Part shown: one piece after another, positions 1-64,000 of the stretch | Position numbering within the stretch: the stretch's first letter is position 1 | Layout: every line of letters starts with the position of its first letter | Assembly: GCA_002383495.1 (NCBI GenBank) | Contig: DFZO01000045.1 | Span: 68,442-132,441 of the forward strand | Reading direction: 5' to 3' | Length of the DNA: 64,000 nt | Origin: Syntrophaceae bacterium UBA4054 | GTDB lineage: Bacteria; Desulfobacterota; Syntrophia; Syntrophales; UBA4778 | Notes under the pieces: generated by a model | Told to the model about the DNA's origin: nothing | The model's input: the letters and a program-made list of their open reading frames with translations, nothing else | The model's database searches: none | Position numbers and translations under genes: made by a program

Positions 1-653
1 GCTTCCTCGACGGGGATGATCTGGGATCGGCCAAGGCCGGCGCGAACAGGCTCATTCACGCAGGCATCAGGGAAAGCAGCGAAAAGCTTTCGGACCAGTT
101 TTTCCGTTTCATTCGCGACGGCAAACTTGTCCTCGGGGTCTGCAACGGGTTCCAGCTGATGGTGAAGCTGGGACTGCTTCCCGCCTTTGACGGCGATTAT
201 CTGAAACAGACGGCGACACTCACCTTCAACGATTCGGGGCGGTTCGAAGACCGGTGGGTCTATCTCAATATCCTGAGAGACACCCCCTGCGTCTTTACCC
301 GGGACATCGAGAGGATGTATCTCCCCGTGCGGCACGGTGAAGGAAAATTCGTCGCGAAAAACAGGAGCGTCCTGAGAAGACTTCACCTGCAGGGGCAGGT
401 GGTTGTGCGCTACAGTGATGCAAAATGTCTTGACGCCGTCATGGAATATCCGCTGAACCCTAACGGAGCGACAGATGCCGTTGCCGGTATCTGTGACGAA
501 ACGGGCCGTCTTTTCGGCCTCATGCCCCACCCCGAGGCCTACCTTCATCGGACGAACCATCCGCGATGGACCCGGGAAAATCTGCCCGAAGAGGGTATGG
601 GTCTGGCCGTCTTCAGAAACGCCGTCGATTTCATCCGGAGTCCGGAATTCTGA
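1..653 (+). CDS. purL: Phosphoribosylformylglycinamidine (FGAM) synthase, C-terminal glutamine amidotransferase domain; 5' end lies outside the window
   Basis: Frame 3 is open from the window edge. It contains the catalytic-Cys motif GVCNGFQ upstream of the listed Met, and GLMPHPE near the C-terminus. Confidence 0.8.
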   Translation, partial: FLDGDDLGSAKAGANRLIHAGIRESSEKLSDQFFRFIRDGKLVLGVCNGFQLMVKLGLLPAFDGDYLKQTATLTFNDSGRFEDRWVYLNILRDTPCVFTRDIERMYLPVRHGEGKFVAKNRSVLRRLHLQGQVVVRYSDAKCLDAVMEYPLNPNGATDAVAGICDETGRLFGLMPHPEAYLHRTNHPRWTRENLPEEGMGLAVFRNAVDFIRSPEF

Positions 654-662
654 TTTCCGGGT

Positions 663-989
663 TTAGAGGATATCCTTCTTTATGGCCTCGAATTCTTCCC
701 GGCTGATTTCCCCCCGCGCATATCGCTTCTGCAGGATGTCCAGCGCGGATTCGTCCTTGCCGATTCCGTGACCGATAGTGCCCGACTTCATCGCCCAGCG
801 GACCAGAACGATAACGGCAATGATGATGGCCGCCCAGAAGATCACCATCATGATAGGCATGATCCACCCGACAATTCCCCATCCCATCATCCAGGGTCCC
901 GTGCCCCATTCATCGCCGCCCCGCCACTGGCCCCAGGCGCTGCCCGCTGCGGTCAGGATGAGAGACAGGCTCATTATGGTTTTCTTCAT
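663..989 (-). CDS. Small secreted/membrane protein with C-terminal SHOCT-like domain
   Basis: Internal start MKKTIMSLSLILTAAGSAWG looks like a signal peptide. A Gly/Trp/Met-rich hydrophobic segment follows. The C-terminus LQKRYARGEISREEFEAIKKDIL is typical of SHOCT. Confidence 0.55.
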   Translation of the reverse strand: MKKTIMSLSLILTAAGSAWGQWRGGDEWGTGPWMMGWGIVGWIMPIMMVIFWAAIIIAVIVLVRWAMKSGTIGHGIGKDESALDILQKRYARGEISREEFEAIKKDIL

Positions 990-1064
990 TTCATAACCCC
1001 TTTTGTTTGTCAGGTTTAAACAGGTCGTAGCTCCTGTCTGGAACGTTCCATTCAGCAATCCCGC

Positions 1065-4233
<3,169 letters not shown>

Positions 4234-4236
4234 GAT

Positions 4237-7200
4237 CTACTTTTCTTCCAGAGATTTTTTTATTTTTGTCGCAATGAATTCCACGGACTCACCCAACAGG
4301 GTTCCAATGGACAGCACGTCGAGGTAGCTGTCGTCCCAGGTGAGGTTGTATTCATGGATCATGTTTCTCACATCGTTGTAACGGTCTCCCAGGACGGCGG
4401 CCTTTTCCTTCGTGGAGAGGGATTCATTGAACTCCACATGAACAAGGAGGAGATTCCGGACACCGGGCTTATTCCCGAGCAAAGGGATGATCGTGATGGC
4501 CGCTCCGTCGGATTTCCCGTAACCCGCGAAGAGATTGCCGGTTCTCACAATCGTCCTCTTCGTGCCCATGAGCCTCTTCGACGCTTCGGCCCTCGATTTC
4601 ATCTCAAGCGATACGCCCTCTCTCTGGCGGATGGCAATGGTGGATGTGTCCAGAGGGACGCCTTCCTCATCCAGATCGTTGACATCGTATAACGTGTATC
4701 CTTTGATTCTTGATATGGCGCGCTGAATCCGGTTCAGAGCCAGGACGTTCTGTCCTTTCAGGTTTCTTTCCAGGAATCGGAGCGCCTTGAGGATGTCGAA
4801 GAATGGACCCTTAAGCACTTCTTCCTTCCTGCTCGTCCCGACGGTCACGGTTTTTGCCTGGTGCCGGATGGCGTCAATGGGCCTTGAGAGCTCATCCACC
4901 GCGTGACCGAGAGCGACGTTCAGAAGCTCGATGGGATTCGCCGTGTTGTCCCCGTTGAATTCCGCCCAGTAGTCTTCCAGAGGGAGTTTGCCGGAGGCGT
5001 ATTTGACCAGGAGGGAGATGTCCGAGATGGTTTTCACGCTGGTCGGAGAAAAGGATCCTCTGTTTCGGAGTTCATTGAACTTCAAATAAAAGCGGTCCAG
5101 GGTCAAATGAAGGTTCTTGTCCGCCAGCCTCTCATAAAGGGAATAGGCCTTCCGGTTCTGTCGGACCATCTCGAGGTTCAGAACATTCCGGAACTCCTGG
5201 AAGAAGGACGAGTCTTCGTCGATGCTGCAGGCGGCGTAATAACCCCAGAGGTGCCCGGCCATGGTATTGAGAATGACGGGAAGCGGCATCGGGCCCGCCG
5301 GAAGAGAGATGACGGAATCGGCAATTTCTTCGAAACGGGGATCCCCTTCGTCGGCAAAGACGACCACCCCGGCCTTATGGGCCTTGAAGATGGAGACATC
5401 CTTGATGATGTCGCCGAGGACGGCTTCCGGGCTCCCCGCGGCACAGACAATGATGAGCGGCTCCGCGGAGAGATCGATGTGCTTTTTGTCTTCGACGATA
5501 TCCGATGAAATGGTCTTGTAGCACAATTCGCTCAATTTGATCCGGATTTCATCGGCGGCGACCTTGTTCGGCCCGCTGCCCACGACGGCCCAGTATTTTT
5601 TTCTCCGGGTGATGTCCCAGGCGGATGCTCTTATCATCGCCGCTTTTTCCAACACCCTGTTCATGAGGAGCGGCGCCTGTTCCAGGGCTTTCAGTTCGCC
5701 CACGATCGCCTCGTTGCCGAAACCCAGCAACTGGCTGATGCAGAGAGCCAGAATATGGCCGGCCACAATCTGGGAGTAGAAGGCCTTGGTGGAGGCGACG
5801 GACATCTCAATGTCCCGGCCGTCGCTCGTGTAGAAGACCCCGTGGGCCCTGTGGGTGATATCCGATTGCCTTCGGTTCACGATGGCGATGACGATGGCCC
5901 CCCGTTCCGCCGCCATGGCAACGGCCCGGTTGGTGTCCGTGGTTGTCCCCGACTGGGTGATGGCGATAACCAGCGTATCGCTCAGATCGTCCGCCAGCGC
6001 GAAGCCGCTGAGTTCCGAAGCCTTCTTCGCTTCCACGGTAAAAGGCTTACCCTTCAGATAGCGGGCGAAACCGTCGGCGACGGCCGCTCCCGCCACGGCC
6101 GCCGTCCCGTGACCGATGATGACCATATGCCGGATTTTCTTCCCGACCAGGTCTTTCTTCAGTCGCGGCGGAAGAATGTCTTCTCCGAGATTGAAAGTGA
6201 CTTTCCCGTCTTGTGAAATGCGGTACTTTCCTCTCAGGGTTTTTTTCACGGACAGAGAGGATTCCGATATTTCTTTCAGGAAGAAGTGCGGATGCGGTCC
6301 CCGGTCAATGTCGCGTGTCGTGATCTCGGCCTGCTTTTCGTCGCTTTTCGAGAGGAGAAACGGCGTCCCGTCATAATAAAGCGTCTGAATTCCCGAGAGC
6401 CCTCCCCGCGGGGTTCCCTGGATAATGAAGATCTGGCCTCCTCCATCGCTCTCCCCATTCATCTTGACGAAGCGGGGCGTGCCTTCCACCAGGCCGTACA
6501 GTTCCGAGGAAAAGATGTACTTGTCTTCACAGATGCCGACATATATGGATTGCCCGCTCCCCTTGAGAGCGAGAAAAACCCTGCCGGGTTCCAGATTGCT
6601 CGTTATGGCGATGGCGTGGGAACCCTCGAAATCGCACACGGCAAGGCGGAAAGCTTCCGTGAGGTCATGGCCGGCCATGAGGTGTTTCTCGATTTCCAGT
6701 GGAATGATTTTCGTGTCCGTGGTCAGCTCCGGGGCGATGAGGTTCCTGTCGCCCGCCTCGAGATCATTCCGGAGGGCCTGGTAGTTGTCGATGTCTCCGT
6801 TCAAAACCACGTTGATGGACCAGTCCCCTTCTCCGTAGCGGGGATATTTTTTCACCGCCCGCGGAATCATCATGAGGTCAACGGCCTCCATGGAGAGGGG
6901 AAGGCCGCACATTCCTCCCGGCGGGATGGGCTGGGAGCCTTCCGCGGCGTCGGGCAGGGTGAAATTATTGATGGGGTGGCAGTTCTCTTCAGTGATGGAT
7001 CCCACGGAGGCCCAGCGCGTGTGGGCCATGGATGACAGGGACAAGGCTCCACTCCGGACAAACGCATGGAAGCTTTCATCAGCCCGGATCATATTTCTCA
7101 ACTCACGGACGTTTCTTCCCAGTTCTCCGATCACGGAAGCCGTCTTATAGGTGAAGCTCAAAAGGACCGCTCCATCCAAGCCGCCAGGGCAGGAGAGATG

Positions 7201-8061
7201 AACGGATCCGCTCAGCAGATCCCCCGCGCCGATCCGCTTCAAAAAATCTTTAGAAAGGTTATGCTTCCGGAGGGATTCCAGGACTTTTTCAAAGCTCTTG
7301 CTGCCCGCGAAGGTGAAGGTGATCTGAATTCCCGCAGAGTCTCTCCCCCTCACCTCGATACGGTCCATGCAGTTCAGCAGGTAATTGACCTGGGCATATA
7401 TCCTGAAGCCCTCACCGGAAAAACCCCTCGTACCCGATAGTCCCTCGATTTTGGACAGATTGTCCAGAATGTCTTTTTCCAGACTCCAGCAGATATCCTT
7501 CAGGAGGATGAGACGGCTGTTGATCGTTTCCAGGGACTCCGTCGAAAAATGATCGGCCTTTTTCTCCAGCCGTTTATCCTCCCGGAGGATAAAGGCGTTC
7601 ATCTCTTTTGAGAGATCGTTGAGACTTCGGGCCTTTTCAGCATCGGAGAAAATATTCTCAAAGACGCGATCCTCTTTCAAACGCAGAACGGCCCTGTTCA
7701 TTTCGTCGAGCGTTTTTCGGGAGACAAGATAGGATTCAGGAGGGATGCTTCCCTGGATGACCTCGGAGAGGCCTTTTTCCCGGAGTGCCCTGAAATGCCG
7801 GAGGATCGTTCCGGAGGGATCGATTCTCCGGTCTTTTCGAGACCTCGTCTTGAAGGTCACGATACCCGTGAGTCCGCAGAAGAGATGACAGGGCAGGACG
7901 GGGAAGATGATCATGGAAAACGAAGGGGCCCTGCGCGGATCCACGCCGACATAGATCCTGCAATTCAAGAGAAGAAGCGCCCGGCGAAGGAAGGATTTCA
8001 ACAGGCGCCCGGGATGTCCCGTTTCTGTTTTTGCGGTTTTTTTCTTACGGTTCATGTTCAC
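4237..8061 (-). CDS. Giant GlmS-like protein: class-II (Ntn) glutamine amidotransferase-like domain plus two SIS domains, with long N-terminal, internal and C-terminal extensions
   Basis: GlmS-like motifs RGRDSAG, HTRWASVGS, VVLNGDIDNY and TDTK. SIS motifs ITQSGTTTDT and VVGSGPNKVAADEIRIKLSE. A CGLTGIV motif sits at residues 62-68. An alternative start at Met50 (nt 7914) is possible. Confidence 0.7.
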   Translation of the reverse strand: MNMNRKKKTAKTETGHPGRLLKSFLRRALLLLNCRIYVGVDPRRAPSFSMIIFPVLPCHLFCGLTGIVTFKTRSRKDRRIDPSGTILRHFRALREKGLSEVIQGSIPPESYLVSRKTLDEMNRAVLRLKEDRVFENIFSDAEKARSLNDLSKEMNAFILREDKRLEKKADHFSTESLETINSRLILLKDICWSLEKDILDNLSKIEGLSGTRGFSGEGFRIYAQVNYLLNCMDRIEVRGRDSAGIQITFTFAGSKSFEKVLESLRKHNLSKDFLKRIGAGDLLSGSVHLSCPGGLDGAVLLSFTYKTASVIGELGRNVRELRNMIRADESFHAFVRSGALSLSSMAHTRWASVGSITEENCHPINNFTLPDAAEGSQPIPPGGMCGLPLSMEAVDLMMIPRAVKKYPRYGEGDWSINVVLNGDIDNYQALRNDLEAGDRNLIAPELTTDTKIIPLEIEKHLMAGHDLTEAFRLAVCDFEGSHAIAITSNLEPGRVFLALKGSGQSIYVGICEDKYIFSSELYGLVEGTPRFVKMNGESDGGGQIFIIQGTPRGGLSGIQTLYYDGTPFLLSKSDEKQAEITTRDIDRGPHPHFFLKEISESSLSVKKTLRGKYRISQDGKVTFNLGEDILPPRLKKDLVGKKIRHMVIIGHGTAAVAGAAVADGFARYLKGKPFTVEAKKASELSGFALADDLSDTLVIAITQSGTTTDTNRAVAMAAERGAIVIAIVNRRQSDITHRAHGVFYTSDGRDIEMSVASTKAFYSQIVAGHILALCISQLLGFGNEAIVGELKALEQAPLLMNRVLEKAAMIRASAWDITRRKKYWAVVGSGPNKVAADEIRIKLSELCYKTISSDIVEDKKHIDLSAEPLIIVCAAGSPEAVLGDIIKDVSIFKAHKAGVVVFADEGDPRFEEIADSVISLPAGPMPLPVILNTMAGHLWGYYAACSIDEDSSFFQEFRNVLNLEMVRQNRKAYSLYERLADKNLHLTLDRFYLKFNELRNRGSFSPTSVKTISDISLLVKYASGKLPLEDYWAEFNGDNTANPIELLNVALGHAVDELSRPIDAIRHQAKTVTVGTSRKEEVLKGPFFDILKALRFLERNLKGQNVLALNRIQRAISRIKGYTLYDVNDLDEEGVPLDTSTIAIRQREGVSLEMKSRAEASKRLMGTKRTIVRTGNLFAGYGKSDGAAITIIPLLGNKPGVRNLLLVHVEFNESLSTKEKAAVLGDRYNDVRNMIHEYNLTWDDSYLDVLSIGTLLGESVEFIATKIKKSLEEK

Positions 8062-8064
8062 GAT

Positions 8065-9279
8065 TCACTTCAGGGTTCCCTGCGGCGACCCTATCCCCGC
8101 AGAAGCCCGCTTCACGATGTCGTCCAGAACGGCCTGGAGCCAGTCCGTTCCAAGCGCGACCTCACTTGGAAGAAGACCCTGAATGACACGGATGTAATCG
8201 GGCCCTTCTTTTATGATTTGATCCTGTATGACGCGGATAAAGGCGTCCCGTTCCCGCGCCGCCGTCTTCTCTTCGATTTTCGAAGTGAAGCAGACCACAA
8301 GTTCGGGCCACCTGATTTTCTGAATGAAAGGATGCGACGCCGCCGATTCGATGAACTCCCGGAGCCGCTGAAGCCTTTCGAGCAGAGCCATTTCCAGCTT
8401 TCCGGAGGCTCCCTGGTCCATCTCTTCGCCGAACTCCCTGGCGTGAAAGAAGATCCGGCGGATGCGGGCATACCATTGCCGAAGAACAAGGAGGCTGGCC
8501 AGATAATGGATATTGTTCCAGACCTTTCTCTCCACATCTCCGTGAACGCCCTCCCGGGAAAAAACCTTATCCGGGAGGCTTTTCCCGCTGCCGATCAGCT
8601 TTCCCCCTTCCGGTGAATCCTTCCGCAAGATCGTTCCCGCCCGCACAACCGTTCCGTACCCGATTCGGACGGGACCGACGAGGCCGCCCTGGCCCCCTAA
8701 AAAAACAGGGGGCTGATTGATCATCACCCCCCTGGGAACGTCCCCGATCAGGGAAGGCGTCGCCTTGTCCTGATTGGGCGTATAGTTGAAATGGATGTAG
8801 GAACTGCCCACCTCGCTGTGATTTTTCCGGCTTGTTCCGCCCGCCATCAGGCAGTCACAGAAATTGATCAGGCTTCCCAGGGTCACGAAGGGGAAAAGGA
8901 TCGTTTGTTTCAATCCCACGTTGTGGCCGATCCGCACCCCTTCCTCGAGGATGCAGCCCTCTCTCACCTGGGCGCCTGAAGCGACGCTGACCCCTTCAAG
9001 AAAGAGAGAGTCCCGGCAGAAACCGCCCCCGAGTTCCACCCCTGTGCCGATCTGGCAGTTGACGGCTGTGAGCGGAGACTCGTAACCGAGGATCGCGCCC
9101 GACCCGATGGTTGTTTGACCGCCGAACAGTTTCGTTCCGCTGTGCAGGACGGCTCCGTAGCCTGAGATGCGGCCCGCATCCACGTCATCCCCGATCTCAA
9201 TGGAATAGGGGCAGGGTATTCGCACTCCCTTTTTCATCAATGCAATGATTTTATCGTTTAATTTGAAATCCTTTGTCAT
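8065..9279 (-). CDS. Left-handed beta-helix (hexapeptide-repeat) protein, GlmU C-terminal-like, with helical C-terminal domain
   Basis: The first ~230 residues carry repeated [LIV]G-x4 hexapeptide periodicity. The stop lies 3 nt upstream of the GlmS-like gene. Confidence 0.65.
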   Translation of the reverse strand: MTKDFKLNDKIIALMKKGVRIPCPYSIEIGDDVDAGRISGYGAVLHSGTKLFGGQTTIGSGAILGYESPLTAVNCQIGTGVELGGGFCRDSLFLEGVSVASGAQVREGCILEEGVRIGHNVGLKQTILFPFVTLGSLINFCDCLMAGGTSRKNHSEVGSSYIHFNYTPNQDKATPSLIGDVPRGVMINQPPVFLGGQGGLVGPVRIGYGTVVRAGTILRKDSPEGGKLIGSGKSLPDKVFSREGVHGDVERKVWNNIHYLASLLVLRQWYARIRRIFFHAREFGEEMDQGASGKLEMALLERLQRLREFIESAASHPFIQKIRWPELVVCFTSKIEEKTAARERDAFIRVIQDQIIKEGPDYIRVIQGLLPSEVALGTDWLQAVLDDIVKRASAGIGSPQGTLK

Positions 9280-9473
9280 GCGAGCAACTCATTTTAAAAG
9301 GAAGTAATGAAATCGATAGATAAAAGCGGGATGGAAATGGATCACAAACCGGTTTCTGCGCCTCAACGACCATTCAAATAATTTGAGGAGATGTATCACC
9401 GACGCGCTCAAAATGCAAGGAACAATCTTCCTGTAAATTGCCGACAATAATGTGTCTTTCGCTTACCCCCCCC

Positions 9474-10235
9474 CTATATTTTTCCTCTCAGCTTGGCCCA
9501 GACAATGCCCAGATATTCATGGAAGGCCGTTTCCGATTTCCGCAGTGCGCCCGCGCCCGGGTAAAAATCATCCGGAGTGAGGGTTTCCTTTGTTTTGACG
9601 CACAAACCGGCGGGGGCGGGAACCGGTTTCATCTGCTCTTTCCTGAAGAGGGCCATCGACCGGGGCATATGGGCGGCCGACGTGACAAGAACAAATTTAT
9701 CTCTGCCCACGATGTCGCGTATCTTCCGGACCTGTTCTTCCGTGTCCCGGGATGCGGATTCGATGACCATGTCTTTTTCGGTGACCCCGAGCTCCCGCGC
9801 GGCCCCTGCCATCACCTCCGCCTCCGGGACGGGCTGAAAGACCGCGCCCCCCGAGAGAAGCAGTTTGCACCCCGGCAGATGCCGCTGCAGGCGAATCCCT
9901 TCCGCGAGGCTGGCGAGGGAATGTCTCGACAACTGACTCGTGGCGGGGTAACCTTTTTCCGCAATGACGCCGGCGCCGAGCACGGCGATCCATCTGGCGC
10001 CGCGGACTTCGGAGAGACCGGCCGGAGGATACCGGCATTCCAGGGGCATGATCAGTCTGCTTGAGACGGCGTTGTAGCTCATGAGGGCGAGCAGGAGAAT
10101 GCCGAAGGTCATGAGAATTTTTCCCATCCGTTCCCTCTTCCTCGACCAGAGGAGGATCAGACCCACCAGAAGCAGAAGGAGACTGAGGGTCAGGGGAAGG
10201 AAAAGGGGAGAAACAATTTTTTTGAAGAGAAACAT
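9474..10235 (-). CDS. YdcF/ElyC-type DUF218 membrane-anchored protein
   Basis: N-terminal TM segments, then LLLSGG and FVLVTSAAHMPRS motifs typical of DUF218. Confidence 0.7.
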   Translation of the reverse strand: MFLFKKIVSPLFLPLTLSLLLLLVGLILLWSRKRERMGKILMTFGILLLALMSYNAVSSRLIMPLECRYPPAGLSEVRGARWIAVLGAGVIAEKGYPATSQLSRHSLASLAEGIRLQRHLPGCKLLLSGGAVFQPVPEAEVMAGAARELGVTEKDMVIESASRDTEEQVRKIRDIVGRDKFVLVTSAAHMPRSMALFRKEQMKPVPAPAGLCVKTKETLTPDDFYPGAGALRKSETAFHEYLGIVWAKLRGKI

Positions 10236-10354
10236 GGGAAACCTCCAATTTAGGCTAAGGGCGAAAGGCTAAGGGCAAAAGGGTAAGGAAGAAATTTTCG
10301 GGCAGGGGAGCGTTTACGCTCCCGAACATGGGCGCCTGAAGGCGCCCCTACCCC
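10236..10354. repeat. Modular intergenic repeat (family R3), copy 1
   Basis: Contains TAGGCTAAGGGCGAAAGGCTAAGGGCAAAAGG and the hairpin module GGCAGGGGAGCGTTTACGCTCCCG. The exact reverse complement of that hairpin module recurs near 25505-25530. Confidence 0.6.
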
Positions 10355-11758
10355 CTACGGGTCGGGTTCCTCGCTTGAATCCTTGACCCCTGCCGAAGGT
10401 CCGCCTTTGGCGGAACCCCTTGAATCCTGCTTTATCTTTTTCCATTTTTCCAATCTTTCCCGGATGAGCTTTTCGTAGCCCCTGTCCGTGGGCCTGTAAT
10501 AGACTTGGCCTTTGAGCTTGTCGGGCAGGTATTCCTGGGGGGCATAGGCGTCCTCGTAGTTGTGGGCGTAGCGATAATCGCTGCCGTAGCCGAGCTCCTT
10601 CATCAGTCTCGTGGGTGCGTTTCGGATGTGCAGGGGGACGGGCAGGGTGCCGGTTTCACGGATGGACTGCTTCACCTTCCCGTAACCGGCGTACAGGGCG
10701 TTGCTTTTCGGCGCCGTGGCCAGATAAACGGCCGCCTGGGCCAGCGCCAGTTCGCCTTCAGGCAGGCCGATGAACTGGAAGGACTGCATGGCGGACATGG
10801 CGACGGTGAGCGCCTGCGGGTCGGCGTTGCCGATATCTTCCGAGGCGAACCGCACCATCCGGCGGGCGATGTAGAGCGGATCCTCACCCGCGGCGAGCAT
10901 GCGGCCCAGCCAGTAGAGGGCGGCATCGGGATCGCTTCCCCGGAGGCTTTTGTGAAGGGCCGATATGAGGTTGTAATGCTCTTCTCCGAGTTTGTCGTAC
11001 TGAAGAGCCTTTTTCTGCAGGGCCTTTTCGACGATCTCACGGGTGATCCGGCTCCCGCCGGCGCTTTTATCCTGAACCATGGAAGCGGCCGCCTCGAGAT
11101 TGTTCAAGGCGGCGCGGGCGTCCCCATCCGCCGCCCAGATGATTCGCTCCAGGGCCTCGGGCTCGATGTCCAGCGATCGCTTTCCAAAACCCTTATCTCC
11201 GTCGGCCAGCGCGCGTCCCAATATCGTCCGCAGCTCCTCATCGGAATAGGGATGGAGAACAAAGACACGGGTTCGCGAGAGGAGGGGTGCGATGACTTCG
11301 AAGGAAGGATTTTCCGTCGTGGCCCCGATCAGGGTGATGAGACCGCTTTCCACGTGGGGCAGAAAGGCGTCCTGCTGGGCCTTGTTGAAGCGGTGAATCT
11401 CATCGACGAAGAGGATGGTTTTCCTGTTGTTGCGGCGGATCTGCTGTTTGGCTTCCTCGATGACCGCCCGGATTTCCTTCACGCCCGAGAGAACGGCGGA
11501 GAAGGTCTCGAAGTAAGCCCGGGTCTCCCGGACAATGATGCGGGCGAGGGTTGTTTTCCCGGAGCCGGGAGGACCCCAGAAGATCATGGAAAAGAGGAGG
11601 TCCTCTTCCATGGCACGGCGCAGCAGGCTGTCTTTTGCAAGCAGATGCTGCTGACCGATGAATTCATCCAGTGTCCCGGGGCGCATCCGGTCTGCCAGAG
11701 GACGATCTGTCTGTTCGAGTTCTTTGCGGGTCTGATCGAAGAGGTCCATAGTAAACAA
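10355..11758 (-). CDS. rarA: Replication-associated recombination protein A (AAA+ ATPase)
   Basis: Walker [10 protein letters not shown] and Walker [11 protein letters not shown], plus the MgsA C-terminal region. The last ~25 aa are encoded by a repeat (see findings). Confidence 0.9.
10375..10432 (-). repeat. Repeat family R4, copy a, inside the 3' end of rarA
   Basis: 10409-10428 GGCGGAACCCCTTGAATCCT is the perfect reverse complement of 11767-11786. Similarity extends over ~55 nt. Confidence 0.65.
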
Positions 11759-11815
11759 AGGGTTCGAGGATTCAAGGGGTTCCGCCAGAGGCGGACATCC
11801 GGCAACGGTTCAAGT
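11757..11815 (+). repeat. Repeat family R4, copy b, immediately upstream of the rarA start
   Basis: AGGATTCAAGGGGTTCCGCCAGAGGCGGACATCCGGCAACGGTTCAAG with an internal TCCGCC/GGCGGA hairpin. Confidence 0.65.
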
Positions 11816-11894
11816 GAAAAAATTTACATCAAAATATCACAAGGAGTGTTGTCAAGGCAAATAAAAGAGAAGAGGTCTGCAGTCGGTGAAATGC

Positions 11895-11932
11895 AAAAAA
11901 GGGTCGAGAGGTCGTTGTTATTCACTCGACCC
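11895..11932 (-). terminator. Rho-independent terminator downstream of trpB2
   Basis: On the minus strand GGGTCGAG (11932-11925) pairs with CTCGACCC (11908-11901). A T6 run follows (plus-strand A run 11895-11900). Confidence 0.6.
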
Positions 11933-11948
11933 CTCGAACCCTTTCTTT

Positions 11949-13310
11949 TTACGGTTTCGGGAATTTTTCGATGGCCTTTAACGCTCGTTTGATCTCCTCT
12001 TCCGGTAGCTCGTGAGCCTCCAGCTTTCCCGAAAGATAAGCATCGTAGGACGGCAGATCGATGAGTCCGTGACCGCTCCAGTTGAAGAGGATGATCTTCT
12101 TTTTCCCTTCTTCCTTCGCACGGCGGGCCTCTTCCACCACGGCGGCGATGGCGTGGTTCGTCTCCGGCGCGGGGATGAAGCCCTCCGTTCTTGCCCATTT
12201 CACGCCGACATCAAAGGTTTCAATCTGGTTGTACGCTCGTGCCTCAATGAGTTTTTCCTTGCACAGATGACTGATGATGGGTGACATGCCGTGGTAACGC
12301 AGACCGCCCGCGTGAATCGCCTCGGGCACGAAATCGTGGCCCAGCGTGTACATGGCGAGCAGCGGCGTCATCTGGGCGATGTCTCCGAAGTCATAGGCGA
12401 AGGGCCCCCGCGTCAGGGTCGGGCAGGAGCTGGGTTCGGTGGCGATGATCCGGATCTGCTTGCCGTGGATCTTGTCCCGCACGAAGGGGAGGCTGATCCC
12501 GGCAAAGTTGCTCCCGCCGCCCGCGCAGCCAATGACCACGTCGGGGTAGACGCCGATTTTCGCCAGTTGTTTCTGAGCTTCGAGTCCGATGATGGTCTGG
12601 TGCATGCAGACGTGGTTCAGGACGCTCCCCAGCGAGTACTTTGCGTTCTTGCTCGTCACGGCTTCCTCGATGGCTTCGCTGATGGCGATGCCGAGACTGC
12701 CGGGAGAATCGGGATGGTCGGACAGGACCTTCCGCCCCGCCGCGGTCTCGGTGCTGGGACTGGGAACACAGTTGGCGCCCCAGGTGGCCATCATCATCCG
12801 GCGATAGGGCTTCTGCTCGAAGCTGACACGAACCATGAAGACCTTGCATTCTATTCCAAACATGTGGCAGGCCATGCTGAGGGCGCTTCCCCATTGACCG
12901 GCGCCGGTCTCGGTGCATATTTTCTTGGTTCCCGCCAGCTTGTTGTAGTAGGCCTGGGCCACGGCTGTATTGGGCTTGTGGGATCCCGGAGGACTCACGC
13001 CTTCATTCTTGTAGTAGATCTCCACGGGAGCGTCCAGCAGCTTCTCGAAGTTGCGGGCGCGGCAGAGGGGTGAGGGACGCCAGAGAAGATATTTTTCCAG
13101 GATGGGTTCGGGGATGTCGATCCAGCGCTCCGAGCTCACCTCCTGCTCGATGAGGGCCATGGGGAAAATGGGGGCGAGATCCTGGGGCCCCACTGGCTTT
13201 CCTGTCGCCGGATGGAGCGGGGGCGCCATGGGCGTGGGCATGTCTGCCAGGATGTTGTACCATTGTCTGGGAATTTCACTGTCCTTTAATAATACCTTTG
13301 TTTCTTCCAT
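11949..13310 (-). CDS. trpB: TrpB2-type tryptophan synthase beta chain (stand-alone, PLP-dependent)
   Basis: 453 aa, the TrpB2 length class. Motifs GAGQWGSAL and GGGSNFAG. No trpA or other trp genes are adjacent. Confidence 0.85.
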
Positions 13311-13348
13311 GATGCGTCCTCCTTTTTATATGTATTGTCTTACTCTCA

Positions 13349-13380
13349 ATAAAAAAGCCATGGACATAACCCATGGCTTG
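13349..13380 (-). terminator. Attenuator terminator in the trpB2 leader
   Basis: Minus strand reads AAGCCATGG-GTTATGT-CCATGGCTT followed by TTTTT. It lies ~40 nt upstream of the trpB2 ATG. Confidence 0.7.
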
Positions 13381-13437
13381 ATTTTCTTTTGTTCCAGCCA
13401 TGGGAAGGTCCCCCCTTGCCCACGGCCCATTGTATTG

Positions 13438-13518
13438 TCAGAATGGACTTCCTGTGGACAGGCCTGTCATTGCCTGCCACCACCACATTTCGCTTTCCAT
13501 TATTTGTTTCGTTTTCAT
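13438..13518 (-). CDS. Trp-rich leader peptide MKTKQIMESEMWWWQAMTGLSTGSPF
   Basis: Hand translation of the minus strand gives ATG at 13518, three consecutive TGG codons at 13485-13477 and TGA at 13440-13438. AAGGTGA lies 8 nt upstream of the ATG. This ORF is not in the supplied track. Confidence 0.65.
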   Translation of the reverse strand: MKTKQIMESEMWWWQAMTGLSTGSPF

Positions 13519-13606
13519 GAAAAACATCACCTTTCGGTGATTGGCTAACATACTGGCAACTGGGTGTCAAGATAAAAATCGCCTTGCGAGGGGGCGGAAT
13601 GGAACC

Positions 13607-14152
13607 TCAGGGCAGGGATTTCATCAAAATGATCATGTCGTCATTGTCCTTGTAGTAATGGGGGACGCGAGCGACCTCGACATAACCGTTTCTCCGGTAA
13701 AAGGTGCGCGTGGGCTCGTAGTCCTCCCGGGAGGATGTCTCCACGTATATATGCCGTCCCTTTCTTCCGGAAATTCGCTTCTCCGTCTCGTCGACGAGAA
13801 TCTTTCCGATCCCCTTGCCCTGCATGTCCTTTCTCACGGCGATCCAGTACATGTCGTAACGATGATCCGTTGTCTGAATGGGGCCGTAGCAGACATATCC
13901 CACGCATTCCCGATTCCTGTCGGCGAAGATGAAAGAGAAGATGCTTTCCTCTTTCCATTTGATCTGGTCGTCGAGGAGATCGATGGCCACGTCTATTTCA
14001 TAGGGATAAAACAGTTGTGTCGAAAGAAGGATCTTTTTCAGGGCCGACCGGTCCCGGACACGGGCCCCGGTCCTCAGGGTGATCCGATCCTCTGCGTTCG
14101 CGAGGGCTGAAGCCTTTCGAGGCTGCCGGGAGGGAGGGGTGAATGATTTCAT
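13607..14152 (-). CDS. GNAT family N-acetyltransferase
   Basis: The motif Q-G-K-G-I-G-x-x-L (MQGKGIGKILV) is the acetyl-CoA-binding core. The gene starts 3 nt after the stop of the upstream ATP-grasp gene. Confidence 0.75.
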   Translation of the reverse strand: MKSFTPPSRQPRKASALANAEDRITLRTGARVRDRSALKKILLSTQLFYPYEIDVAIDLLDDQIKWKEESIFSFIFADRNRECVGYVCYGPIQTTDHRYDMYWIAVRKDMQGKGIGKILVDETEKRISGRKGRHIYVETSSREDYEPTRTFYRRNGYVEVARVPHYYKDNDDMIILMKSLP

Positions 14153-14155
14153 GAC

Positions 14156-15133
14156 TTACCTGCAGGCCACGGCGATCATTTCCCGGACGAAATCTTCGTT
14201 GGTGTAGCCTGCCTCTCTCACCGAAGAAATGAAGCCCGACTCCCCGCCGATGCAGGGGTTGGGGTTGATTTCGATGATATAGGGATTTCCCCACTGGTCG
14301 AGACGCATATCCACGCGGGTGTAACCTTTCAGGTTAAAGATGTGCCAGCAGCGAAGGGATATTTCCTTGATGAGGTTGAGAGGGGCGTCTTCGGGGGTAA
14401 AGGTTCGCTGGGTATTTTCGTATTCGAAAGAATCTTCAATCCACTTCGCGGCGTAATTGACGATTCGGGGTTTATCCTCGGGCCACTCTTCAAAGGTGAT
14501 TTCCGATATGGGCAGGACCTCCACGCCCGTTTCCGCTTTCTCAAAGAGGGGAACGTTGATCTCCCGGCCGTCGATGTACTGCTCGATGAGAATGGGCTGT
14601 CCGCCATGCTGCTCATGCATCTCGCGAAGTTTCTTTGTCAGGTGTTTCCGGTCTTCCAGGATGGAGCTGTCGTCGATGCCCACCGAGGCATCTTCCCATG
14701 CCGGCTTCACGATCCATGGCGGCGGGACTTTCAGCGGGATCATTTTCCCCCGGAATTCCTGCCACGAGGGGGTCGGGAGGCCATTGGCCGTCAGAATATT
14801 CTTGGCGAGAATTTTATCCGTTGTCGTCAGCAGGGCCTGAAAGGGAACGCCCGTATAGGGGAACCCGGACATTTCGTAAAGAGACGCGACCATGGGGCAA
14901 TAGCGCTGGTCGTCGTTCAATCCCTCGAAGAGATTGAAGACAGCCGCGGGAGAATAGTCCTTCAGCTGCGACAGGAGCTGCAGGAGAGGATCGTTCGTTT
15001 CCCCGATCGGGAAAGACTGGTGCTCATAACCCAGGTTGTTCAGCGCCTCCCGGACCATGGTGACCTGGTCCAGGACGTCAATGGAGTCCAGCCTGTCCGC
15101 CACGGGTTCGTTGTAAACAATGGCCACTTTCAT
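14156..15133 (-). CDS. D-Ala-D-Ala ligase-family ATP-grasp enzyme (paralog 2)
   Basis: 325 aa. Ddl-like layout: MKVAIVYN N-terminus, IVKPAWEDASVGI and YIIEINPNP (Mg-ATP site). Confidence 0.75.
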   Translation of the reverse strand: MKVAIVYNEPVADRLDSIDVLDQVTMVREALNNLGYEHQSFPIGETNDPLLQLLSQLKDYSPAAVFNLFEGLNDDQRYCPMVASLYEMSGFPYTGVPFQALLTTTDKILAKNILTANGLPTPSWQEFRGKMIPLKVPPPWIVKPAWEDASVGIDDSSILEDRKHLTKKLREMHEQHGGQPILIEQYIDGREINVPLFEKAETGVEVLPISEITFEEWPEDKPRIVNYAAKWIEDSFEYENTQRTFTPEDAPLNLIKEISLRCWHIFNLKGYTRVDMRLDQWGNPYIIEINPNPCIGGESGFISSVREAGYTNEDFVREMIAVACR

Positions 15134-16146
15134 ATCTGCTGCCTCTTTTCGTTGAAAAAAACCCTTCGCTTGAGGGCCGATTGAATAATTTCATTGAGAA
15201 GCTCAGGATAAGGAAGGCCCGCCTGGCTGCACAGGATCGGGAGATCCGAGTGAGTAGGATGGAGGCCGGCCAGGGGATTGGCTTCGAGAAAGTGGAGCCG
15301 GCCCTGACCGTCGGCCTTGAGGTCGATCCGCCCGGCATCCCGGCATCCCAGGACCCTGTATGATCGGAGGGCGATATCGGAGGCTTCTTCAATGATTGAA
15401 TGATCCAGAACGAGGGTGTAGCGCACCCGTTCCTCGCAGAACTCCTTGTTCAAAAAGGAGTAGACGAGTGGATCGGCGCTTTCCAGGAGTTCCACTTCCA
15501 GGACGCCCACGGCCCGGGCGCTTTCACCCGTACCGAGGATGCCCACCGTGAATTCCCTCCCCGGGAGATAAGACTCCACGATGACCGGCTGTCCGTAACG
15601 GGAGAGAAGCCGTCTGCACTGGGCCGTCAGTTCCTTCCGGTGGTGAACGATGGATTCAGGGGTCACGCCCTTGCCGGTCCCTTCAGCCAGCGGTTTGACA
15701 AAGAGAGGGTATCCGATCTTCCGGTCTTTTTTCTCTGCCTTCAGGGCTTCCAGGGACGTCACGATGAAAAAATCGGGCGTGGGGATTCCGGCGTCCCGGA
15801 CCATGCTCTTGGTCATGGCCTTATCGAGACTCAGGGCGAGCGTCAGGGGGTCGCTGAAGGTGTAAGGAATGGTATAGGCTTCGAGCAGGGCCGGCACCTG
15901 CGCTTCCCGGCTCCGTCCGTGCAGCCCTTCGGTGATGTTGAAGACGATATCCCATGTCTCGCCCGCTGCCAGCCGTTCCGTCAGGCTGAAGATGTTTCCT
16001 ATCCGGATCACGTCGTGGCCGAGGCCGCGGATCGTCTCTTCAATCAATTGGATGGTTTCGTCGCTGTCAAACTCTCCCGTCTCTTCTTCCGTGTAACCCA
16101 TCTGGAGATAATCTCGTCTGAGGTCATAGGTAAACCCTATCCTCAT
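15130..16146 (-). CDS. D-Ala-D-Ala ligase-family ATP-grasp enzyme (paralog 1)
   Basis: Start reassigned to MRIGFTYDL, with ATG at 16146 forming an ATGA overlap with the kamA stop. Motifs FVKPLAEGTGKG and HFLEANPLAG. The 148-aa upstream extension in the ORF track overlaps kamA. Confidence 0.75.
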   Translation of the reverse strand: MRIGFTYDLRRDYLQMGYTEEETGEFDSDETIQLIEETIRGLGHDVIRIGNIFSLTERLAAGETWDIVFNITEGLHGRSREAQVPALLEAYTIPYTFSDPLTLALSLDKAMTKSMVRDAGIPTPDFFIVTSLEALKAEKKDRKIGYPLFVKPLAEGTGKGVTPESIVHHRKELTAQCRRLLSRYGQPVIVESYLPGREFTVGILGTGESARAVGVLEVELLESADPLVYSFLNKEFCEERVRYTLVLDHSIIEEASDIALRSYRVLGCRDAGRIDLKADGQGRLHFLEANPLAGLHPTHSDLPILCSQAGLPYPELLNEIIQSALKRRVFFNEKRQQI

Positions 16147-17513
16147 GCCTTCTCCCCCTTCATCTTGAAGAGAAGGTTTTTCTTTCTCCTGCGGTACCTC
16201 GGGGTTTCTTCGGGAACCAGGGCCTTCCTCGATCCTTTGATCAGCTGGGCGGTGCCGCCGTCCTTGCCGTTGCCGTTCGACTTGCGCGACTGGATGAAGT
16301 AAGCCTCCTGGGGGTTGTAGTACTTGATAATCATGCCCTCGTAATTTCTCAGGAGCACATCCTTGTCCGTCACCGAGAGAAGATAGAAGGGCTGGAGCGG
16401 TACTTTCCCTCCGCCTCCGGGAACGTCCACGACGAAGGATGGGATGCAGAGACCTCCGGTATAGCCGCGGAGCATCTCGATGATCTCGATTCCCTTCCAG
16501 ATGCTGGTCCTGAAATGTTCCACGCCTTTGACGGGATCGCACTGGAAAAGATAGTAGGGGCGGACCATGATCCTCTGCAGGGCGTGGCAAAGATCGCGCA
16601 TCACGTCGATGGAGTCATTGATGCCCCTCAGGAGGACGGCCTGATTCGATACGGGGATGCCCGCTCTGAGCAGCTTGTCGCAGGCCGCCTGGGAGTCCGG
16701 GGTGATCTCCTTGGGATGATTGAACTGGGTATTGAGCCAGAGGGGGCGGTGCTGGGCCAGCATGTCCACAAGGTCATCGGTGATCCGCATGGGCATAACC
16801 ACAGGCACCCGGGTGCCGATTCTCAGGACTTCCACGTGCTGGATCATCTGCAGCTCGCCCAGAAACCAGTCGAGGACGTTCATGTTCATGACCAGGGGGT
16901 CGCCGCCTGAAACGATGACCTCTCTCACCTCAGGTGTTGCCCGAACGTAGTTGATCATGGACTGAAGCTCTTTCCTGGACCGGATGGATTCGCCTTCATG
17001 CCAGATTCTTTTGCGGGTGCAGTGGCGGCAGTACATGGCGCAGGTGTTCGTGACCACTGCGAGGACCCTGTCGGGATATCGATGCACGAGGCCGGGCACC
17101 TGCATGTCCTCTTCTTCCTCGAGCGGGTCATGATCTCCAACGATCTGAAACTCCGTCTCCCTGAAGTCGGGAATGCACTGCTTTCGGATCGGGTCTTCGG
17201 GGTCGGACCAGTCGATCAGAGAAAGATAGTAGGGTGTGATGGAATAATGAAACAGCTTGAGGAGGGTCCTGTATTTGGAGATCTGGTAAGGGCTCAGTTG
17301 GAACAGAGTGGCCAGGGCATCGACCGTTCGGAGCCGGCTGGCCATCTGCCACGTCCAGTCGTTCCACTGGTCGACTGTTGTGTCGGGCCAGAGCTTCTGA
17401 ATTACATAATCGCCTCTGAAAAGGTCTTCACCATGGAGATGAGAAGCCAGTGATGAGACGACGTTTTTGCCCGGAGGCTCGTCATCTTCATTCGTCACTA
17501 TTCTTGCGTCCAT
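16143..17513 (-). CDS. kamA: Lysine 2,3-aminomutase (radical SAM, PLP)
   Basis: CAMYCRHCTRK cluster, PGGGGK PLP-lysine motif and ITPYYLSLI. Both lysine-epsilon-amine-binding Asp residues are retained: QCD at nt 16536-16538 and VVD at nt 16425-16427. Confidence 0.9.
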   Translation of the reverse strand: MDARIVTNEDDEPPGKNVVSSLASHLHGEDLFRGDYVIQKLWPDTTVDQWNDWTWQMASRLRTVDALATLFQLSPYQISKYRTLLKLFHYSITPYYLSLIDWSDPEDPIRKQCIPDFRETEFQIVGDHDPLEEEEDMQVPGLVHRYPDRVLAVVTNTCAMYCRHCTRKRIWHEGESIRSRKELQSMINYVRATPEVREVIVSGGDPLVMNMNVLDWFLGELQMIQHVEVLRIGTRVPVVMPMRITDDLVDMLAQHRPLWLNTQFNHPKEITPDSQAACDKLLRAGIPVSNQAVLLRGINDSIDVMRDLCHALQRIMVRPYYLFQCDPVKGVEHFRTSIWKGIEIIEMLRGYTGGLCIPSFVVDVPGGGGKVPLQPFYLLSVTDKDVLLRNYEGMIIKYYNPQEAYFIQSRKSNGNGKDGGTAQLIKGSRKALVPEETPRYRRRKKNLLFKMKGEKA

Positions 17514-17704
17514 GTCTCCTCCTTATGTGCTCCTTTGGCGTTTCCCTGAGCTTCCCCTGCGGAACCTCGTTCTGACTGATTTGGTGTGATCGCTCTGTTT
17601 GTTTGAAGCACGGCGAGTTCTTTTTCCCATCATCTCACGGAGGGCAGGAGGCTCAAGGGTTTGTGAGTGAACGGGAAATCACGTGACATATGTCGAATGA
17701 TTTC

Positions 17705-17732
17705 GCTATAACATTTTTTTAAAACATGTCAA
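17705..17732 (-). promoter_or_regulatory. Sigma70-like promoter for the kamA operon
   Basis: Minus strand: TTGACA (17732-17727), 16 nt spacer, TATAGC (17710-17705). The dyad CGACATATGTCAC starts 11 nt downstream. Confidence 0.45.
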
Positions 17733-17785
17733 GCGTATTTTGCGTTTTTTAGGAATTTTTTTTCAAAAATTTTTCGTTCCCTTTG

Positions 17786-17837
17786 AAAAAAAACGCGACC
17801 TTCGCTGAGGCGCGTCTTCTCTGGGTTTGCGAAGGTC
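17786..17837 (-). terminator. Terminator downstream of the suhB-like gene
   Basis: Minus strand: GACCTTCGC pairs with GCGAAGGTC (9 bp), followed by GCG and T8. Confidence 0.5.
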
Positions 17838-17850
17838 ATCTTTCTGCGTC

Positions 17851-18678
17851 TCACGGATGTATCTTCAGGAAGATGGACGAGGTGGAGGCGATGGAGATGG
17901 GGTTGATGGACTGAAGCAGGCGCAGCATCGCGCGGTGCACCCGTCCATTGGAGGCAACGATCCCGGAAGATGAGAGCTGATAAGGATTTCCTGAGATATC
18001 GCTGAGGGTCCCTCCGGCTTCCCTTATCATGAGTGACGCCGCCGCGGTGTCCCATGGATGGAGCTTTAATTCCCAGAACCCGTCGAAGCGCCCTGCGGCA
18101 ACATACGCCAGATCAAGGGCTGCGGAGCCCGCGCGCCGGATGGCCTGTGCTTTCAACGCCATTCCGATGAAGTAGTTCATGTTGTTGTCCGCGTTGCGGC
18201 GGATGTCGTAGGGAAAACCCGTGGCAAGCAGACTCCGGGAAAGCGCCGATGTGCCGGATACGGAAAGTCTCCTGCGGTTCAGGAAGGCGCCCCTGTTCTT
18301 TTCCGCCACGAAAAGCTCCCGGAGCATGGGGTTGTAAATCACGCCGAGAATGACGTCCCCTTTCTTCTCGAGGGCGATGGAGACGCAGAACACGGGATAC
18401 CCGTGGGCGTAATTGGTGGTCCCGTCCAGGGGATCGATGATCCACCGGTAATCGGACCCCCGATCGATCCCTTTGGATTCCTCCGTCAGAATGTCATGAT
18501 CGGGAAAGCGCTTCCGGATTTGCGAAACAATCATGTCTTCGGAGAGACGGTCTTCCTCTGTCACGATGTTGATCTCGCCTTTATAATGAACGGTGTGTGT
18601 GTCGTGACACCGCGCTTTCAGGAAGGCACCCGCTTCTCTGGCTATGGCCACGGCAAAGGCCCTGTAATCCCGAATCAT
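17851..18678 (-). CDS. suhB: Inositol monophosphatase family protein
   Basis: Motifs WIIDPLDGTTNY and a GAAALDL-like SAALDLAYVAAG. Start chosen at MIRDYRAF because GGGGAGA lies 7 nt upstream; the ORF track starts 15 nt earlier. Confidence 0.8.
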   Translation of the reverse strand: MIRDYRAFAVAIAREAGAFLKARCHDTHTVHYKGEINIVTEEDRLSEDMIVSQIRKRFPDHDILTEESKGIDRGSDYRWIIDPLDGTTNYAHGYPVFCVSIALEKKGDVILGVIYNPMLRELFVAEKNRGAFLNRRRLSVSGTSALSRSLLATGFPYDIRRNADNNMNYFIGMALKAQAIRRAGSAALDLAYVAAGRFDGFWELKLHPWDTAAASLMIREAGGTLSDISGNPYQLSSSGIVASNGRVHRAMLRLLQSINPISIASTSSIFLKIHP

Positions 18679-18784
18679 CGCACATCTCCCCATGCATCCA
18701 AAAATCCGGGGGGGATTATATCCACACTCAAAGGGAGAATGCCAGAAAATTGAGAAAAGGGACGGGGGTCAGAAGAACTTTTTA

Positions 18785-18813
18785 TTGATTAGCCTTGTGA
18801 TTGATGTTAAATA
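18785..18813 (+). promoter_or_regulatory. Possible sigma70-like promoter upstream of the rodZ-like gene
   Basis: TTGATT (18785-18790), 17 nt spacer, TAAATA (18808-18813). Confidence 0.3.
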
Positions 18814-18851
18814 TAGAATCATACGTGTAAATCGCTGGAAAACGGATAACG

Positions 18852-19742
18852 ATGAAAAACGCAAAGGCAGAAAGACCGGTGACAGGTTTCATGGAACCCT
18901 ATCCCGATCTCAGGGCTCTGAGAGAATCCCACGGCAAGACATTGAAGGACATTTCTCAGAAGACCCGGATCAGGGTGGCCTATCTGGAAGCGATTGAGGG
19001 CGGCCGGTTCAAGTCTCTCCCGGAACAGACCTATGCCGAGAGTTTTATCAGGACCTACGGGCACGAACTGGGTGTCGACAGCGTCACGATCCTTTCCCAC
19101 TACAGAAAATACCTTAGAGACCAGGCCGGGGTCCCGGAAGACAAGGTCGGGAAGCTCCCGAAAAAGAAACCCGGGAGTACGAAGGCGCCCGTGGATATGG
19201 CCCGCTGGTTACGGGAACATGTCACGGTCTTTCGCTGGATGGGAGCGCATCTGAAAGTCCTGGGGTGGACCGCTGCCGTTCTGCTGGTCGCAGGAGCCGT
19301 TTTCTTTTTCATCTTCACCGATGACGATACGGATTCCGACCTGTCCCGGGCGCCGGCCTCTGTGAGCGTTGCCAAGAACACTCCGGCTGAGACACCGGTG
19401 AAGCCCGCAGAGCCCACCGGGGAGGAAGGGAAGGAAGGAGCTGCCGTGACCGCGCCGGTATCCCCGACGCAGCCGGAAGCCAAACCGGAAGCGGCCCCTT
19501 TGAGACTGGTCATCACCGCAACACAGACCACCTGGGTCAGGATTACGGACGATGACAACCCGTCCTATCAGATTCTCCTGAAGCCCGGTGACACGGTGGA
19601 GAGACAGGCGGAGAAGGTTTTTGCCGTCGATGTGGGAAACGCCGGGGGGATCGATATTCAGTTTCAGGGAAAATCTCTGGGGAGTCTCGGGAAAAGCGGA
19701 GAAGTGGTCCACCTGACCCTGCCGGAGGGAACACCGCGCTGA
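18852..19742 (+). CDS. rodZ: RodZ-like cytoskeleton protein (HTH, TM segment, Pro-rich linker, DUF4115-like C-terminus)
   Basis: N-terminal XRE-type HTH (LKDISQKTRIRVAYLEAIE), a TM segment AAVLLVAGAVFFFIF, and the C-terminal motif GNAGGIDIQFQG. Confidence 0.7.
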   Translation: MKNAKAERPVTGFMEPYPDLRALRESHGKTLKDISQKTRIRVAYLEAIEGGRFKSLPEQTYAESFIRTYGHELGVDSVTILSHYRKYLRDQAGVPEDKVGKLPKKKPGSTKAPVDMARWLREHVTVFRWMGAHLKVLGWTAAVLLVAGAVFFFIFTDDDTDSDLSRAPASVSVAKNTPAETPVKPAEPTGEEGKEGAAVTAPVSPTQPEAKPEAAPLRLVITATQTTWVRITDDDNPSYQILLKPGDTVERQAEKVFAVDVGNAGGIDIQFQGKSLGSLGKSGEVVHLTLPEGTPR

Positions 19743-19797
19743 AGTCCTTTGCGGCAGGAGGACAAGTTTCAGAATGCGCGGACAAATAATTATTCTT

Positions 19798-19946
19798 CAG
19801 GCTGTTCAAAAACGTTTAGATGCAAGGCGCGCATGGTTCGCAGTTCGACAAGCTCACTGTGACATCGCTCACCATGACAAATTGTAAGCCTGCCCTGTCG
19901 AAGGGCGAAGCGCAACGCCGCAAATGGGCGTTTTTCAACGGCCTAC
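19798..19946. mobile_element. MITE-like repeat, copy A
   Basis: Left end CAGGCTGTTCAAAAACG. The right end CGTTTTTCAACGGCCTAC is an imperfect inverted repeat of it. Internal modules are shared with copies C, D and F. Confidence 0.65.
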
Positions 19947-19961
19947 TGTGAGGGAAAAAAC

Positions 19962-20153
19962 ATGTTTGGACTAGGAATGCCAGAACTCATTGTGATCCTG
20001 GTGATCGTCCTGATCATCTTCGGTGCCGGTAAGCTTCCGGAGATCGGGGGCGCCATCGGGAAAGGAATCAAGAACTTCAAGAAATCCATGCACGACAAAG
20101 ATGAGATCGACGTTACCCCGGACTCAACGAAGATCGATAACAACAAGAAATAA
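19962..20153 (+). CDS. tatA: Twin-arginine translocase subunit TatA/E
   Basis: [27 protein letters not shown] is the canonical TatA N-terminus. Confidence 0.9.
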
Positions 20154-20169
20154 CAAAGGCCACTGTGCA

Positions 20170-20583
20170 TCAGAAGGGAACATCGTCATCGGGCGTATGC
20201 TCTGATGCGGAATGGGGAGCCGGCTGATCGCCCCAGCCTTCCGGGCCTTTGGCCTGTCCCTTTGAATCGAGCATTCGCATGTTCGACGCAATGATTTCCG
20301 TCGTTGAGCGTTTGATTCCGTCCTTGTCGTCCCACGACCGTGTCTGCAGCCTGCCTTCGATATAGATCTGTTTTCCTTTTGAGAGGTAGCTCTGGCATAT
20401 TTCCGCCAGCTTCCTGAAAGCAACGATCCGGTGCCATTCTGTCTTCTGGACTTTTTCGCCGTCCTTGTTTTTGTAGCTCTCGTCGGTCGCCAGCCTCAGA
20501 TTAGCCACCATGGTCCCGTCAGGCGTAAACCGGATCTCCGGGTCCGCACCGAGCCGACCGATCAATATGACCTTGTTCACCAT
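20170..20583 (-). CDS. ssb: Single-stranded DNA-binding protein
   Basis: [18 protein letters not shown]-fold start and acidic C-terminal tip DDDVPF. Confidence 0.9.
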
Positions 20584-20766
20584 ACACCTTCCTCCCTCGT
20601 ATTGGGTTGCTCGTCGAGCTATTCATACACAATTTGATGACCCTTGGCAAATGGAATGTGGAGCCTTTCTCCGATGGATTCCGTATTGACTTCGCGGGAC
20701 GGTTCCGGTAAAAATTACAGCAGGGTTTTCAAGACATAATATAATGTTCAACTTCTGGATGGTTCG

Positions 20767-21486
20767 ATGCTTCGTTCGGTGGTTCTGGTTCTTCTCGCCG
20801 GTCTGTGGACGGGAGGGGTTTCCACGTTCATCATTCTTGGTTACCCGTTTTTTCCCCGGGGGGAATATACGGTCCACGAGATTGCGCGGAGGTGGGCGAA
20901 GGGAATTCTCTGGTTTTCCGGCGTGAACGTCCATGTCATCGGCGGTAAGCATGTCCTTCAGGACAGGCCCCAGATTTTCATGGCCAATCATCAGAGTTTG
21001 TTTGATATCTTTATTGTCCTCGCCTTTATTCCCGCCCAGTTCCGCTTTATCGCCAAGAAGGAGCTCTTCCGGGTGCCGCTATTCGGAGGCGCTTTAAGGA
21101 AATACGGCACCGTGGAGATCAACCGGCAGCACCATGCCAGCGCGGTCAAGAGCATTGACGCGGCGGCGCAAAAGATCCGGGAGGGGAAATCGGTCGTCAT
21201 CTTTCCCGAGGGAACAAGGAGCATCGACGGCGAGATCAAGGCTTTCAAGAAGGGCGTCTTCCATCTGGCGTTGAAGGCCGGAGTGCCCATCGTTCCCATC
21301 TCGATCATCGGGAGCAGGGAGATCATGTCGAAGCATTCTCTCAAGGTCAATCCGGGAAAAATAACCGTGATCTTCGATCGACCGATCCACATCGATGGTT
21401 ACTCGGAGGAAAGCCGTGACGAACTGATCGCCCGTGTCCGGGATGTGGTCATTGGGAATTTCGACAGGGAAAAATCGGATGAATGA
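20767..21486 (+). CDS. plsC: 1-acyl-sn-glycerol-3-phosphate acyltransferase
   Basis: NHQSLFD (HX4D) and FPEGTRS motifs. Confidence 0.85.
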   Translation: MLRSVVLVLLAGLWTGGVSTFIILGYPFFPRGEYTVHEIARRWAKGILWFSGVNVHVIGGKHVLQDRPQIFMANHQSLFDIFIVLAFIPAQFRFIAKKELFRVPLFGGALRKYGTVEINRQHHASAVKSIDAAAQKIREGKSVVIFPEGTRSIDGEIKAFKKGVFHLALKAGVPIVPISIIGSREIMSKHSLKVNPGKITVIFDRPIHIDGYSEESRDELIARVRDVVIGNFDREKSDE

Positions 21487-23791
21487 ACGATCCATATCTC
21501 CCGAACGATGGAGAGAGATTCTGGGCATCCTCTTCCTGGCGCTGGCGCTCTTTTTCATCCTGTGCCTCTTTTCCTATGACCCCGCAGACCCCTCTTTTGC
21601 CCATTCCGTGACAGGCAGCGTCAGGATAAACAACCTCTGCGGATTTGTCGGTTCCTACAGCGCCGACGCCCTGATCCGGTTCATGGGGGCAAGCGCCCTC
21701 TGGCTTCCAACCCTTCTGATTGTGATGGCCATAAGGCTCTTCAGGAAAGATGCGGGCGAGATCGGCGGATGGATGATCGGCGGGTATGCGGGCCTCGTCT
21801 TTGCCACAGCAGGGCTTCTGGCCCTTGCCTTCGGCCAGATTCGATTCCGCGGATCAGGACTCTCGGCGGGCGGGATGATGGGAAACTTCTCCGTCGAGTT
21901 TCTGAAGTCTTATCTCAACACAACAGGGACACTCATTCTTCTCATCCTCGTATTTGTCATCGCCCTGATGATCACGGCCGACCTCTCCATGGTGGTGCTG
22001 GTCAGGGGCGCCGCCGACAGAATCAGGGAAGCCTGGTCGCGTCTGGAGAACACGATCCTGGAGAAAATGGAACGCGGGGAGAAGGACATTCCTGAAGAAA
22101 CGGAGCCTCCTCCGCCCATCGTCGATGTGAAAGAGACCCCAGCGGAGCGGGAGACAAAACCGGTTCCCCTGATCCTGGAAGATATTCCCCAGCCGCCGGA
22201 GCTGAAGGCCAGGAAAAGGAAAGGTGAACAAGCTGCCTTCGAGTTCGTTCATGAAAAAAACGCCTTCCGGCTGCCGCCCCTCACCCTGCTGGATGATCTG
22301 AAGCGGGGCGACGCAAAAATCAAGAAAGAGAGCCTGATTGCGAACGCCAGGATCCTGGAACAAAAGCTGGCCGATTTCGGTGTGGAAGGCCGCGTGGTTG
22401 AAGTGAAGCCGGGCCCGCTCATCACCATGTATGAGCTCGAGCCGGCGCCGGGGGTCAAGCTCAATCGGATCACCAACCTCTCGGAGGACCTGGCCATGGC
22501 CCTGAGAGCACCGAGCGTCCGGATTGCTCCCATATCGGGGAAGGCTGTCGTGGGCATTGAAATTCCGAATCAGGAGCGGGAGCCGGTCCATCTGAGAGAC
22601 GTGCTCGATCATACGATCTTTCTGGAGTCCAGGTTCAGGCTTCCCATCGCCCTGGGCGAGGACATCGTGGGAACACCGGTGATCACAGACCTTGCCCGAA
22701 TGCCCCATCTCCTCATCGCGGGCACGACGGGTTCGGGGAAAAGCGTGTCCCTCAATGCCATGATCTGCAGCATCCTGTTCAAGGCCGCGCCCGATGAAGT
22801 AAAGTTCCTCATGATCGATCCCAAGCGGCTCGAATTATCCGGGTACGAGGGCATACCGCACCTCCTCCACCCGGTCGTCGTAAACCCGAAGGACGCCTCC
22901 CAGGTTCTCCGGTGGGCTGTGGCGGAGATGGAGCGGAGGTATCGGGTCATCGGCGAGAGCGGGGTAAAAAGCATCGAGCGGTTCAACAGGCTCGTGGAAA
23001 AGGAGAGCTTCCTCAAGGAGCGCTCTTCCCATGCGGCGAAGCATGAGATCACCGACGAAGAGGATGAGACACCCGAAACGCCCTTCCCCGTTGAGATCAC
23101 CCATGTCGGCGAGGGCGAGTCCGCAAAGGTCCCCTTTGAAAAACTGCCCTATATCGTCATTGTCATAGACGAACTGGCCGACCTCATGATGGTGGCGCAA
23201 CGCAACGTGGAGGAATCCCTCACCCGGCTGGCGCAGATGGCGAGGGCCGCGGGCATCCACCTGATTCTGGCGACCCAGCGGCCGTCCGTGGACGTCATCA
23301 CGGGCATCATCAAGGCCAACTTTCCCACCCGCATTTCCTTCCAGGTCTCGTCGAAAGTGGATTCCAGGACCATCCTGGATCAGCTCGGCGCCGAGCAGCT
23401 CCTGGGCTCCGGCGACATGCTCTTCCTGCCTCCCGGGACGTCTCGGCTGTCGCGGATCCACGGTGCCTACGTGTCTGAGAAGGAAATTGAGAGGATCGTC
23501 GGCTTCATAAAAAATCAGGCGCAGCCGAGGTATGACGAATCCATCCTGAAAAGCCAGCCGGAGACGGCAAACGGCGAAAAAAAGGATGAGGACTTTGACG
23601 AAAAATACGATGAAGCCGTGGAACTCGTGACCGACCTCGGACAGGCATCGATCTCTCTCGTTCAGCGCTACATGAAGATCGGGTACAACCGGGCCGCCCG
23701 AATCATCGAGAGGATGGAGGCGGAGGGGGTTGTGGGGCCCTCCGACGGCGTCAAGCCCCGAAAGGTCCTGGCGAAGAAGCTTCCAAAATGA
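21479..23791 (+). CDS. ftsK: DNA translocase FtsK
   Basis: N-terminal TM segments, a Pro-rich linker, Walker A GTTGSGKS, and the C-terminal gamma domain (LVQRYMKIGYNRAARIIE). Start set at ATG 21479 (MNERS), overlapping plsC by 8 nt. Confidence 0.9.
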   Translation: MNERSISPERWREILGILFLALALFFILCLFSYDPADPSFAHSVTGSVRINNLCGFVGSYSADALIRFMGASALWLPTLLIVMAIRLFRKDAGEIGGWMIGGYAGLVFATAGLLALAFGQIRFRGSGLSAGGMMGNFSVEFLKSYLNTTGTLILLILVFVIALMITADLSMVVLVRGAADRIREAWSRLENTILEKMERGEKDIPEETEPPPPIVDVKETPAERETKPVPLILEDIPQPPELKARKRKGEQAAFEFVHEKNAFRLPPLTLLDDLKRGDAKIKKESLIANARILEQKLADFGVEGRVVEVKPGPLITMYELEPAPGVKLNRITNLSEDLAMALRAPSVRIAPISGKAVVGIEIPNQEREPVHLRDVLDHTIFLESRFRLPIALGEDIVGTPVITDLARMPHLLIAGTTGSGKSVSLNAMICSILFKAAPDEVKFLMIDPKRLELSGYEGIPHLLHPVVVNPKDASQVLRWAVAEMERRYRVIGESGVKSIERFNRLVEKESFLKERSSHAAKHEITDEEDETPETPFPVEITHVGEGESAKVPFEKLPYIVIVIDELADLMMVAQRNVEESLTRLAQMARAAGIHLILATQRPSVDVITGIIKANFPTRISFQVSSKVDSRTILDQLGAEQLLGSGDMLFLPPGTSRLSRIHGAYVSEKEIERIVGFIKNQAQPRYDESILKSQPETANGEKKDEDFDEKYDEAVELVTDLGQASISLVQRYMKIGYNRAARIIERMEAEGVVGPSDGVKPRKVLAKKLPK

Positions 23792-23820
23792 TTTGAGGGA
23801 TTGTAACATAAACCTTCGGC

Positions 23821-23970
23821 GCTCAGAGGATTTTTTCGACCGTTCTAAATCTCGCTTCACTGCAAGTTCAAAACTCGTCCGCTGGGGGCGGACTCAGACA
23901 GTTGAACTTGCGGGCGTTGCGCTTCGATAAGAACGGTAACCCGAAAAACTCCAGATTCGCGCTTCAGGCC
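23821..23970 (+). repeat. Structured intergenic repeat (family R2), copy 1
   Basis: ~85% identical to 28298-28450 by eye. Nested inverted repeats: ACCGTTCT/AGAACGGT, GCAAGTTCAA/TTGAACTTGC and GTCCGC/GCGGAC. Confidence 0.7.
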
Positions 23971-24073
23971 TATGTTTCAATCCCTTTATCATTTCCGGGA
24001 TGGGTACATAGGACCTGTCGCCCAAATCCCTTTGGGCAGGAATCCGAAGAGCCTGTTGATCACAGAGTGAAAC

Positions 24074-25405
24074 ATGCCTGAAAAAGTCTACATTCTCAGT
24101 CTCGGCTGCCCGAAGAATCAGGTTGATTCGGAGGTCATGGGCGCTCTTCTCGTACAGGGCGGATATGAGATAACGCCGCGGCCCGAAGAGGCCCATATCA
24201 TCCTCGTAAACACCTGCGCCTTCATCCTTCCGGCCAAAGAAGAATCGATCGAGGAGATTCTCCGGATGGCGGAGTGGAAGAAGAAGGGCAGGTGTGAGAC
24301 ACTCGTCGTGACGGGGTGCCTGCCTCAGAGGTACGGCCGGGCGCTCGAGACGGAGGTGCCGGAGGTGGATCTGTTTCTGGGAACAGGGGAGGTCCCCCGC
24401 ATTGTCCGTCTGATTCAGGGAAGGCAAAGAAAGAACCATCGGACCATTATCGGGAAACCGGACTTTCTCATGGACGCCGCGTCTCCGCGGCTCTTTCCGC
24501 CGTCCACCCGAAGTGCCTATCTCAAGATCTCCGAGGGATGCTCAAACCGCTGCTCCTATTGCGTCATTCCTTCCATCCGCGGCGCCTTCAGGAGCCGGTC
24601 CGTGGCGGATATTCTGAGGGAAAGCGAAAAGCTCGCGAGAATGGGGATTCGTGAGGTGGTCCTCATTGCCCAGGATACCACGGCCTACGGCAGGGACCTG
24701 AGAGGGAAGCCGTCGCTGAGCGATCTTCTCAGGGAACTTTCATCCATTGAAACCCTGCGCTGGATTCGGCTTCTCTACGCCTATCCGACAGGCATCACGG
24801 GAGAACTTCTGCAGACGATGGCGGAGGAGAAAAAGATCTGTCATTATCTCGACATTCCCATTCAGCATATCGACGATGACATCCTCGGGGCCATGAAGAG
24901 AAAGGGACGCGGAGCGAAAATCAGGGAAACCATGAACCGGGTGAGGCGCACGATACCGGGTATCGTTTTGCGGACATCGCTGATCGTGGGTTTTCCGGGC
25001 GAGACAGCGAAAAAATTCAATGCGCTTCTCGAGTTTGTGCAGGAAGCCCGAATCGAGAATTTGGGGGTATTCGTCTATTCAAGAGAAGAGGGCACGAAAG
25101 CGGCGGAACTTCCCGCGCAGATTTCGGAAAGAGTCAAGAACAGGAGGCGGGACATCCTCATGGAAGAGCAGTCGGCGATCTCCTTCGAGATCAACCGGTC
25201 ACGGATCGGCAGCGTCGAGGAGGTTCTGCTGGAAGAAAAAAGCGATGACCCGGAATTTTCCCTGGCCGGAAGGACCCGCGGGCAGGCTCCGGAGATCGAT
25301 GGCGTGACGTATGTCAGAGTGAGAAAAGGAAAGATCGGGGATATCGTTTCCTGCCGGATCACGGGTGCCGACACATACGATTTATATGCTGAGGAGATAG
25401 GCTAA
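24074..25405 (+). CDS. rimO: Ribosomal protein S12 methylthiotransferase
   Basis: MTTase N-terminus (LGCPKNQVDSE), radical SAM motif CSNRCSYC, and a TRAM C-terminus. Confidence 0.9.
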   Translation: MPEKVYILSLGCPKNQVDSEVMGALLVQGGYEITPRPEEAHIILVNTCAFILPAKEESIEEILRMAEWKKKGRCETLVVTGCLPQRYGRALETEVPEVDLFLGTGEVPRIVRLIQGRQRKNHRTIIGKPDFLMDAASPRLFPPSTRSAYLKISEGCSNRCSYCVIPSIRGAFRSRSVADILRESEKLARMGIREVVLIAQDTTAYGRDLRGKPSLSDLLRELSSIETLRWIRLLYAYPTGITGELLQTMAEEKKICHYLDIPIQHIDDDILGAMKRKGRGAKIRETMNRVRRTIPGIVLRTSLIVGFPGETAKKFNALLEFVQEARIENLGVFVYSREEGTKAAELPAQISERVKNRRRDILMEEQSAISFEINRSRIGSVEEVLLEEKSDDPEFSLAGRTRGQAPEIDGVTYVRVRKGKIGDIVSCRITGADTYDLYAEEIG

Positions 25406-25614
25406 AGGCGCAGGGCAAAGGGCTAAAGGCAAAATGCAGAAGACAAAAGATGAAAAACGGGTAGGGGAGGTCCTTAGTCCGTTGAAGGGCAGCCTCCCTT
25501 TTCCGGGAGCGTAAACGCTCCCCTGCCCCATCATTCAATGTTTCAGCAACCTGTTCGTTTTTTGTACCCAGGTTTTTTATCCTGATGCCTGACGTCTGAT
25601 GCCCAATGCCTGTC
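25400..25614. repeat. Modular intergenic repeat (family R3), copy 2, plus a TGAYGCC-rich module
   Basis: TAGGCTAAAGGCGCAGGGCAAAGGGCTAAAGGC, then CGGGAGCGTAAACGCTCCCCTGCC (inverse of copy 1). CCTGATGCCTGACGTCTGATGCCCAATGCCTG is the inverse of 32565-32593. Confidence 0.6.
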
Positions 25615-25617
25615 TTG

Positions 25618-26025
25618 TTATTCCCACCCGATGGGCTCGTACCCTTTTTCTTTGAGGCAGCGATTCACAAAGGCCTTGAAAACGGGTGTAGGCTGGGATG
25701 CCTTGGCTACACCCCGGACAAGCCCCGCCGCGGCCCCCGTGGCCGCTCCGACAGCGGAGCCTCTTGCCAGATTGCCGGTGACGGCTCCCGCGGCGCCTCC
25801 AACCACCGTGCCGGCAGCGCCGCCCACAATGGTTCCCTTCACCACTTTCGCGCCCGGATTGGCTTTCACATAGGCCTCCGCCTTCTGCATGCAGTCGGCG
25901 ATATCGCGCTGTGCCCTTTCCTCCCCCATCTGCTGAAGATGATTGTTGGGATAGAGGACCGGCCTCTGGGCGCCGCAGCCGGCCAGAATCAGAAGAGCCG
26001 CCATCAGGATCAACAGGTGTTTCAC
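25618..26025 (-). CDS. Glycine-zipper lipoprotein
   Basis: GTG start at 26025 with GGAG 7 nt upstream. Lipobox LILAGC, then a Gly-zipper GGAAGTVVGGAAGAVTGNLARGSAVGAATGAAAG. Confidence 0.6.
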   Translation of the reverse strand: MKHLLILMAALLILAGCGAQRPVLYPNNHLQQMGEERAQRDIADCMQKAEAYVKANPGAKVVKGTIVGGAAGTVVGGAAGAVTGNLARGSAVGAATGAAAGLVRGVAKASQPTPVFKAFVNRCLKEKGYEPIGWE

Positions 26026-26146
26026 TTCACACTCCTTTTGAACAGTTGTGATCATGCGTGGAGAGCGTAGCATGGAAACCACGGGAGGGACAAGATAAAA
26101 CCAGTTCACTTGCCCGGAGGTCCGGTCTGACGGCGGACGAAAGATT

Positions 26147-26175
26147 TTGACATCCAGGACCGGTTACAGTATAGA
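26147..26175 (+). promoter_or_regulatory. Sigma70-like promoter upstream of the polyprenyl synthase gene
   Basis: TTGACA (26147-26152), 17 nt spacer, TATAGA (26170-26175). Confidence 0.4.
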
Positions 26176-26207
26176 AACGGAGAGATCGGAAGGAGCGACG
26201 CGGCCTC

Positions 26208-27182
26208 ATGTCCCTGCGGGATGTTTTAAGACAGTACGAACAGGAAATCCGGAAGATGGAGGAATCCTTCAAGGGATATTTCCATTCTCAGGTCACTCTC
26301 ATCCCCGAAATCTCGGATCATCTCATCAGCAGCGGCGGAAAGCGCTTCAGGCCCCTGCTTCTTCTCATTGCCGCCGACCTCTGCGGCTACAGGGGAGAAA
26401 GGCGATACCCTCTGTCGGCTGTTGTGGAATTCATTCACACGGCCACGCTTCTCCACGACGACGTGATAGACCACGCGGAAACCCGGAGGGGCAAACCCTC
26501 GGCGAACCGCGTGTGGGGCAACTCCGCCAGCGTCCTGGTGGGGGATTTTCTTTACTCCAAATCCTTCCAGCTCATGTCGGCGGACGGCGACATCTCCGTC
26601 ATCAATCTCCTCTCGAACACGACAAACATCATGGCGGAGGGAGAGGTCCTGCAGCTGCAGAAATGCGGCGATATCGATATCACGGAAAAGGAATACCTGT
26701 CGGTGATCGAGAAGAAGACGGCCGTTCTCATTTCAGCCGCCTGCGCCGTGGGAGCCCTCATCTCGAAAGCACCGGAGGCGAAGATCGAAGCCATGGCGCG
26801 CTTTGGCATGAGGGTGGGCATGGCCTTCCAGCTGACCGACGACACCCTGGATTACATGGCCGCCGAGGAGGAATTCGGAAAGGCCATCGGCATGGATCTC
26901 AAAGAGGGGAAAATCACCCTTCCTCTTATTCATACCCTGCGGAAATGTTCGCCTGAAGACAGGAAGCGGATCAAGAAGATCGTCCGGGACAGCGCTCAGG
27001 ACGGACATGCCATAGGAGAAATCACCGCCCTGATTGCCCGGCACAGGGGAGTGGAGTATGCCCTTGAAAAGGCCCGGACGTACATTGAAGAGGCAAAAAC
27101 GTACCTGGAACCCTTCGAAGACTCGCAGGCCAAGCGGGCCCTGCTCACTATCTCGGATTATATCATCAACCGAAATCTTTAG
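26208..27182 (+). CDS. ispB: Long-chain polyprenyl diphosphate synthase
   Basis: First and second Asp-rich motifs LLHDDVID and QLTDDTLDY. Confidence 0.85.
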   Translation: MSLRDVLRQYEQEIRKMEESFKGYFHSQVTLIPEISDHLISSGGKRFRPLLLLIAADLCGYRGERRYPLSAVVEFIHTATLLHDDVIDHAETRRGKPSANRVWGNSASVLVGDFLYSKSFQLMSADGDISVINLLSNTTNIMAEGEVLQLQKCGDIDITEKEYLSVIEKKTAVLISAACAVGALISKAPEAKIEAMARFGMRVGMAFQLTDDTLDYMAAEEEFGKAIGMDLKEGKITLPLIHTLRKCSPEDRKRIKKIVRDSAQDGHAIGEITALIARHRGVEYALEKARTYIEEAKTYLEPFEDSQAKRALLTISDYIINRNL

Positions 27183-27259
27183 CAGACTGTTGCCCTTCGA
27201 CAGGCTCAGGGTGACAAAAAATTTGTCATGGTGAGCTTGTCGAACCATGCACGTTTTTG
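27182..27259. mobile_element. MITE-like repeat, short copy B
   Basis: Perfect 10-nt terminal inverted repeat GCAGACTGTT...AACAGTCTGC. Internal modules CTTCGACAGGCTCAGGGTGAC and GTCATGGTGAGCTTGTCGAACCA. It begins at the last base of the ispB TAG. Confidence 0.6.
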
Positions 27260-27374
27260 AACAGTCTGCAAATTGATAGGTGACAGAGCCGTTCCCACAA
27301 AACCGGTTCAGCCAGTCATCAAGATTTTTACGGCCGACCTCTCTTCTTGAATCAGCGGTAAGACATCTTTGCGC

Positions 27375-28205
27375 TTATTTAAGGTAAGCAGGCAGTTGCT
27401 TCACATCCTTTCCCTTGAAACTGCATGCCATAGGGCAGGTTTTGCAGGGGCTCTTGGCGGCGGGAAGCGGCGGTTCCCCCTTGATCTTCTGCTCGATGAA
27501 CGCCAGACATTTGTTCACTTTGGCGTCGGGTCCCTCCACGGCCAGAATGACGCAGCCTTCCGATCCTCCCCATCCGCCTGAAGCGAAGTGAACAGCGTCG
27601 ATATCGAAGAGGGTTTCGACGGCATCGAGTTCCGTGAAGACTCTCCCGTCGGCGACGCAGGCCATTCCCGCGCGGGCGCCGATCGTTTTGCCCAAGGCCA
27701 TGGTTCCTGCGTATTGCGCCGCGACCTCCACGGAGGGGATCATTTTTTCAAGACCCACCGGATAGATAACCTCCAGCCCGCGGGCCTTCATGGCCATGTA
27801 AAACTGTCCCATGGTCCCGCCCACCGGGCTCGCCATGAGAACGCCCACATTGCCATAAGGATCGAGAGCGTTCGCTCCTTTGAGCAGGATGTCTCCCGGA
27901 GAGAGCTTGTCCAGAACCGCGCCCGGCTCCACGGGAAGAGCTTTTCCCTTGTGAAAGGTGACGGGCCTTGTCCGATCTTCCTGGCCCAGCACGCACAGCA
28001 CGCCCTTGATGACCTGGCCGGCCACGTAGCCTTCTTTCTTTATCTTTGCGCCGAGAAGTTCTTCGAGGATGTATGCGTTGGTCGATCCCCTGCCGACGAG
28101 AAGATAGCCGTTTTTCTTCGCTTTCTGAATCTCGGGCAGTTTCGCCACGCCCTTCCCGATCAGTCTTTTTGATTCCGACGGTGTAAGTGTAAATAGTGCC
28201 TGCAT
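27375..28205 (-). CDS. Conserved-looking hypothetical protein with C-terminal Cys motif
   Basis: 276-aa ORF with coding-like composition. No family recognised. C-terminus CKTCPMAC. Confidence 0.5.
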   Translation of the reverse strand: MQALFTLTPSESKRLIGKGVAKLPEIQKAKKNGYLLVGRGSTNAYILEELLGAKIKKEGYVAGQVIKGVLCVLGQEDRTRPVTFHKGKALPVEPGAVLDKLSPGDILLKGANALDPYGNVGVLMASPVGGTMGQFYMAMKARGLEVIYPVGLEKMIPSVEVAAQYAGTMALGKTIGARAGMACVADGRVFTELDAVETLFDIDAVHFASGGWGGSEGCVILAVEGPDAKVNKCLAFIEQKIKGEPPLPAAKSPCKTCPMACSFKGKDVKQLPAYLK

Positions 28206-28297
28206 GATAATATCCTCCTTTTAGCTAAAGTTTAATCTGTTCAGCTATTGATTATCCTTAAAATACCTGTTTCCGCTCAGGGACAGGCCTCCTCACC

Positions 28298-28450
28298 GCT
28301 CAGGATCTTTTTCCCGACCGTTCTAAATCTCGCTCCGCTGCAAGTTCAAAACTCGCCCGCCTATGGCGGGCTCAGACATTGAACTTGCGGCCGCTGTGCT
28401 GCGATAAGAAACGGTGACCCGGAAAAAAGATATTCGCTTGTTCAGAGTCC
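28298..28450 (+). repeat. Structured intergenic repeat (family R2), copy 2
   Basis: Aligns with 23821-23970. The innermost stem is GCCCGCC/GGCGGGC here versus GTCCGC/GCGGAC in copy 1, a paired substitution. Confidence 0.7.
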
Positions 28451-28521
28451 TGTCTCCCTCGCTATCAGGTGGACTATTTAAGTAAAAGAATTAGAAAGGT
28501 TTTGCATAACACATTTTTCAT

Positions 28522-28696
28522 CAGGCTGTTCAAAAATGTTCAGATGCAAGGCGTCCTTCGACTGGCTCAGGACAGGCTATATAATATGTCATGGTGAGCT
28601 TGTCGAACCACGCAGCGCAGCATGCAGACGCCGTCCCCGCCCTTCGAATTACTCAGGATAAACTCCAGCGGGGATGGATGTTTTTCAACAGCCTGT
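28522..28696. mobile_element. MITE-like repeat, copy C
   Basis: CAGGCTGTTCAAAAATG ... GGATGTTTTTCAACAGCCTGT. The right end shares one base with the nnr stop codon. Confidence 0.7.
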
Positions 28697-30270
28697 TATA
28701 TGATCCTGCATCCTTTATATATAGCGTCCCATTCCTCCGGAATCCCTTCCCGGTCCAGCCGCATGGCGAGGGGGAGATAGTCCAGGATGTCCTGGGCGCT
28801 GATGCCGTCCTCGCCCCTCTCCTCCGCGGCGAGATCTCCGGCGAACCCGTGGATGAAGACGCCCATGCGAACCGCCTCCTCAATTGGAAGGCCCAGACCG
28901 TGCATGGCGGCGATGGCCCCTGTTAGAACATCGCCGGTACCCGCCTTGGCCATTCCCGGATTGCCGCTCATGTTGATGAAAACCTTTCCGTCGGGACAGC
29001 CGATGAGGGAGTGGGCGCCCTTCAGTACGATCACGGAATTCAGTTCCCCCGCTGTCTGCCGGAGAATGCCGATTTTGTCCGCGTTCATATCCGCGATCTT
29101 CTTTTTCGTTAGCCGAGCCATCTCTCCGGGGTGGGGCGTGAGAATCGTGGCGGCTTTTCTCTTTTTCAGAATCGTCGTCCGGGAGGATATGGCGGTGATG
29201 CCGTCCCCGTCGATGAGCAGGGGCTTGTGGATCCCGGCGGCCAGTTCCCTCACGAGATCCTGGGTCTCCTCGTGCAGGGAAAGCCCGGGTCCCAGGACGA
29301 CCAAGTCCATTTTTTCAGCCAGCGACAGCAGCGCGGCTTTGTTCCTGCGGGCCACGCTTCCGGTCTTTGTTTCCTTCTGGGGGAGGATGACGATCTCGCT
29401 TCCCTTCGCAGCGATGTGGGCCGCGATGGAAGCAGGTGCGGCGAGGCGGGAATAACCGCCTCCAGCCTTGAGGAACGAATAGGCGGCGAAATACGGAGCG
29501 CCGATATAACTCGCCGCTCCGGCAATGAAAAGGACCTCACCGAAATCGCCCTTGTGACCCGCCCTGTTTCTTGGAGGGAGGGGGACCGGAGCATTGATCG
29601 ACACCCTGAGATCGTCCCGGTTCTGGAGTCCGGGTGGATAAGAGATGTGAGAGACGTAGAGCTTTCCGCAATGTTCATATCCGGGATAGAGGATGTTGCC
29701 GCGCTTGGGGAGGCCGAAGGTGATCGTTGAATGGGCCTTGACCGCGGCGCCCAGGACGTTGCCCGTGTCGCCGTCAATTCCCGAAGGGATGTCGAGACTG
29801 TAGACCCGCCTTCCCTTTTCGTTGACGAGATCAATGACCTCACGGTAGAGCCCCTTCACTTGGCGGATCAGCCCCGTACCGAAGATCGCGTCTATGACGG
29901 CATCGGCATGGGCGATGTCGGCGCGAATCGAATCGGCGGTTTCCACGGAAAGCATCTCGAAGGGGAGCCGCTCCGCGATCTCAAAATTCTTTTTTGCCGC
30001 GCCGCCGAATTTTCCCGGATCACCGAGGATGAAGGCCTTGACAGAACCTCCGCCGGAGAGAATCTTTCTTGCCACAACCAGCCCGTCGCCGCCGTTGTTT
30101 CCGACGCCGCAGAGGACAACAAAGGTCCCGTCCCGGACGCCCATTTCCTTCGCGATCAGGCGATACGCCGCCTCCCCAGCGTTTTCCATGAGGATCTCTT
30201 CGGGTATCCCGTATTTTTCCGTGGCCTCGCGGTCCAGGGATCTCATCTCCTGCACACTGCTCACTTTCAT
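28696..30270 (-). CDS. nnr: Bifunctional NAD(P)H-hydrate repair enzyme (epimerase/dehydratase)
   Basis: N-terminal YjeF_N motif GVGNNGGDG and a C-terminal carbohydrate-kinase domain (GPGLS, GTGDVLTG). Confidence 0.9.
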   Translation of the reverse strand: MKVSSVQEMRSLDREATEKYGIPEEILMENAGEAAYRLIAKEMGVRDGTFVVLCGVGNNGGDGLVVARKILSGGGSVKAFILGDPGKFGGAAKKNFEIAERLPFEMLSVETADSIRADIAHADAVIDAIFGTGLIRQVKGLYREVIDLVNEKGRRVYSLDIPSGIDGDTGNVLGAAVKAHSTITFGLPKRGNILYPGYEHCGKLYVSHISYPPGLQNRDDLRVSINAPVPLPPRNRAGHKGDFGEVLFIAGAASYIGAPYFAAYSFLKAGGGYSRLAAPASIAAHIAAKGSEIVILPQKETKTGSVARRNKAALLSLAEKMDLVVLGPGLSLHEETQDLVRELAAGIHKPLLIDGDGITAISSRTTILKKRKAATILTPHPGEMARLTKKKIADMNADKIGILRQTAGELNSVIVLKGAHSLIGCPDGKVFINMSGNPGMAKAGTGDVLTGAIAAMHGLGLPIEEAVRMGVFIHGFAGDLAAEERGEDGISAQDILDYLPLAMRLDREGIPEEWDAIYKGCRII

Positions 30271-30854
30271 TTCAGTGCTCCTTCCAGGATGTTTGTCCGT
30301 TGGTCCTCTTCCCGCCTCGGCATGGCCCCGACCTTCAGCCGCTGCCTGGAGGTAAAATACGCGAAGGACCGGTTCTTTTTCAAGGCGATATTCATGGAAA
30401 AGTATTTCAATATTTCCATCATGAAGTCGATGCGGGAATCGAATTTCTCCGGTATCAGCACGTTGAAGTCCTCTTTGGTGACGGCGTCCGTTGTCTCCAT
30501 ATCCGGCAGGCCGAGGATGGAAGAGGCCGCATCGTCGAGACCCGCGAGATACCAGCTTTCAATTTCCTTGATGACCACCCGTATCCGGCCGCCGTCTATA
30601 TTGCGGAACCGATCCAGGATACGCTGTTTTTTGGCCGTAACACAGGGTTCCTGATCGATGTCGGCCACGAGGATGTAATCGTTGTCGGAGGCCATGATAC
30701 CCCGGAGGAGATTGACGACCTTGGATTTCTTGAGTGAGGCGTAGGTCCTGACCTCCACACGATTGTATTTTTTTTCAAGAAGCGGCTGGAGAACGGCCTC
30801 GAAGAACCTTGCGTCGCTGCCGCCTTCCACCCAGATGAAGAGCTTACGTCTCAT
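30267..30854 (-). CDS. Stand-alone TOPRIM-like protein (DUF4276/DUF4435-like by recollection)
   Basis: Start set at MRRKLFIWVEGGSD (ATG 30854). Conserved Glu in VEGGSD (30827-30825), DxD in VADIDQ (30662-30654), and EIESWYLAG. It overlaps the ATPase gene by 11 nt and forms ATGA with the nnr start. Confidence 0.65.
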   Translation of the reverse strand: MRRKLFIWVEGGSDARFFEAVLQPLLEKKYNRVEVRTYASLKKSKVVNLLRGIMASDNDYILVADIDQEPCVTAKKQRILDRFRNIDGGRIRVVIKEIESWYLAGLDDAASSILGLPDMETTDAVTKEDFNVLIPEKFDSRIDFMMEILKYFSMNIALKKNRSFAYFTSRQRLKVGAMPRREEDQRTNILEGALK

Positions 30855-32103
30855 GATTGTCCTGATCCAGCAGGTTCTGGATGAAGAGATCTTCGATGCC
30901 GACTTCGTGTTCCAGGAAGGTGCGGACCTCTTTGCGTTCTCCGGGCTTGGAGACGGTTGAAAATCCTTCCCTGCCTCGGGAGACGAGGATGATGTTTCCC
31001 AGCTCCGCGCATTTGACAATCTCCGGATGATGGGTGGTGATCAGAATCTGTTTGTTTTCAGCGGCCTCCTTCATCATGGTCACGACCTTTGGAATGAGGA
31101 AGGGATAGAGGTTCTTTTCCGGTTCCTCGATGATGAGGAGGGATTTGTCTTCGAAGTAGAGGGCGATGATGAGGGCCGTGATCATGATGGTCCCGTCGGA
31201 GACCACATCGGCGGGGAAGTAGAGATCCCGGGAGTACACCTCCCGCATCTTGAAGAGGAGAGAGCTGTCGCCGAGCTTCTCCACGTTGAGGTCCTCGACA
31301 AAAGGAAGAGAATTCCGGATCAGGTTCGTGAATTTCCTTTTCTTCTCCCGGTCGGCGGTGATTTCTTTGAGAACCAGGGCCAGATTGCTCCCGTCTTCCT
31401 CGAGGTCCCGTTTTCCGGTCACGGAGACGGACTTTTTGGGCAGTCTGGGATCGAAATCGTAGATCCCCATTCTTTCGAAGAACTTTTCAAAGCGATGGAC
31501 GAACTCAAAAAAGGGGGTTTCGAGAAGAAGCGCATCGGGCCGCAGCCGTTCGTCTTTAAAAAAGGCCGGGACGATGTCATCGGAATCCAGGGGGACGTTC
31601 CGGGGCAGGTCCAGCCTGTAATCGATTTTACCTCTTCTGTTCGTCAGGACACTCTGTCCGCGCCCCAGCGTTGTTCGTCCTGCGGTCTTTTTACCCTTCC
31701 CCGGCGGGGCAAGAAATTCCAGGGATTTTGCCAGGGAATCCTCGACGACGGTAAAACCCTTTCCTCTCCCGTGAAACCGGATGGCGAATTCATAAACCAC
31801 GTCGTGAATCCGTATGCCGATGTTCTTCCGCTTCAATTCCAGGCCGGCGTCGTATACGATTTTGAAGCGCATCACCTCGGAGGACGCGAGCCGTGTATTC
31901 CGGACATAATCGCTTCCCCCCTGAAGGGAGATGGCGTTGTTGAGACCGTGGTTGGCGATATCTCTCAGGAAGCGAAAGATCTGAATGAAATTGGATTTGC
32001 CCGAAGCGTTCGCGCCTATGATGACATTGAACCGGCCCAGCCTTTCAATGCGGGCGTCTCGGAAGCTCTTGAAGTTTGAGATGTGGAGGTCTTTAATCAT
32101 CAT
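30844..32103 (-). CDS. ABC/SMC-like ATPase (AAA_15/AAA_21 type)
   Basis: Start MMIKDLHISNFKSF with GGAGAA 8-9 nt upstream. Walker A GANASGKS (32016-31993), Walker B LLIIEEPE, and an H-loop ITTHHP. Confidence 0.75.
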   Translation of the reverse strand: MMIKDLHISNFKSFRDARIERLGRFNVIIGANASGKSNFIQIFRFLRDIANHGLNNAISLQGGSDYVRNTRLASSEVMRFKIVYDAGLELKRKNIGIRIHDVVYEFAIRFHGRGKGFTVVEDSLAKSLEFLAPPGKGKKTAGRTTLGRGQSVLTNRRGKIDYRLDLPRNVPLDSDDIVPAFFKDERLRPDALLLETPFFEFVHRFEKFFERMGIYDFDPRLPKKSVSVTGKRDLEEDGSNLALVLKEITADREKKRKFTNLIRNSLPFVEDLNVEKLGDSSLLFKMREVYSRDLYFPADVVSDGTIMITALIIALYFEDKSLLIIEEPEKNLYPFLIPKVVTMMKEAAENKQILITTHHPEIVKCAELGNIILVSRGREGFSTVSKPGERKEVRTFLEHEVGIEDLFIQNLLDQDNHET

Positions 32104-32123
32104 GGCGGATCGTTCTCCTGCCG

Positions 32124-32456
32124 TCAGGTCTTCTTCTTGACCTCCCCGTTGAGCCATGTCAGGTAATCCTCACTGCCTCCTGCAACGGGCAGGGCGATGA
32201 TCTCGGGGGTCTCGTAAGGGTGAATCGCCTTGATCTCTTTTTCAAGTTCGTCGTAAAGATCTTCACGGGTCTTTATGAAGCAGAGCCATTCCTCCGATCT
32301 TTCAATCCTGCCCTGCCATCGGTACGTGCTCACCACGGGTCCCATGATCTGGACACAACCGGCGACTTTCTTCTCAATCAGCGTACGGGCTATATTTTCG
32401 GCATCTTCTTTTTTGCCCGTTGTCGTGAAGACCTGGATATAATTGTCGGGAGTCAT
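32124..32456 (-). CDS. cutA: Divalent-cation tolerance protein CutA
   Basis: Motifs VAGCVQI, STYRWQG and YETPEIIALPV. The start at Met13 gives the usual ~110 aa; the ORF track starts at 32492. Confidence 0.8.
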   Translation of the reverse strand: MTPDNYIQVFTTTGKKEDAENIARTLIEKKVAGCVQIMGPVVSTYRWQGRIERSEEWLCFIKTREDLYDELEKEIKAIHPYETPEIIALPVAGGSEDYLTWLNGEVKKKT

Positions 32457-32539
32457 GTCATGATCCGCCTGTGATCTGATTGTTATGGGCAAAAAAACTG
32501 TTAAATTTTATATCTTATTTTTTCTGAAAATGAAAACAG

Positions 32540-32635
32540 TTATTGTTCCTGGGACAGACATCAGGCATTGGACGTCAGGCGTCAGGAATAAGCTAACAGC
32601 AGGGGGAAAAGGAGCGCTTACGCACCCCACCTCTT
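32540..32635. repeat. Fragmentary copy of R3-type modules
   Basis: CATCAGGCATTGGACGTCAGGCGTCAGG is the inverse of 25583-25614. GGAGCGCTTACGCACCCC resembles the GGGAGCGTTTACGCTCCC hairpin module. Confidence 0.45.
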
Positions 32636-33337
32636 TCATAGATCGGTCAATGAGCGGGCCGGGACCCGTCCCGTTATTCGCACGGCGATGAGCCCCAGAT
32701 TGCCGCCGAAGTATCGGCGGGACTCGGCCACGGACGCTCTCCGGCGGGCCACCCAGGCGGATGCGCCGCCTGTTTTCATGAATTCACTGTAATGATAGTA
32801 ATGGGGCGGATAGATGGCGTCCATCCGGTGTTCAATGTAGTGGATGACGGCGTTTCCGAGGCGGGAATAGATCCCCGGCTTTTCAGGGACGGTAAAGTCG
32901 ATCAGGATGAGCAGTCCCCCCGGACGGATCGTCTTCTCAAGTTCGTCCCATACCCGCTCACGAAGAACAGCATCCATCTCGTGAAAAACGAATCGCAGAA
33001 CAGCGGCATCGAACATGGGCTTGAAGGGTAGGCGCCCGCCGTCGGCCAGGACCAGGGGAAAGGGCGTCGGCTGATCCGCCGCCCGCGCGTAATGGAGCAT
33101 GGAAGGCGATATATCGATGCACACGGGGCGAAAGCCCTGGTCGGTCAGGATGCGGGAGAGATCGCCCGCCCCGCACCCCAGGTCAAGGATTCTTGACAGG
33201 TCATGTTTTTCAAGAATGCCGGCGAGGTCCTTCCGGATGCCGCCAAGGAACCCTTCCATCAGTCGGCCGAAGAGCGGGAAGAATTGCGCAATGCCTTTGT
33301 AGGGATCGGATGACGGTTGCAGGGGAACCATGATCAC
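32636..33337 (-). CDS. Class I SAM-dependent methyltransferase
   Basis: Motif I ILDLGCGAGDLS and post-I/II spacing. Confidence 0.75.
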   Translation of the reverse strand: MIMVPLQPSSDPYKGIAQFFPLFGRLMEGFLGGIRKDLAGILEKHDLSRILDLGCGAGDLSRILTDQGFRPVCIDISPSMLHYARAADQPTPFPLVLADGGRLPFKPMFDAAVLRFVFHEMDAVLRERVWDELEKTIRPGGLLILIDFTVPEKPGIYSRLGNAVIHYIEHRMDAIYPPHYYHYSEFMKTGGASAWVARRRASVAESRRYFGGNLGLIAVRITGRVPARSLTDL

Positions 33338-33340
33338 CAG

Positions 33341-34003
33341 CTATTCAAACCGGACATCGTCAAAATTGATATGACCCCATCCTCCGCTGGATGCATCGAT
33401 CAGCCTGATCTGAGCCAGCTGCCCCCGATAGGCGGAAACGTTCCATTTCACACGGATCATGGTCTCGGTGCAATGGCCCGTGGCCTTGAGAACGGCCTGC
33501 CCGTTCACGATGAGTTCGACCCGTTCCGTGTTCATGTCACAACCGCCGCCGATCAGGAAACTGAGGGTCGGTTTTGTTATGGTGAACGGCTCGGACGTCA
33601 GGGTTCCCTGTGGTCCGTCTCCCTGGATTTGGCCCGGAGGATCGGACGGCCGGTGCCGGTTTTCATAACCGCCGATCCAGTAATTTCCCTGATGATTCGA
33701 GGGCTGGCCGCGGTGACGTGCGGTGGGATTATCACCATAGGTCGGCTGGGTTGAAAAGGCATTCCCCGTGGCCACCCAGCCGTTAAGATCGCCGCTTTCA
33801 AAATCCCAGGTCATGCTGCCGGCCGCGGGTTTTGCTCCTTCTTCGAAGGATATGCCGATGACATCCTCCTTGTTCACCGGGACATTGACGACCCGGCCGT
33901 CTTTGAGAAAAATCGCCATTCCCGCAAACGCCATGGATGCCGCTGAGAGAATGAGAACGGCAGAGAAAAGAAATGACCGGAATGTTTTGTGAAATGTCTT
34001 CAT
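33341..34003 (-). CDS. Secreted beta-sandwich (concanavalin/GH32-accessory-like) protein, function unknown
   Basis: Signal peptide MKTFHKTFRSFLFSAVLILSAASMAFAG. C-terminal pattern GTLTSEPF...FLIGGG...WGHINFDDV. Confidence 0.5.
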   Translation of the reverse strand: MKTFHKTFRSFLFSAVLILSAASMAFAGMAIFLKDGRVVNVPVNKEDVIGISFEEGAKPAAGSMTWDFESGDLNGWVATGNAFSTQPTYGDNPTARHRGQPSNHQGNYWIGGYENRHRPSDPPGQIQGDGPQGTLTSEPFTITKPTLSFLIGGGCDMNTERVELIVNGQAVLKATGHCTETMIRVKWNVSAYRGQLAQIRLIDASSGGWGHINFDDVRFE

Positions 34004-34027
34004 GGTGTTCCTCCTTTTTTATCTGTT

Positions 34028-34546
34028 TCACGCTCCGTTTTCATGTTCCGTATTCCCGGAGAACCGCTGTTTCTCCGCCAGGACCACGGACGTTTCGACC
34101 TGGCGCTCCGGAATGTTCCAATACCTTTTCAGCAAACGGCTTTTTTCTTCCTCCGTGACCAGCCTGAAACCCTGCTTCTCGTAGAATCGAATGGCCCAAT
34201 AGGCTGAAGCCCAGGTGCCGACCAGCATGGGGCGGTCCGCCTGTTCCCTGAGAAGGGAAAAGAGCCTGCTTCCCATTCCCAGATTCTGTTTTTCCCTTCG
34301 GACGTACGCATGACGGATGAGGCTCACATCGAGGACGTTTTGAATGCCCATGACCGCCGCGAGCGTTCCCTCGTCCTCGTATCCCCAGAAGACGACGCCG
34401 GCCTCGATTTCATTTTTCAGATGCTCCCGCGGCATGTAGGGGTCATGCCAGCGGTCCTCAGGGATCACTCCTTTGTAAACCCGGGCCGCATCGTTTATGA
34501 TCTCGAAAATCGCGTCAAAGTCGTCTTCGCTGCAACATCTTATCAT
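34028..34546 (-). CDS. GNAT family N-acetyltransferase
   Basis: RREKQNLGMGSRLF acetyl-CoA motif and YEKQGF C-terminal motif. Confidence 0.75.
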   Translation of the reverse strand: MIRCCSEDDFDAIFEIINDAARVYKGVIPEDRWHDPYMPREHLKNEIEAGVVFWGYEDEGTLAAVMGIQNVLDVSLIRHAYVRREKQNLGMGSRLFSLLREQADRPMLVGTWASAYWAIRFYEKQGFRLVTEEEKSRLLKRYWNIPERQVETSVVLAEKQRFSGNTEHENGA

Positions 34547-34587
34547 GGTTCACCCCATGCCGTAATGCCCTTCTGTTTGTTGACGAT

Positions 34588-35457
34588 TCAGGACTTTCGG
34601 CTTCCCGATTTCGTTTTTCGAGGGATCGTTGCGTGTTTTCGGATCAGGTATATTGCAGCCCCGCCCAGGATCATGAGGAGGCACAAAAGCTGACCCATGG
34701 TCAGGGGACCGAAAATGAACCCGAGCTGTGCATCGGGCTCCCGGAAAAATTCGATGACCAGGCGCACGAATCCGTAACCGGCAATATAGAGGGCGAGCAG
34801 GAACCCGTCGAAAGGACTCTTCTTGCGGATGCCCCAGAGGATTGCGAAGAGGAACAGGCCTTCGAAAAAGGCCTCGTAAAGCTGCGAGGGGTGCCGGAGC
34901 TGGCGGGACGGATCGAGGGGGAAGTACATTCCCCAGGGGACCGTGGTTGCCCGTCCATAGAGTTCCCCGTTGATGAAATTGCCGATCCTGCCGAAGGTGT
35001 ATCCCAGGGGAACGGCGGGGCTGACGAGATCGGCGAGGTTCCAGAAATCGATTTTGTATCTGCGGCAGAAGATGACCGCCGCGAGAAGAACGCCGAGAGC
35101 GCCTCCGTGATAGGACATGCCGCTGATCCCGACAAATCGGAAGCCCCCGCTGAAATCAAAGGGCAGTATAATTTCCAGGGGATGATGCACGTAGTAGTCG
35201 AAATTGTAAAAGAGAACGTAGCCGAGTCTTGCTCCCAGGATCAAGCCGGTGATGATCCATATGAAGGCGTTCTGGATCGTTTCCATCGAGTAGGGATACC
35301 GCTCTGTTTTGATTCGATGGGACACAAGAAAATAGGTGAGAAGGAAAGCGACAATGTACATGAGACTGTAATAGCGGAGTTGAAAAGACCCGATTTCAAA
35401 AAGGTAGGGACGGAAATGTGCGGGCAGATGCTGCCAGAAATGGATCAATGCTTCCAC
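34588..35457 (-). CDS. lgt: Prolipoprotein diacylglyceryl transferase
   Basis: Motifs YGRATTVPWGMYF and HPSQLYE. Start reassigned to GTG 35457 with AAAGGA upstream, because the ORF-track N-terminus overlaps the upstream zinc-ribbon gene. Confidence 0.8.
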   Translation of the reverse strand: MEALIHFWQHLPAHFRPYLFEIGSFQLRYYSLMYIVAFLLTYFLVSHRIKTERYPYSMETIQNAFIWIITGLILGARLGYVLFYNFDYYVHHPLEIILPFDFSGGFRFVGISGMSYHGGALGVLLAAVIFCRRYKIDFWNLADLVSPAVPLGYTFGRIGNFINGELYGRATTVPWGMYFPLDPSRQLRHPSQLYEAFFEGLFLFAILWGIRKKSPFDGFLLALYIAGYGFVRLVIEFFREPDAQLGFIFGPLTMGQLLCLLMILGGAAIYLIRKHATIPRKTKSGSRKS

Positions 35458-35467
35458 GAGATTCCTT

Positions 35468-35659
35468 TCAGGAGTTTTGCCCGGGCGGGATGCCGGATGA
35501 TGACTTGAGTGCGCCGGAGCAGGACGCGGCAATGACGGCGATGCGCTTGACCGAACCGCTCCCGCACCGCGGACATTCAATGTCTCCGGTATCGTCAAGA
35601 ATGCGCATCATTTCAAACTCGCATCCACACTCTTCACATTTATATTCACAAATCAGCAT
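35468..35659 (-). CDS. FmdB-family zinc-ribbon protein
   Basis: YKCEECGCEFE...CPRCGS double CxxC motif typical of the family. Confidence 0.7.
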   Translation of the reverse strand: MLICEYKCEECGCEFEMMRILDDTGDIECPRCGSGSVKRIAVIAASCSGALKSSSGIPPGQNS

Positions 35660-35731
35660 AGTTTATCGCAATTTTTTGAAACGCAAGCAATGGTCATTCA
35701 AGAATCTGTGTTTTTAATGACAATCTCGTTT

Positions 35732-35893
35732 ACAGGCTATTCAAAAATATCCAGATGCGAGGCCCCCGATGGTTCGACAGGCTCACCATGACAAGCAGCA
35801 GAGCCTGTCCCGTGCTTGACACGGGAAAGGACGAGGGAAGCATGCAGACGCCGTCCTCGCGAAAGCGGGGATGGGTGTTTTTCAATAGCCTGT
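35732..35893. mobile_element. MITE-like repeat, copy D
   Basis: ACAGGCTATTCAAAAATA ... GTGTTTTTCAATAGCCTGT. The right end shares one base with the trxB stop codon. Confidence 0.7.
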
Positions 35894-36870
35894 CAGTAAG
35901 AGTCGCCTTTGAGATCTTCTACATAGTGCTGCGCGGAAACGGCCGCCGTTGCGCCGTCGCCGCAGGCGGTGACGACCTGGCGAAGCGTCGTATTCCGGCA
36001 ATCCCCGCAGGCGAAAATACCCTTGGCCGATGTTTTCATGGAAGCGTCGGTCAGAATATAGCCGCCCTTGTCCACGTCCACGGTACCTCGCAGGAAATCC
36101 GTGTTCGGATCGAGGCCGATGAGCATGAAGACGCCGTCCACGGGAAGCTCCCGCCGTTGCGCCGGCGCTTGAACGTCCCGGACCACCACCGAGGTCACGG
36201 CATCGTCTCCCTTGATCTCCTCCACGACGGCATTCCAGGCAAAATCGATCCTGGGGTTCGCCAGGACCCGGTCCCTCAATATGGCCGTGGCCCGCAGCCG
36301 GTCACGGCGATGAATGATCGTGACCTTTTTGGCGAAGTTTGTGAGATAGATGGCCTCCTGCACGGCCGTATCGCCGCCCCCGACGACGGCGATGGTCTTG
36401 TCCCTGAAGAAGGGCGCGTCGCAGGTCGCGCAATAGGAAATCCCCCGTCCGACGAAGGTGTCTTCTCCCGGCACGCCGAGCTTTCGCCAGGATGTCCCCG
36501 TGGCGATAATGACAGCAAGGGCCTGATAGTTCACGCCCCCCGCGGCGACTTCCCATGCCGGGATCACCGACAACTCTTTCCTGCCAAGGGAGGTCACGTC
36601 TGCCGTGGTCGTCTTCGTCCCGAATTTTTCTGCCTGTTTCCTGAATCGGTCGACGAGGTCGAAACCGCCGATCCCTTCGGGAAAGCCGGGATAGTTTTCC
36701 ACAAGCTCCGAGTAGGAGATCTGACTCATCGTGGTGCCGCCTTCAATGAGGAGCGTCCTGAGTCCGGCCCTGGAGGCATAGAGTCCCGCCGTGAATCCCG
36801 CCGGCCCGCCGCCTATGATAAGGATGTCCAGGACATTTTCCGGTATGCGAATGTTTCCCATGTGCGTCAC
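35893..36870 (-). CDS. trxB: Thioredoxin-disulfide reductase
   Basis: FAD motif GGGPAG, redox motif CATCD, NADPH motif GGGDTA. Confidence 0.9.
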   Translation of the reverse strand: MTHMGNIRIPENVLDILIIGGGPAGFTAGLYASRAGLRTLLIEGGTTMSQISYSELVENYPGFPEGIGGFDLVDRFRKQAEKFGTKTTTADVTSLGRKELSVIPAWEVAAGGVNYQALAVIIATGTSWRKLGVPGEDTFVGRGISYCATCDAPFFRDKTIAVVGGGDTAVQEAIYLTNFAKKVTIIHRRDRLRATAILRDRVLANPRIDFAWNAVVEEIKGDDAVTSVVVRDVQAPAQRRELPVDGVFMLIGLDPNTDFLRGTVDVDKGGYILTDASMKTSAKGIFACGDCRNTTLRQVVTACGDGATAAVSAQHYVEDLKGDSY

Positions 36871-36955
36871 CCCGTTCGATGAAATAGATCGACTTTCACT
36901 TTAAACAATCCGCCTTCATATTTCAAATGAAATCGGCCCTCCGTCGCCGTGTCCA

Positions 36956-37687
36956 TCAGCCGCCGATCACCTCGCAGCGGGGACCGAGAAGCGACGCGAT
37001 CCTTTTCATCTTGTCTTCCGGCACGGCCCTGACGAAGGATTCGGCCGCCGTCCGGTCCAGGGTGTTCAGCTGAATCCTGTCCGGCGACAGGCGCTCCGCG
37101 CGGGTCCTGATTTTCAGAATGTTCTCTTCCTCCGCATTCACGCCTTCAACAAGAAAGACTTCCAGCCACAGGGTGCCGGTGTATGATTCCCGGAGCGCCG
37201 AGAGTCCCCGGACCATTTTTTCGAAGGAGATATCCTTGTGCGGTCTGTTGATGCACTGAAAGGTCGGGTCGTCACCGGCATCGAGAGACGGAATGATGAG
37301 GTCAGCGTCCTGAACCGACGCCCTCACGTCTTTCATCCAGAAGAGAGAGCCGCTGGTCAGAAGGGCGACAGGAATGTCCGTCATTTCCTTGATCCCGCTG
37401 ATGACCTCGCCGATGCGGCTGTGGAGCGCCGGCTCGCCCGCGCCGGCCAGCGTGATGTGATCCGGGGGAGAGATTTCCTCGAGGCTTTCCCGGATCTCCC
37501 GAAGGATATCCTTCGGCGGAGTATAGTCTTCCGGGGTTGCGCTTTTGTGAGTGGTTCTTCCCAGTTCGCAGTAGATGCAGTCGTAGGGACAGGTCTTGAA
37601 GGGAACCAGGTCCACCCCCAGTGATCGCCCCAGTCTTCTGGATCTTACGAGATAGGTAAAGAACCGGCGCCTGCTTCTCTCTTTCAC
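36956..37687 (-). CDS. Radical SAM protein (possibly cofactor-modifying, cmo/MoaA-like)
   Basis: CPYDCIYC cluster near the N-terminus. Adjacent to mobB and the DUF364-like gene. Confidence 0.65.
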   Translation of the reverse strand: MKERSRRRFFTYLVRSRRLGRSLGVDLVPFKTCPYDCIYCELGRTTHKSATPEDYTPPKDILREIRESLEEISPPDHITLAGAGEPALHSRIGEVISGIKEMTDIPVALLTSGSLFWMKDVRASVQDADLIIPSLDAGDDPTFQCINRPHKDISFEKMVRGLSALRESYTGTLWLEVFLVEGVNAEEENILKIRTRAERLSPDRIQLNTLDRTAAESFVRAVPEDKMKRIASLLGPRCEVIGG

Positions 37688-37689
37688 TT

Positions 37690-38190
37690 CTATTCTTTCT
37701 TTTTCAGGAAGCGCGCTTCTATCAAATCCGCGAGGCCCTGGATATCATTGATATCCAGGCAGGGAACGCCCCTGTCCAGGGGCACGTCGCTGGCGATGGC
37801 GATCAGACCGTCTTCCCGGGTGCAGAGGGGTTCCTGTTTCAGAACCGCGCGGAAGACCTCAATTTTGGGATGGGGATTTCCCTTGAACCCCTCGGAGAGA
37901 ATAATATCCACATGGCGGATATAGCGGTCTCTCAATTCGGAAATCGTCGGGTCCCCCTCCGCGTCTTCCATGACGGCGATTTTTCCCGGCGAAGCGAGGA
38001 CCGTTATGCTGGCCCCGGCCTTCCTGTGCCGCCAGCTATCCTTCCCTTCGTGATCGATCTCGAAACCGTGAAGGTTATGCTTGATCGTTCCTACCCGGTA
38101 GCCCCGTCGGTTCAGCTCGGGGATCATTCTCTCGATGAGGGTGGTCTTCCCCGTGTTGGATCGGCCCGTGATGGAGACAATGGGAATCAT
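37690..38190 (-). CDS. mobB: Molybdopterin-guanine dinucleotide biosynthesis adapter MobB
   Basis: Start at MIPIVSITGRSNTGKTT (ATG 38190, ATGA overlap with the upstream gene). Also the IKH motif and DSWRH. Confidence 0.8.
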   Translation of the reverse strand: MIPIVSITGRSNTGKTTLIERMIPELNRRGYRVGTIKHNLHGFEIDHEGKDSWRHRKAGASITVLASPGKIAVMEDAEGDPTISELRDRYIRHVDIILSEGFKGNPHPKIEVFRAVLKQEPLCTREDGLIAIASDVPLDRGVPCLDINDIQGLADLIEARFLKKKE

Positions 38191-38954
38191 GCATCCCGTC
38201 CCTTGAGAAGGTTCACAAACCAGAGGTGGGGCCGCATTTCCGGTGTTCCTCCCCCTTCTCCGATGATCTGCATGATCTTTCGCGTGTAGGGTGAGACGGC
38301 TCCGCCGAGATGGGTGACAGGTGTGCCGGAAAATATTTCCATGCACAAAGGCGTGGAGGGACCGAGAATGGCCACATGCCGTGGTTTGCCAAGCGACCCC
38401 AGGGTTTCTTCCAGGGTGTCGTTTAAAAGCGACGTGGCGGTGATGACGGCGACCGTGCATGTTTTCAAAATGTTTTTTTTCTCTCTTTTTCCCACAACGG
38501 CCATGCGTGACGGATCCCGTTCAATAATGGAGAGGGCTGCACCCGTCGCTTGGATCTTCGGCACCAGCGGAGGGAAGAAACCCACCATGGCGACCCGATC
38601 CTGCGGCGTCAGCATCATGAGGGTGAGCGTATCTTCTTCCTTTCGCTCAGCGAGGTCGGGGCGGAGGATGGCATTTGCCGCGGCCAGGCCCAGGGCTTTC
38701 TCCAGCGGGTTTTTCCCTTCCACGAGGTATGTCACCAGACGCGAGGCGGGCGCGTTCATCAGCGTTCCCGCGTCTGCCCGGCGCGAGCATCCGGGCGGCA
38801 GTTCATTCAGCAGCAGGGCCGCGAGCCCCAGGCGGTCATCCAATACCCTCACGCCCACGTACCCGATCCCGATGCGCACTTCCTGAACGGGAAACATGTC
38901 CGCCTCTTCAAACACTTTTTCATGCAGCCGCTTCAGTATTTCACCTTTCTTCAT
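38187..38954 (-). CDS. DUF4213/DUF364-like putative metal-chelation protein
   Basis: The N-terminal VRIGIGYVGV and the Rossmann-like C-terminal half match my recollection of the family. Confidence 0.55.
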   Translation of the reverse strand: MKKGEILKRLHEKVFEEADMFPVQEVRIGIGYVGVRVLDDRLGLAALLLNELPPGCSRRADAGTLMNAPASRLVTYLVEGKNPLEKALGLAAANAILRPDLAERKEEDTLTLMMLTPQDRVAMVGFFPPLVPKIQATGAALSIIERDPSRMAVVGKREKKNILKTCTVAVITATSLLNDTLEETLGSLGKPRHVAILGPSTPLCMEIFSGTPVTHLGGAVSPYTRKIMQIIGEGGGTPEMRPHLWFVNLLKGRDA

Positions 38955-39216
38955 TCGGTCATCTCCGGAGCGTTCTCAAAAATAATTTTATCATTCCTGT
39001 CATTCCCCGCTGTCTGTCTGAACGCGCAAAAGCATACCTTATCTGGCGCAACCCTACAATAAAATCTTGTGGACCTTTCGTTCAGATTTACAGCACGTGA
39101 TTTGTCTTGCGTAAGAAATGTCGGTAAAGTACAATCTCACGCAAAGATTGAATTCCGGCCGCATGCCCGTCAGCCTTCACGTGAGGTCGAATCGATTTAA
39201 CAATGAGAAGACCACC

Positions 39217-39750
39217 ATGGTATTGAAACAATCACCTTCTGAGATCAAACCCCCCGCTAAGAGAATAAAAAAAATCATGTGCGCAGTGCTCCTGTTCTGC
39301 CTGGGAAGGGGATTCCAGACCGTTTCTGGAATGGATCCCGATGTAATTAAGGAAATCGAGGGTTGGAACGAGGGCTTCGGCATCCTGTTCGAGGTTGCGC
39401 CCGGAGGCCCGTACCTGCAGCTCCGCAAGGAGAAGAACAGGATACGGTTTCTGGGACTGAGCAAGGCCGATGCGGACCTGGTCATCCAATTCAAGAATAT
39501 CGAGGCGGCGTTCATGGTATTGACGGCGCAGATGGGCACTCCGCAGGCGTTTGCCGAACATCGCATCAGTGTCAGGGGCAATCTCCCGGAGGCGATGCGG
39601 CTGATCCGCTGTCTCAATTACGTTCAGTACTATCTCTTCCCCGCCTTTATCGCCGGGAAGGTTATGAAGAGGCTCCCCCCGATCCCGGCGGGCCGTCTTT
39701 TATCCGGGCGTGCTTACGTGTATCTGTTCGGGGTTCCCCTGGGCTTATGA
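39217..39750 (+). CDS. Hypothetical protein, possibly SCP2-like fold
   Basis: ORF with coding-like composition. The segment AFAEHRISVRGNLPEAMRLIRCL resembles the SCP2 C-terminal helix pattern. The start is uncertain. Confidence 0.4.
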   Translation: MVLKQSPSEIKPPAKRIKKIMCAVLLFCLGRGFQTVSGMDPDVIKEIEGWNEGFGILFEVAPGGPYLQLRKEKNRIRFLGLSKADADLVIQFKNIEAAFMVLTAQMGTPQAFAEHRISVRGNLPEAMRLIRCLNYVQYYLFPAFIAGKVMKRLPPIPAGRLLSGRAYVYLFGVPLGL

Positions 39751-39780
39751 TTTCTTGAACAAAAAAACGAGGAAGATACG

Positions 39781-40962
39781 ATGCTCCCTGCATATTTTCA
39801 ATTCTACAACCCCGTCAAGATCCTCTCGGGGAAAAAGGCCCTGGAAAATATTCCCTTTGAACTGGAGCTGCTGAATGCCAGCCGTCCGATGATCGTCACG
39901 GATAAAGGGGTCGTTCAGGCCGGTCTCGTCGACATCGTAACGGCGGCCCTCGGCGGTTCCAACCTGACGATCGGCGCCGTTTACGACAAAACCCCGCCGG
40001 ATTCTTCCAACATCGTCATCGGCGAGGCGGCAGCTCTTTTCAGGGATGCAAAGTGCGACTCCCTGATCGCCGTCGGCGGCGGATCGGTGCTGGACACGGC
40101 AAAGGGAGTCAACATCGTCATCAGCGAGGACACCACGGATCTCATGAAGTTCATCGGCGCCGACCGGCTGACGAAACCGATGCGGCCGATGATCGCGGTC
40201 CCCACCACCGCGGGGACGGGTTCCGAGGTGACGCTGGTCGCGGTCATCGCCAACGAGGAAAAGTGCTTCAAGATGCTTTTTACCTCCTATCTGCTTCTGC
40301 CCCGGGTGGCGGTCCTCGACCCGAGAATGACACTGACCGTCCCGCCCCGGATTACCGCGTTCACGGCCATGGACGCCCTGACCCATGCCGTAGAAGCGTA
40401 CAGCTGCCTTCAGAAAAACCCGCTGAGCGATGCTTATGCCTGGGCCGCCATCGACCTTGTCCGCAAACACATGATCATGGCCGTCACGGACGGAAAAAAC
40501 GAAGAAGCAAGAATGGCGCTGGCCAACGCCGCCCTCATGGCGGGATGCGCCTTCTCGAACTCGATGGTCGGGCTGGTCCACGCGATCGGCCACGCGGTGG
40601 GAGGCGTCAGCCGCGTTGCGCACGGCATGACCATGGCGATCCTGCTGCCCTGGTGCATGGAATACAATATGGGCAAGTGCGCCCCCTATTACGGCGAACT
40701 GCTGCTCCCCCTTGCGGGACCCGACGAGTTCCTGAAGACAGATCCGGAAAAAAGGGCCGGCCGTTCCGTGGCCGTCATCCGGGAGATGAATTCCCATCTC
40801 AATAGACTGGCGGGGATGCCGCTCACATTGAAAGACTGCGGCGTGAAAAGGGAGAGCCTGCCCGATATTGCCAGGACCGCCCTGGGAGACGGCGCGCTGG
40901 TGTTCAATCCTGAGGAATCGGACTACAATGAAATCCTGGGTATCCTGAGGAAGGCCTACTGA
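39781..40962 (+). CDS. Iron-containing (group III) alcohol dehydrogenase
   Basis: GGGSVLDTAK, TTAGTGSEVT, and the His-rich metal site HAIGHAVGG. Confidence 0.9.
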   Translation: MLPAYFQFYNPVKILSGKKALENIPFELELLNASRPMIVTDKGVVQAGLVDIVTAALGGSNLTIGAVYDKTPPDSSNIVIGEAAALFRDAKCDSLIAVGGGSVLDTAKGVNIVISEDTTDLMKFIGADRLTKPMRPMIAVPTTAGTGSEVTLVAVIANEEKCFKMLFTSYLLLPRVAVLDPRMTLTVPPRITAFTAMDALTHAVEAYSCLQKNPLSDAYAWAAIDLVRKHMIMAVTDGKNEEARMALANAALMAGCAFSNSMVGLVHAIGHAVGGVSRVAHGMTMAILLPWCMEYNMGKCAPYYGELLLPLAGPDEFLKTDPEKRAGRSVAVIREMNSHLNRLAGMPLTLKDCGVKRESLPDIARTALGDGALVFNPEESDYNEILGILRKAY

Positions 40963-40977
40963 TCGGGGGCGCGGGAA

Positions 40978-42873
40978 ATGTCCACTCATTTCGGCGGGTA
41001 CATGGGGAAGGTGCTCCGGGTTGATTTGACGACCCGCGAGGTCCGGGATTACCCGTGGACCGACAGCGACCGGGAGCTGTTCCTGGGCGGCAAAATCATG
41101 GCCGCCAGGATCCTCTCCGACCATATCCAGGGCCCGACAGATCCTTATTCCGAGCAGAACCTGCTGGTCTTTACCACGGGACCCCTGACGGGTTCGGGAG
41201 CGCCCAGCTCTGCGCGCTGGAACGTGTCCACCGTTTCGCCCATGACGGGATACATTGCCTCGTCCAACTGCGGCGGAAGCTTCGGCTTTCATCTCAAGAG
41301 GGCCGGATACGACGGGCTTGTTGTGGCTGGAAAGGCCGACCAACCGGTGTGGCTGGACATAACGGACGAAAAGGTCGAATTCAGGGATGCCGGCTTCCTC
41401 TGGGGCAAGACGACGTCCGAGACACAGGAGCTGCTCGGAAAACAGGGCGGAAAGGCCGTCATCGGTCCGGCCGGTGAGAACATGGTGCGGTACGCCTCCA
41501 TTTTCAGCCAGGAGCGTGCGGCCGGACGCGGCGGCATGGGGGCGGTCATGGGATCCAAGAAGCTGAAGGCCGTCGGCGCCTCCGGCAAACAGCCGATCCA
41601 CTTTGCAGACAGGGAAAAAAACGCGGAAGCCAACAAAAAATGGATCGCGCTGCTTCGTAATCACCCGATCACGGGCAAGATACTGCCCGAACTGGGGACA
41701 GCCAACCTCCTTCGCCGCATGCAGCGCCATAATATTCTCGCCACCCGCAATTTCGGACAGGGGAGCTGGAGCGATTACGACCTGGTTTCCGGCGAAAGAA
41801 TGGCCGAGTACCACCTCATCAAGAATACGGGGTGCCTGGGCTGTCCCATACGCTGCGGCAGGGTGGTCGAGGTCGGCGGTAAAAATGTCAAGGGTCCCGA
41901 ACTGGAAACCCTGGGTCTGCTTGGCCCCAATCTGTTGAATAACGATTTGAATAAAATATGCGAATGGAATTATCTCCTGGACGAACTGGGCATGGATACC
42001 ATGAGCTTCGGGGGCACCCTTGCCTTCGCCATGGAACTGCAGGAGAAGGGTCTATGGAATTGCGGCCTGGAGTTCGGAAAAGTAGATCAGATCCCGCAGG
42101 TCATAGCGGATACAGCCTGCCGGAGGGGAATCGGCGCACTGCTCGCGGAAGGGAGCAAGCGCCTGGCGGAGAAATTTGGAGGGCATGCCTTTGCCATGCA
42201 CGTGAAGGGCCTGGAACTGGCCGCTTATGAACCGAGAGGCGCCATGGGACAGGGGCTCGGATATGCGGTTGCCAACCGCGGCGGCTGTCACCTCAACTCC
42301 GGCTACATGGTGTTCATGGAGGGGCTGGGTCTCGCCATGAACGGTACGACCCGGCGCTCCAAGGCCGCGCTTGCGATCATGATGCAGAACTTGATGGAGG
42401 GTGTCTCCGCGGCGGGGACCTGCCTGTTTACCGCCTACGCCATGATTCCCGGTTTCCTCCTGGATGACAGGAAATCCCTGCTGTCTCACTCCACGAATGT
42501 GATCCTGGGCCTGTCCGGTCCCGCGGTACAGGTGCTGAATGTCTTCCAGGGCTGGATGGCTCCCTTCCATAATCCTCTCTTGCCCCATACCAGGGCGCTG
42601 GAGACATTGACCGGAATGAAAATGAGTTTCGGCCGGCTGCTGAGCACCGGAGAAAGGGGGTTCAACCTGGAGAGGCTCTTGAACATCAGGCTGGGCCTTA
42701 CCGGGCAGGAGGATACGCTCCCCACGCGCCTTACGGAAGAGTGCCAGCAGCCCGGGAAGGAATATACCCGGGTTCCGATCCGGGAGCTGAAAAAAGATTT
42801 CTATCAGAAGAGGGGTTGGGATATGAACGGAATCCCGAAAAAAAGGACTTTGAAACGTCTTTCCCTGGCCTGA
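40978..42873 (+). CDS. aor: Tungsten-type aldehyde:ferredoxin oxidoreductase
   Basis: N-terminus GKVLRVDLT. Motifs GAGENMVRYA-like IGPAGENMVRYASI, DSLGLC-like CLGCPIRC and EPRG. Confidence 0.9.
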   Translation: MSTHFGGYMGKVLRVDLTTREVRDYPWTDSDRELFLGGKIMAARILSDHIQGPTDPYSEQNLLVFTTGPLTGSGAPSSARWNVSTVSPMTGYIASSNCGGSFGFHLKRAGYDGLVVAGKADQPVWLDITDEKVEFRDAGFLWGKTTSETQELLGKQGGKAVIGPAGENMVRYASIFSQERAAGRGGMGAVMGSKKLKAVGASGKQPIHFADREKNAEANKKWIALLRNHPITGKILPELGTANLLRRMQRHNILATRNFGQGSWSDYDLVSGERMAEYHLIKNTGCLGCPIRCGRVVEVGGKNVKGPELETLGLLGPNLLNNDLNKICEWNYLLDELGMDTMSFGGTLAFAMELQEKGLWNCGLEFGKVDQIPQVIADTACRRGIGALLAEGSKRLAEKFGGHAFAMHVKGLELAAYEPRGAMGQGLGYAVANRGGCHLNSGYMVFMEGLGLAMNGTTRRSKAALAIMMQNLMEGVSAAGTCLFTAYAMIPGFLLDDRKSLLSHSTNVILGLSGPAVQVLNVFQGWMAPFHNPLLPHTRALETLTGMKMSFGRLLSTGERGFNLERLLNIRLGLTGQEDTLPTRLTEECQQPGKEYTRVPIRELKKDFYQKRGWDMNGIPKKRTLKRLSLA

Positions 42874-42895
42874 TTCAGATTAGGAGGAAAAGATC

Positions 42896-43468
42896 ATGAA
42901 TAGAATTTTGATGAACGTGTTGGTCCTGATGGTTTGCGGTCTTCTATGGATTGTCCCGGTCCAGGCCGCCAAGTCGCCCCCGAAGGTCGGCGAAATACTG
43001 CCGGACTTCAGCATGGCCGTTCCCGGGGAAAGTGCCGATAGAAGCTATCTCGGCCTTTCCCGCGGAGGGTCCTTCAAAATACCGCAGATCAGGGCACGGG
43101 TCGTGATCCTCGAGGTCTTCAGCATGTACTGTCCCTTCTGCCAGAAGGAGGCGCCGAATGTCAACAGGCTTTATCAGCTCATCGAAGAGAATCCGAATCT
43201 GAGAGGGAAAATAAAATTGATCGGTATCGGAGCGGGAAATTCTTCTTATGAGGTCAATGTTTTCAAGACAAGATACGGTATCCCTTTCCCGCTCTTTCCC
43301 GATATGGAATATTCCATCCATGCCTTGCTGGGGAGCGTGAGAACGCCTTATTTTATTGCAGCGAGAATCAACAGTGACGGAACGCATCAGGTCATCTATT
43401 CCAAGCTGGGCGCCTTTGAGAGCGCCGAGTCGTTTCTCAGGCTGATTATAAAGTCAGCGGGCCTGTAA
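42896..43468 (+). CDS. Secreted TlpA/ResA-like thiol-disulfide oxidoreductase
   Basis: Signal peptide and CPFC active site. Confidence 0.75.
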   Translation: MNRILMNVLVLMVCGLLWIVPVQAAKSPPKVGEILPDFSMAVPGESADRSYLGLSRGGSFKIPQIRARVVILEVFSMYCPFCQKEAPNVNRLYQLIEENPNLRGKIKLIGIGAGNSSYEVNVFKTRYGIPFPLFPDMEYSIHALLGSVRTPYFIAARINSDGTHQVIYSKLGAFESAESFLRLIIKSAGL

Positions 43469-43583
43469 GATCCGGAGCTCTCTGCGGTCTCGAGCGACCG
43501 CAGGGAGCGGGCGAGAGATAAAAGACAAAAAGATATGTCTCTCACAGAGGCCACAGAGTTCACAGAGCATAGGAGAAAAAATC

Positions 43584-44186
43584 ATGAAAAAAGTTTGGGG
43601 GGGAGTGCTTATCGTGCTGATCCTGACCGTTTTCGTCTGGGGAGCCGAAGCCCAGACATTGTCGGAAGCTTTCAAGGGAAAAATTTATGACGTGGGAATT
43701 CTGAAGGCGACAGACAGCAGGCTGAAGGTGAAGGCGGGCTCGCACGCCCCGGATTTCACACTGCCTGCCGTTTCGGGCGGCAAGGTGAAACTCAGCCAGT
43801 ACCGCGGGAAAAAGAATGTTGTCATCTCGTTTGTCCCGGCGGCATGGACACCGGTATGCTCGGATCAGTGGCCGGGTTATAATATCACGAAGGATATCTT
43901 TGACCGGCACGATGCCGTCCTTCTCGGGATCACGGTGGACAACATCCCCACCCTTTTCGCCTGGACGGGCGAAATGGGCGAACTGTGGTTTCCCGTCCTT
44001 TCGGACTTCTGGCCCCACGGCAAGACGGCGTCGCGTTACGGCGTACTGCGTTCCGACGGGACGTCGGAGCGGGCCCTCTTCGTCATAGACAAGAAAGGGA
44101 TCATCCGTTACATCGACGTCCACGACATCAACAAGAGGCCCAGCCTGGAAGTCCTGGTGAGGGAACTCGACAAGCTCGGGGAATGA
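43584..44186 (+). CDS. Secreted peroxiredoxin (AhpC/TSA family)
   Basis: Signal peptide, then FVPAAWTPVCSDQ peroxidatic Cys motif. Confidence 0.8.
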   Translation: MKKVWGGVLIVLILTVFVWGAEAQTLSEAFKGKIYDVGILKATDSRLKVKAGSHAPDFTLPAVSGGKVKLSQYRGKKNVVISFVPAAWTPVCSDQWPGYNITKDIFDRHDAVLLGITVDNIPTLFAWTGEMGELWFPVLSDFWPHGKTASRYGVLRSDGTSERALFVIDKKGIIRYIDVHDINKRPSLEVLVRELDKLGE

Positions 44187-44198
44187 CCGCCCAACTTT

Positions 44199-45005
44199 TC
44201 AGAAGCGGAGCGTGATGCCCCCCAGGAAAGTATAGTCCATTTCCGCCTCGTTCAATCCCCCTTTAAGGCCGATGGAGAGATCGATATCCTTGGACAGGGC
44301 ATAGATGAACCCGCCCAGTGCGAAGGCGGGGTTCGTCTGCGATGCCGGGTCAGGATTGCTTTCCGCCCCGATGTTCGCCACGATCCGGAGATCTTTCACG
44401 ACCTTCCATTCCCCCGCGACGGAGGCGTGCCAGATGTCCTCTCTCTGGTCGAGTTTGTTCTCGTTTCTCTTGTAACCCAGATTGGCGTGAACCGTCCAGA
44501 ACTCCCAATCCTTTGTGGTGATGAAAAAGAATGTCCCCGTCGCTTGACCCGTTCCCAGGTCTTTCTCCTTGTCTCCTGCGGGGATCGTCACGCCCGGCTT
44601 GAACGCGAAACTCAGGCCGTCCTTTTCAAAAAACCGCCATTTCACCTCCAGGGACAGATCGACAACACCGTTCACATTGGCGGTCGTCTCACTGTCGGTT
44701 TCTGTCTTTTTCCACTGGTAGGGGACGCCGAGAATCAGGTCCGCCGATTCGGTGACGCCATAGGCGAACTGGGCCTTGACCTCGCCTTGCCGGGATTTTG
44801 TCGTTTCGCTGGTTCCCGAGGAATCGTCCGTCTCCTTGTCAAAGCTCCACTGACTGCTCAACTCGATCTGGGACTTTCCCTTTCCCTGCGTACCCGTGTC
44901 ATCGGTGATGAGGGGATGAGCCGCATGGGCCGGCCCCGTGCTTATCCAAATGGTAAACAAAAAACACCAGACTGCGACAAAAAGATCTATCCTCCGCCTT
45001 TTCAT
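44199..45005 (-). CDS. Outer-membrane beta-barrel transporter (MetA-pathway/phenol-degradation-like)
   Basis: Signal peptide, alternating beta-strand pattern, C-terminal GGITLRF. Confidence 0.55.
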   Translation of the reverse strand: MKRRRIDLFVAVWCFLFTIWISTGPAHAAHPLITDDTGTQGKGKSQIELSSQWSFDKETDDSSGTSETTKSRQGEVKAQFAYGVTESADLILGVPYQWKKTETDSETTANVNGVVDLSLEVKWRFFEKDGLSFAFKPGVTIPAGDKEKDLGTGQATGTFFFITTKDWEFWTVHANLGYKRNENKLDQREDIWHASVAGEWKVVKDLRIVANIGAESNPDPASQTNPAFALGGFIYALSKDIDLSIGLKGGLNEAEMDYTFLGGITLRF

Positions 45006-45033
45006 TTATAAATAATACCTCTCCATGTATTTT

Positions 45034-45762
45034 TTAAGGGGATCGGGCGATCATGCCGTAATCTTCCAGCAGCAGCCTGTTTTGCAGGATGTCCGCTGTC
45101 TTTCCGACGGCCACGATTCTGCCCTCGTCCAGGAGAGCGATCCGCGAGCAGGTCTCCATGACGAGATCCAGATCGTGGGTAGCGATGATCTTTGTCAGTT
45201 GAAGTTTCTGCAGAAGGCCGATGAACTCGCGCCGGTGTTTCGGGTCGAGATTGCTGCTCGGTTCGTCGAGGACCAGGATCTCCGGCTCCATGGAAAGGAC
45301 CGTCGCGATGGCTACCCGCTTCTTTTCGCCGACGCTCAAATGATGGGGCGATCTTTTCAGAAAGGGCAGCATGTCCACTTCTTCCAGCGCCCTGTTAACG
45401 GCATCCTCGACCTTTTCTTTTTTCAGTCCCATGTTCATCGGGCCGAACCCGACGTCATCGAAGACCGTGGGCATGAAGAGCTGGTTCTCCGGGTCTTGAA
45501 AGATAAGGCCCACGCTGCGCCGGATCAGGGGGAGGTTTTTATCGGTGACATCCCGGCCCAGGATCTTGACATCGGAGGTTCCTCTCAGGATTCCGTTCAG
45601 GTGAAGGAGCAGGGTGGACTTCCCCGACCCGTTGGAGCCGATGATGCCCAGGGATTCCCCCTCGAAGACCTCCAGGTCAATGCCGGAAAGGGCCTTTGTC
45701 CCGTCGGGATAGGAATAGTGAAGGTTTTTGATCTCGATGACGATCTTATCCATGGATCGCAC
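45034..45762 (-). CDS. cbiO: ECF-type Ni/Co transporter ATPase (CbiO/NikO)
   Basis: Walker A GSNGSGKST, signature LSVGEKKR, Walker B LVLDEP. Confidence 0.85.
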   Translation of the reverse strand: MRSMDKIVIEIKNLHYSYPDGTKALSGIDLEVFEGESLGIIGSNGSGKSTLLLHLNGILRGTSDVKILGRDVTDKNLPLIRRSVGLIFQDPENQLFMPTVFDDVGFGPMNMGLKKEKVEDAVNRALEEVDMLPFLKRSPHHLSVGEKKRVAIATVLSMEPEILVLDEPSSNLDPKHRREFIGLLQKLQLTKIIATHDLDLVMETCSRIALLDEGRIVAVGKTADILQNRLLLEDYGMIARSP

Positions 45763-46525
45763 TCAGGAATCGGACGCCGATCAGGGATACGAAAATCGTC
45801 AGCAGAAAGGCCGCGTCTTTCATCGTGACCTGGAAATGGTGGAATGTCTGGATCCTCCCGCTGAACCCCCGGGAGCACATGGCGAGATAGACGGACTCCG
45901 CCCGTTCATAAGAGCGGATAAAGAGCATGCCCGCCATGCCGGCCAGAGCCCTCACGTGAAGCCATTGCGGGCCGCCGACAGAGCGGGACTCCTTAGCCTG
46001 CTGCATTTTCATGAACTCATCCTGGACCAGAAAGATATACCGGTACATGAAGGAAAGAACCATGATGACGACTTGGGGACAGCTCAATTTCTCCAGGGCC
46101 TTCAGGAGTTCCGGAAAGCCCGTCGTGGCTGTCATCAGGATGGCGCACAGGAGAGAGAGAGAGGCCTTGGCGAGGACGTTCCAGAAGATGAGCAGGCCTT
46201 CCCGGGTGACGGTTAGGGTGACCGGCCCGAGGGCAAAGGCATGGACCACCGTTTTCCCCTGCAAGAAGGGGATGAAAAGGGCGGTCATCAGAATGAAGGG
46301 CGCCGCAACGAGCATCCTCTTCAAAATATAACCGATCGGAATCCTGGATAGCACCGTCAGGACGGCGAGGATGAACCCATAAAGGGCGAAGGCCGCAAAT
46401 GCTGCGGTGTCCGTTGACACGACGCAGACGATAAAGGCGAGAAGGCTCACGACCTTGATCCTCGGATCGAGGCGGTTCATGAAACTTCCGACGTTGCTGT
46501 ATTGATCGAGAAAACCGTGTTCCAT
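45746..46525 (-). CDS. cbiQ: ECF-type Ni/Co transporter T component (CbiQ/NikQ)
   Basis: Start at MEHGFLDQY (ATG 46525, immediately after the upstream stop). Polytopic, with the LDPRIK motif. Confidence 0.8.
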   Translation of the reverse strand: MEHGFLDQYSNVGSFMNRLDPRIKVVSLLAFIVCVVSTDTAAFAAFALYGFILAVLTVLSRIPIGYILKRMLVAAPFILMTALFIPFLQGKTVVHAFALGPVTLTVTREGLLIFWNVLAKASLSLLCAILMTATTGFPELLKALEKLSCPQVVIMVLSFMYRYIFLVQDEFMKMQQAKESRSVGGPQWLHVRALAGMAGMLFIRSYERAESVYLAMCSRGFSGRIQTFHHFQVTMKDAAFLLTIFVSLIGVRFLSAIHG

Positions 46526-46526
46526 A

Positions 46527-46817
46527 TCACCTCTTGCGCCGTTTGATGAGGACCGCAACCCCGTAACCGATGCCGAACATGGCCATTGTTCCGATGAAGC
46601 CGGCGATGGAAGTCGCCCATTCCTTGTTGCAGATGCCCGGGAAGGAGTAATCCGGAACAGGCGCGGCGAATACCGGCGGTTCTTCTCCCTTTTCCAGGAA
46701 GCCCTGGTCCTTGGCCACCCGTTCCAGCCCGTCGGGCCAGGGAGAGGCAAAAGGAGAGACCAGGAGGGCGATCAAAACGGCCACGGCCAATCCCATGAGT
46801 ATTTCTTTTTCCCCCAT
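46527..46817 (-). CDS. PDGLE-domain small membrane protein (CbiN/NikN-like)
   Basis: SPWPDGLERV motif flanked by two TM segments. Confidence 0.7.
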   Translation of the reverse strand: MGEKEILMGLAVAVLIALLVSPFASPWPDGLERVAKDQGFLEKGEEPPVFAAPVPDYSFPGICNKEWATSIAGFIGTMAMFGIGYGVAVLIKRRKR

Positions 46818-46842
46818 ATTGTTACCCCTGAGACGCGTCTTT

Positions 46843-46928
46843 GTCAGTCTGAGCCCTTCGGCATGCTCAGGACAAGCCTTGTCGAAGACTGCTTAAGCTG
46901 TCGCGGTTCGACAGGCTCACCGTGACAG
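46843..46928. mobile_element. MITE-family fragment (copy E) overlapping the 3' end of cbiM
   Basis: Contains the modules GAGCCCTTCGGCATGCTCAGGACAAGCCTTGTCGAAG and GGTTCGACAGGCTCACCGTGACA, both shared with the other copies. Confidence 0.55.
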
Positions 46929-47562
46929 TTCCTTGCGGCCTGTAAATCAGATCGGGCCGTGTTTTAAGAATGACGGTAATGATGGAGACTGTAATGATCG
47001 CTTCACCGATCCCGATCAGCGCATGGATGCCTGCCATAGCCGGGAGGACGATCCCGAGAGGCGCCGTGCCGGAAATCGCCAATTCAAGCGCGCACAGGAT
47101 CGAGGCCATGACCACCGAGAACCAGGCGGCAACAGCCGTTCCGGCAAGGACCCTTTTTTCATTCGCCCGGTCCTCCGCGATCAGGCTGTAGATGCCGTAC
47201 CCGCCGATGGTTCCCGCTATGGCCATGTTGAAGACGTTGGCGCCGAGGGCCGTCAGGCCGCCGTCCTGGAAGATGAGGCACTGGAAAATCAGAACGCAGG
47301 CCAGGGTCAGGGCGCCCGCATAGGGCCCGAGAAGCACCGCGGCGAGCACACCGCCCAAGAGGTGTCCCGAGGTCCCCCCCATGACGGGGAAATTGATCAT
47401 CTGGGCGGCAAAAACAAAAGCCGACATGACCCCCATCAGGGGTACCATCCGGTCCTTCAGAACCCCGGCTGTTTTTTTTATGCTGTAACCGATGCCGCCC
47501 ACAGAAATGGCCCAGGATGCGAGCCAGGTATTTGTCGATAAAAAGCCGTCGGGGATATGCAT
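46867..47562 (-). CDS. cbiM: ECF-type Ni/Co transporter substrate-capture subunit (CbiM/NikM)
   Basis: MHIPDGFLS N-terminus (metal-binding His2) and a polytopic body. The C-terminal ~20 aa are repeat-encoded. Confidence 0.85.
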   Translation of the reverse strand: MHIPDGFLSTNTWLASWAISVGGIGYSIKKTAGVLKDRMVPLMGVMSAFVFAAQMINFPVMGGTSGHLLGGVLAAVLLGPYAGALTLACVLIFQCLIFQDGGLTALGANVFNMAIAGTIGGYGIYSLIAEDRANEKRVLAGTAVAAWFSVVMASILCALELAISGTAPLGIVLPAMAGIHALIGIGEAIITVSIITVILKTRPDLIYRPQGTVTVSLSNRDSLSSLRQGLS

Positions 47563-47616
47563 GGAATAGTACCTATTTAAAATTCGTGCTACGACTGGTC
47601 AAAAAAATAATACCGG

Positions 47617-48033
47617 CTATTTCATGTCCTTCCCGGTGCTGGTCATGCTCAGAGTGCCGTGCTGGACACCCTTGATTGATTTCAGCAAATCTGCCAGCTT
47701 CTGAACCTCTCTCGATCGCCCTTTGACAGCCACGATCTCCAGACAATTGTCGTGATCCAGATGGATATGCTGAGTGGAAATGATGATTTTCTGGTGATCA
47801 TGCTGAATGTCGATGATTTTGTTCAGGAGGTCCCGCTTGTGATGATCATAGACAAATGTGATGGCCCCGGCGACCTCCCGGTCTTCCTCCCATTCCTTTT
47901 TGATCAGTTCCTCACGGATAAGATCCCGGAAGGCCTCGGAACGGTTGGTATACCTCCGGCTCCGGATCAGACGGTCAAATTTGTTCAGCAGATTTTTTTC
48001 AACCGATACGCCGAATCGAATCAGTTCTGACAT
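47617..48033 (-). CDS. nikR: Nickel-responsive regulator NikR
   Basis: N-terminal ribbon-helix-helix (IRFGVSVEKNLLNKFD) and C-terminal His/Cys metal site (HHKRD...HIHLDHDNCLE). Confidence 0.85.
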   Translation of the reverse strand: MSELIRFGVSVEKNLLNKFDRLIRSRRYTNRSEAFRDLIREELIKKEWEEDREVAGAITFVYDHHKRDLLNKIIDIQHDHQKIIISTQHIHLDHDNCLEIVAVKGRSREVQKLADLLKSIKGVQHGTLSMTSTGKDMK

Positions 48034-48192
48034 GCCTTCCCCCGAGTGCTACGTTGTGCGGAAATGTGCCACAGAAGACGGCTCCTGTCAATTTATTTTC
48101 AGATCATCGGTTTGAATAATAAGGGTTTTAAGGGTTGTTGTCATGGGCGCAATCTGGTAAAGTTCATCCAGTACCTCTGGAGGAAATATGTC

Positions 48193-49389
48193 GTGAAAAT
48201 ATTATATTACGATTGTTTTTCAGGCATCAGCGGCGACATGAATCTGGGGGCCATGATTGATCTGGGCGTTCCGCAGGGGCTTCTCGTTGGCGAACTCAAA
48301 AAACTGAAGATCAACGCCTATGAGATCGCGGTTTATCGAGACCGGCGCAGGGGCATTGAGGGCATAAAGGTCGATGTTTCAGTTCCTTCCAGATCCGCTG
48401 GACACGGCCATCATGATGCGGAACGTCGGGCATTCAAAGACATTGTCGGACTCATTAATGAGAGCGGCCTGTCGGATGCCGTCAAGAAGAAGAGCCTCGA
48501 AATCTTCACGATCATAGCGGAAGCGGAAGCGAAGGTTCATGGACATCCTTTTGACGATGTCCATTTCCACGAGATCGGGGCGATTGATTCCATTGTGGAT
48601 ATCGTCGGCGCAGCTGTCTGTCTCAATTACCTGAAGGCGGACAGGATCCTATCCTCACCTGTACAGGTGGGCGGGGGTTTCGTGAAATGCAATCATGGCA
48701 TTTTTCCAGTTCCCGCTCCGGCGACGGCGGAGATTCTCAAGGGGATTCCGATGAAATCGGGCTCCGTTCCCTTCGAGACGACCACGCCCACGGGAGCGGC
48801 CATTCTGGCGGCCACGGTGAATTTCTTCACGGAAAACATTCATTTTATCCCGGAAAAAATCGGTTATGGCCTCGGACAGCGGGATACAGAGATACCCAAT
48901 GTCCTGAGGGTCTTTCTCGGTCAAATGGACGAGGCCGCCTTTGATGAGGATGTCGAGACGCAGGAGGCCTGTCTGGTGGAATGCAACATTGACGACATGA
49001 ACCCGGAGCTCTATGGTTCCGTCCTGGATGCGTTATTCGAAAAGGGGGCCTATGACGCCTTTCTGACGCCGGTCATCATGAAGAAGTCGCGGCCGGCGGT
49101 CACCGTCAGTATTCTCTGCGATGCGGAACATTTGAAGGGCATAGAGGAGATCCTCTGGCTGCAGACAACGACGCTCGGCCTGAGGGCAAGCAGGGTCATG
49201 AAAAAAATGCTGCGCAGGGATGTAACAGTGCGGACCACGAAGTACGGAGATATCTCCGTCAAGAACGCCTATTTCCGCGGCAGGAAGATCAAATCCAAAC
49301 CGGAATATGAAGATTGCAAAAAGCTGGCCGGAGAAAAGGGGGTCAGCGTGAAGGAGATTTACGACAGCCTGTCCTCTGAGGATGAGTGA
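48193..49389 (+). CDS. larC: Nickel-pincer cofactor nickel-insertion protein LarC
   Basis: GTG start at 48193 (VKILYYDCFSGISGDM) with GGAGG 9 nt upstream. DUF111-type sequence throughout, in a single frame. Confidence 0.85.
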   Translation: MKILYYDCFSGISGDMNLGAMIDLGVPQGLLVGELKKLKINAYEIAVYRDRRRGIEGIKVDVSVPSRSAGHGHHDAERRAFKDIVGLINESGLSDAVKKKSLEIFTIIAEAEAKVHGHPFDDVHFHEIGAIDSIVDIVGAAVCLNYLKADRILSSPVQVGGGFVKCNHGIFPVPAPATAEILKGIPMKSGSVPFETTTPTGAAILAATVNFFTENIHFIPEKIGYGLGQRDTEIPNVLRVFLGQMDEAAFDEDVETQEACLVECNIDDMNPELYGSVLDALFEKGAYDAFLTPVIMKKSRPAVTVSILCDAEHLKGIEEILWLQTTTLGLRASRVMKKMLRRDVTVRTTKYGDISVKNAYFRGRKIKSKPEYEDCKKLAGEKGVSVKEIYDSLSSEDE

Positions 49390-50201
49390 TGAGCGCTCGC
49401 GAAAAATATGAAACACTTGTTGCCTATCTGACATCGATTGAATCCTGCGTGGTTGCCTTCTCGGGTGGGCTGGACAGCACCCTGCTGCTCCGGGCCGCGA
49501 AGGATGCCCTGGGAGACAGGGTGACGGCGGTTACAGTTTCAACGCCTTACATGCCTCGATGGGAAATTCAGGAGGCCAGGATAATTGCGGCGGGCATGGG
49601 GATTGTTCACAAGCTGCTGGATATGCCGCTGATGGAAGACATGAGGTTCAACCCCCCCGATCGATGTTATCACTGCAAGAAGCAATTATTTACTGTTCTG
49701 AAAGAGGATGCAAAGAAATCGGGCGTTCGGGTCGTTCTTGACGGAACGAATGCCGACGATCTCCAGGATTATCGCCCGGGTCTCAAAGCCTTGAAGGAGC
49801 TGGGCATCCTGAGCCCCCTCATGACGCAGGGACTGACCAAGGAAGACATTCGAAGCATATCAAGGGAAATAGGTCTTCCAAACTGGAACAAAGGATCCGG
49901 TGCTTGTCTCCTCTCCCGAATGCCCTATAATCATGAAATCACCCTTCATCGGCTGCAGATGATTGAGCAGGCAGAGCATTATCTGATGGAAATGGGGTTC
50001 AAATATGTGAGGATTCGCAGCGATGGCATCGTGGCAAGAATCGAGGTTGGACGGGAAGAGCGAAAAAAATTTTTTGATGAGGAATTTTTGGACGCGGTTT
50101 CAAAAACCCTGAAAGACATTGGTTATATATATGTGGCCTTTGAACTCGAAGGTTATCGGATGGGAAGCATGAACCGCGAACTGCCGGTCAGGAAGAGTTG
50201 A
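49386..50201 (+). CDS. larE: ATP-dependent sacrificial sulfur transferase LarE
   Basis: PP-loop [10 protein letters not shown] and the conserved Cys in [12 protein letters not shown]. 4-nt overlap with larC. Confidence 0.85.
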
Positions 50202-50965
50202 GTCGGGTTGCCCCAATGGGTCGTGAATCGCTGAAGATATTTCTTGAAAAGATCAGGGACGGCGGGATCACCATAGAGGAAGGGATTGCCGGTCTCAAAG
50301 ACCTTTATTATACGGATCTGGGGTGCGCCAAACTCGACAACCACAGGGAACTGCGCGTGGGATATCCGGAAGTGATTTACTGTCCCGGCAAGACAGCCGA
50401 TCAGGTCAAAACAGTGGTGCGGGCCATGCTGGAGAGAAACTCCAATATTCTGGCAACGAAAGCCGATGAAAATCTGTACTCAGCCATCCGTGAGATATGC
50501 TCCGACGCCGTTTATCATTCTCTGGCGAAAATCATTACGATAAAAAGAAAGCCTGCCGAGATATCCGAGAGCTACATAGCCGTCGTCACGGCGGGGACGT
50601 CCGACCTGCCCGTGGCGGAGGAGGCGGCTGTCACGGCGGAATTTTTCGGCAACCGCGTCGAACGAATCGTGGACGTGGGCGTCGCCGGCATTCACCGGTT
50701 GTTTGACAATATGGAGGTCATCAGGGGAGCCCGGGTGATTGTCGTTGCAGCCGGCATGGAAGGAGCCCTTCCAAGCATCATCGGCGGGCTCGTGGACAAA
50801 CCCGTCATCGCCGTGCCGACCAGCGTGGGGTACGGCGCGAGCTTTCAGGGTCTCTCCGCCCTTCTCACCATGCTGAACAGCTGCGCCGGCGGTGTTTGCG
50901 TCGTCAACATCGACAACGGCTACGGTGCGGGATACGTGGCCGGCATGATCAACCGGCTGAAATAA
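50198..50965 (+). CDS. larB: Pyridinium-3,5-biscarboxylic acid mononucleotide synthase LarB
   Basis: [12 protein letters not shown] and a PurE-like C-terminal half. 4-nt overlap with larE. Confidence 0.85.
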
Positions 50966-51038
50966 GACCAAAGATGAATGAGAGATGCCCCCCGGGACGC
51001 TTAATGAGAGAAAAAAGAAATAAGATTCTTTCCGCCGG

Positions 51039-51614
51039 TCAAAGGTCTTCTTTGATGTAAGGGCTCTCGCCGAGGCAGGGGCGGCAGACTTTGCCGTCGC
51101 GCAACGGATAGGCCTCTCCGCATGAGGGGCAGACACCGACGGCTCCCAGCTTCTTCTTGTGGAGGAGTTCGGGTTGAATCCGCACTTTATGATAACTGAG
51201 GATATCCTTGCCCGCCTCCTTGATTTGATCAACGAGTTTTTGACTGTCTTGGCTTGCCTTTGGCTTCAGCTTTAAGAACCATCCCTGGATCTCCGGCCAC
51301 CGCTCCAATTTGGCTGGATCGAGATAGACTCTGACGCCCTCGCCGCTGTACTTTTCGTAAAGCGACAGGGCGAATCTGCCGTAATCGAATATTTTGAGCC
51401 AGCCGTTTCCGATCGTGCAAGGCGTGAGGATCTGCACTGCATCGGGAAGACAGACGTAGGTCTCGCAGATGGCGTCGAAGAATTCGCCGTCGGGAAGTCT
51501 GCGAAGGGCTTCATCAACCATGAACCCGCCTATAATCAATCCGGGCGCCGGATTCCCGTGGAAAGATTTGATCAAGTGGAGGTATTCCTCGTAAGAGTAG
51601 GTTCCAATCTTCAT
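51039..51614 (-). CDS. FmdE/FwdE-family protein with C-terminal zinc ribbon
   Basis: Start at MKIGTYSYEEY. Motif HGNPAPGLIIGG and C-terminal CPSCGE...CRPC. Confidence 0.7.
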   Translation of the reverse strand: MKIGTYSYEEYLHLIKSFHGNPAPGLIIGGFMVDEALRRLPDGEFFDAICETYVCLPDAVQILTPCTIGNGWLKIFDYGRFALSLYEKYSGEGVRVYLDPAKLERWPEIQGWFLKLKPKASQDSQKLVDQIKEAGKDILSYHKVRIQPELLHKKKLGAVGVCPSCGEAYPLRDGKVCRPCLGESPYIKEDL

Positions 51615-51628
51615 CGTGCGTCTCACAT

Positions 51629-52342
51629 TTAATAGACTAAGGCGAGCTTCGGCTCGCGCGTGGCCCTGGGTTGCACACCGAGGGGTGATACGGGTGAAGC
51701 GATCTGTTCGAGCCAATCCCTGTCAATCTCCCCGTCGACGATGGGGAGAATGGAATCGGCAATAAACAGGGCCTCATGGATGTCATGGGTCACAAAAACA
51801 ACGGACAGAGCCCTTTCCTCTTTGATTTTTTTCAGTTCGGCGCGCAGGCCGCGCCGTGTCACCACATCGAGGGCGGAGAAAGGTTCGTCAAGAAGGAGCA
51901 GGCTTGGACGCCTTGCCAGAGCCTGGCAGATCGCGCAGCGCTGCTTTTCACCCCCCGATACCTGATGTGGCTTCCGGTCCCGCAGACGCGACAAACCGAA
52001 ATAATTCACGAGATAGTCGACCTCGCTTTTATCTTTAGCCGCGAAAGCGGCGTTTCCATGTATCGTCAGGTGGGGAAACAGGGTAAAATCCTGAAAGACA
52101 TAACCCAGTTCCCTTTTCTGGGGTGAAAGGCAGATGCCACGGTTCGAGTCGAAAAGGATTTTCTCTTTTAAGACGATCCTTCCTTCATCGGGTTTTTCCA
52201 GGCCGGCCAGCATTCGGATGATGGTCGTCTTTCCAGCCCCGGAGGGGCCGATCAGGACGAGGGTCTTTCCCTCCGGGCAAAAGAAATCGACGTCGATTGA
52301 GAAATATTCCGTCTTTTTGCGGAGAACCGCGCTCAAACCCAT
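51629..52342 (-). CDS. modC: Molybdate/tungstate ABC transporter ATPase
   Basis: Walker A GPSGAGKTT, signature VSGGEKQR, Walker B LLLDEP. It lacks a long C-terminal Mop domain. Confidence 0.8.
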   Translation of the reverse strand: MGLSAVLRKKTEYFSIDVDFFCPEGKTLVLIGPSGAGKTTIIRMLAGLEKPDEGRIVLKEKILFDSNRGICLSPQKRELGYVFQDFTLFPHLTIHGNAAFAAKDKSEVDYLVNYFGLSRLRDRKPHQVSGGEKQRCAICQALARRPSLLLLDEPFSALDVVTRRGLRAELKKIKEERALSVVFVTHDIHEALFIADSILPIVDGEIDRDWLEQIASPVSPLGVQPRATREPKLALVY

Positions 52343-52346
52343 TCGT

Positions 52347-52997
52347 TCAGCTCCTTGTGAGTCGGTTGACCAGTAGAAGAAAAAAATAACTGATCGGGAC
52401 GAAGGCGAGAGACAGCAGCCATGCCTCCCGGTAGTTCATGGTTTCAACAGCTTCGTAAATCGCGATGGAGGCCACCCTCGTTTCACCGGAGATACTTCCG
52501 CCGACCATCAGAATGACCCCGAACGCGCCCATGCTGTGAAGAAAGACGAGAATCGCCGCCGCCGCAATTCCGTTGATGCTGTTGGGAATCATGACCCTGA
52601 AAAACGTTGCGACCGGGGACAGCCCGAGCACATAGGCGTTTTCCCGAAGGCGATGATCCATCTTCTCAAAGGTCGCCTTGATCGGCTGAACCGCAAAAGG
52701 AAGGCTGTAAACGGCGGTCGCGATGACGATCCCGGTGAAGGTGAAGAGAAGCGTTCCCCCGAATACCTCTCCCCATATCGTGCCCACGTACCCCTTCGGT
52801 CCCATGATATATAGGAGGTAAAGCCCGATGACTGTCGGCGGCAAGGCGATGGGGAGGTTGATAAGGGCCTCGAAAAGAAATTTCCCCGGACATTTCACAT
52901 AAACGAGGAAATAGGCCAGCGGCGCCGAGATGAGGATCAGAACAGACGTTGTGATCACTGCCAGTTTTGCCGATAAATAGAGAGGAAAAAAATCCAT
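52347..52997 (-). CDS. modB: Molybdate ABC transporter permease
   Basis: Five to six TM segments and an EAA-like loop (ENAYVLGLSPVATFFRVMIP). Confidence 0.8.
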   Translation of the reverse strand: MDFFPLYLSAKLAVITTSVLILISAPLAYFLVYVKCPGKFLFEALINLPIALPPTVIGLYLLYIMGPKGYVGTIWGEVFGGTLLFTFTGIVIATAVYSLPFAVQPIKATFEKMDHRLRENAYVLGLSPVATFFRVMIPNSINGIAAAAILVFLHSMGAFGVILMVGGSISGETRVASIAIYEAVETMNYREAWLLSLAFVPISYFFLLLVNRLTRS

Positions 52998-53797
52998 TAA
53001 TAATAACCGTAGCGTTTCTTGATTGCCTCAGCCTTGGGAGAAGAGAGAAACCTCAAAAAAACCCGGGCCTCTTTCTGTTTGGCAGAATGTTTTATAAGAC
53101 AGGCCGCCTGCCGGATGAGCGGCGCCTCTTCCACGACATAATAGCAGCCCTTTTTTCCCTGGGATGAAAGCGCCGATGACAGTGCGCAGAAAGAGGCATC
53201 GACTCCGCCCGTCAGGGCATACTGAAAGGCCTGTCCCACATTTTGTGCGGTGACGATCCTGCCCTCCAGTCCCTGCCACAGGGCGCTTTGTTTCAAGGCA
53301 TGTTCAGCGGCTGCGCCGTAAGGAGCCGTTGCCGGGTTAGCCAGGGCGATTTTCCTGACATTTTCTTTCAACAAGGCGTTCTTCCAGTTCGCTGCGTCGC
53401 AAAAATGTTTCCCGGTTCCCCACAGAACAACCCTTCCCGTGGCATAGATGAACGGTTTATCACCGAAGCCCTTTTCGAAGAGGATTTTCGGTCTTTTCTC
53501 GTCGGCGGACAGAAACACGTCATAGGGCGCCTCGTTCATGATCTGGGCGTAAAGACTTCCCGTCGAGGCGAATGTTGCCTCCACTTTCACCTTTGTTTCT
53601 GCCTCGAAGGCGGCGGAGATTTCTTTAAAAGGTATCATAAAATTGGCCGCAACGGCGGCCCTCAAGCTTTCTGTGGCGTGGGACGGCAACGGGCATAATA
53701 AAAAAACAGACAGAGTGAATCCCAATCCTTTAGCAAGGGTTCGCCGGAACTTTTCATTGTTTGTGCAGAAAACAGAAAAATGTTTCATGATGGACAT
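52997..53797 (-). CDS. modA: Molybdate/tungstate ABC transporter substrate-binding protein
   Basis: Signal peptide and ModA-type pattern (AAVAANF, FASTGSLYAQI, NPATAPYG). TAATG overlap with modB. Confidence 0.8.
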   Translation of the reverse strand: MSIMKHFSVFCTNNEKFRRTLAKGLGFTLSVFLLCPLPSHATESLRAAVAANFMIPFKEISAAFEAETKVKVEATFASTGSLYAQIMNEAPYDVFLSADEKRPKILFEKGFGDKPFIYATGRVVLWGTGKHFCDAANWKNALLKENVRKIALANPATAPYGAAAEHALKQSALWQGLEGRIVTAQNVGQAFQYALTGGVDASFCALSSALSSQGKKGCYYVVEEAPLIRQAACLIKHSAKQKEARVFLRFLSSPKAEAIKKRYGYY

Positions 53798-53985
53798 TGC
53801 TTCAACCCTTTCTTCCTTGAATAGGATGATGAAATATTATATTTAGCATAACGCAAGGCATAAATTCCCCCGGCGATGGGTATATCCCCACCGTGTCAGG
53901 GGATCGAACAGCTATATCGGCTCTTGTTGCGTTCGCGAAGGGTGATCTTCCGCAGACAAGGGTCAAAGCGCCGCAAGATTTCCCG

Positions 53986-54654
53986 TCAATGGGAAGCGGC
54001 TTCCGTTTTTTCTTCGCCGTAGACTTCCAGTTTTCCCGACTCTTCCATCTCCCGCAACCACTTGGGGTGCTGCTTCCTCGCCCAGGCCTTCGTGGCCCAG
54101 CCGTCGATCATGGCCATGAACGTGCCGGGGTTCCCGATTGTCCCCAGATAGAGGTGGACGAAGAAGAAAGCGAAAAGGACGACAAATCCAAGGGCATGGA
54201 GGGGATACATCCATCGCACGAGGTCCATGGAAAGACCCACGGGGAACCACATGACGAGTCCCGTCACGCCCATCAGGGCGCCGCAGCCGACCACGGTGAG
54301 AAAGAACATCTTCTGGCCGGGGTTGTACTTGCCGATCTCGGGCACCTTCTCCACGTGCCAGAGATAGCCGCCGGCGCACATCATCCAATCCAGGTCTTCC
54401 GGCATCGAGAATTTCCCCGCCTCATGCCACCACATCCGGGTTGCCAGGACGAGAGAGACAATAAAGAGGAGCCCGGTGAAGTTGTGGACATATTTCAGGG
54501 CCACCAGACCGCCCATGAGGTTCCCGATAAAATTGAGCTCCCGGTACATCATCCCCAGTCCCGTGATGAAGAGGAGGATGCAGGATCCGGCAAGCATCCA
54601 GTGCACGATCCGTTCGAATCCATCCGTTATTTTGATCATTCCTTTTTCCGGCAT
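53986..54654 (-). CDS. fdnI: Formate dehydrogenase cytochrome b (gamma) subunit
   Basis: Four TM helices with conserved His (ERIVHW, VHNFTG, PLHALG, VHLY). Confidence 0.8.
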   Translation of the reverse strand: MPEKGMIKITDGFERIVHWMLAGSCILLFITGLGMMYRELNFIGNLMGGLVALKYVHNFTGLLFIVSLVLATRMWWHEAGKFSMPEDLDWMMCAGGYLWHVEKVPEIGKYNPGQKMFFLTVVGCGALMGVTGLVMWFPVGLSMDLVRWMYPLHALGFVVLFAFFFVHLYLGTIGNPGTFMAMIDGWATKAWARKQHPKWLREMEESGKLEVYGEEKTEAASH

Positions 54655-54655
54655 G

Positions 54656-55462
54656 TTACTTTCCCCCTTCCGCGTGCTTATCCCCGCTCACATCCTCATC
54701 CGGCCGCTTGGGACCGTGCAGAATGTAATGCAGGAGCGATCCGACAACCACACCGCCGCCCGCTATCAGACTCAGCGGCTTCAGCCAGTCCTTCCATGCA
54801 ATGACGGACAGCGGAATCGATGGACTTTTCGGCAGCTTGTCGTAAACCTCGGGTTTTTCGCTGAGGATGTAAACCACATGGGTCCCGCCCACGAACTTAT
54901 CCCCATAAACGCTGGCGTCGCCCCCGAGTTCCTTGACCCGGTCGTAGGCTGCCTTCATCATTTTGTCCTTGCCGCCGATGCTCAGCGCCCCGGTGGGACA
55001 GGACTTCACGCAGGCCGGCTGCTGATTGGACTGAAGACGGGTCAGACAGAGGTCGCACTTGGACACCTTGTCCGTTGCGCGGTTGTATCGGGGGACTTCA
55101 AAGGGACAGGCCGCGATGCATTCCTTGCAGCCGATGCAGAGATTCTTTTTTATCCCCACGGTCCCGTATTCCGTATGATAAAGGGCGCCGCTGGGGCAGA
55201 CCTTCACGCAGGCCGCATCGGTGCAGTGCATGCAGCCGTCTTTCCTGAACATCCACTTGAAGGTCCCTTTGTCGTTGACGTATTCCTGGAAGCGGATCAG
55301 CGTCCAGGTATTCCATTCCAGGTCGGGTGGGTTCTGATAGCTCCCCCAGTTCTTTGTTCTCAAACCCGGAAGTTCGTTCCACTGTTTGCAGGCGACCTGG
55401 CAGCCGCGGCAGGCAGTGCATCTTGTCGTATCGATCACTTTTATGAGTTCAGAAGTGTTCAT
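54656..55462 (-). CDS. fdnH: Formate dehydrogenase iron-sulfur (beta) subunit
   Basis: Four [4Fe-4S] Cys clusters (CTACRGCQVAC and others) and a C-terminal TM anchor. Confidence 0.85.
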   Translation of the reverse strand: MNTSELIKVIDTTRCTACRGCQVACKQWNELPGLRTKNWGSYQNPPDLEWNTWTLIRFQEYVNDKGTFKWMFRKDGCMHCTDAACVKVCPSGALYHTEYGTVGIKKNLCIGCKECIAACPFEVPRYNRATDKVSKCDLCLTRLQSNQQPACVKSCPTGALSIGGKDKMMKAAYDRVKELGGDASVYGDKFVGGTHVVYILSEKPEVYDKLPKSPSIPLSVIAWKDWLKPLSLIAGGGVVVGSLLHYILHGPKRPDEDVSGDKHAEGGK

Positions 55463-55473
55463 CGTCTCTTCTC

Positions 55474-58400
55474 CTATGCCTTGACCACATTCACCATGAA
55501 GGCCTTGTACTCGGGACAGAACGTATTGGCATCACCGACGGTGGGTGTGAGGAAGTTGGTGCTGTCGCCGCCGTCCTTGGGGAATAGCCACCCGTAATTG
55601 AAGGGCAGACCGACCTGGTGAACCGTTTTCCCCTCAACCGTGAAGGGCTGGAACCGCTTCGTCACCATGGCGACGCATTCCACCTGACCGCGGATGGAAT
55701 GCACCTTCACCCGCGATCCGTTCTTGATACCCTTTTCCTGCGCCAGTTTTTCTCCGATCTCCACGTACAGCTCAGGCTGCATCTCCAGCAGCCAGGCCTG
55801 CCATCGTGTGAGGGCTCCGGAGCACCAGTGTTCCGTACAGGAATAGGTAGTGCAGACGTAGGGGAATTTCGCGTCGGCATTGGCCGTTTTGTCCATATCG
55901 CTCTTGAAGATTTCAATGGTGGGGTTGATCAACTGGCCTGAAAGGGGATTCTTTGTCAAGGGTCCTTCCAGCGGCTCGTAATGTTCCGGGAAAGGACCTT
56001 CCACCATGCCGGGCCCGAAGAGGGAGCCCACACCGTCCTGTTTCATGATGAAGGGATACTTCCCTTTTGCCTTGTCCGCCATGGGCGGCCAGGGGCCGTC
56101 AGGCACGTCGCCGACCCACTTGTCGCCGGTCCATTCCAGGAGTTTTCGTTTGGGGTTGTACGGTTTCCCGTTGATATCGCAGGACGCGCGGTTATAGATG
56201 ATTCTCCTGTTGACGGGCCAGGCGAAGGACCAGTTGGGATAGAGTCCGAGCCCCGTGGGATCGTCCTTGCCGCGTTTCATCATCTTGTTTTCGCCGTTGG
56301 CGCCGAAACTTCCCGCCATGATCCAGTTGCCGCCCGAGGTGCTTCCGTCGGCCTTGAGCATGCCGAAAGTCGGAACCGTCTGTCCTTTCTTGTACAGCGT
56401 TTTGACGCCCTTTTCGTCCACGACCGTATCCTTGAGAAAGTGGCCGTTGATCTGCTTCGATATTTTTAAGACATTCATACGCCCTTTGCTGTCAAGATAA
56501 TCCCATTTGAGATTCACGATGGCTTTGGCATTGGGACCGCCTTCCTTTTCATACAGCTTCTTGATTGCCGCCATGATCTTGATTTCGATCTCACCCACGG
56601 GAATTGCGTCACCGGGGGCCTCGGCAGCCTTGTATTTCCACTGCACCCAGCGGCCGGAGTTGCTCTGCGAGCCTTCTTTCTCCATCGATGCGGAAGCAGG
56701 CAGCAGGAAGCATTCCGTCTTGATCTTTTTGGGATCGACTCCGGGACCTCTCCAGAATTCGTATGTTTCGTTATTGAAAATATTTTCACCGACCAGCCAG
56801 TCCAGATTTTCCATCGCCTTGCGGACTTTGTTGGAATTAGGAGTGCTGACGGCCGTATCCGCACCAACACAGAAGTATCCCTTTACCTTGCCTGCATACA
56901 TCGCATCGAACATGTGCATCGTGGAATAGGCTTTCCCGTCGTCGAGCTTGGGCAACCAGTTATAGCCGAATTCATTTTCCTTCGTTGCTTTGTTATCCCA
57001 CATGGATTTCAGGAAGCTGACAAAAAACTTCGGGTAATTCGAATAGTAGTTTGCAGATTGGGGATCTTTCGACACCGGCGTGCATTTATGCAGATATTTT
57101 TCCAGGGTGTCCAGAGAAGCCACGGGCATCTTCAGATATCCGGGCAAATTACCGTACAGGATGCAATGGTCCGTCGAGCCCTGAACGTTGGGCTCGCCGC
57201 GCAGAGCATTGATGCCGCCGCCCGCGATTCCCATGTTGCCCAGAAGCAACTGAATGATCGACATGGAGCGGATGTTCTGGCTTCCCGTCGTATGGTGCGT
57301 CCAGCCCAGTGCGTAGCATTCCGTTCCTGCCTTGCCCGGGACGCCGGTCGAGGCGTATATCTCGTAGACCTTAAGCAGATTTTCTTTAGATACGCCGGTA
57401 ATGCTGGAAACCTTGTCGAGTGTGTAACGAGAATAATGCTTCTTCAGCATTTGGAAAACGGAGCGGGGATTGGTCAGCGTCATATCCCTTTTGGGAATGC
57501 CCTTTCCGTCCTTTTCTAAAACCCAGGTGTCCTTGCTGTATTTCCGTTTTGCCTGGTCATACCCGGAAAAGAGGCCGTCCTTGAAGTAGAAGTCCTTGCT
57601 GACGATGAAGGACGCATTGGTGTAGTTTACGACATAGTCTTTGAAGTATTTACGATGGGTCAGGATATAGTGGATCATGCCCCCCAGGAAGGCGATGTCC
57701 GTGCCGGAACGAAGCGGCACATGAAAATCACAGCGGGCGGAAGTTCTTGTATAACGTGGATCGACATGAATGATCGTTGCGCCTTTTTCTTTTGCTCTCA
57801 ATATCCACTTGAAGGCGATGGGGTGATGCTCGGCGGCATTGCTGCCCATAATCAAAATGACGTCTGCGTTCTTTAAATCACAGTAATGGTTCGTCATGGA
57901 ACCGCGTCCAAACGACTCTCCCAGAGCCGCCACAGATGGACTGTGTCAGACCCTGGCCTGGTGGTCGATGTAGACCAGACCCAGCGCTCTTGACCTGACA
58001 CTCATCACCCAGCATTCTTCGTTGTCCACGTTGGAACTGCCATAGTGACCGATCGTCTCGCAGCGGTTGACGAGCTCTCCCTTGCTGTTCCGGGTGACGA
58101 AACCTTTGTCCCGGGTGTCCTTGACCAGTCGGGCGATCCGGGAAATCGCAAATTCCCAGTCTTTTTCTTCCCACTCGGTTCCATAAGGCTTTCGATAAAG
58201 CACCTTTGTGAGACGATGCTTGTTAGCCTCCGTCAGATCGAAGAAACCGGCGCCTTTGGCGCAGAGCGAGCCCTCGCTGATGGGGTGGTCGGCGTCGCCC
58301 TCGATGTTGAAGATCTTGCCGGTAGCCTTGTCCACACTGCAGACGAGACCGCAGCCGACGGAGCAGTAACAGCAGGTCGTTATCACCTGTTTGGCGCTCT

Positions 58401-58533
58401 TGATCCTGTTCATTTTGTTGAGTTCGTCCGCGTAGGCCCGCAGGGGTCTCAGGTCTATGCCCAAGGAAGACAGGGCCAGACCGGAACCTACGGCGCCGGA
58501 CATGGTCAGGAAACCTCTTCTGGTTATCTTCAT
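55474..58533 (-). CDS. fdnG: Periplasmic formate dehydrogenase catalytic (alpha) subunit, selenocysteine-containing
   Basis: Two same-frame ORFs joined by TGA at 57948-57946. Context IDHQARV-U-HSPSVAALGESFGRGSMTNH matches the FdnG Sec site. Tat signal MKITRRGFL. 1019 codons in total. Confidence 0.85.
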
Positions 58534-58554
58534 ATATAAAGCCTCCTAATGCTT

Positions 58555-58570
58555 ATATCATAAATGATAT
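58555..58570. promoter_or_regulatory. Perfect 16-nt palindrome ATATCATAAATGATAT between the fdnG promoter and its RBS (candidate operator)
   Basis: Read directly. 14 of 16 positions match ATGTCATAAATGACAT at 63364-63379, and the two differences are symmetric. Confidence 0.45.
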
Positions 58571-58585
58571 ATGTCATAGTTGGCA

Positions 58586-58614
58586 TATCTATTTATTTTT
58601 CTCGAATATGTCAA
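58586..58614 (-). promoter_or_regulatory. Sigma70-like promoter for fdnGHI
   Basis: Minus strand: TTGACA (58614-58609), 17 nt spacer, TAGATA (58591-58586). Confidence 0.45.
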
Positions 58615-58717
58615 CAAAAAATTTATACGGATGGAATGGGCATTCCCGGAGCCCGGGCGACGGTCTATCTGAGGAATAGGGAAGACCTTGATAGGGTGTT
58701 GAAAAACATTCTTTTGT

Positions 58718-58945
58718 CAGGCTGTTCAAAAACGTTCAGATGCAAGGCGTCCTTCGACTGGCTCACCCTTCGACCGGCTCAGGGTGACAAAACTGTAGTC
58801 ATGGTGAGCGCAGCTTGTCCTGAGCTTGCCGAAGGGAACCACGCAGCGCAGCCCTTCGGTAAACTCAGGGTAAACTCCGCAGACGCCGTCCCCGCCCTTC
58901 GGGTTACTCAGGATAAACTCCGCGGGGATGGGCGTTTTGTAAAGC
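58718..58945. mobile_element. MITE-like repeat, copy F (longest; right end degenerate)
   Basis: CAGGCTGTTCAAAAACGTTCAGATGCAAGGCGTCCTTCGACTGGCTCA is nearly identical to the left end of copy C. A solo inverted end, GGTGTTGAAAAACATT, lies just upstream at 58696-58710. Confidence 0.65.
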
Positions 58946-59021
58946 CTTCGGCTTTTTCCGGCAAGGAAGATTGTTATCCCAATGCGCTCCCCTGCGGTAC
59001 GCGCCCCCGGTCTACAGCCTG

Positions 59022-59903
59022 CTAAGAAAGGTTCCATTCAGGCAGGGCCATAGGGATCAAACCTTTATCCCGCATAAGGATGTCGAGATGGGCGAGTCCG
59101 AGCGCGGACAGGTCGAGATCCATCTCTGTGATAGGGCTGATCTGATTGAGCGTCAGCAGGTATCTTTTGCATTGATCGCAGGTATAAACGGCTTCCTGTT
59201 TCTTATCCTCCACGAAAAAAAAGGTCATTCCCTTTTGACCCTCATGTTCGCAATAGGGACAGATGACCCTGCTGAAACGCCATTCATGTCCGCATTGGAA
59301 GCAGTGAAGCCAGCGCTGTCCGCTTTTTTCCATGATCATCGAGATCGACGGGAACGATCCGCAAATCGGGCAATAACCTTTCTCCCATTCGGATTCCCTC
59401 AAATAACCGGCAAGATTCCTTGCCCTTTTATGGAGTATGACCCACATGACGGTGCGAAAAAATAATCGAAAGGACAGGACCCGGATATTCAGTCTTGCGG
59501 ACCAGCCCTCTATGATTTTTTCTCCGTCATCGGCCGGTCCTTTAAAGTAATCGTATAGATCGATGGTCTTATTCTTGATACAGCCCTGCAATGTATCCAG
59601 GTCGTCCTGAAGATCGGGGAAGCCCTGCTTAAAGGCCGGGATCAGGGAAAGGGCGATATCTTCCCATGGGTCTTCAGAATGAAACAATGCCGCCTGCTTG
59701 ATCAGGGGAACACCGCTCTTCAATCGCGTCCCGTCCATCCCACCCGGATCCCCCGGGCTTAAGTCCAAGGTTTCGACCAGGCGATTTCTCTCGACCATAA
59801 CGGGTCGGAAGGCATTTATGATTTCTTTGCTATGGGGGTTTTTTCCAATGATACGATCTATCATCATTTCCAATGTTTTTAGCCTGTCATCCGCTCGATG
59901 CAT
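59022..59903 (-). CDS. fdhE: Formate dehydrogenase accessory protein FdhE
   Basis: Four CxxC pairs (CPICGS, CFQCGH, CPYCEH, CDQCKR). Start chosen at MHRADD (ATG 59903) with GAGAGAGG 8 nt upstream. The ORF track starts at 59996, inside the divergent promoter region. Confidence 0.75.
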   Translation of the reverse strand: MHRADDRLKTLEMMIDRIIGKNPHSKEIINAFRPVMVERNRLVETLDLSPGDPGGMDGTRLKSGVPLIKQAALFHSEDPWEDIALSLIPAFKQGFPDLQDDLDTLQGCIKNKTIDLYDYFKGPADDGEKIIEGWSARLNIRVLSFRLFFRTVMWVILHKRARNLAGYLRESEWEKGYCPICGSFPSISMIMEKSGQRWLHCFQCGHEWRFSRVICPYCEHEGQKGMTFFFVEDKKQEAVYTCDQCKRYLLTLNQISPITEMDLDLSALGLAHLDILMRDKGLIPMALPEWNLS

Positions 59904-59962
59904 GCGTGATACCTCTCTCACCTGGCTATTGGCACATCCATAAAATTTAATTTCTTCCCGTA

Positions 59963-60012
59963 TTGACATCAGGGCCGTCCATGCGGTATAGAGCATTTCC
60001 TGACATATGTCA
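59963..60012 (+). promoter_or_regulatory. Candidate promoter for the cytoplasmic-type FDH gene plus the dyad TGACATATGTCA
   Basis: TTGACA (59963-59968), 18 nt spacer, TATAGA (59987-59992). The perfect 12-nt palindrome at 60001-60012 also supplies TTGACA for a minus-strand fdhE promoter. Confidence 0.4.
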
Positions 60013-60075
60013 ATATTGGCATAGGAAAGCTGCCCGACGGCTTTTTATCAATAAAGGTGCTGTAGAAAGGAGAAA

Positions 60076-62793
60076 TTGATGTCCAGCGGAACGTTTCTAT
60101 TAGACGGGAAGACCGTTTCTTTCAGACCTGGAGAATCCATTCTTGATGCCGCCCGCAAGAACGCGACAGATATCCCGACCCTTTGTTTTCTCAGGGGGAC
60201 GACGCCGACAGGCGCCTGCAGAATTTGCCTGGTTGAGGTGAAAGGAATGCGGACGCTTTCAGCCGCATGCTCCACGCCGGTCAGCCCCGGCATGGAGGTT
60301 TTGACGGACACCCCGAGGGTGCATGCGGCGCGAAAACTCAATGTGGAGCTTCTTCTTTCCTCGGGCCGGCATGACTGCCTGCTGTGCGAGTCCAGCGGCA
60401 ACTGCAAGCTTCAGGAACTGGCCTATCGCTATCAGATTGACGGCAGTCTTTTTAAGAAGCCCGACCAATTCTATCCGACAGAAGATGCCAATCCCTTGAT
60501 TGTCCGCGATTACAGCCGGTGTATCTTGTGCGGCCGGTGTGTTCAGGCGTGCAACGAACTGGTTGTCAATCGGGCCATCAGCCACGGCTATCGCGGAGCG
60601 AAAAGCAAGATTGTGACAGGCGGCGATGCCCCCTATCATCAGAGCGAATGCGTCTTCTGCGGCCAGTGCGTGGAGGTCTGCCCGACGGGAGCCCTGACGG
60701 AAAAAAAGGCCAAGGGAACGGCGCGCGCCTGGGAGACAAAGAAAATCCGCACAACCTGCCCGTACTGCGGTGTGGGCTGTCAGATGTGGCTTCACGTCAA
60801 GGATGACCGGATTGTGAAGGTAACGGCTGCTGAGGGCGCCGCCCCCAACAGAGGGCGCCTCTGCGTGAAGGGTCGATTCGGTTACGATTTCATTTACTCC
60901 GAAGAGCGATTGAAGACGCCGATGATCCGTGAAAACGGCCAATTGCGCGAGGCGTCCTGGGATGAAGCATTGGACCTGGTGGCGGCGAAACTCAAAGAAA
61001 CAATCGAGCGGCACGGTCCCGATGCGATTGCCGGCGTCAGCAGCGCCCGAAGCATCAATGAAGATTCCTATCAGATGCAGAAACTCTTTCGATCGGTGAT
61101 TGGAACCAACAATATTGATCACTGTGCCCGGACCTGACACGCCCCGACCGTCGCCGGTCTGGCGACGTCTTTTGGTTCCGGTGCCATGACCAACTCCTTT
61201 GCCGATTTCGCAGAGGCGAGAATGATTCTCGTCATCGGTTCGAACATGACGGAGGCACATCCGGTGGCGGCTTCCTTCGTGAAGCAGGCGGTGCTGAGAG
61301 GCGCCCAACTGTATGTCGTCGATCCCCGCCGAACGGCTCTGGCCGATATGGCGACGCTACATATCCCCATTCGGGTGGGAAGCGATGTGGCTTTTCTGAA
61401 CGGTCTCATGCACGTCCTGATCAGTGAGAACCTTTATGACAGGGAGTATGTCGAATCCCGCTGCACGGGATTTGAAAAACTCAAGGCGAAGGTTCAGGAA
61501 TACCCCCCCGAAAGGGCATCGGAAATCTGCGGAATCAGCGCGGATATGATCCGGGACGTTGCGAGACGGCTCGCGTCCGTCAAACCGGGAATGCTCGCGT
61601 ATACCCTTGGCATCACCGAGCACATCTGCGGCGTAAGCAATGTGCTGTCCTGCGCGAATCTTCAGATGCTCCTCGGGAATGTCGGCTTCGAATGCGGCGG
61701 CGTGAACCCGCTTCGCGGTCAGAACAACGTCCAGGGCGCCTGTGATATGGGAGCCCTTCCGAATGTCTTTCCCGGCTACCAGCGGGTGGACAATGCCGAT
61801 GCAAGGACGAAGTTTGAGAAGGCCTGGGGCGTAAAGAAACTGCCGGACAAGCCTGGATTGATGATTCCCCAGATGATCGAGGGTTTGACCAATGGAACGG
61901 TCAAGCTATTCTACATCTTCGGGGAAAACCTGGCCAACACCGAGCCGGATATCCGGCATGTGGAACACTGCCTGGAATCGGCAGAGTTTGTTGTCTGTCA
62001 CGACATCTTTCAAACGGAGACCACACGCTTTGCCCATGTCATCTTCCCCGCGGCCGCCTGGAGCGAAAACGATGGCACCTTCACCAGCAGCGAACGCCGC
62101 ATCAGCAGGGTGCGGACTGCGAGCCTTCCGCCGGGGGAGGCGAAACCCAACTGGTGGATATTCAAGGAAATTGCAAAGCGGATGGGCCATGAATGGTCGG
62201 CCAAAAGCGCCCGGGAGATCTGGGACAATGAAATCTCGCAACTGGCTCCCTCGATGGCCGGCGTCAAGTACGCCCGTCTCAGAGGCGACGGACTCCAATG
62301 GCCGGCGCCGAACGAAGAACATCCCGGCACGGCTACTCTTCACCGGGACCGCTTTACATCCGGCCTTGGCGCGCTGACCCCCGTGGACTGGATTCCGCCG
62401 GCGGAAGTCCCCGATGAGGACTATCCTTTGGTCCTCAGCACGGGACGCCGACTTTATCACTATCACACCCGGACCCAGACGGGTCGTTCCGCGGGTCTCA
62501 ATGACCTTCTGGGCGAGGAAACGGCTGACATATCTCCATCCGATGCAAAGGCGCTCAGCATAGGGCACGGCGAGATGATCGGGGTGAAGTCAAGGCGCGG
62601 CCAGGTGTTCGTAAAAGCCAATATAACGGATAGAATTCCTCAGGGGGTGGTCTGGATGGCGTTTCATTTCCGCGAGGCCTGCGCGAATTGGTTGACGAAT
62701 CCCGCCTTCGACCCCATTACGCTGACGGCTGAGTATAAGGCCTGTGCCGTAAGAATTGAGAAGGTGGGTGAAAAGACGGACCAACGAATTTAA
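60076..62793 (+). CDS. fdhA: Formate dehydrogenase alpha subunit with N-terminal 2Fe-2S/4Fe-4S domains, selenocysteine-containing
   Basis: Two frame-1 ORFs joined by TGA at 61135-61137. Context [29 protein letters not shown]. N-terminal ferredoxin-like Cys clusters and no signal peptide. 905 codons. Confidence 0.85.
61146..61169 (+). promoter_or_regulatory. SECIS-like hairpin
   Basis: GA(C)CGUCGCC-GGUCU-GGCGACGUC: a 9-bp stem with one 5'-side bulge and a GGUCU apical loop, starting 9 nt after UGA. The loop matches the E. coli fdhF SECIS as I recall it. Confidence 0.6.
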
Positions 62794-62837
62794 ATACGAT
62801 CCATACAACAGCTAAAGATGGCAAAGATGATGGGACA

Positions 62838-63188
62838 TTAATTTTTTGTCTTTCTCGGTTTTATCTTTTGCAAAGAAAATTGGGAACTGAATTTTTCCAT
62901 TAAGGCTTGTGTTTCGCTTTCCAGGGCCTTGAATCGCGTCAGGAGCTCTTTTGCTTCAGGCGTCAGATGCATTCCCTTTCCAAGGCCGTCACTCTCGACA
63001 AGTTTAATGCCCGCCCTGTCTTCGGATGCCTTCAGCCGGGCCCAGGCGGCCCGGTAGGACATCTGAAGTTTCTTGGCGGCAGCGTTCAGGCTGTGGCACT
63101 CTTCGATAGCCTTGAGAAGTTCCTCACGGCCCTTGCCAAAGACGACCTTGCCGTCTCGTTCCAGCCATATTTTGTGTTTGATTTTCAT
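62838..63188 (-). CDS. ModE N-terminal-domain-like winged-helix regulator (no Mop domains)
   Basis: SLNAAAKKLQMSYRAAWARLK is the ModE/LysR-type HTH pattern. Only 116 aa. Confidence 0.65.
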   Translation of the reverse strand: MKIKHKIWLERDGKVVFGKGREELLKAIEECHSLNAAAKKLQMSYRAAWARLKASEDRAGIKLVESDGLGKGMHLTPEAKELLTRFKALESETQALMEKFSSQFSLQKIKPRKTKN

Positions 63189-63362
63189 CCCTTAACTTGC
63201 CCGATATTTAAAATAAAATATGTTAAATTATCCCATAGCTTAAGAATAACATCAACAACTATTCTGACAAGTTAGTCTGTCGACGAAACCTTAAAGAACG
63301 CGTGTTATTGTGTACTGCCGGGTGGGGCGAAAAACAAAAAGTGCACCGCCGGGAAGCAAACC

Positions 63363-63380
63363 TATGTCATAAATGACATA
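63363..63380. promoter_or_regulatory. Perfect 18-nt palindrome TATGTCATAAATGACATA upstream of the third FDH promoter (candidate operator/activator site)
   Basis: Read directly. It lies ~25 nt upstream of TTGACA at 63405-63410. Confidence 0.45.
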
Positions 63381-63530
63381 ACATATGAAGATTATTAAAA
63401 AAACTTGACATGATTGTCTTTATAATATTATAGAAAAGCGCTATTTTTAGGTGTTATGAAAGGCTTCAAGTCTACCGTCACTTAACAATGGCACCGCAGG
63501 TTTTTTTGCGGAATATTGCCCCACCATTGA

Positions 63531-63628
63531 GCTTCTCCGATCCACTGCTTCTAAAGATTTATTCCATGAAGGGTGGACGATGGGTAGGATTGGAAACGGT
63601 CTTGCCTCCCGTGCTTGGAAAGGAGAGC
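63531..63628 (+). promoter_or_regulatory. Structured 5' leader element, tentatively Moco/Tuco-riboswitch-like
   Basis: GCUUCUCC (63531-63538) can pair with GGAGAGC (63622-63628), enclosing ~95 nt. CUCCGAUCC and GCCUCCCGUGCUUGGAAAGGAG resemble remembered conserved Moco-motif segments. Not verified. Confidence 0.25.
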
Positions 63629-63686
63629 AGGGGAAAATAATCTCTATATTTTCTTGTTTATCTCTTTTAGAAAGGAGCACGTTGTC

Positions 63687-64000
63687 ATGGATGTCACCAG
63701 AAGAGGTTTCCTGAAGATCTCCGGTGCAGCCCTGATGGCAGGCGGCGTCGGCATCAGTCTCAAGCCCGTCTCTGCCCAGGCCCAGCCGCTGAAGATCAAG
63801 TATACGAAAGAAACCACAACGGTTTGTCCCTACTGCTCCGTGGGATGCGGCATCATCGTCTCGACGCGGGACGGTAAGGTCGTCAACACGGAGGGCGATC
63901 CGGATCATCCCATCAGCCGCGGAAGCCTTTGCAGCAAAGGCGGAAATATCTACCAGATGGCGGTGAACAAGAACCGACTGGACAAGCCGCTTTATAGGGC
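63687..64000 (+). CDS. Third molybdopterin formate dehydrogenase alpha subunit, N-terminal part (runs off the window)
   Basis: AAAGGAG RBS, ATG at 63687, Tat signal MDVTRRGFLKISGAALMAGG, and the [4Fe-4S] motif CPYCSVGCG. Absent from the ORF track because there is no stop in the window. Confidence 0.8.
   Translation, partial: MDVTRRGFLKISGAALMAGGVGISLKPVSAQAQPLKIKYTKETTTVCPYCSVGCGIIVSTRDGKVVNTEGDPDHPISRGSLCSKGGNIYQMAVNKNRLDKPLYR

Follow-up and report, generated by a model that had tools for sequence, protein, structure and literature searches.

In E. coli, the trpL leader combines a short open reading frame containing tandem UGG codons with a terminator and a mutually exclusive antiterminator, and the state of Trp-tRNA is sensed in this way (PMC1183508). 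In the his operon, the pause hairpin and the terminator are separated by one more hairpin, the 'extra hairpin', which was modelled to lower basal read-through (PMC1183508). Outside gamma-proteobacteria, trp attenuators have been predicted comparatively in actinobacteria (Corynebacterium, Streptomyces), and in C. diphtheriae the gene 'trpB2A' heads an operon with trpA (PMC1262725). The name TrpB2_o denotes a copy lying apart from the trp operon where the genome has a trpB1 within that operon as well (PMC1854888). What this out-of-operon TrpB2 does in the cell is still debated on the grounds of enzymology and gene context, indole salvage being one proposal (PMC2700814, PMC1854888). The accessible parts of the literature describe no trpB2 leader in delta-proteobacteria; an earlier mention may be contained in the survey by Lopatovskaya et al. 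(2010), cited in PMC4833913.

Here, a trpB2 gene on the minus strand of a 64-kb stretch of DNA (the window, i.e. the whole stretch that was analysed) is considered together with its upstream region. In our opinion, with a probability of about 85%, this region is a ribosome-mediated ('classical') attenuator by which the level of charged tRNA-Trp controls a monocistronic trpB2, through a six-segment relay similar to that of the his leader. A ribosome-mediated Trp attenuator ahead of a stand-alone trpB2 had been put forward in the original prediction, and the anatomy of the site, the leaders of orthologous genes and the lack of an Rfam family speak for it. A -35 hexamer, a Shine-Dalgarno sequence with a leader ORF and an intrinsic terminator can all be read in the minus strand between 13570 and 13351. 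The main elements of the transcription unit are as follows.

13565-13570, minus strand: -35 hexamer TTGACA of the putative leader promoter, direct reading
13542-13550, minus strand: -10-like element, TAGCCA at 13547-13542, 17-nt spacer from the -35 hexamer, TG ahead at 13550-13549, direct reading
13526-13541, minus strand: hairpin AUCACC-GAAA-GGUGAU enclosing the leader Shine-Dalgarno sequence, from sequence and folding
13533-13527, minus strand: leader Shine-Dalgarno sequence AAGGTGA, 8 nt ahead of the ATG at 13518, direct reading
13438-13518, minus strand: leader ORF of 26 codons and a stop, MKTKQIMESEMWWWQAMTGLSTGSPF, stop TGA at 13440-13438, direct reading
13477-13485, minus strand: three consecutive Trp codons TGGTGGTGG, the putative regulatory codons, direct reading
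13317-13326, minus strand: ribosome-binding site of trpB2, AAAAGGAGGA, direct reading
11949-13310, minus strand: trpB2, encoding a TrpB-like PLP enzyme of 453 aa (TrpB2 family), start 40 nt past the leader terminator, from profile and PDB matches
11895-11941, minus strand: intrinsic terminator past trpB2, GGGTTCGAGGGGTCG, 12-nt loop, CGACCTCTCGACCC, T6, direct reading

The TTGACA hexamer, the AAGGTGA run 8 nt upstream of the leader ORF, the 26-codon ORF with its three TGG codons and the trpB2 ATG (13310) about 40 nt past the terminator with its ribosome-binding site (13326-13317) were all found on the minus strand where they had been predicted. The weak point of the site is the -10 element, since TAGCCA agrees with the TATAAT consensus at 2 of 6 positions only, and the leader promoter was absent from the output of the promoter scan. 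CTTGACA occupies the matching position in all leader-bearing orthologues whose upstream sequence was read, and better -10 hexamers (TATTTA, TATGAA, TATTAT) were found in orthologues at equal spacing. Transcription would be expected to start at about 13535. The counterpart of the Shine-Dalgarno hairpin in the orthologous leader L027, GUCACC-GGCA-GGUGAU, keeps both the stem and the GNRA loop.

The run of codons TGGTGGTGG occurs once in the window, and a 37-aa version of the leader ORF is present in one public gene call. L027 encodes the same peptide with WWWW, and the Trp runs of orthologous leaders comprise WW, WWW, WWWW, WLW or WRW. The inspected orthologous ORFs begin with ATG or GTG, and most have an SD-like purine run 5' of the start, weaker in L001 and L003. 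The W run and the RNA segments are retained, but the peptides vary freely at their N-termini; outside WWWQ, the peptide sequence differs between leader subfamilies. The conserved WWQ(A/G/V) is accounted for by the RNA strand UGGUGGCAGGC.

As a TrpB2 family member, the gene downstream has a place in the metabolism of Trp, the amino acid of the leader codons. Its product matches Pfam PALP and scores 744 bits with NF009057 (cut-off 366) and 650 bits with TIGR01415 (cut-off 519), whereas its 144 bits with TIGR00263 trpB lie below the cut-off. Among PDB entries, the archaeal TrpB2 structures 6hul, 4qys and 6hte match best (E <=1e-120). Judging from these matches, the gene is a true TrpB2, clearly closer to this family than to TrpB1. 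The hairpin past trpB2 was missed by the terminator scan, which has a loop limit of 8 nt against the 12-nt loop found here, and it makes the trpB2 unit monocistronic. No trpD, trpC or trpB1 homologue was found in the 64-kb window, where tblastn with TrpD, TrpC and TrpB2 returned trpB2 alone. This gene therefore deserves the description 'stand-alone', having a promoter-like site and a terminator of its own. Lying in a monocistronic unit away from other trp genes within the 64-kb window, it may be a TrpB2_o, which would in addition require a trpB1 elsewhere in the genome.

Six segments of the leader RNA may pair alternatively with one another.

13472-13480, minus strand: segment A, GUGGCAGGC, pairs with B and overlaps Trp codons two and three, from folding and alignment
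13454-13463, minus strand: segment B, GCCUGUCCAC, partner of A or C, from folding and alignment
13414-13427, minus strand: segment C, GGCCGUGGGCAAGG, partner of B or D, from folding and alignment
13396-13408, minus strand: segment D, CCUUCCCAUGGCU, partner of C ('extra hairpin') or E (antiterminator), from sequence, folding and alignment
13404-13396, minus strand: antiterminator arm CCCATGGCT inside segment D, perfect complement of AGCCATGGG (13378-13370)
13370-13379, minus strand: segment E, AAGCCAUGGG, terminator 5' arm or partner of D, from sequence and terminator scan
13351-13363, minus strand: segment F, CCAUGGCUU (13363-13355), terminator 3' arm, then T-run 13356-13351, from sequence and terminator scan

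The terminator, detected by the terminator scan at 13379-13351, consists of AAGCCATGG (13379-13371), the loop GTTATGT, CCATGGCTT (13363-13355) and the T-run 13356-13351; it has a GC-rich stem of 9-11 bp followed by T6. The hairpin had been predicted as perfect and was found, the predicted span of 13380-13349 being off by 1-2 nt. The complementarity of the arm at 13404-13396 to the terminator 5' arm was also confirmed as perfect, and D:E (9 bp) excludes E:F in the same way as B:C excludes C:D. The sequences for the two exclusive structures of the original prediction are present, but a scheme of two hairpins leaves the codons at 13485-13477 unlinked to position 13404. These codons lie about 70 nt 5' of the antiterminator arm, and the position of the ribosome must therefore be passed on through six segments. 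Beyond the predicted pair, three more segments that are conserved, A, B and C, are required, giving a relay of the his type with A:B, C:D and E:F paired in the terminated state and B:C and D:E in the read-through state. A:B is probably the pause hairpin, and the B:C pairing is extended by a flank (13431-13425) pairing with 13448-13442. C:D and E:F are almost copies of one another and point to a duplication of the terminator hairpin.

The leader fold is more stable than that of shuffled sequence (z = -4.7), and masked folds switch as an attenuator model expects. With A masked, folding through C gave a 17-bp imperfect B:C hairpin (-16.2 kcal/mol), and folding through E gave B:C and D:E as the minimum free energy (MFE) structure (-33.7 kcal/mol). 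With B blocked, the MFE structure was C:D (-22.5 kcal/mol); the unmasked RNA, corresponding to no ribosome, folded through F into A:B, C:D and E:F (-56.6 kcal/mol). At equilibrium, C:D (-21.9) beats B:C (-16.2) as soon as D exists, and with F present the terminated state is favoured by about 9 kcal/mol, so that read-through would depend on kinetics.

In alignment A2, consisting of 15 homologous six-segment leaders, 93.9% of cells are paired in the terminated state against 34-48% in slid controls, and 92.0% in the read-through state against 27-42%. Pairing in individual helices amounts to 97.7% for A:B, 99% for B:C, 92.7% for C:D, 86.7% for D:E and 91.9% for E:F. RNAalifold independently recovers A:B, C:D and E:F. 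Covariation in orthologous leaders, suggested earlier as a check, was found in part: the terminated state has compensatory changes at six pairs, two of them in A:B and two in E:F (observed values reached by 0-3 of 500 shuffles), whereas the read-through helices of the 15 leaders are conserved or change in wobble-compatible ways, and no double compensatory change was seen in them. For instance, CA to UG changes in C remain compatible with B through G-U pairs. The support for the read-through helices is conservation and register specificity, not covariation.

Trp-rich ORFs followed by terminators had been expected upstream of orthologous trpB2 genes, and many of these regions carry them. Leader ORFs with Trp codons were found in about 19 of 77 usable trpB2 loci, with a terminator 3' in nearly all; examples, each ending in a stop, are MSLRGGHKAFYWWWQAVR, MGALSESTIWWWQTLTVCPQ, M..VWWWQALR and MISYLKTDLNNWWWRSMHIGERMAG, and a further one lies in a Bacteroidales genome. 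Three consecutive TGG codons occur on the sense strand within 450 nt 5' of trpB2 in 9 of the 77 orthologous loci against about 0.5 expected from the background rate in the remainder of those loci, and the antisense strand of the same 77 upstream regions has none. Many genomes have this arrangement of leader and trpB2, and the genes further upstream differ widely among them. Scanning metagenomes with the A:B motif yielded more WWW leaders, and in each of the seven that had sufficient sequence 3' of them, trpB2 follows. Numerous metagenomic hits to an ORF ending in NAFWWQG[IV] and a stop were rejected: they belong to an unrelated repeated element, and no trp gene follows them.

The distribution of the leader is patchy. 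A leader is lacking in roughly half of the close orthologues (L002, L005, L006, L008, L012, L016, L049), and some relatives look degenerate, L004 having RWRR, L015 a single W, and L013 lacking A, B and the ORF. In the window, an nhmmer profile of the leader, which recovered all leader members in the sequence searched, matched 13489-13349 only, with no second copy. Trp-run leaders unrelated to the window type precede trpB2 elsewhere (L023, L030, L042 and the Bacteroidales L060). When their Trp codons were masked, the MFE folds of these four always kept the terminator; MFE folding cannot reveal antiterminators there, and the claim for them is limited to a Trp-run ORF and a terminator.

The proposed sequence of events is the following. 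Transcription would begin 3' of the promoter with TTGACA, and ribosomes would translate the ORF of the leader as it emerges. When Trp-tRNA is plentiful, the ribosome is expected to clear the three UGG codons, reach the stop at 13440-13438, and unwind and cover B and its 3' extension. With B covered, C would pair with D once D is made, leaving E for F, and E:F with the U-run would end transcription about 40 nt before trpB2. In the absence of translation, A:B would form and lead to the same outcome. When Trp-tRNA is scarce, the ribosome would stall on 13485-13477 and melt A, and B, being free, would capture the emerging C. Then D would pair with E, F would remain partnerless, and RNA polymerase would read into trpB2. 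The presumed order is a kinetic order of folding, in which the choice of the alternative pairing would depend on the ribosome itself and, through it, on Trp.

The position of the stop codon bears on this model. It lies 3 nt 5' of the B core in 14 of 22 leaders and 3' of B but 5' of C in the other 8, usually 13-14 nt past the B core; the window leader is of the latter type. A ribosome terminating 3 nt ahead of the B core would probably cover B, whereas one terminating past B would have unwound it and would cover it at most partially, C staying clear. In the window, blocking of B:C by the terminating ribosome would depend on the footprint sizes assumed for it.

Several other explanations may be considered. 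It is improbable that the leader is a four-segment attenuator, in which the sole choice lies between D:E and E:F, maybe with C:F and D:E in a three-way junction, and A, B and C:D take no part in a relay. The D:E helix is a perfect 9-bp complement, the MFE structure of the long transcript 13545-13311 is A:B with such a C:F/D:E junction (-78.6 kcal/mol), and related leaders (L009, L011, L029, L115, L141, L163) truly have four segments. Yet D is more than 70 nt 3' of the Trp codons, out of reach of a ribosome stalled there, and in such a scheme nothing would connect the supply of Trp with the choice of D:E. Moreover, A:B, B:C and C:D are all kept in register in the 15 leaders, and in the four-segment class the homologue of C:D is the terminator, with whose 5' arm B pairs, which makes B:C the ancestral sensing step. 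The reading that remains preferable, the six-segment relay, might be supplemented, without being replaced, by an action in trans of the leader RNA (about 185 nt) or of the 26-aa peptide. We regard this addition as rather unlikely: rnTrpL and peTrpL of Sinorhizobium meliloti offer a precedent (PMC6614838, PMC7298713), and nucleotide conservation in the leader exceeds the needs of pairing, but the difference in peptides between subfamilies outside WWWQ speaks against it.

Nucleotide conservation of parts of the region beyond the ORF, e.g. of CCATTCT between B and C, and the highly structured character of the region could be expected if a T-box, a TRAP-like protein or a small-molecule riboswitch were the sensor and the WWW ORF were incidental. 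This is very improbable, because a start, an SD sequence, an in-frame W run and a placed stop recur in leaders with otherwise unrelated peptides, which is explained by translation only. Up to E = 10, neither a T-box nor any other Rfam model matched in the leader and the sequence flanking it, no Rfam family reached the gathering score in 12 orthologous loci, and neither a GAG/UAG triplet run nor TRAP-type (G/U)AG repeats are visible; Trp_leader (RF00513) and the other Rfam families together gave only three noise matches (E >5) in 12800-14200. As for CCATTCT itself, a role as an anti-SD sequence for trpB2 was rejected, since, of 13 loci, only 2 had RNAduplex energies that were significant against shuffles, and several did worse than shuffles. 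Finally, the ORF could be a chance one, with the hairpin serving the GNAT operon upstream as a constitutive terminator or an insulator and with no regulation at all. At least one TGGTGGTGG appeared in 28 of 100 shuffles, one per 64 kb not being rare, and the -10 element of the window is weak. Against this stand the same layout 5' of trpB2 behind differing upstream genes in many genomes, the strong sense-strand excess of three consecutive TGG codons and the seven of seven scan-derived leaders preceding trpB2, and the probability of such a coincidence is almost negligible. The attenuator reading draws on elements, complementarity, conservation, partial covariation in orthologues and an exclusive association with trpB2, all of them observed.

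The mechanism is a textbook one and, being ordinary, is unsurprising in itself. It seems somewhat probable, judging from the sequences compared, that these leaders form an undescribed and fairly widespread RNA family of Desulfobacterota, dedicated to stand-alone trpB2 and existing in four- and six-segment forms, the latter having arisen by tandem duplication of the terminator hairpin. Such a family is missing from Rfam, would add Syntrophales, Syntrophobacterales and Desulfobacterales-type bacteria to the groups with ribosome-mediated Trp attenuation, and would provide a natural example of how a his-type 'extra hairpin' can be gained through terminator duplication with the sign of regulation unchanged. 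If the leaders work as predicted, an out-of-operon TrpB2 is induced specifically by undercharging of tRNA-Trp. A conserved sensor of tRNA-Trp charging ahead of trpB2 would mean that a shortage of tryptophan raises the cell's demand for TrpB2. This would be direct regulatory evidence that TrpB2 makes tryptophan, e.g. from indole scavenged in syntrophic consortia, and evidence against its serving an unrelated reaction. Such an argument for a Trp-supplying role is based on regulation and is testable, and leader-reporter constructs give a handle on it in organisms that are hard to study.

Comparing the window leader with known systems, it may be concluded that it shares with E. coli trpL a short ORF with tandem UGG codons, an intrinsic terminator, an exclusive antiterminator and the sensing of Trp-tRNA predicted here, as well as a stop placed so that a non-stalled ribosome would block the antiterminating pairing. 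Unlike trpL (RF00513), it has no Rfam match beyond noise at E up to 10, i.e. no homology of sequence or structure. It has six segments and three Trp codons, whereas trpL has four and two; it precedes a single trpB2 and not trpEDCBA, and its host is a Syntrophaceae-like member of Desulfobacterota and not a gamma-proteobacterium. The order of a regulatory-codon pause hairpin, an extra hairpin and a terminator is that of the his leader of Salmonella and E. coli, although the regulatory codons are Trp (3) here and His (7) there, and the sequences are unrelated. The his leader was reportedly drawn by Johnston et al. in 1980 as a lettered scheme, in which, as in the window leader, the alternative pairings shift by one segment.

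Like the actinobacterial attenuators, the window leader has multiple UGG codons (double or triple in that group) and multiply interacting segments conserved over large distances, but the actinobacterial ones precede trpE-type operons or trpS and are unrelated in sequence (PMC1262725). The closest relatives are the Syntrophobacter-type four-segment trpB2 leaders (L009, L011, L014, L021, L029, L115, L141, L163), homologous to the window leader in the A:B region (nhmmer E 1e-7 to 1e-11) and sharing with it the WWWQ/WLWQ end, the B:C logic and the downstream trpB2. In these leaders, a C:D-type hairpin with a U-run is the terminator and E and F are lacking, and the window leader has one hairpin more. 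The TrpB2 of Geobacteraceae is orthologous to that of the window (about 63% identity), but in Geobacteraceae-type relatives trpB2 directly follows trpD and trpC and has no leader of its own (PMC2700814).

Judging from its sequence, the leader is, with a probability of about 0.85, a functional ribosome-mediated Trp attenuator. The original prediction placed such an attenuator, with a WWW leader peptide, before a stand-alone trpB2, and all its elements were found by direct reading of the minus strand (13760-13200). Its reading is supported, with a six-segment refinement, by orthologous leaders, an excess of TGG x3 and conserved pairing.

Elements of the leader (window positions; segments A-F as visible in the alignment of homologous leaders, the others read from sequence)
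13570-13565, minus: -35-type hexamer TTGACA
13533-13527, minus: AAGGTGA, 8 nt upstream of the ATG at 13518
13518 (ATG) to 13440-13438 (TGA), minus: leader ORF MKTKQIMESEMWWWQAMTGLSTGSPF
13485-13477, minus: Trp codon run TGGTGGTGG in the leader ORF
13480-13472, minus: segment A, GUGGCAGGC, overlapping the last two UGG codons
13463-13454, minus: segment B, GCCUGUCCAC
13427-13414, minus: segment C, GGCCGUGGGCAAGG
13408-13396, minus: segment D, CCUUCCCAUGGCU
13404-13396, minus: antiterminator arm of the original prediction, CCCATGGCT
13379-13370, minus: segment E, AAGCCAUGGG
13379-13355, minus: terminator hairpin AAGCCATGG / GTTATGT / CCATGGCTT, into T6 (to 13351); also detected by consensus scan
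13363-13355, minus: segment F, CCAUGGCUU
13326-13317, minus: AAAAGGAGGA, upstream of the 453-aa ORF
13310, minus: ATG of the 453-aa ORF

The run TGGTGGTGG occurs only once in the window, and the leader region folds much more stably than shuffled sequence (z = -4.7). The promoter scan of the window did not report the leader promoter, because the -10 element at 17-nt spacing is only TAGCCA, albeit with TG before it. A hairpin, AUCACC-GAAA-GGUGAU (13526-13541, minus), surrounds the leader Shine-Dalgarno sequence and overlaps the predicted transcription start; its stem and a GNRA loop (GGCA) are kept in the orthologous locus L027. Its possible roles are termination of transcripts from the upstream operon and modulation of leader translation. 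A public gene call (JGI) for locus L201 lists a 37-aa ORF at 1760-1873 (window 13551-13438), which is the leader ORF read from an upstream ATG at 13551; this start is probably not used, because it lies upstream of the predicted transcription start.

The 453-aa protein has a Pfam PALP domain, exceeds the cut-offs of NCBIfam NF009057 (744 bits) and TIGR01415 (650 bits) and reaches merely 144 bits with the TrpB1 model TIGR00263. Its closest solved structures are archaeal TrpB2 (6hul, 4qys and 6hte), and it is a genuine TrpB2. An identical protein was found on contigs from hydrocarbon-degrading methanogenic samples. The nearest genome match is an uncultured Syntrophaceae MAG (94% identity), and the organism is Syntrophaceae-like.

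Surroundings of trpB2
10355-11758: rarA/mgsA, about 190 nt past the trpB2 stop
11941-11895, minus: intrinsic terminator just after the trpB2 stop (14-bp stem, 12-nt loop, T6), read from sequence
13607-14152, minus: GNAT acetyltransferase, upstream of the trpB2 unit
14156-15133, minus: D-Ala-D-Ala-ligase-like ATP-grasp gene, upstream cluster
about 15130-16590, minus: second D-Ala-D-Ala-ligase-like ATP-grasp gene, upstream cluster
16143-17513, minus: lysine-2,3-aminomutase-like radical SAM gene, upstream cluster

The terminator at 11941-11895 was missed by the scan because of its 12-nt loop. Since this strong terminator directly follows trpB2, with rarA/mgsA beyond, the trpB2 unit is predicted to be monocistronic. 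No other TrpD, TrpC or TrpB2 homologues were found in the 64 kb window by tblastn (TrpD and TrpC queries from locus L050), and the stand-alone position of the gene is upheld. The trpB2-rarA adjacency is kept in L027, L044, L002, L049, L017 and L028. The genes at 13607-17513 (minus), immediately ahead of the trpB2 unit, form a cluster that resembles a pathway to a product derived from beta-lysine; L027 has this cluster too. A molybdenum/tungsten cofactor (Moco) riboswitch, RF01055, lies at 63523-63641, plus (71.6 bits; gathering score 36).

Small sense-strand ORFs with Trp codon runs were found within 450 nt upstream of trpB2 in many of the 80 orthologous loci fetched; their absence was a refuting condition of the original prediction, which passes this test. 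These ORFs read MSLRGGHKAFYWWWQAVR (L001), MSISVEPKTFYWWWQAVT (L022), MGALSESTIWWWQTLTVCPQ (L026), MISYLKTDLNNWWWRSMHIGERMAG (L023), ..VWWWQALR (L009 and L029) and ..GWWWQVVI (L042), each followed by a stop, and MKMIYRNYIVTCWWWCF... in L060 (Bacteroidales); L027 encodes the same peptide as the window, but with WWWW. Variant runs are WLW (L011, L014, L021), WRW (L007) and WW (L003, L030). Nearly all leader loci, with the exception of L013, have a CTTGACA box 5' and a hairpin with a T-run 3' of the ORF. TGG x3 was present upstream of trpB2 on the sense strand in 9 of 77 regions and on the antisense strand in none; its frequency elsewhere in the same loci (14 in 950 kb, both strands) gives an expectation of about 0.5. 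No other codon triplet was enriched in these 77 regions, save phase-shifted readings of the TGG run. Of the 80 loci, about 15 were recovered by a leader profile (nhmmer), which matched the window at one site only.

In Geobacteraceae-type orthologues, trpB2 instead lies directly behind trpD and trpC, as published for Geobacter (PMC2700814). Three related leaders appear to be in decay: L004 (2823-2976) has RWRR in place of WWW (TGG to CGG), L015 (2833-2978) has a single Trp codon left, and in L013 (417-499) the ORF is gone together with segments A and B, with C:D and E:F kept. In several orthologues, the attenuator terminator is separated from trpB2 by 200-270 nt of unrelated sequence (L022, 2760-3000, a palindromic insert; L007, 2820-3000; L147, a run of (A/G)AAAGG(A/T)-type repeats); a long spacer ahead of the gene is therefore compatible with the attenuator.

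Scanning of a metagenome collection with the motif TGGTGGCAGG-N6-14-CCTGYCCAC gave many chance matches within genes and also additional genuine WWW leaders; trpB2 was downstream in all seven with enough downstream DNA (L095, L141, L144, L147, L155, L156, L163). Matches encoding NAFWWQG[IV] plus stop were rejected as Trp leaders: they belong to an unrelated repeated element with varying neighbour genes and no trp gene downstream. This element, from metagenomes of the human gut and other sources, fits the A:B motif and has a tiny frame (L081, L084, L104, L105, L112, L118, L120, L135, L139, L158, L162, L164, L180, L182, L183, L189, L193).

The original prediction set the arm at 13404-13396 against the terminator. 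This alternative, D:E versus E:F, is present and conserved, but a two-hairpin scheme has no link to the Trp codons, since the arm lies >70 nt from them and a stalled ribosome would not affect it directly. The alignment reveals six conserved segments with a chain of complementarity between neighbours (A-B, B-C, C-D, D-E, E-F). Among 15 leaders (alignment A2), the terminated state (A:B + C:D + E:F) has 93.9% of cells paired, against 34-48% in controls slid out of register, and the read-through state (B:C + D:E) 92.0%, against 27-42%, with 99% for B:C by itself. The proposed search for covariation revealed compensatory change at 6 pairs of the terminated state, the observed measures being reached by 0-3 of 500 column shuffles, and RNAalifold recovered its three hairpins independently.

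Changes in the read-through state are one-sided yet compatible. In L144, L147, L174 and L089, GUGGGCA of segment C becomes GUGGGUG with B pairing kept via G-U, and D is altered to match, so that C:D is kept. No double compensatory changes were found in B:C or D:E among the 15 leaders, as expected because each segment must satisfy two partners; the same point has been made for other attenuators (PMC1262725). Support for the read-through state is therefore conservation and register, not covariation. The specific six-segment relay as drawn appears reasonably probable.

Minimum free energy folding, a check proposed earlier, gave both states. With a ribosome positioned at the third UGG, so that RNA is free from 13464 on, the transcript through C forms a 17-bp imperfect B:C hairpin (-16.2 kcal/mol), extended by 13452-13451:13425-13424 and 13447-13442:13431-13426; through D, it forms C:D (-27.7 kcal/mol), through E, B:C + D:E (-33.7 kcal/mol), and through F, C:D + E:F (-42.3 kcal/mol). 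When B and its extension are blocked (ribosome moved on), C:D forms through E (-22.5 kcal/mol), and without a ribosome A:B + C:D + E:F forms through F (-56.6 kcal/mol). Here, as to our knowledge in all attenuators, the thermodynamic sink is the terminated fold; read-through would be set kinetically, by which helix forms first.

The leader stop codon has two recurrent places across 22 leaders. In 14, among them the eight four-segment leaders, 3 nt separate its end from the B core downstream, and the terminating ribosome would sit on B; in E. coli trpL, the stop places the terminating ribosome on segment 2. In 8 (the window, L027, L003, L147, L174, L089 and the variants L026 and L095), it falls between B and C, in most cases 13-14 nt past the B core; here the ribosome would have unwound B and would cover the B:C hairpin extension, leaving C for D. 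Both placements would fit the relay model with assumed ribosome footprint sizes.

The four-segment leaders (L009, L011, L014, L021, L029, L115, L141, L163) form a sister class before trpB2, in which, unlike in the window, the U-run belongs to the C:D counterpart and this hairpin acts as terminator. C:D and E:F of the six-segment leaders are nearly the same, and L144 still has a T-run, CTCTTTTTCG, after C:D, giving two terminators in tandem. These two facts suggest tandem duplication of the four-segment terminator hairpin as the origin of the six-segment form; such duplication would automatically add one relay step and leave the sign of regulation unchanged.

Classical Trp attenuators were described in proteobacteria and Actinobacteria (PMC1262725), and for bacterial trpB2, normally outside the trp operon, a role in indole scavenging has been proposed (PMC1854888, PMC2700814). 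No description of a Trp leader before trpB2 was found in the literature searched, which covered the relevant reviews and surveys in part, and the leader is provisionally considered undescribed. The mechanism is ordinary and the location is new; the leader would provide regulatory evidence on the purpose of out-of-operon TrpB2. It belongs to an RNA family so far uncurated, and neither it nor 12 orthologous loci gave sequence or structural homology to Rfam Trp_leader or another Rfam family. The regulatory logic is the same as that of E. coli trpL, and the layout, with a regulatory-codon hairpin, an extra hairpin and a terminator, is that of the his leader. The Salmonella his model is reportedly lettered in the same way, A:B/C:D/E:F against B:C/D:E. 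For the his-type design, it has been argued that the extra hairpin holds basal read-through low (PMC1183508).

Follow-up and report, generated by a model that had tools for sequence, protein, structure and literature searches.

A four-gene cassette with a predicted beta-lysine-derived product, encoding a KamA-type aminomutase, two divergent Ddl-fold ATP-grasp ligases and a GNAT, in a Syntrophaceae bacterium

Several described systems resemble, in part, the gene cassette considered here. The AblA/AblB pair of methanogens and some bacteria makes N-epsilon-acetyl-beta-lysine, blasticidin-type pathways combine the arginine 2,3-aminomutase BlsG with an amide-forming ligase, and microviridin clusters encode two ATP-grasp ligases together with a GNAT (MdnB/MdnC/MdnD). 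N-acetylation is coupled with peptide-bond formation by Ngg, which yields the osmolyte precursor N-acetylglutaminylglutamine (PMC8070244). EF-P is beta-lysylated by EpmA/EpmB (YjeA/YjeK), a system linked to efp, and Syntrophus possesses a separate, efp-linked yjeK (PMC2821294). The present cassette had been described in an initial annotation as belonging to no characterised pathway, and the literature searched likewise gave no paper describing this gene combination.

The window (the whole stretch of DNA analysed, 64,000 nucleotides of contig DFZO01000045.1 from Syntrophaceae bacterium UBA4054) holds four consecutive minus-strand genes, confirmed against its ORF list and preceded by a conserved promoter-like site and followed by a terminator-like hairpin:

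17705..17732, minus strand: promoter-like site, TTGACA (17732-17727), 16 nt, TATAGC (17710-17705), read from the sequence
17516..17524, minus strand: ribosome-binding site AAGGAGGAG, a few bases 5' of the KamA ATG, read from the sequence
16143..17513, minus strand: KamA, predicted KamA-family radical-SAM/PLP lysine 2,3-aminomutase, 456 aa (Pfam Radical_SAM and LAM_C)
15130..16146, minus strand: AG1, Ddl-fold ATP-grasp carboxylate-amine ligase, 338 aa (Pfam Dala_Dala_lig_C)
14156..15133, minus strand: AG2, second, divergent Ddl-fold ATP-grasp ligase, 325 aa (Pfam Dala_Dala_lig_C)
13607..14152, minus strand: small GNAT N-acetyltransferase of the 2R7H family, 181 aa (Pfam Acetyltransf_1/7/10)
13355..13379, minus strand: terminator-like hairpin, 11-bp stem followed by TTTTATT (pattern scan, consensus match only)

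The tight coupling reported initially was read directly at the junctions, with ATGA overlaps between KamA and AG1 (GGCATGAGG, 16143-16146) and between AG1 and AG2 (GATATGAAA, 15130-15133); AG2 and the GNAT gene are separated by 3 nt (TAAGTCATG). The promoter-like TTGACA is preceded by an A/T-rich stretch, and use of this site would give a leader of ~190 nt; a consensus scanner was silent here because the -10 hexamer ends in C, and both hexamers and their spacing are kept in a ~70%-identity relative (L013; TTGACA-16-TATTAC). The GGAGG of the strong KamA ribosome-binding site is retained in L013 and in a further relative, L004. The hairpin lies ~230 nt past the GNAT stop codon, ahead of the next gene (TrpB-like). 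No known riboswitch was found at the cassette, and structure in the KamA leader was not significant. In Syntrophales, the cassette is surrounded by housekeeping genes.

All of the KamA motifs singled out initially (CAMYCRHCTRK, QCD, VVD and PGGGGK) are present in the translation, and alignment with 2A5H, the lysine 2,3-aminomutase (LAM) of Clostridium subterminale (E 1.9e-126), places QCD at D293, VVD at D330 and the next GGGGK at K337; the Fe-S, PLP-lysine and carboxylate-Arg residues of the Clostridium enzyme are retained, as are its two Asp residues that bind the epsilon-amine of lysine. Across eight divergent cassette KamAs, the aligned CxxxCxxC, R167, D326, D363 and K370 show no variation. 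The NCBIfam AblA model is the top model for every cassette KamA tested, with the KamA of the window scoring 509.7 bits (cut-off 525.4), compared with 461 bits (cut-off 650) for glutamate 2,3-aminomutase, 371 (600) for arginine 2,3-aminomutase and 248 (369) for EpmB. This ranking and the invariance of D326, D363, K370 and R167 support the earlier choice of lysine as the predicted substrate, and the predicted reaction is the conversion of L-lysine to beta-lysine; since the score falls just under the AblA cut-off, another basic amino acid may be used instead. C375, C377, C380 and C268 of Clostridium LAM, which coordinate zinc there, are lost in KamA, the C268 position being Ser in the 2A5H alignment. 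The basic C-terminal tail of ~60 aa proposed in the initial annotation is overstated: Pfam LAM_C spans residues 345-445 of 456, the 2A5H alignment extends to residue 436 (GTAQLIKGSRKALVPEE matched with GVAGLLNGEGMALEP), and the extra basic part is confined to the final ~20 residues (TPRYRRRKKNLLFKMKGEKA).

The two ligases are indeed different proteins (27% identity), each with a Dala_Dala_lig_C domain. Databases annotate them as 'D-alanine-D-alanine ligase'. Both fall under the cut-off of every NCBIfam Ddl model (162 bits for AG1 and 114 for AG2 on the Ddl model with a cut-off of 243 bits), and the top Foldseek matches of their AF2 models are Ddl enzymes (AG1: pLDDT 90.9, TM ~0.75-0.81, 24-28% identity; AG2: pLDDT 91.7, TM ~0.78). 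Equivalents of K97, K144, E187, K215, R255, D257, E270 and N272 are invariant in the AG1 and AG2 families, while the E180 equivalent is invariant in AG1 and replaced by Gln in one of eight AG2 sequences; from the invariant catalytic residues we infer that both enzymes are active. The D-Ala pocket is changed at H63, Y216, M259 and L282 in both ligases; AG1 additionally differs at E68, and AG2 at S150. The H63 position is occupied by Glu (Asp in one AG2) and the M259 position by Lys or Arg in both. The low scores and the changed pocket argue against the possibility, raised initially, that the ligases are ordinary Ddl enzymes.

Comparison of the GNAT with the NCBIfam AblB model, a check suggested at the outset, gave no match and sets the protein apart from the AblB type. 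Its best NCBIfam match is RimI (60 bits, under the 86-bit cut-off), and it weakly matches the spermidine acetyltransferase PaiA (22 bits). The closest solved relative is PDB 2R7H (100 bits, E 9.6e-28, residues 22-176 aligned), which is probably a member of the same family. That structural-genomics entry, named 'putative D-alanine N-acetyltransferase of GNAT family', is functionally uncharacterised, no paper on it was found in the literature searched, and the 'D-alanine' of the name seems to have been taken from 'Ddl' annotations in its neighbourhood. A minority of loci (11) carry an optional fifth gene encoding an acetylpolyamine-amidohydrolase (APAH)-like deacetylase, whose top PDB matches are acetylpolyamine amidohydrolases (2.6e-76; 260 bits, vs ~127 bits to protein deacetylases).

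Neighbouring copies of all four genes were found in no fewer than eight bacterial lineages and in a single archaeon: Syntrophales, Nitrospirota (Nitrospiraceae), Nitrospinota (Nitrospinae), Bacteroidota (Bacteroidetes), Ignavibacteriaceae, Gemmatimonadaceae, Acidobacteriota (Ca. Acidoferrum), Chloroflexota (Dehalogenimonas) and the archaeal Altiarchaeota, with a gene order that varies between clades. AG1, the best-conserved member, was recovered in 835 representative clusters at E<=1e-30; its identity is 61-70% in Syntrophales, Nitrospiraceae and Nitrospinae loci, 52-60% across 80 metagenome loci, and only 34-37% in Ignavibacteriaceae, Gemmatimonadaceae, Dehalogenimonas and Altiarchaeota. Where the flanking sequence of the metagenome loci sufficed for counting, KamA was present in 49 of 53, AG2 in 52 of 56 and the GNAT in 28 of 37, and all four genes in 25 of 32. 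GNAT-KamA is a single protein in Altiarchaeota, AG2-GNAT fusions recur in relatives, AG1-AG2 and KamA-AG1 fusions exist, and the APAH-like deacetylase is fused to a GNAT in relatives. The co-occurrence analysis proposed initially thus revealed co-conservation across phyla and fusions for each adjacent pair, and chance adjacency is therefore excluded. A few loci (L047, L076, L077, L078 and L087) have AG1-like genes without KamA, so that the substrate of AG1 may be something other than beta-lysine itself. Across ~90 loci, the flanks up to 700 nt from the cassette showed no conserved small ORF that could encode a precursor peptide, and recurrence among flanking ORFs gave no transporter, exporter or other recurrent membrane protein. 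The only family recurring there is GNAT-like/APAH, so that lysine-fermentation genes, judged by recurrence rather than by name, are not recurrent neighbours.

Taken together, it is likely, on sequence grounds, that the cassette is an operon sufficient by itself for the biosynthesis of a small metabolite derived from beta-lysine, either an N-acetylated, beta-lysine-containing amide resembling a di- or tripeptide or a short beta-lysine oligomer. The initial annotation had favoured a product of this type, a reading supported by the cross-phylum co-conservation, the non-Ddl ligases and the non-AblB GNAT; the product is probably an undescribed acetylated beta-lysine-derived amide or peptide. Given its conserved active-site residues, KamA would use radical-SAM/PLP chemistry to turn free L-lysine into beta-lysine (3,6-diaminohexanoate). 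AG1 and AG2 would then each form one ATP-dependent amide bond via an acyl-phosphate intermediate, as in the Ddl/L-amino-acid-ligase family, and the GNAT would use acetyl-CoA to acetylate a free amine, either on beta-lysine or on a ligated intermediate. Its likeliest target is the epsilon-aminoalkyl end, because the APAH-like deacetylase of some relatives would reverse such a modification. The lack of a conserved exporter, immunity gene, precursor peptide or regulator, together with the housekeeping setting in Syntrophales, favours a cytoplasmic solute, most likely a stress-protective compatible solute or polyamine-like compound, although this physiological assignment is the least secure element of the proposal. 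A link to osmotic or other stress finds no support: no known riboswitch was found, structure in the leader is not significant, and halophily is not a marked trait of the host lineages. The pairing of a GNAT with a deacetylase, a pattern seen also in antibiotic self-protection and polyamine homeostasis, likewise counts against the explanation.

An unlikely alternative, although the best placed of those considered, is that AG1 and AG2 start and extend a cationic homo-oligomer or polymer of beta-lysine (serving as a pseudo-polyamine or antimicrobial, like the beta-lysine chain of streptothricins), with the GNAT, and the deacetylase in loci that have it, serving acetyl-based detoxification or homeostasis instead of contributing to the finished structure. 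The acidic residue at the H63 position of both ligases would fit a diamino-acid acyl donor, but the invariant basic residue at the M259 position would suit a nucleophile with an extra carboxylate rather than a second beta-lysine. Acetylation of a beta-lysine amine is an established form of streptothricin resistance, and both the PaiA match and the likeness of the accessory enzyme to acetylpolyamine amidohydrolases are consistent with such a product; nevertheless, the deacetylase occurs in a minority of loci only, and no exporter or recurrent membrane protein lies nearby. Somewhat less likely again is that the ligases couple beta-lysine, with or without an acetyl group, to a macromolecule instead of producing a free small molecule; the acceptor would be a peptidoglycan precursor or, as with RimK or EpmA, the side chain or terminus of a protein. 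EF-P beta-lysylation by EpmA/EpmB provides a precedent, but Syntrophus has its separate efp-linked yjeK (PMC2821294). Ddl-fold enzymes are cell-wall enzymes and the cassette need not encode its target; against this, KamA is a LAM/AblA-type enzyme that has a C-terminal domain and scores poorly on the EpmB model, the surroundings of the cassette show no conserved gene that is a candidate target, and the optional deacetylase is closer to small-molecule acetylpolyamine amidohydrolases than to protein deacetylases. One host of the cassette is an archaeon (Altiarchaeota), which would be expected to have neither EF-P nor murein.

It is highly improbable that ordinary functions lie adjacent by chance, with KamA and the GNAT making plain N-epsilon-acetyl-beta-lysine (or KamA initiating lysine fermentation) beside cell-wall D-Ala-D-Ala ligases: the database names of the ligases and the AblA-like KamA would fit, but this reading is contradicted by ligases far under the Ddl cut-offs with an altered pocket, a GNAT without an AblB match, neighbourhoods in which fermentation genes do not recur, and cross-phylum co-occurrence and fusions that rule out accidental adjacency. 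Finally, a graspetide-type RiPP cluster with KamA as an extra tailoring enzyme, suggested by the resemblance in gene content to MdnB/MdnC/MdnD, is scarcely credible and is contradicted by flanks without a conserved small ORF within 700 nt in ~90 loci, ligases that are Ddl by fold and family, and a KamA that retains the residues binding the free alpha-carboxylate and epsilon-amine of lysine.

The proposed pathway to an acetylated beta-lysine-derived amide would, by analogy, combine the logic of AblA/AblB with an NAGGN-type step in which acetylation is coupled to peptide-bond formation, as in Ngg. With AblA/AblB the cassette shares a LAM-type aminomutase (AblA as best model, lysine-binding residues conserved) and a GNAT, but it adds two ATP-grasp ligases between them, co-conserved or fused, its KamA scores slightly under the AblA cut-off, and its GNAT (~160-180 aa) is of the 2R7H type. 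KamA further differs from Clostridium LAM in the four missing cysteines. Ngg/AsnO, which makes N-acetylglutaminylglutamine amide (NAGGN), likewise concerns a non-ribosomal, ATP-dependent, small N-acetylated peptide (PMC8070244), and the AG2-GNAT fusions of relatives represent the same kind of combination; the cassette, however, lacks an AsnO-type amidotransferase, has a second ligase and an aminomutase, shares no family membership detected by sequence, and would use beta-lysine rather than glutamine as its building block. Ddl and Ddl-fold L-amino-acid ligases share the three-domain fold (Foldseek TM 0.75-0.84) and all ATP, Mg and transition-state residues, whereas AG1 and AG2 are only 19-28% identical to Ddl over the Foldseek alignments, score far under its cut-offs, differ at the pocket positions listed above, and are partnered with KamA and GNAT genes rather than mur or fts. 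In EpmA/EpmB, too, a KamA-family aminomutase supplies beta-lysine for ATP-dependent amide ligation, but EpmB belongs to a truncated clade, the ligase is a LysRS paralogue rather than an ATP-grasp enzyme, and the cassette extends to an archaeon. Blasticidin-type pathways similarly join the beta-amino acid product of a KamA-family aminomutase through an amide bond; the cassette differs in the poor match of its KamA to the arginine-aminomutase model, in its lack of nucleoside-biosynthesis genes, and in its occurrence in uncultured anaerobes rather than actinomycetes.

The cassette comprises four tandem open reading frames on the minus strand of the window, which encode a predicted lysine 2,3-aminomutase (KamA), two ATP-grasp ligases of predicted Ddl fold (AG1 and AG2), and a small acetyltransferase (GNAT); the window contains no further paralogue of KamA, Ddl, or GNAT. 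The coding and signal features are as follows:

16143-17513, minus strand, KamA, open reading frame of 456 aa
15130-16146, minus strand, AG1, open reading frame of 338 aa (start MRIGFTY)
14156-15133, minus strand, AG2, open reading frame of 325 aa
13607-14152, minus strand, GNAT, open reading frame of 181 aa
17732-17705, minus strand, promoter-like TTGACA-16 nt-TATAGC, read from the sequence
5' of KamA, minus strand, KamA ribosome-binding site AAGGAGGAG, read from the sequence
13379-13355, minus strand, terminator-like hairpin ahead of the next gene, pattern match

The gene coupling claimed in the initial annotation is visible in the junction sequences, which contain two ATGA stop/start overlaps and one 3-nt gap. 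A 337-nt intergenic region lies 5' of KamA, and both promoter-like hexamers, their spacing, and a leader block (CCCTCCGTGRGATG) are kept in the Syntrophales relative L013, the proteins of which are 55-76% identical to those of the window. The source of the window is an uncultured Syntrophaceae bacterium, and the proteins of locus L004 are 93-98% identical to those of the window. The ~190-nt leader (17514-17740, minus strand; L013 counterpart 6296-6633) carries CCTCCT and CCCTCC blocks complementary to a GGAGG ribosome-binding site, and the complementary CCCTCC block is conserved between the window and L013. Folding of the ~200-nt leader is no more stable than that of shuffled sequence (z of -1.3 in the window and -0.8 in L013), and an Rfam scan of 13000-19000 at E<=1 returned only a chance miRNA match and no known riboswitch. 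The cassette sits in a housekeeping neighborhood conserved within Syntrophales: an inositol-monophosphatase-family (SuhB-like) gene lies upstream (17851-18693, minus strand), and beyond it, at 18852-23791, come the RodZ-like, TatA, SSB, PlsC-type acyltransferase, and FtsK genes, an order shared with L013. Directly past the terminator-like hairpin is a gene for a TrpB-like PLP enzyme (11949-13310, minus strand; NF009057, 744 bits), which is probably unrelated to the cassette, as it is syntenic in L013 but not in other phyla.

Conservation of the four genes as a unit was proposed as a check, and the families were found adjacent across lineages and in most metagenome loci. The order KamA-AG1-AG2-GNAT occurs in Nitrospiraceae, Nitrospinae, another Syntrophales member (with conserved flanks as well), Dehalogenimonas, a Bacteroidetes MAG, and Ca. 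Acidoferrum, and the order AG1-AG2-GNAT-KamA occurs in Ignavibacteriaceae, Gemmatimonadaceae, and an Altiarchaeota archaeon; the flanks vary from lineage to lineage. A metagenome scan with the AG1 alignment gave 80 loci, and among those with enough flank for each count, KamA is present in 49 of 53, AG2 in 52 of 56, GNAT (at E<1e-8) in 28 of 37, and all four genes in 25 of 32. Identity of these loci to the window is 52-60% for AG1, about 40-55% for KamA (75% in one locus), and 31-44% for AG2 and GNAT. Moreover, gene fusions are known for every adjacent pair, namely GNAT-KamA (Altiarchaeota, 547 aa), AG2-GNAT (locus L014 and the relative proteins P0233, P0235, P0237, P0241, P0243, P0250, and P0268), AG1-AG2 (P0287, P0295, and P0389, each with two domains and within 640-790 aa), and KamA-AG1 (P0308 and P0435).

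Both ligase families are sizeable, with 835 representative clusters for AG1 at E<=1e-30 and 1,149 relatives for AG2 at E<=1e-20, the latter including Thermodesulfovibrionia, Ca. Magnetobacterium, KSB1, FCPU426, and Phycisphaerales. A few AG1-like genes occur apart from KamA (e.g., in loci L047, L076, L077, L078, and L087). At four loci (L076:1126-2994, L047, L078, and L008), KamA-less AG1-like genes 52-57% identical adjoin a gene for a 305-aa protein without a Pfam match and lie near ~600-aa genes (directly adjacent in L047 and L076) that resemble the indolepyruvate-ferredoxin-oxidoreductase alpha subunit, as judged from N-terminal sequence only; in L008, from a Spirochaetota MAG, the AG1 reading frame is split into three pieces. 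The ligase family may thus have another genomic setting at these four loci.

KamA consists of Radical_SAM and LAM_C domains (Pfam), and its best NCBIfam model is AblA (TIGR03820), at 509.7 bits just below the cut-off of 525.4; other cassette KamAs score 465-510 bits on this model. Scores on the glutamate 2,3-aminomutase (461 bits, cut-off 650), arginine 2,3-aminomutase (371, cut-off 600), and EpmB (248, cut-off 369) models fall well short. Residues 40-436 align with the Clostridium subterminale lysine 2,3-aminomutase structure 2A5H (E 1.9e-126), such that C158/C162/C165, R167, D326, D363, and K370 of KamA correspond to C125/C129/C132, R134, D293, D330, and K337, of which R134 binds the alpha-carboxylate, D293 and D330 the epsilon-ammonium group, and K337 the PLP. 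The earlier claim that both epsilon-amine Asp residues are retained thus holds for D326 and D363; these two residues were reportedly found by Ruzicka and Frey in 2007 to be replaced in glutamate 2,3-aminomutase. Across eight cassette KamAs with 41-76% identity to the one in the window, R167, D326, D363, K370, and the cluster cysteines do not vary.

Most of what had been described as a ~60-aa basic C-terminal tail of KamA is the normal LAM_C region by both Pfam and 2A5H, and only the last ~20 basic residues are extra. In the clade of Syntrophales, Nitrospirota, and Nitrospinota, the basic C-terminus is conserved as RK.NGNGK.GGTAQLLKG.RKALVPEETPRY.RR.KN. C268, C375, C377, and C380 of the Clostridium enzyme, which coordinate zinc, are absent from every cassette KamA in the alignment (S304 in KamA; window 16143-16300), and given this absence and the basic C-terminus in their stead, the quaternary structure of KamA may differ from the Clostridium tetramer. 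Long-type cassette KamAs additionally extend further at the N-terminus (residues 1-38 in the window, 17400-17513; also loci L016, L038, L042, L048, L051, L052, L073, L089, and L009). This extension bears the acidic motif E-E-x-E-P-P-[GS], which reads DDEPPGK in the window, and has no counterpart in 2A5H since the alignment begins only at residue 40; it is absent from the short-type KamAs (Ignavibacteriaceae, Gemmatimonadaceae, and Altiarchaeota). It could serve for docking of the partner enzymes. A protein of ~82-91 aa with a VIPADWND..EV-like motif is encoded 5' of KamA in three metagenome loci (L053:1453-1701, L082:3386-3634, and L073:3552-3827) but is not general.

AG1 and AG2, which share 27% identity, both contain a Dala_Dala_lig_C domain (Pfam). 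Their AlphaFold models (pLDDT 90.9 and 91.7, respectively) have as best Foldseek matches exclusively D-Ala-D-Ala ligases (TM about 0.72-0.85, 19-28% identity), and the modeled fold is that of the three-domain Ddl ATP-grasp enzymes. The initial annotation had named ordinary Ddl enzymes as an outcome that would speak against its reading; both ligases fall far under the Ddl cut-offs (AG1 162 and AG2 113.7 bits on NF002378, cut-off 243; 136.6 and 106 bits on TIGR01205, cut-off 245.65) and have altered D-Ala pocket residues. When E. coli DdlB was mapped onto the family alignments (reference sequence verified from DdlB residue 48 onward), the equivalents of K97, K144, E187, K215, R255, D257, E270, and N272, which serve ATP, Mg, and the transition state, proved invariant in both families. 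The equivalent of E180 is conserved throughout AG1 but replaced by Gln in a single one of the eight AG2 sequences. The D-Ala subsite positions compared were the E15/S150/Y216 triad, H63, M259, and L282. H63 is replaced by Glu in both ligases (Asp in one AG2 sequence) and M259 by Lys or Arg in both; Y216 becomes Glu, Arg, or Trp in AG1 and Trp in AG2, L282 becomes Asp, Cys, or Arg in AG1 and Gly in AG2, and S150 becomes Ala or Gly in AG2. Outside this set, E68 is replaced by Arg in AG1. As the catalytic residues are kept and the pocket positions altered, AG1 and AG2 are very probably active carboxylate-amine ligases with a product other than D-Ala-D-Ala. The acidic and basic side chains gained in the pockets may point to charged substrates, for example a diamino acid and a partner that bears a further carboxylate. 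AG2 also weakly matches the L-amino-acid ligase BL00235 (3VOT, 1.9e-9).

GNAT has the domain content of an ordinary acetyltransferase (Pfam). A profile comparison with AblB had been suggested, and it speaks against an AblB-type enzyme: the AblB model is not among the NCBIfam matches of GNAT at E<=1e-3, the best being RimI at 60 bits versus a cut-off of 86. Among solved structures, 2R7H (E 9.6e-28) is by far its nearest relative; this protein comes from structural genomics under the name 'putative D-alanine N-acetyltransferase', and no functional paper on it was found in the searchable literature.

An optional fifth gene (~590 aa) lies between AG2 and GNAT or directly past GNAT in 11 loci (L081:8013-9797, L048, L089, L062, L067, L016:8275-10524, L041, L021, L092, L029, and L051) and is fused to the cassette GNAT in L016. 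Its product combines a weak N-terminal GNAT-like region with a histone-deacetylase-family domain, the best solved relatives of which are acetylpolyamine amidohydrolases (APAHs; 260 bits, E 2.6e-76), as compared with ~127 bits for bacterial histone-deacetylase-like amidohydrolases. Upon clustering of the flanking reading frames of about 90 loci, this GNAT-like/APAH gene emerged as the only recurrent neighbor family, with no recurrent transporter, regulator, or further enzyme. The gene points to a small-molecule substrate with an N-acetylated aminoalkyl group, which beta-lysine acetylated at its epsilon end would provide. Other neighbors appear lineage-specific and are judged not general, including an ArsB/CitMHS permease and an MFS transporter in Dehalogenimonas, and DUF3014 and PhoU_div/PiT proteins at other loci. 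In Ignavibacteriaceae, a group II PLP-dependent decarboxylase is encoded 3' of KamA on the same strand (L006:9758-11221), which suggests a lineage-specific further modification, e.g., decarboxylation to a diamine.

In the proposed pathway, KamA would convert free lysine to beta-lysine, AG1 and AG2 would each spend one ATP on a single amide bond, and GNAT would acetylate an amine that is still free, most likely the one at the epsilon position; an APAH-like enzyme would, in some lineages, take that acetyl group off again. The analysis directly shows the gene structure, the conserved residues, the fold, the co-occurrence, and the fusions, whereas the catalytic steps, all of them, are inferred, as are their order, the partner substrates, and the role in the cell. 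A proposal that we believe and doubt in about equal measure is that four enzymes, independently of any NRPS, make an undescribed class of beta-lysine metabolites, be it an N-acetyl-beta-lysyl di- or tripeptide or a pseudo-polyamine of oligo-beta-lysine, and that this route is distributed over at least eight bacterial lineages and reaches into Archaea. We favor a cytoplasmic solute as the product, since the cassette is accompanied by neither an exporter nor an immunity gene nor a regulator and its neighbors in Syntrophales are housekeeping genes. An alternative to be taken seriously is a cationic oligo-beta-lysine with homeostasis based on acetylation.

Several further readings fare less well. 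Modification of EF-P by an EpmA/EpmB-like system was rejected given the EpmB score of KamA (248 versus 369 bits) and the presence of the cassette in an archaeon; neither an aaRS-like protein nor an EF-P domain is found among the Pfam-annotated genes near the cassettes of L001, L011, L013, L094, and L095, nor does such a gene recur among the flanking reading frames of about 90 loci. In Syntrophus, a separate yjeK adjoins efp (PMC2821294). A graspetide (microviridin-type) RiPP was set aside because the ligases are of Ddl type and no conserved small reading frame accompanies the cassettes: all-against-all comparison of 773 small reading frames within 700 nt yielded no precursor family across loci, the only similarities being truncated AG2 fragments and out-of-frame shadows. 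Lysine fermentation (kamA-kamDE-kdd-kce-kal) is at odds with the SuhB-like and TrpB-like neighbors in the window and with the APAH gene as the only one to recur in about 90 loci. A cell-wall role fits neither the neighbors nor the ligase residues, and PADLOC gave no anti-phage defense match for any of the four proteins.

If this proposed class of metabolites exists, the product may be a major cytoplasmic solute, so far unrecognized, in uncultured anaerobes, among them Syntrophales, Nitrospirota, Nitrospinota, and Dehalococcoidia, and would supply a testable physiological trait for hard-to-culture syntrophs, nitrite oxidizers, and organohalide respirers. A new beta-lysine-derived solute or polyamine analog would also extend the small list of beta-amino-acid metabolite pathways, and AG1 and AG2 would provide two new amide-forming ATP-grasp specificities useful for beta-peptide biocatalysis. 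Current labels within the large ligase family ('D-alanine-D-alanine ligase', 'RimI-like', or 'hypothetical') mislead cell-wall and osmolyte inferences in metagenomics, where ablA/ablB-like genes count as evidence of acetyl-beta-lysine. As the four-gene cassette is self-contained, it is directly testable by heterologous expression.

All of the enzyme families are already known, as are the logic of pairing an aminomutase with an acetyltransferase and that of pairing a GNAT with an ATP-grasp ligase; no description of the combination, the two ligase subfamilies, or the product was found in the searchable literature, outside of which subscription journals largely lie. Relative to Ddl, AG1 and AG2 share the fold and catalytic residues but match neither the family cut-offs nor the D-Ala subsite. 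Relative to AblA/AblB, the cassette KamA shares the lysine 2,3-aminomutase active-site residues but misses the TIGR03820 cut-off, and the AblB match is absent. In the Ngg/AsnO system, Ngg couples N-acetylation with peptide-bond formation to give the dipeptide osmolyte precursor of NAGGN (PMC8070244). In the window, GNAT and AG2 have their own genes, set 3 nt apart, and fused AG2-GNAT proteins occur in many relatives; no amidotransferase is found among the called genes of L001, L011, L013, L094, and L095 or recurs in about 90 loci. The closest working analogies are AblA/AblB for the aminomutase and acetyltransferase steps and Ngg for the coupling of acetylation to a peptide bond.

Follow-up and report, generated by a model that had tools for sequence, protein, structure and literature searches.

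Inheritance and family of a split ATPase/TOPRIM pair

In the window analysed here (the whole stretch of 64,000 nt, 64 kb, from Syntrophaceae bacterium UBA4054), two minus-strand genes flanked by cutA and nnr encode a split ABC-ATPase/TOPRIM pair of the OLD/PARIS/AbiL kind, which was inserted once between these genes in the ancestor of a Syntrophales clade, has been inherited vertically since and is under strong purifying selection. On balance we favour the reading that the pair is an ATP-regulated, split OLD-type nuclease, most likely immune against phages or mobile DNA, and that the window copy descends from this single cutA-nnr insertion; in origin the pair is probably immune. It is no new kind of system, as the combination of an ABC ATPase and a DUF4276-like TOPRIM protein is already catalogued as HEC-01, Mad3-4 or OLD-like. 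What is new about it concerns its evolution: the housekeeping-operon site, the vertical inheritance and the purifying selection.

Organization of the locus

The most plausible start of the ATPase ORF is the ATG at 32103, which gives 419 aa up to the stop at 30846-30844; mechanically the ORF extends back to 32157, but into cutA, the stop of which lies at 32126-32124. The small TOPRIM gene starts with the ATG at 30854. The first-pass annotation had correctly read the 11-nt overlap of the two genes and the ATGA junction with nnr, but had placed the ATPase 21 nt after cutA, where the actual distance is 20 nt. Judging from the sequence, the 11-nt overlap points to translational coupling. The ATGA arrangement recurs in loci L163-L165 and L170, and the TOPRIM-to-nnr gap in deeper relatives is 11-636 nt. 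A promoter/terminator scan of the cutA-to-nnr stretch returned nothing convincing, with no minus-strand terminator-like site between cutA and nnr, and GC content (0.53-0.55 for the pair, 0.58-0.62 for nnr and 0.51 for cutA) gave no clear island signal.

Table 1. Features of the ATPase/TOPRIM pair, in coordinates of the whole window
Feature	Position	Strand	Evidence or conservation
ABC-type (SMC/Rad50/OLD-like) ATPase, HEC-01A-like, 419 aa	30844..32103	-	Pfam, PADLOC models, AF2, Foldseek
Predicted stand-alone TOPRIM nuclease subunit, 195 aa, HEC-01B/DUF4276-like: TOPRIM core + helical domain	30267..30854	-	AF2, Foldseek
cutA-ATPase spacer, 20 nt, with AGGAGA Shine-Dalgarno (32119-32114)	32104..32123	-	Sequence reading
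Walker A / P-loop GANASGKS (G30-S37)	31993..32016	-	G30, N32, G35, K36 invariant in 43 relatives
Q-loop glutamine Q61	31921..31923	-	Invariant in 43 relatives
ABC signature-like motif S302-D-G-T305	31189..31200	-	Four of four residues invariant in 43 relatives
Walker B LLIIEE (acidic E326, catalytic glutamate E327)	31123..31140	-	I324, E326, E327, P328 invariant
H-loop ITTHHP (H358)	31024..31041	-	T357, H358 invariant
ATPase stop / TOPRIM start overlap, 11 nt	30844..30854	-	Sequence reading
TOPRIM glutamate E10 + D14 (VEGGSD), counterparts of Bp OLD E400/E404	30813..30827	-	Both 47/47
DxD D65-I-D67, counterparts of Bp OLD D455/D457	30654..30662	-	D65 47/47
E97-I-E99 (KEIESW), proposed metal-B ligands, vs Bp OLD T506/E508	30558..30566	-	E97 46/47, E99 46/47
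K127, helical domain, candidate counterpart of Bp OLD K562	30474..30476	-	47/47; assignment inferred
ATGA overlap, TOPRIM stop / nnr start	30267..30270	-	TGA 30269-30267, nnr ATG 30270-30268

Structure and conserved motifs of the two proteins

The larger protein, earlier described as an SMC/ABC-like ATPase, indeed carries an ABC head of the SMC/Rad50/GajA/PtuA type: it matched Pfam AAA_21 over residues 25-363 (E=2.6e-32) and AAA_15 (1.3e-18), and the top Foldseek matches of its AF2 model (pLDDT 77.9) were the SMC head, retron/Septu PtuA, Rad50 and GajA (E ~1e-12 to 1e-10). Sequence comparison with PDB chains gave weak P-loop-level matches only (SMC3, GajA and ABC transporters). Motif conservation was scored across 43 relatives (Table 1), and the Walker A motif GANASGKS lies at 32016-31993, exactly where it had been placed. 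No second ATPase paralogue was found in the 64-kb window.

From its modelled fold and its conserved catalytic residues the small protein is predicted to be a TOPRIM nuclease, which upholds the TOPRIM-like assignment of the first-pass annotation. The top Foldseek matches of its AF2 model (pLDDT 89.7, pTM 0.82) were the C-terminal regions of the Class 2 OLD structures 6NJV and 6NK8 (prob 1.00, TM 0.41-0.51, ~205 columns); it also resembled an RloB-like phage protein, in structure only (E=2e-3). A profile search against PDB chains returned nothing meaningful, so that the link to OLD is drawn by fold comparison, with no sequence-level similarity to solved structures detectable and a TM-score to OLD of only ~0.5. 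The hallmarks of the OLD-type TOPRIM superfamily are present: the fold, the conserved Glu and first Asp, and a helical domain with ligands. The E10-to-D65 spacing of 55 residues equals that from E400 to D455 in Bp OLD, in which the roles of E400 and E404 have been described (PMC6755086). As to the DxD noted earlier, its first Asp (D65) is invariant, but at position 67 D is found in 31 of the 47 relatives and N in the other 16. The EIESW motif would hold the counterparts of the OLD metal-B ligands, and W101 is kept in 47/47 relatives; the pairing of E97/E99 with T506/E508 is proposed from residue order and i/i+2 spacing.

Family assignment

HEC-01 (Hma-embedded candidate 01 of PADLOC-DB; Payne et al., bioRxiv 10.1101/2024.01.29.577857), which is defined through its embedding in Hma defence systems, was the best profile match for both proteins when PADLOC profile models were compared directly, outside PADLOC's own score and coverage rules. 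The ATPase matched the HEC-01A model PDLC04176 at E=2.2e-50 (residues 1-413 on profile positions 1-366 of 371) and several further HEC-01A models at 1e-47 to 1e-34. HEC-01B models matched the small protein over its N-terminal half only and with modest E-values (PDLC04194: 3.6e-9, residues 5-105 on profile positions 6-104 of 204), and 37 of its 47 relatives matched HEC-01B model PDLC04191 (best 1.8e-11). Like the pair, HEC-01 consists of an ABC ATPase (HEC-01A) followed by a ~190-230 aa TOPRIM protein (HEC-01B) with an OLD-like metal site.

Moreover, the small protein sits at the edge of Pfam DUF4276 (PF14103, the Mad4 type): its own match (17.6 bits, E=0.0048, profile positions 1-114 of 192) does not reach the gathering threshold of 30.2 bits, matches at E<=0.01 were obtained for 29 of the 47 relatives (best 7.5e-7), and a few carry a precomputed PF14103 match; 8 of the 47 match OLD-like TOPRIM. 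The pair is best placed in the HEC-01/DUF4276 (Mad3-Mad4-like) group, a catalogued molecular type, and pairs of an ABC ATPase with a DUF4276/Mad4 TOPRIM protein have been described before. Thus the HEC-01A, HEC-01B and DUF4276 matches argue against the earlier suggestion of a distinct, undescribed family, and shortness is no sign of one, since ~190 aa is the normal DUF4276 size.

The two genes are strictly linked: they were adjacent in 83/83 related loci of bacteria and archaea, always as two ORFs, each with a start and a stop codon of its own, which overlapped or lay <=6 nt apart in 73 of the 83. About 995 relatives of the small protein were found (the subfamily comprises about 1,300 clusters at 50% identity), which together with this adjacency and the AAA_21 match excludes chance, and the split ATPase/TOPRIM pair first proposed from the sequence is supported by folds and motifs alike. 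No conserved third partner was detected, the neighbours in the mixed-phylum clade of the pair all being singletons. One copy of the pair is interrupted by an IS element, and several copies have a split ATPase frame.

Comparison with known systems and proposed mechanism

Class 2 OLD proteins (B. pseudomallei and X. campestris; 6NK8, 6NJV) and P2 Old carry an ATPase of the same ABC type as that of the window, and the small protein is equivalent to the complete C-terminal region of OLD, TOPRIM and helical domain alike, with the metal-A, metal-B and Lys residues in the same order as in Class 2 OLD; however, ATPase and nuclease form one polypeptide in OLD and two in the window. PARIS likewise pairs a split ABC ATPase with a TOPRIM effector and can serve as a model for the mechanism, with the nuclease held by the ATPase until a trigger frees it.

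MAD3-MAD4 of the methylation-associated defence system (MADS) also combines an AAA_15/21 ABC ATPase with a DUF4276-type TOPRIM protein (DUF4276/Mad4 is found in MADS and Menshen systems), and in PADLOC models the window ATPase matched mad3 and the small protein, faintly, mad4. MADS was rejected: the NCBIfam MAD3 model NF047739 scored 118.3 bits against a cutoff of 420, the DUF4276 match of the small protein stays below its threshold, and no methyltransferase or mad1-2/5-8 genes lie beside the pair. Other mad-type matches in the 64-kb window were generic, to FtsK and ABC-type proteins. The ABC heads of GajA and of Septu/retron PtuA are structurally like that of the window ATPase; GajA also has a TOPRIM domain, but as a fusion protein that requires the helicase GajB, and the partner of PtuA is an HNH nuclease, of which there is none beside the window ATPase. 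Gabija was rejected because cutA and nnr adjoin the pair and a GajB UvrD-like helicase is absent from the window flanks. AbiL was rejected because the ATPase matched AbiLi (6.9e-26) but the small protein had no sequence match to AbiLii, and RecF/RecR because the RecF model TIGR00611 reached 29 bits, where the cutoff is 172, and aligned with just the first 40 residues.

We propose that the pair is a split OLD-type nuclease, the two halves of which are encoded as separate proteins. The ABC ATPase would dimerise head-to-head on ATP and act as sensor and regulator, and the 195-aa subunit would be the effector, its TOPRIM core and helical domain building a two-metal site from E10, D14, D65, D67, E97, E99 and K127. 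In a presumed complex of the two, the ATPase may license the subunit, in response to some trigger, to cut nucleic acid, either DNA as in OLD and GajA or tRNA as in AriB. The most likely role would be immunity against phages or other mobile DNA, and after its insertion the pair would have stayed in the operon, co-transcribed with its neighbours and translationally coupled.

Inheritance of the pair and its possible domestication

The topology of the pair was congruent with that of nnr, and the pair has been kept across a clade in which nnr diverged to ~60% identity. Among contigs picked through nnr alone at >=71% identity, 15 of the 15 assessable ones carried the pair; on the other hand, 78 of 80 nnr relatives at 60-68% identity were without it. 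Outside the pair clade, locus L166 has cutA-flavodoxin-nnr and no pair, hence the pair is dispensable for close relatives. The dN/dS of the pair was mostly 0.08-0.19, equal to that of cutA, nnr and the methyltransferase, and its divergence tracked that of its neighbours (r 0.72-0.97 in 6 of 7 comparisons; 0.51-0.60 vs DUF2179). Across Methanoregula the pair is fixed at another site, within a conserved block of housekeeping genes: in ~40 species-level genomes it stands between TspO and FprA. Across prokaryotes its distribution is patchy, and one mixed-phylum clade has unrelated neighbours, which indicates horizontal transfer between phyla.

Such vertical inheritance, complete presence, housekeeping dN/dS and lack of defence islands are atypical for a defence system, and unlike HEC-01 the window subfamily does not lie inside Hma or another defence system. 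They bring up the chief alternative, which we regard as a possibility of some weight though not the probable one: a domesticated housekeeping nuclease with the same biochemistry and, in Syntrophales and Methanoregula, a cellular role instead of immunity, such as DNA repair or end processing (cf. Rad50-Mre11, RecF-RecR) or RNA maturation (cf. the TOPRIM RNase M5). Consistent with domestication are the retention of a single insertion throughout nnr divergence, the presence of the pair in 15 of 15 independent nnr-selected contigs, the constant TspO-FprA position, evolutionary rates matching those of housekeeping neighbours, the coupling to cutA and nnr in one operon that no terminator interrupts, and the absence of defence-island context among the loci examined. 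Against it stand the patchy distribution, the many nnr relatives and L166 without the pair, the transfer between phyla, the IS-broken copy and split ATPase frames, the existence of prophage-borne relatives and the fact that every one of the nearest profile matches is a defence candidate.

Two siphovirus-like contigs carry distant copies of the pair (34-40% identity for the small protein and 36-37% for the ATPase), one adjoining an endolysin (L161) and the other near terminase and portal genes (L162). In the first test of HEC-01 no protection was found; one representative of HEC-01 did protect E. coli, against at least one of the phages T4, T5 and T7. A defence role in the wider family is suggested by the presence of HEC-01 in Hma, by this protective representative, by DUF4276 in MADS and Menshen, by the siphovirus-like cargo and by the horizontal transfer seen in the mixed-phylum clade. 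When collections of plasmid and phage records were searched, the small protein gave no match, a weak negative as cultured hosts dominate these collections. Few of the 106 neighbours in the mixed-phylum clade looked defence-like, most being metabolic; PADLOC matches among them were Fic, PIN, Csa3 and other AAA_21 proteins, some of which were fragments of the pair's own ATPase. No other defence system was found in the 64-kb window, whose 52 further proteins gave generic PADLOC matches only, most plausibly FtsK and an ABC-transporter ATPase.

We share the view of the first-pass annotation that embedding in a housekeeping operon is unusual for a defence islet. It had also set a fixed cutA/nnr partnership away from defence islands against its own defence proposal, and for the window subfamily this is largely what comparison of the cutA-nnr junction revealed: the pair is fixed in its clade and outside defence islands, while distant relatives are prophage cargo and one HEC-01 representative protected against phage.

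Two further alternatives fare worse. In a selfish, toxin-antitoxin-like addiction module, a TOPRIM toxin would be restrained by the ATPase and the pair would persist because its loss kills the cell; the tight two-gene architecture with overlapping frames, the Pfam AAA_21 label, which refers to AbiEii/type IV TA systems, and the sequestration of toxic AriB by PARIS AriA would fit. Addiction modules usually turn over fast, however, whereas both genes here evolve at housekeeping rates and have been strictly vertical over long periods, with no multiple copies per genome and no plasmid copies in the plasmid record collection; we consider this explanation improbable. That the pair is a bona fide PARIS system (AriA/AriB), sensing anti-restriction proteins and cleaving tRNA-Lys, is more improbable still: the ATPase matches the PADLOC AriA model (7.8e-32) and the small protein gives a faint DUF4435/AriB signal, but DUF4435 reaches 15.7 bits where the cutoff is 27, PADLOC AriB matches at E=0.0051 over residues 3-68 (~65 residues) only, the HEC-01A/B models score far better, the insert in the ATPase model is a beta-sheet versus the helical IS1/IS2 bundle described for AriA, and the partner has 195 aa against ~300 aa in AriB, a 35-kDa DUF4435 protein (PMC11464382) and longer than the small protein, as had been noted at first pass. 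PARIS, moreover, typically resides on satellites or phages.

Significance

Beyond the split immune nuclease that we favour, we raise, tentatively and as less than likely, that a split-OLD nuclease of immune type was domesticated in the Syntrophales clade and Methanoregulaceae, or turned there into a "core" immune gene that shows hardly any turnover. If so, it would be hard-wired in housekeeping operons (cutA-nnr; TspO-FprA), conserved like an essential gene, and would reveal an unrecognised cellular role for ABC-ATPase/TOPRIM pairs. The family offers a natural experiment, in which one module occurs as prophage cargo, as a horizontally scattered pair and, in two lineages, as a fixed operon member that is passed on vertically and constrained like housekeeping genes, and which bears on how long defence modules persist and on whether any become co-opted for cellular functions. 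It also provides a well-defined subfamily, catalytically intact by its motifs, for the biochemistry of the poorly characterised HEC-01 group. The Syntrophales clade and Methanoregulaceae are syntrophically linked anaerobic lineages.

Gene organization between cutA and nnr

On the minus strand, positions 30267-32103 hold two overlapping genes, for an ABC-type ATPase and a small TOPRIM protein. The ATPase start is preceded by an AGGAGA Shine-Dalgarno sequence (10 nt ahead) and by the cutA stop (20 nt ahead, not the 21 nt of the first-pass annotation), and the protein carries, besides the Walker motifs, a Q-loop Gln, an SDGT signature-like motif and the H-loop ITTHHP. No terminator-like site was found on the minus strand from cutA to nnr. 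Thus the genes, motifs and overlaps, read directly from the sequence, and the Pfam-confirmed cutA and nnr bear out the earlier description of both genes, the spacer excepted.

Coordinates of the ATPase/TOPRIM pair, its neighbours and related loci (positions after an L-handle are those within that locus)
Feature	Position	Strand	Remarks
ATPase gene	32103 (ATG, most plausible start) to 30844	-	419 aa, upstream member
Walker A GANASGKS	32016-31993	-	ATPase
Walker B LLIIEE	31140-31123	-	ATPase
Small TOPRIM gene	30854 (ATG, 11 nt before ATPase stop) to 30267	-	195 aa
TOPRIM entry with C-terminal tail	30171-30854	-	tail = residues 171-195
ATGA overlap, small gene/nnr	30270-30267	-	sequence
cutA	32124-32492	-	Pfam CutA1 3.9e-37
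nnr	28696-30270	-	Pfam YjeF_N + Carb_kinase
276-aa conserved protein	27375-28205	-	downstream of nnr
220-aa conserved protein	33341-34003	-	N-terminal signal-like segment
Interrupted pair, Methanoregula MAG	L015:7617-10591		transposase-like ORF at 8723-9880, opposite strand
Distant pair, viral contig	L161:6686-8498		follows Dit/tail genes and GH25 endolysin
Distant pair, viral contig	L162:6730-8522		5 kb upstream of large terminase and SPP1-type portal genes
Site with flavodoxin, Syntrophales MAG GCA_030655775.1	L166:3999-6575		SpoU methylase, cutA, flavodoxin, nnr; no pair

The last 25 residues of the TOPRIM protein are subclade-specific and predicted to be disordered (pLDDT below 50). Since their DNA also holds the nnr Shine-Dalgarno sequence and start, this tail may mainly keep translational coupling to nnr.

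A predicted split OLD-type nuclease

The ATPase matched Pfam AAA_21 over nearly its full length (2.6e-32), as well as AAA_15. Its AlphaFold model (pLDDT 77.9) shows an ABC head that carries an inserted beta-sheet and is closest in structure to the SMC head, retron/Septu PtuA, Rad50 and GajA. None of the nucleotide-binding motifs varies among 43 relatives.

The small protein stayed under every Pfam threshold (DUF4276 17.6 bits vs 30.2; DUF4435 15.7 vs 27) and had no match in NCBIfam. Its AlphaFold model (pLDDT 89.7, pTM 0.82) found as top four PDB matches the C-terminal catalytic regions of Class 2 OLD nucleases from Xanthomonas and Burkholderia (probability 1.00, TM 0.41-0.51), aligned over ~205 columns, i.e. 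the whole small protein; among viral structures an RloB-like TOPRIM protein was the best match. Moreover E10, D14, D65 and K127 are invariant in 47 relatives, E97 and E99 are each kept in 46, and position 67 is D in 31 and N in 16. By order and spacing, residues of the small protein correspond to the two-metal site of the Burkholderia pseudomallei OLD nuclease (E400, E404, D455, D457, T506/E508 and K562; PMC6755086); beyond the Glu and the DxD this correspondence is inferred from order and spacing rather than from coordinate superposition. Taken together, these data predict that the pair is an OLD-type nuclease encoded as two polypeptides and still catalytically intact. There is good support for this biochemical identity, a predicted ATP-regulated split OLD-type TOPRIM nuclease, which in our judgement is very probable.

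That the small protein might represent an undescribed family, as first proposed, did not hold: both proteins match the PADLOC models of the candidate defence system HEC-01 (HEC-01A 2.2e-50 for the ATPase, HEC-01B 3.6e-9 for the small protein, the latter over residues 5-105). Among the 47 small-protein relatives, HEC-01B was matched by 37, DUF4276 by 29, DUF3226 by 19, DUF4435 by 10 and OLD-like TOPRIM by eight. HEC-01, an ABC ATPase with a TOPRIM partner, was defined from copies embedded in Hma defence systems, and the study that did so saw no protection by it (bioRxiv 10.1101/2024.01.29.577857); a later study reports that E. coli B was protected by one HEC-01 representative from at least one of the phages T4, T5 and T7. 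DUF4276 is a recognised TOPRIM domain, found as Mad4 in the methylation-associated defence system (MADS) and as an effector domain in Menshen; it also has a place in the AAA15/21 tree that the PARIS paper shows (PMC11464382). From the HEC-01A/B and DUF4276 matches and the published ABC ATPase/TOPRIM pairs, therefore, the pair belongs, as a divergent member, to a kind that was described before, and ~190 aa is the usual length in that family; what is new here is its unusual evolutionary pattern, the molecular kind being known.

Several other known systems were rejected as the identity of the pair: Gabija (the pair has no GajB), MADS (MAD3 at 118 bits vs a cutoff of 420, and none of the other mad genes), AbiL (no AbiLii match) and RecF/RecR.

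Distribution and linkage of the pair

A profile search with the small protein returned 1,317 clusters at 50% identity, and its relatives number ~995 at 90% clustering. Scanning a single genome per species yielded 316 loci, of which 80 were kept and three more added. In all 83 the ATPase gene lies directly upstream of the TOPRIM gene, and in 73 the ORFs overlap or are at most 6 nt apart; in the others the ATPase frame is split or, in one case, an IS element has inserted. No conserved third gene was found across lineages. The concatenated-pair tree has three clades: Syntrophales, Methanoregula and a mixed clade of KSB1, Planctomycetota, Dehalococcoidia, Nitrospirota, Atribacteria, Clostridia, Bacteroidales, Aerophobetes, Thermococci and others. 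Neighbours in the mixed clade are unrelated and mostly metabolic, and the pattern is that which horizontal transfer would give.

The small protein had no match among 72,556 plasmid or 50,697 phage records. Two IMG/VR siphovirus-like contigs (L161 and L162) carry full-length relatives (small protein 34-40%, ATPase 36-37% identity), and the wider family therefore travels as phage cargo. Such a position is classic for prophage-encoded exclusion genes, e.g. P2 old.

In ~40 species-level Methanoregula genomes the pair sits at the same place within a conserved block of genes on one strand: 2-oxoacid:ferredoxin oxidoreductase, membrane protein, IPT-repeat protein, DUF2179, TspO, the pair, flavodiiron protein, desulfoferrodoxin, TrkH and NifH/NifD-like genes. 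In many Methanoregula loci (L021, L024, L028, L032, L034-L036, L045, L051, L054, L062, L063, L066 and L072; positions ~300-2800 in all) the same block holds, 7-9 kb upstream of the pair, a cutA homologue with 35-44% identity to that of the window. Thus cutA lies near the pair in both lineages, which is probably a coincidence.

History at the cutA-nnr site

All Syntrophales copies of the pair sit between cutA and nnr. In an independent scan for nnr only, which gave 80 metagenomic loci, cutA-ATPase-TOPRIM was present in the two closest alone (90% and 83% identity), and the other 78 (60-68%) lacked both the pair and an upstream cutA. Searching with the nnr protein yielded 18 relatives at ≥71% identity; of the 15 whose contigs are long enough for a judgement, every one has the pair (four read directly, 11 assigned through contigs of identical length among the hits of the ATPase or TOPRIM searches). 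Four nnr relatives of 65-66% identity, likewise on long contigs, all lack it. The pair-carrying loci form one clade of the nnr tree (50/50 NJ bootstraps), with a topology that agrees with the pair tree; outside it falls L166, a Syntrophales locus and one of the four relatives of 65-66% identity, in which the site is "empty" (cutA-flavodoxin-nnr). Most simply, this reads as one insertion into a cutA…nnr neighbourhood that already existed, after which the pair was stably passed on by vertical descent.

Pair-carrying relatives have instead a 160-aa ORF cluster upstream of cutA, of the same length as the L166 flavodoxin; apparently the neighbourhood was rearranged around the insertion.

Selection and biological role

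Pairwise protein distances of the pair are similar in size to those of its neighbours and correlate with them (r=0.91-0.97 for nnr and cutA, 0.72-0.86 for FprA, TrkH, TspO and KorB, and 0.51-0.60 for DUF2179). The dN/dS was 0.08-0.15 for the ATPase gene and 0.10-0.19 for the TOPRIM gene (0 in its closest comparison, which had no non-synonymous change), beside 0.13-0.27 for nnr, 0.05-0.13 for cutA and 0.14-0.18 for the methyltransferase. Low dN/dS and distances that track the neighbours argue that both genes are functional and constrained like housekeeping genes.

The biological role of the pair is less clear than its biochemical identity. We lean slightly towards an immune module fixed in the chromosome, on the grounds that the only known contexts of the family are Hma systems, MADS, Menshen and prophage cargo, that one HEC-01 representative was positive in a phage assay, and that the family has spread horizontally. 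A less likely but serious alternative is a domesticated cellular nuclease, for which, or against immunity, several lines of evidence speak: i) the long vertical retention of the window's subfamily; ii) constraint at housekeeping level; iii) operon coupling; iv) the lack of a defence-island context. An addiction module seems improbable, and PARIS proper is hardly credible, the DUF4435/AriB threshold not being reached and AriB being a 35-kDa protein (PMC11464382).

Interrupted copies and flanking genes

In the Methanoregula locus L015 a 385-aa transposase-like ORF lies between the ATPase and TOPRIM genes and replaces the ATPase C-terminus, and this pair is thus broken by an IS element. The ATPase frame is in two or three pieces in L023, L028, L031, L039, L063, L067, L077 and L078, several of them long-read assemblies, where sequencing frameshift and real decay look alike.

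In the window, the adjoining genes encode polyprenyl synthase, nnr, cutA, a SAM methyltransferase, GNAT, Lgt and thioredoxin reductase, and elsewhere in the 64 kb lie genes for nucleotide biosynthesis, FtsK, SSB, molybdopterin enzymes and cobalt transport, with no tRNA gene and no other defence system. By GC content (0.53-0.55) the pair does not clearly stand out. The flanking 276-aa and 220-aa proteins, both without a Pfam match, are syntenic in all close relatives, with 90-99% identity in the related loci L081 and L098.
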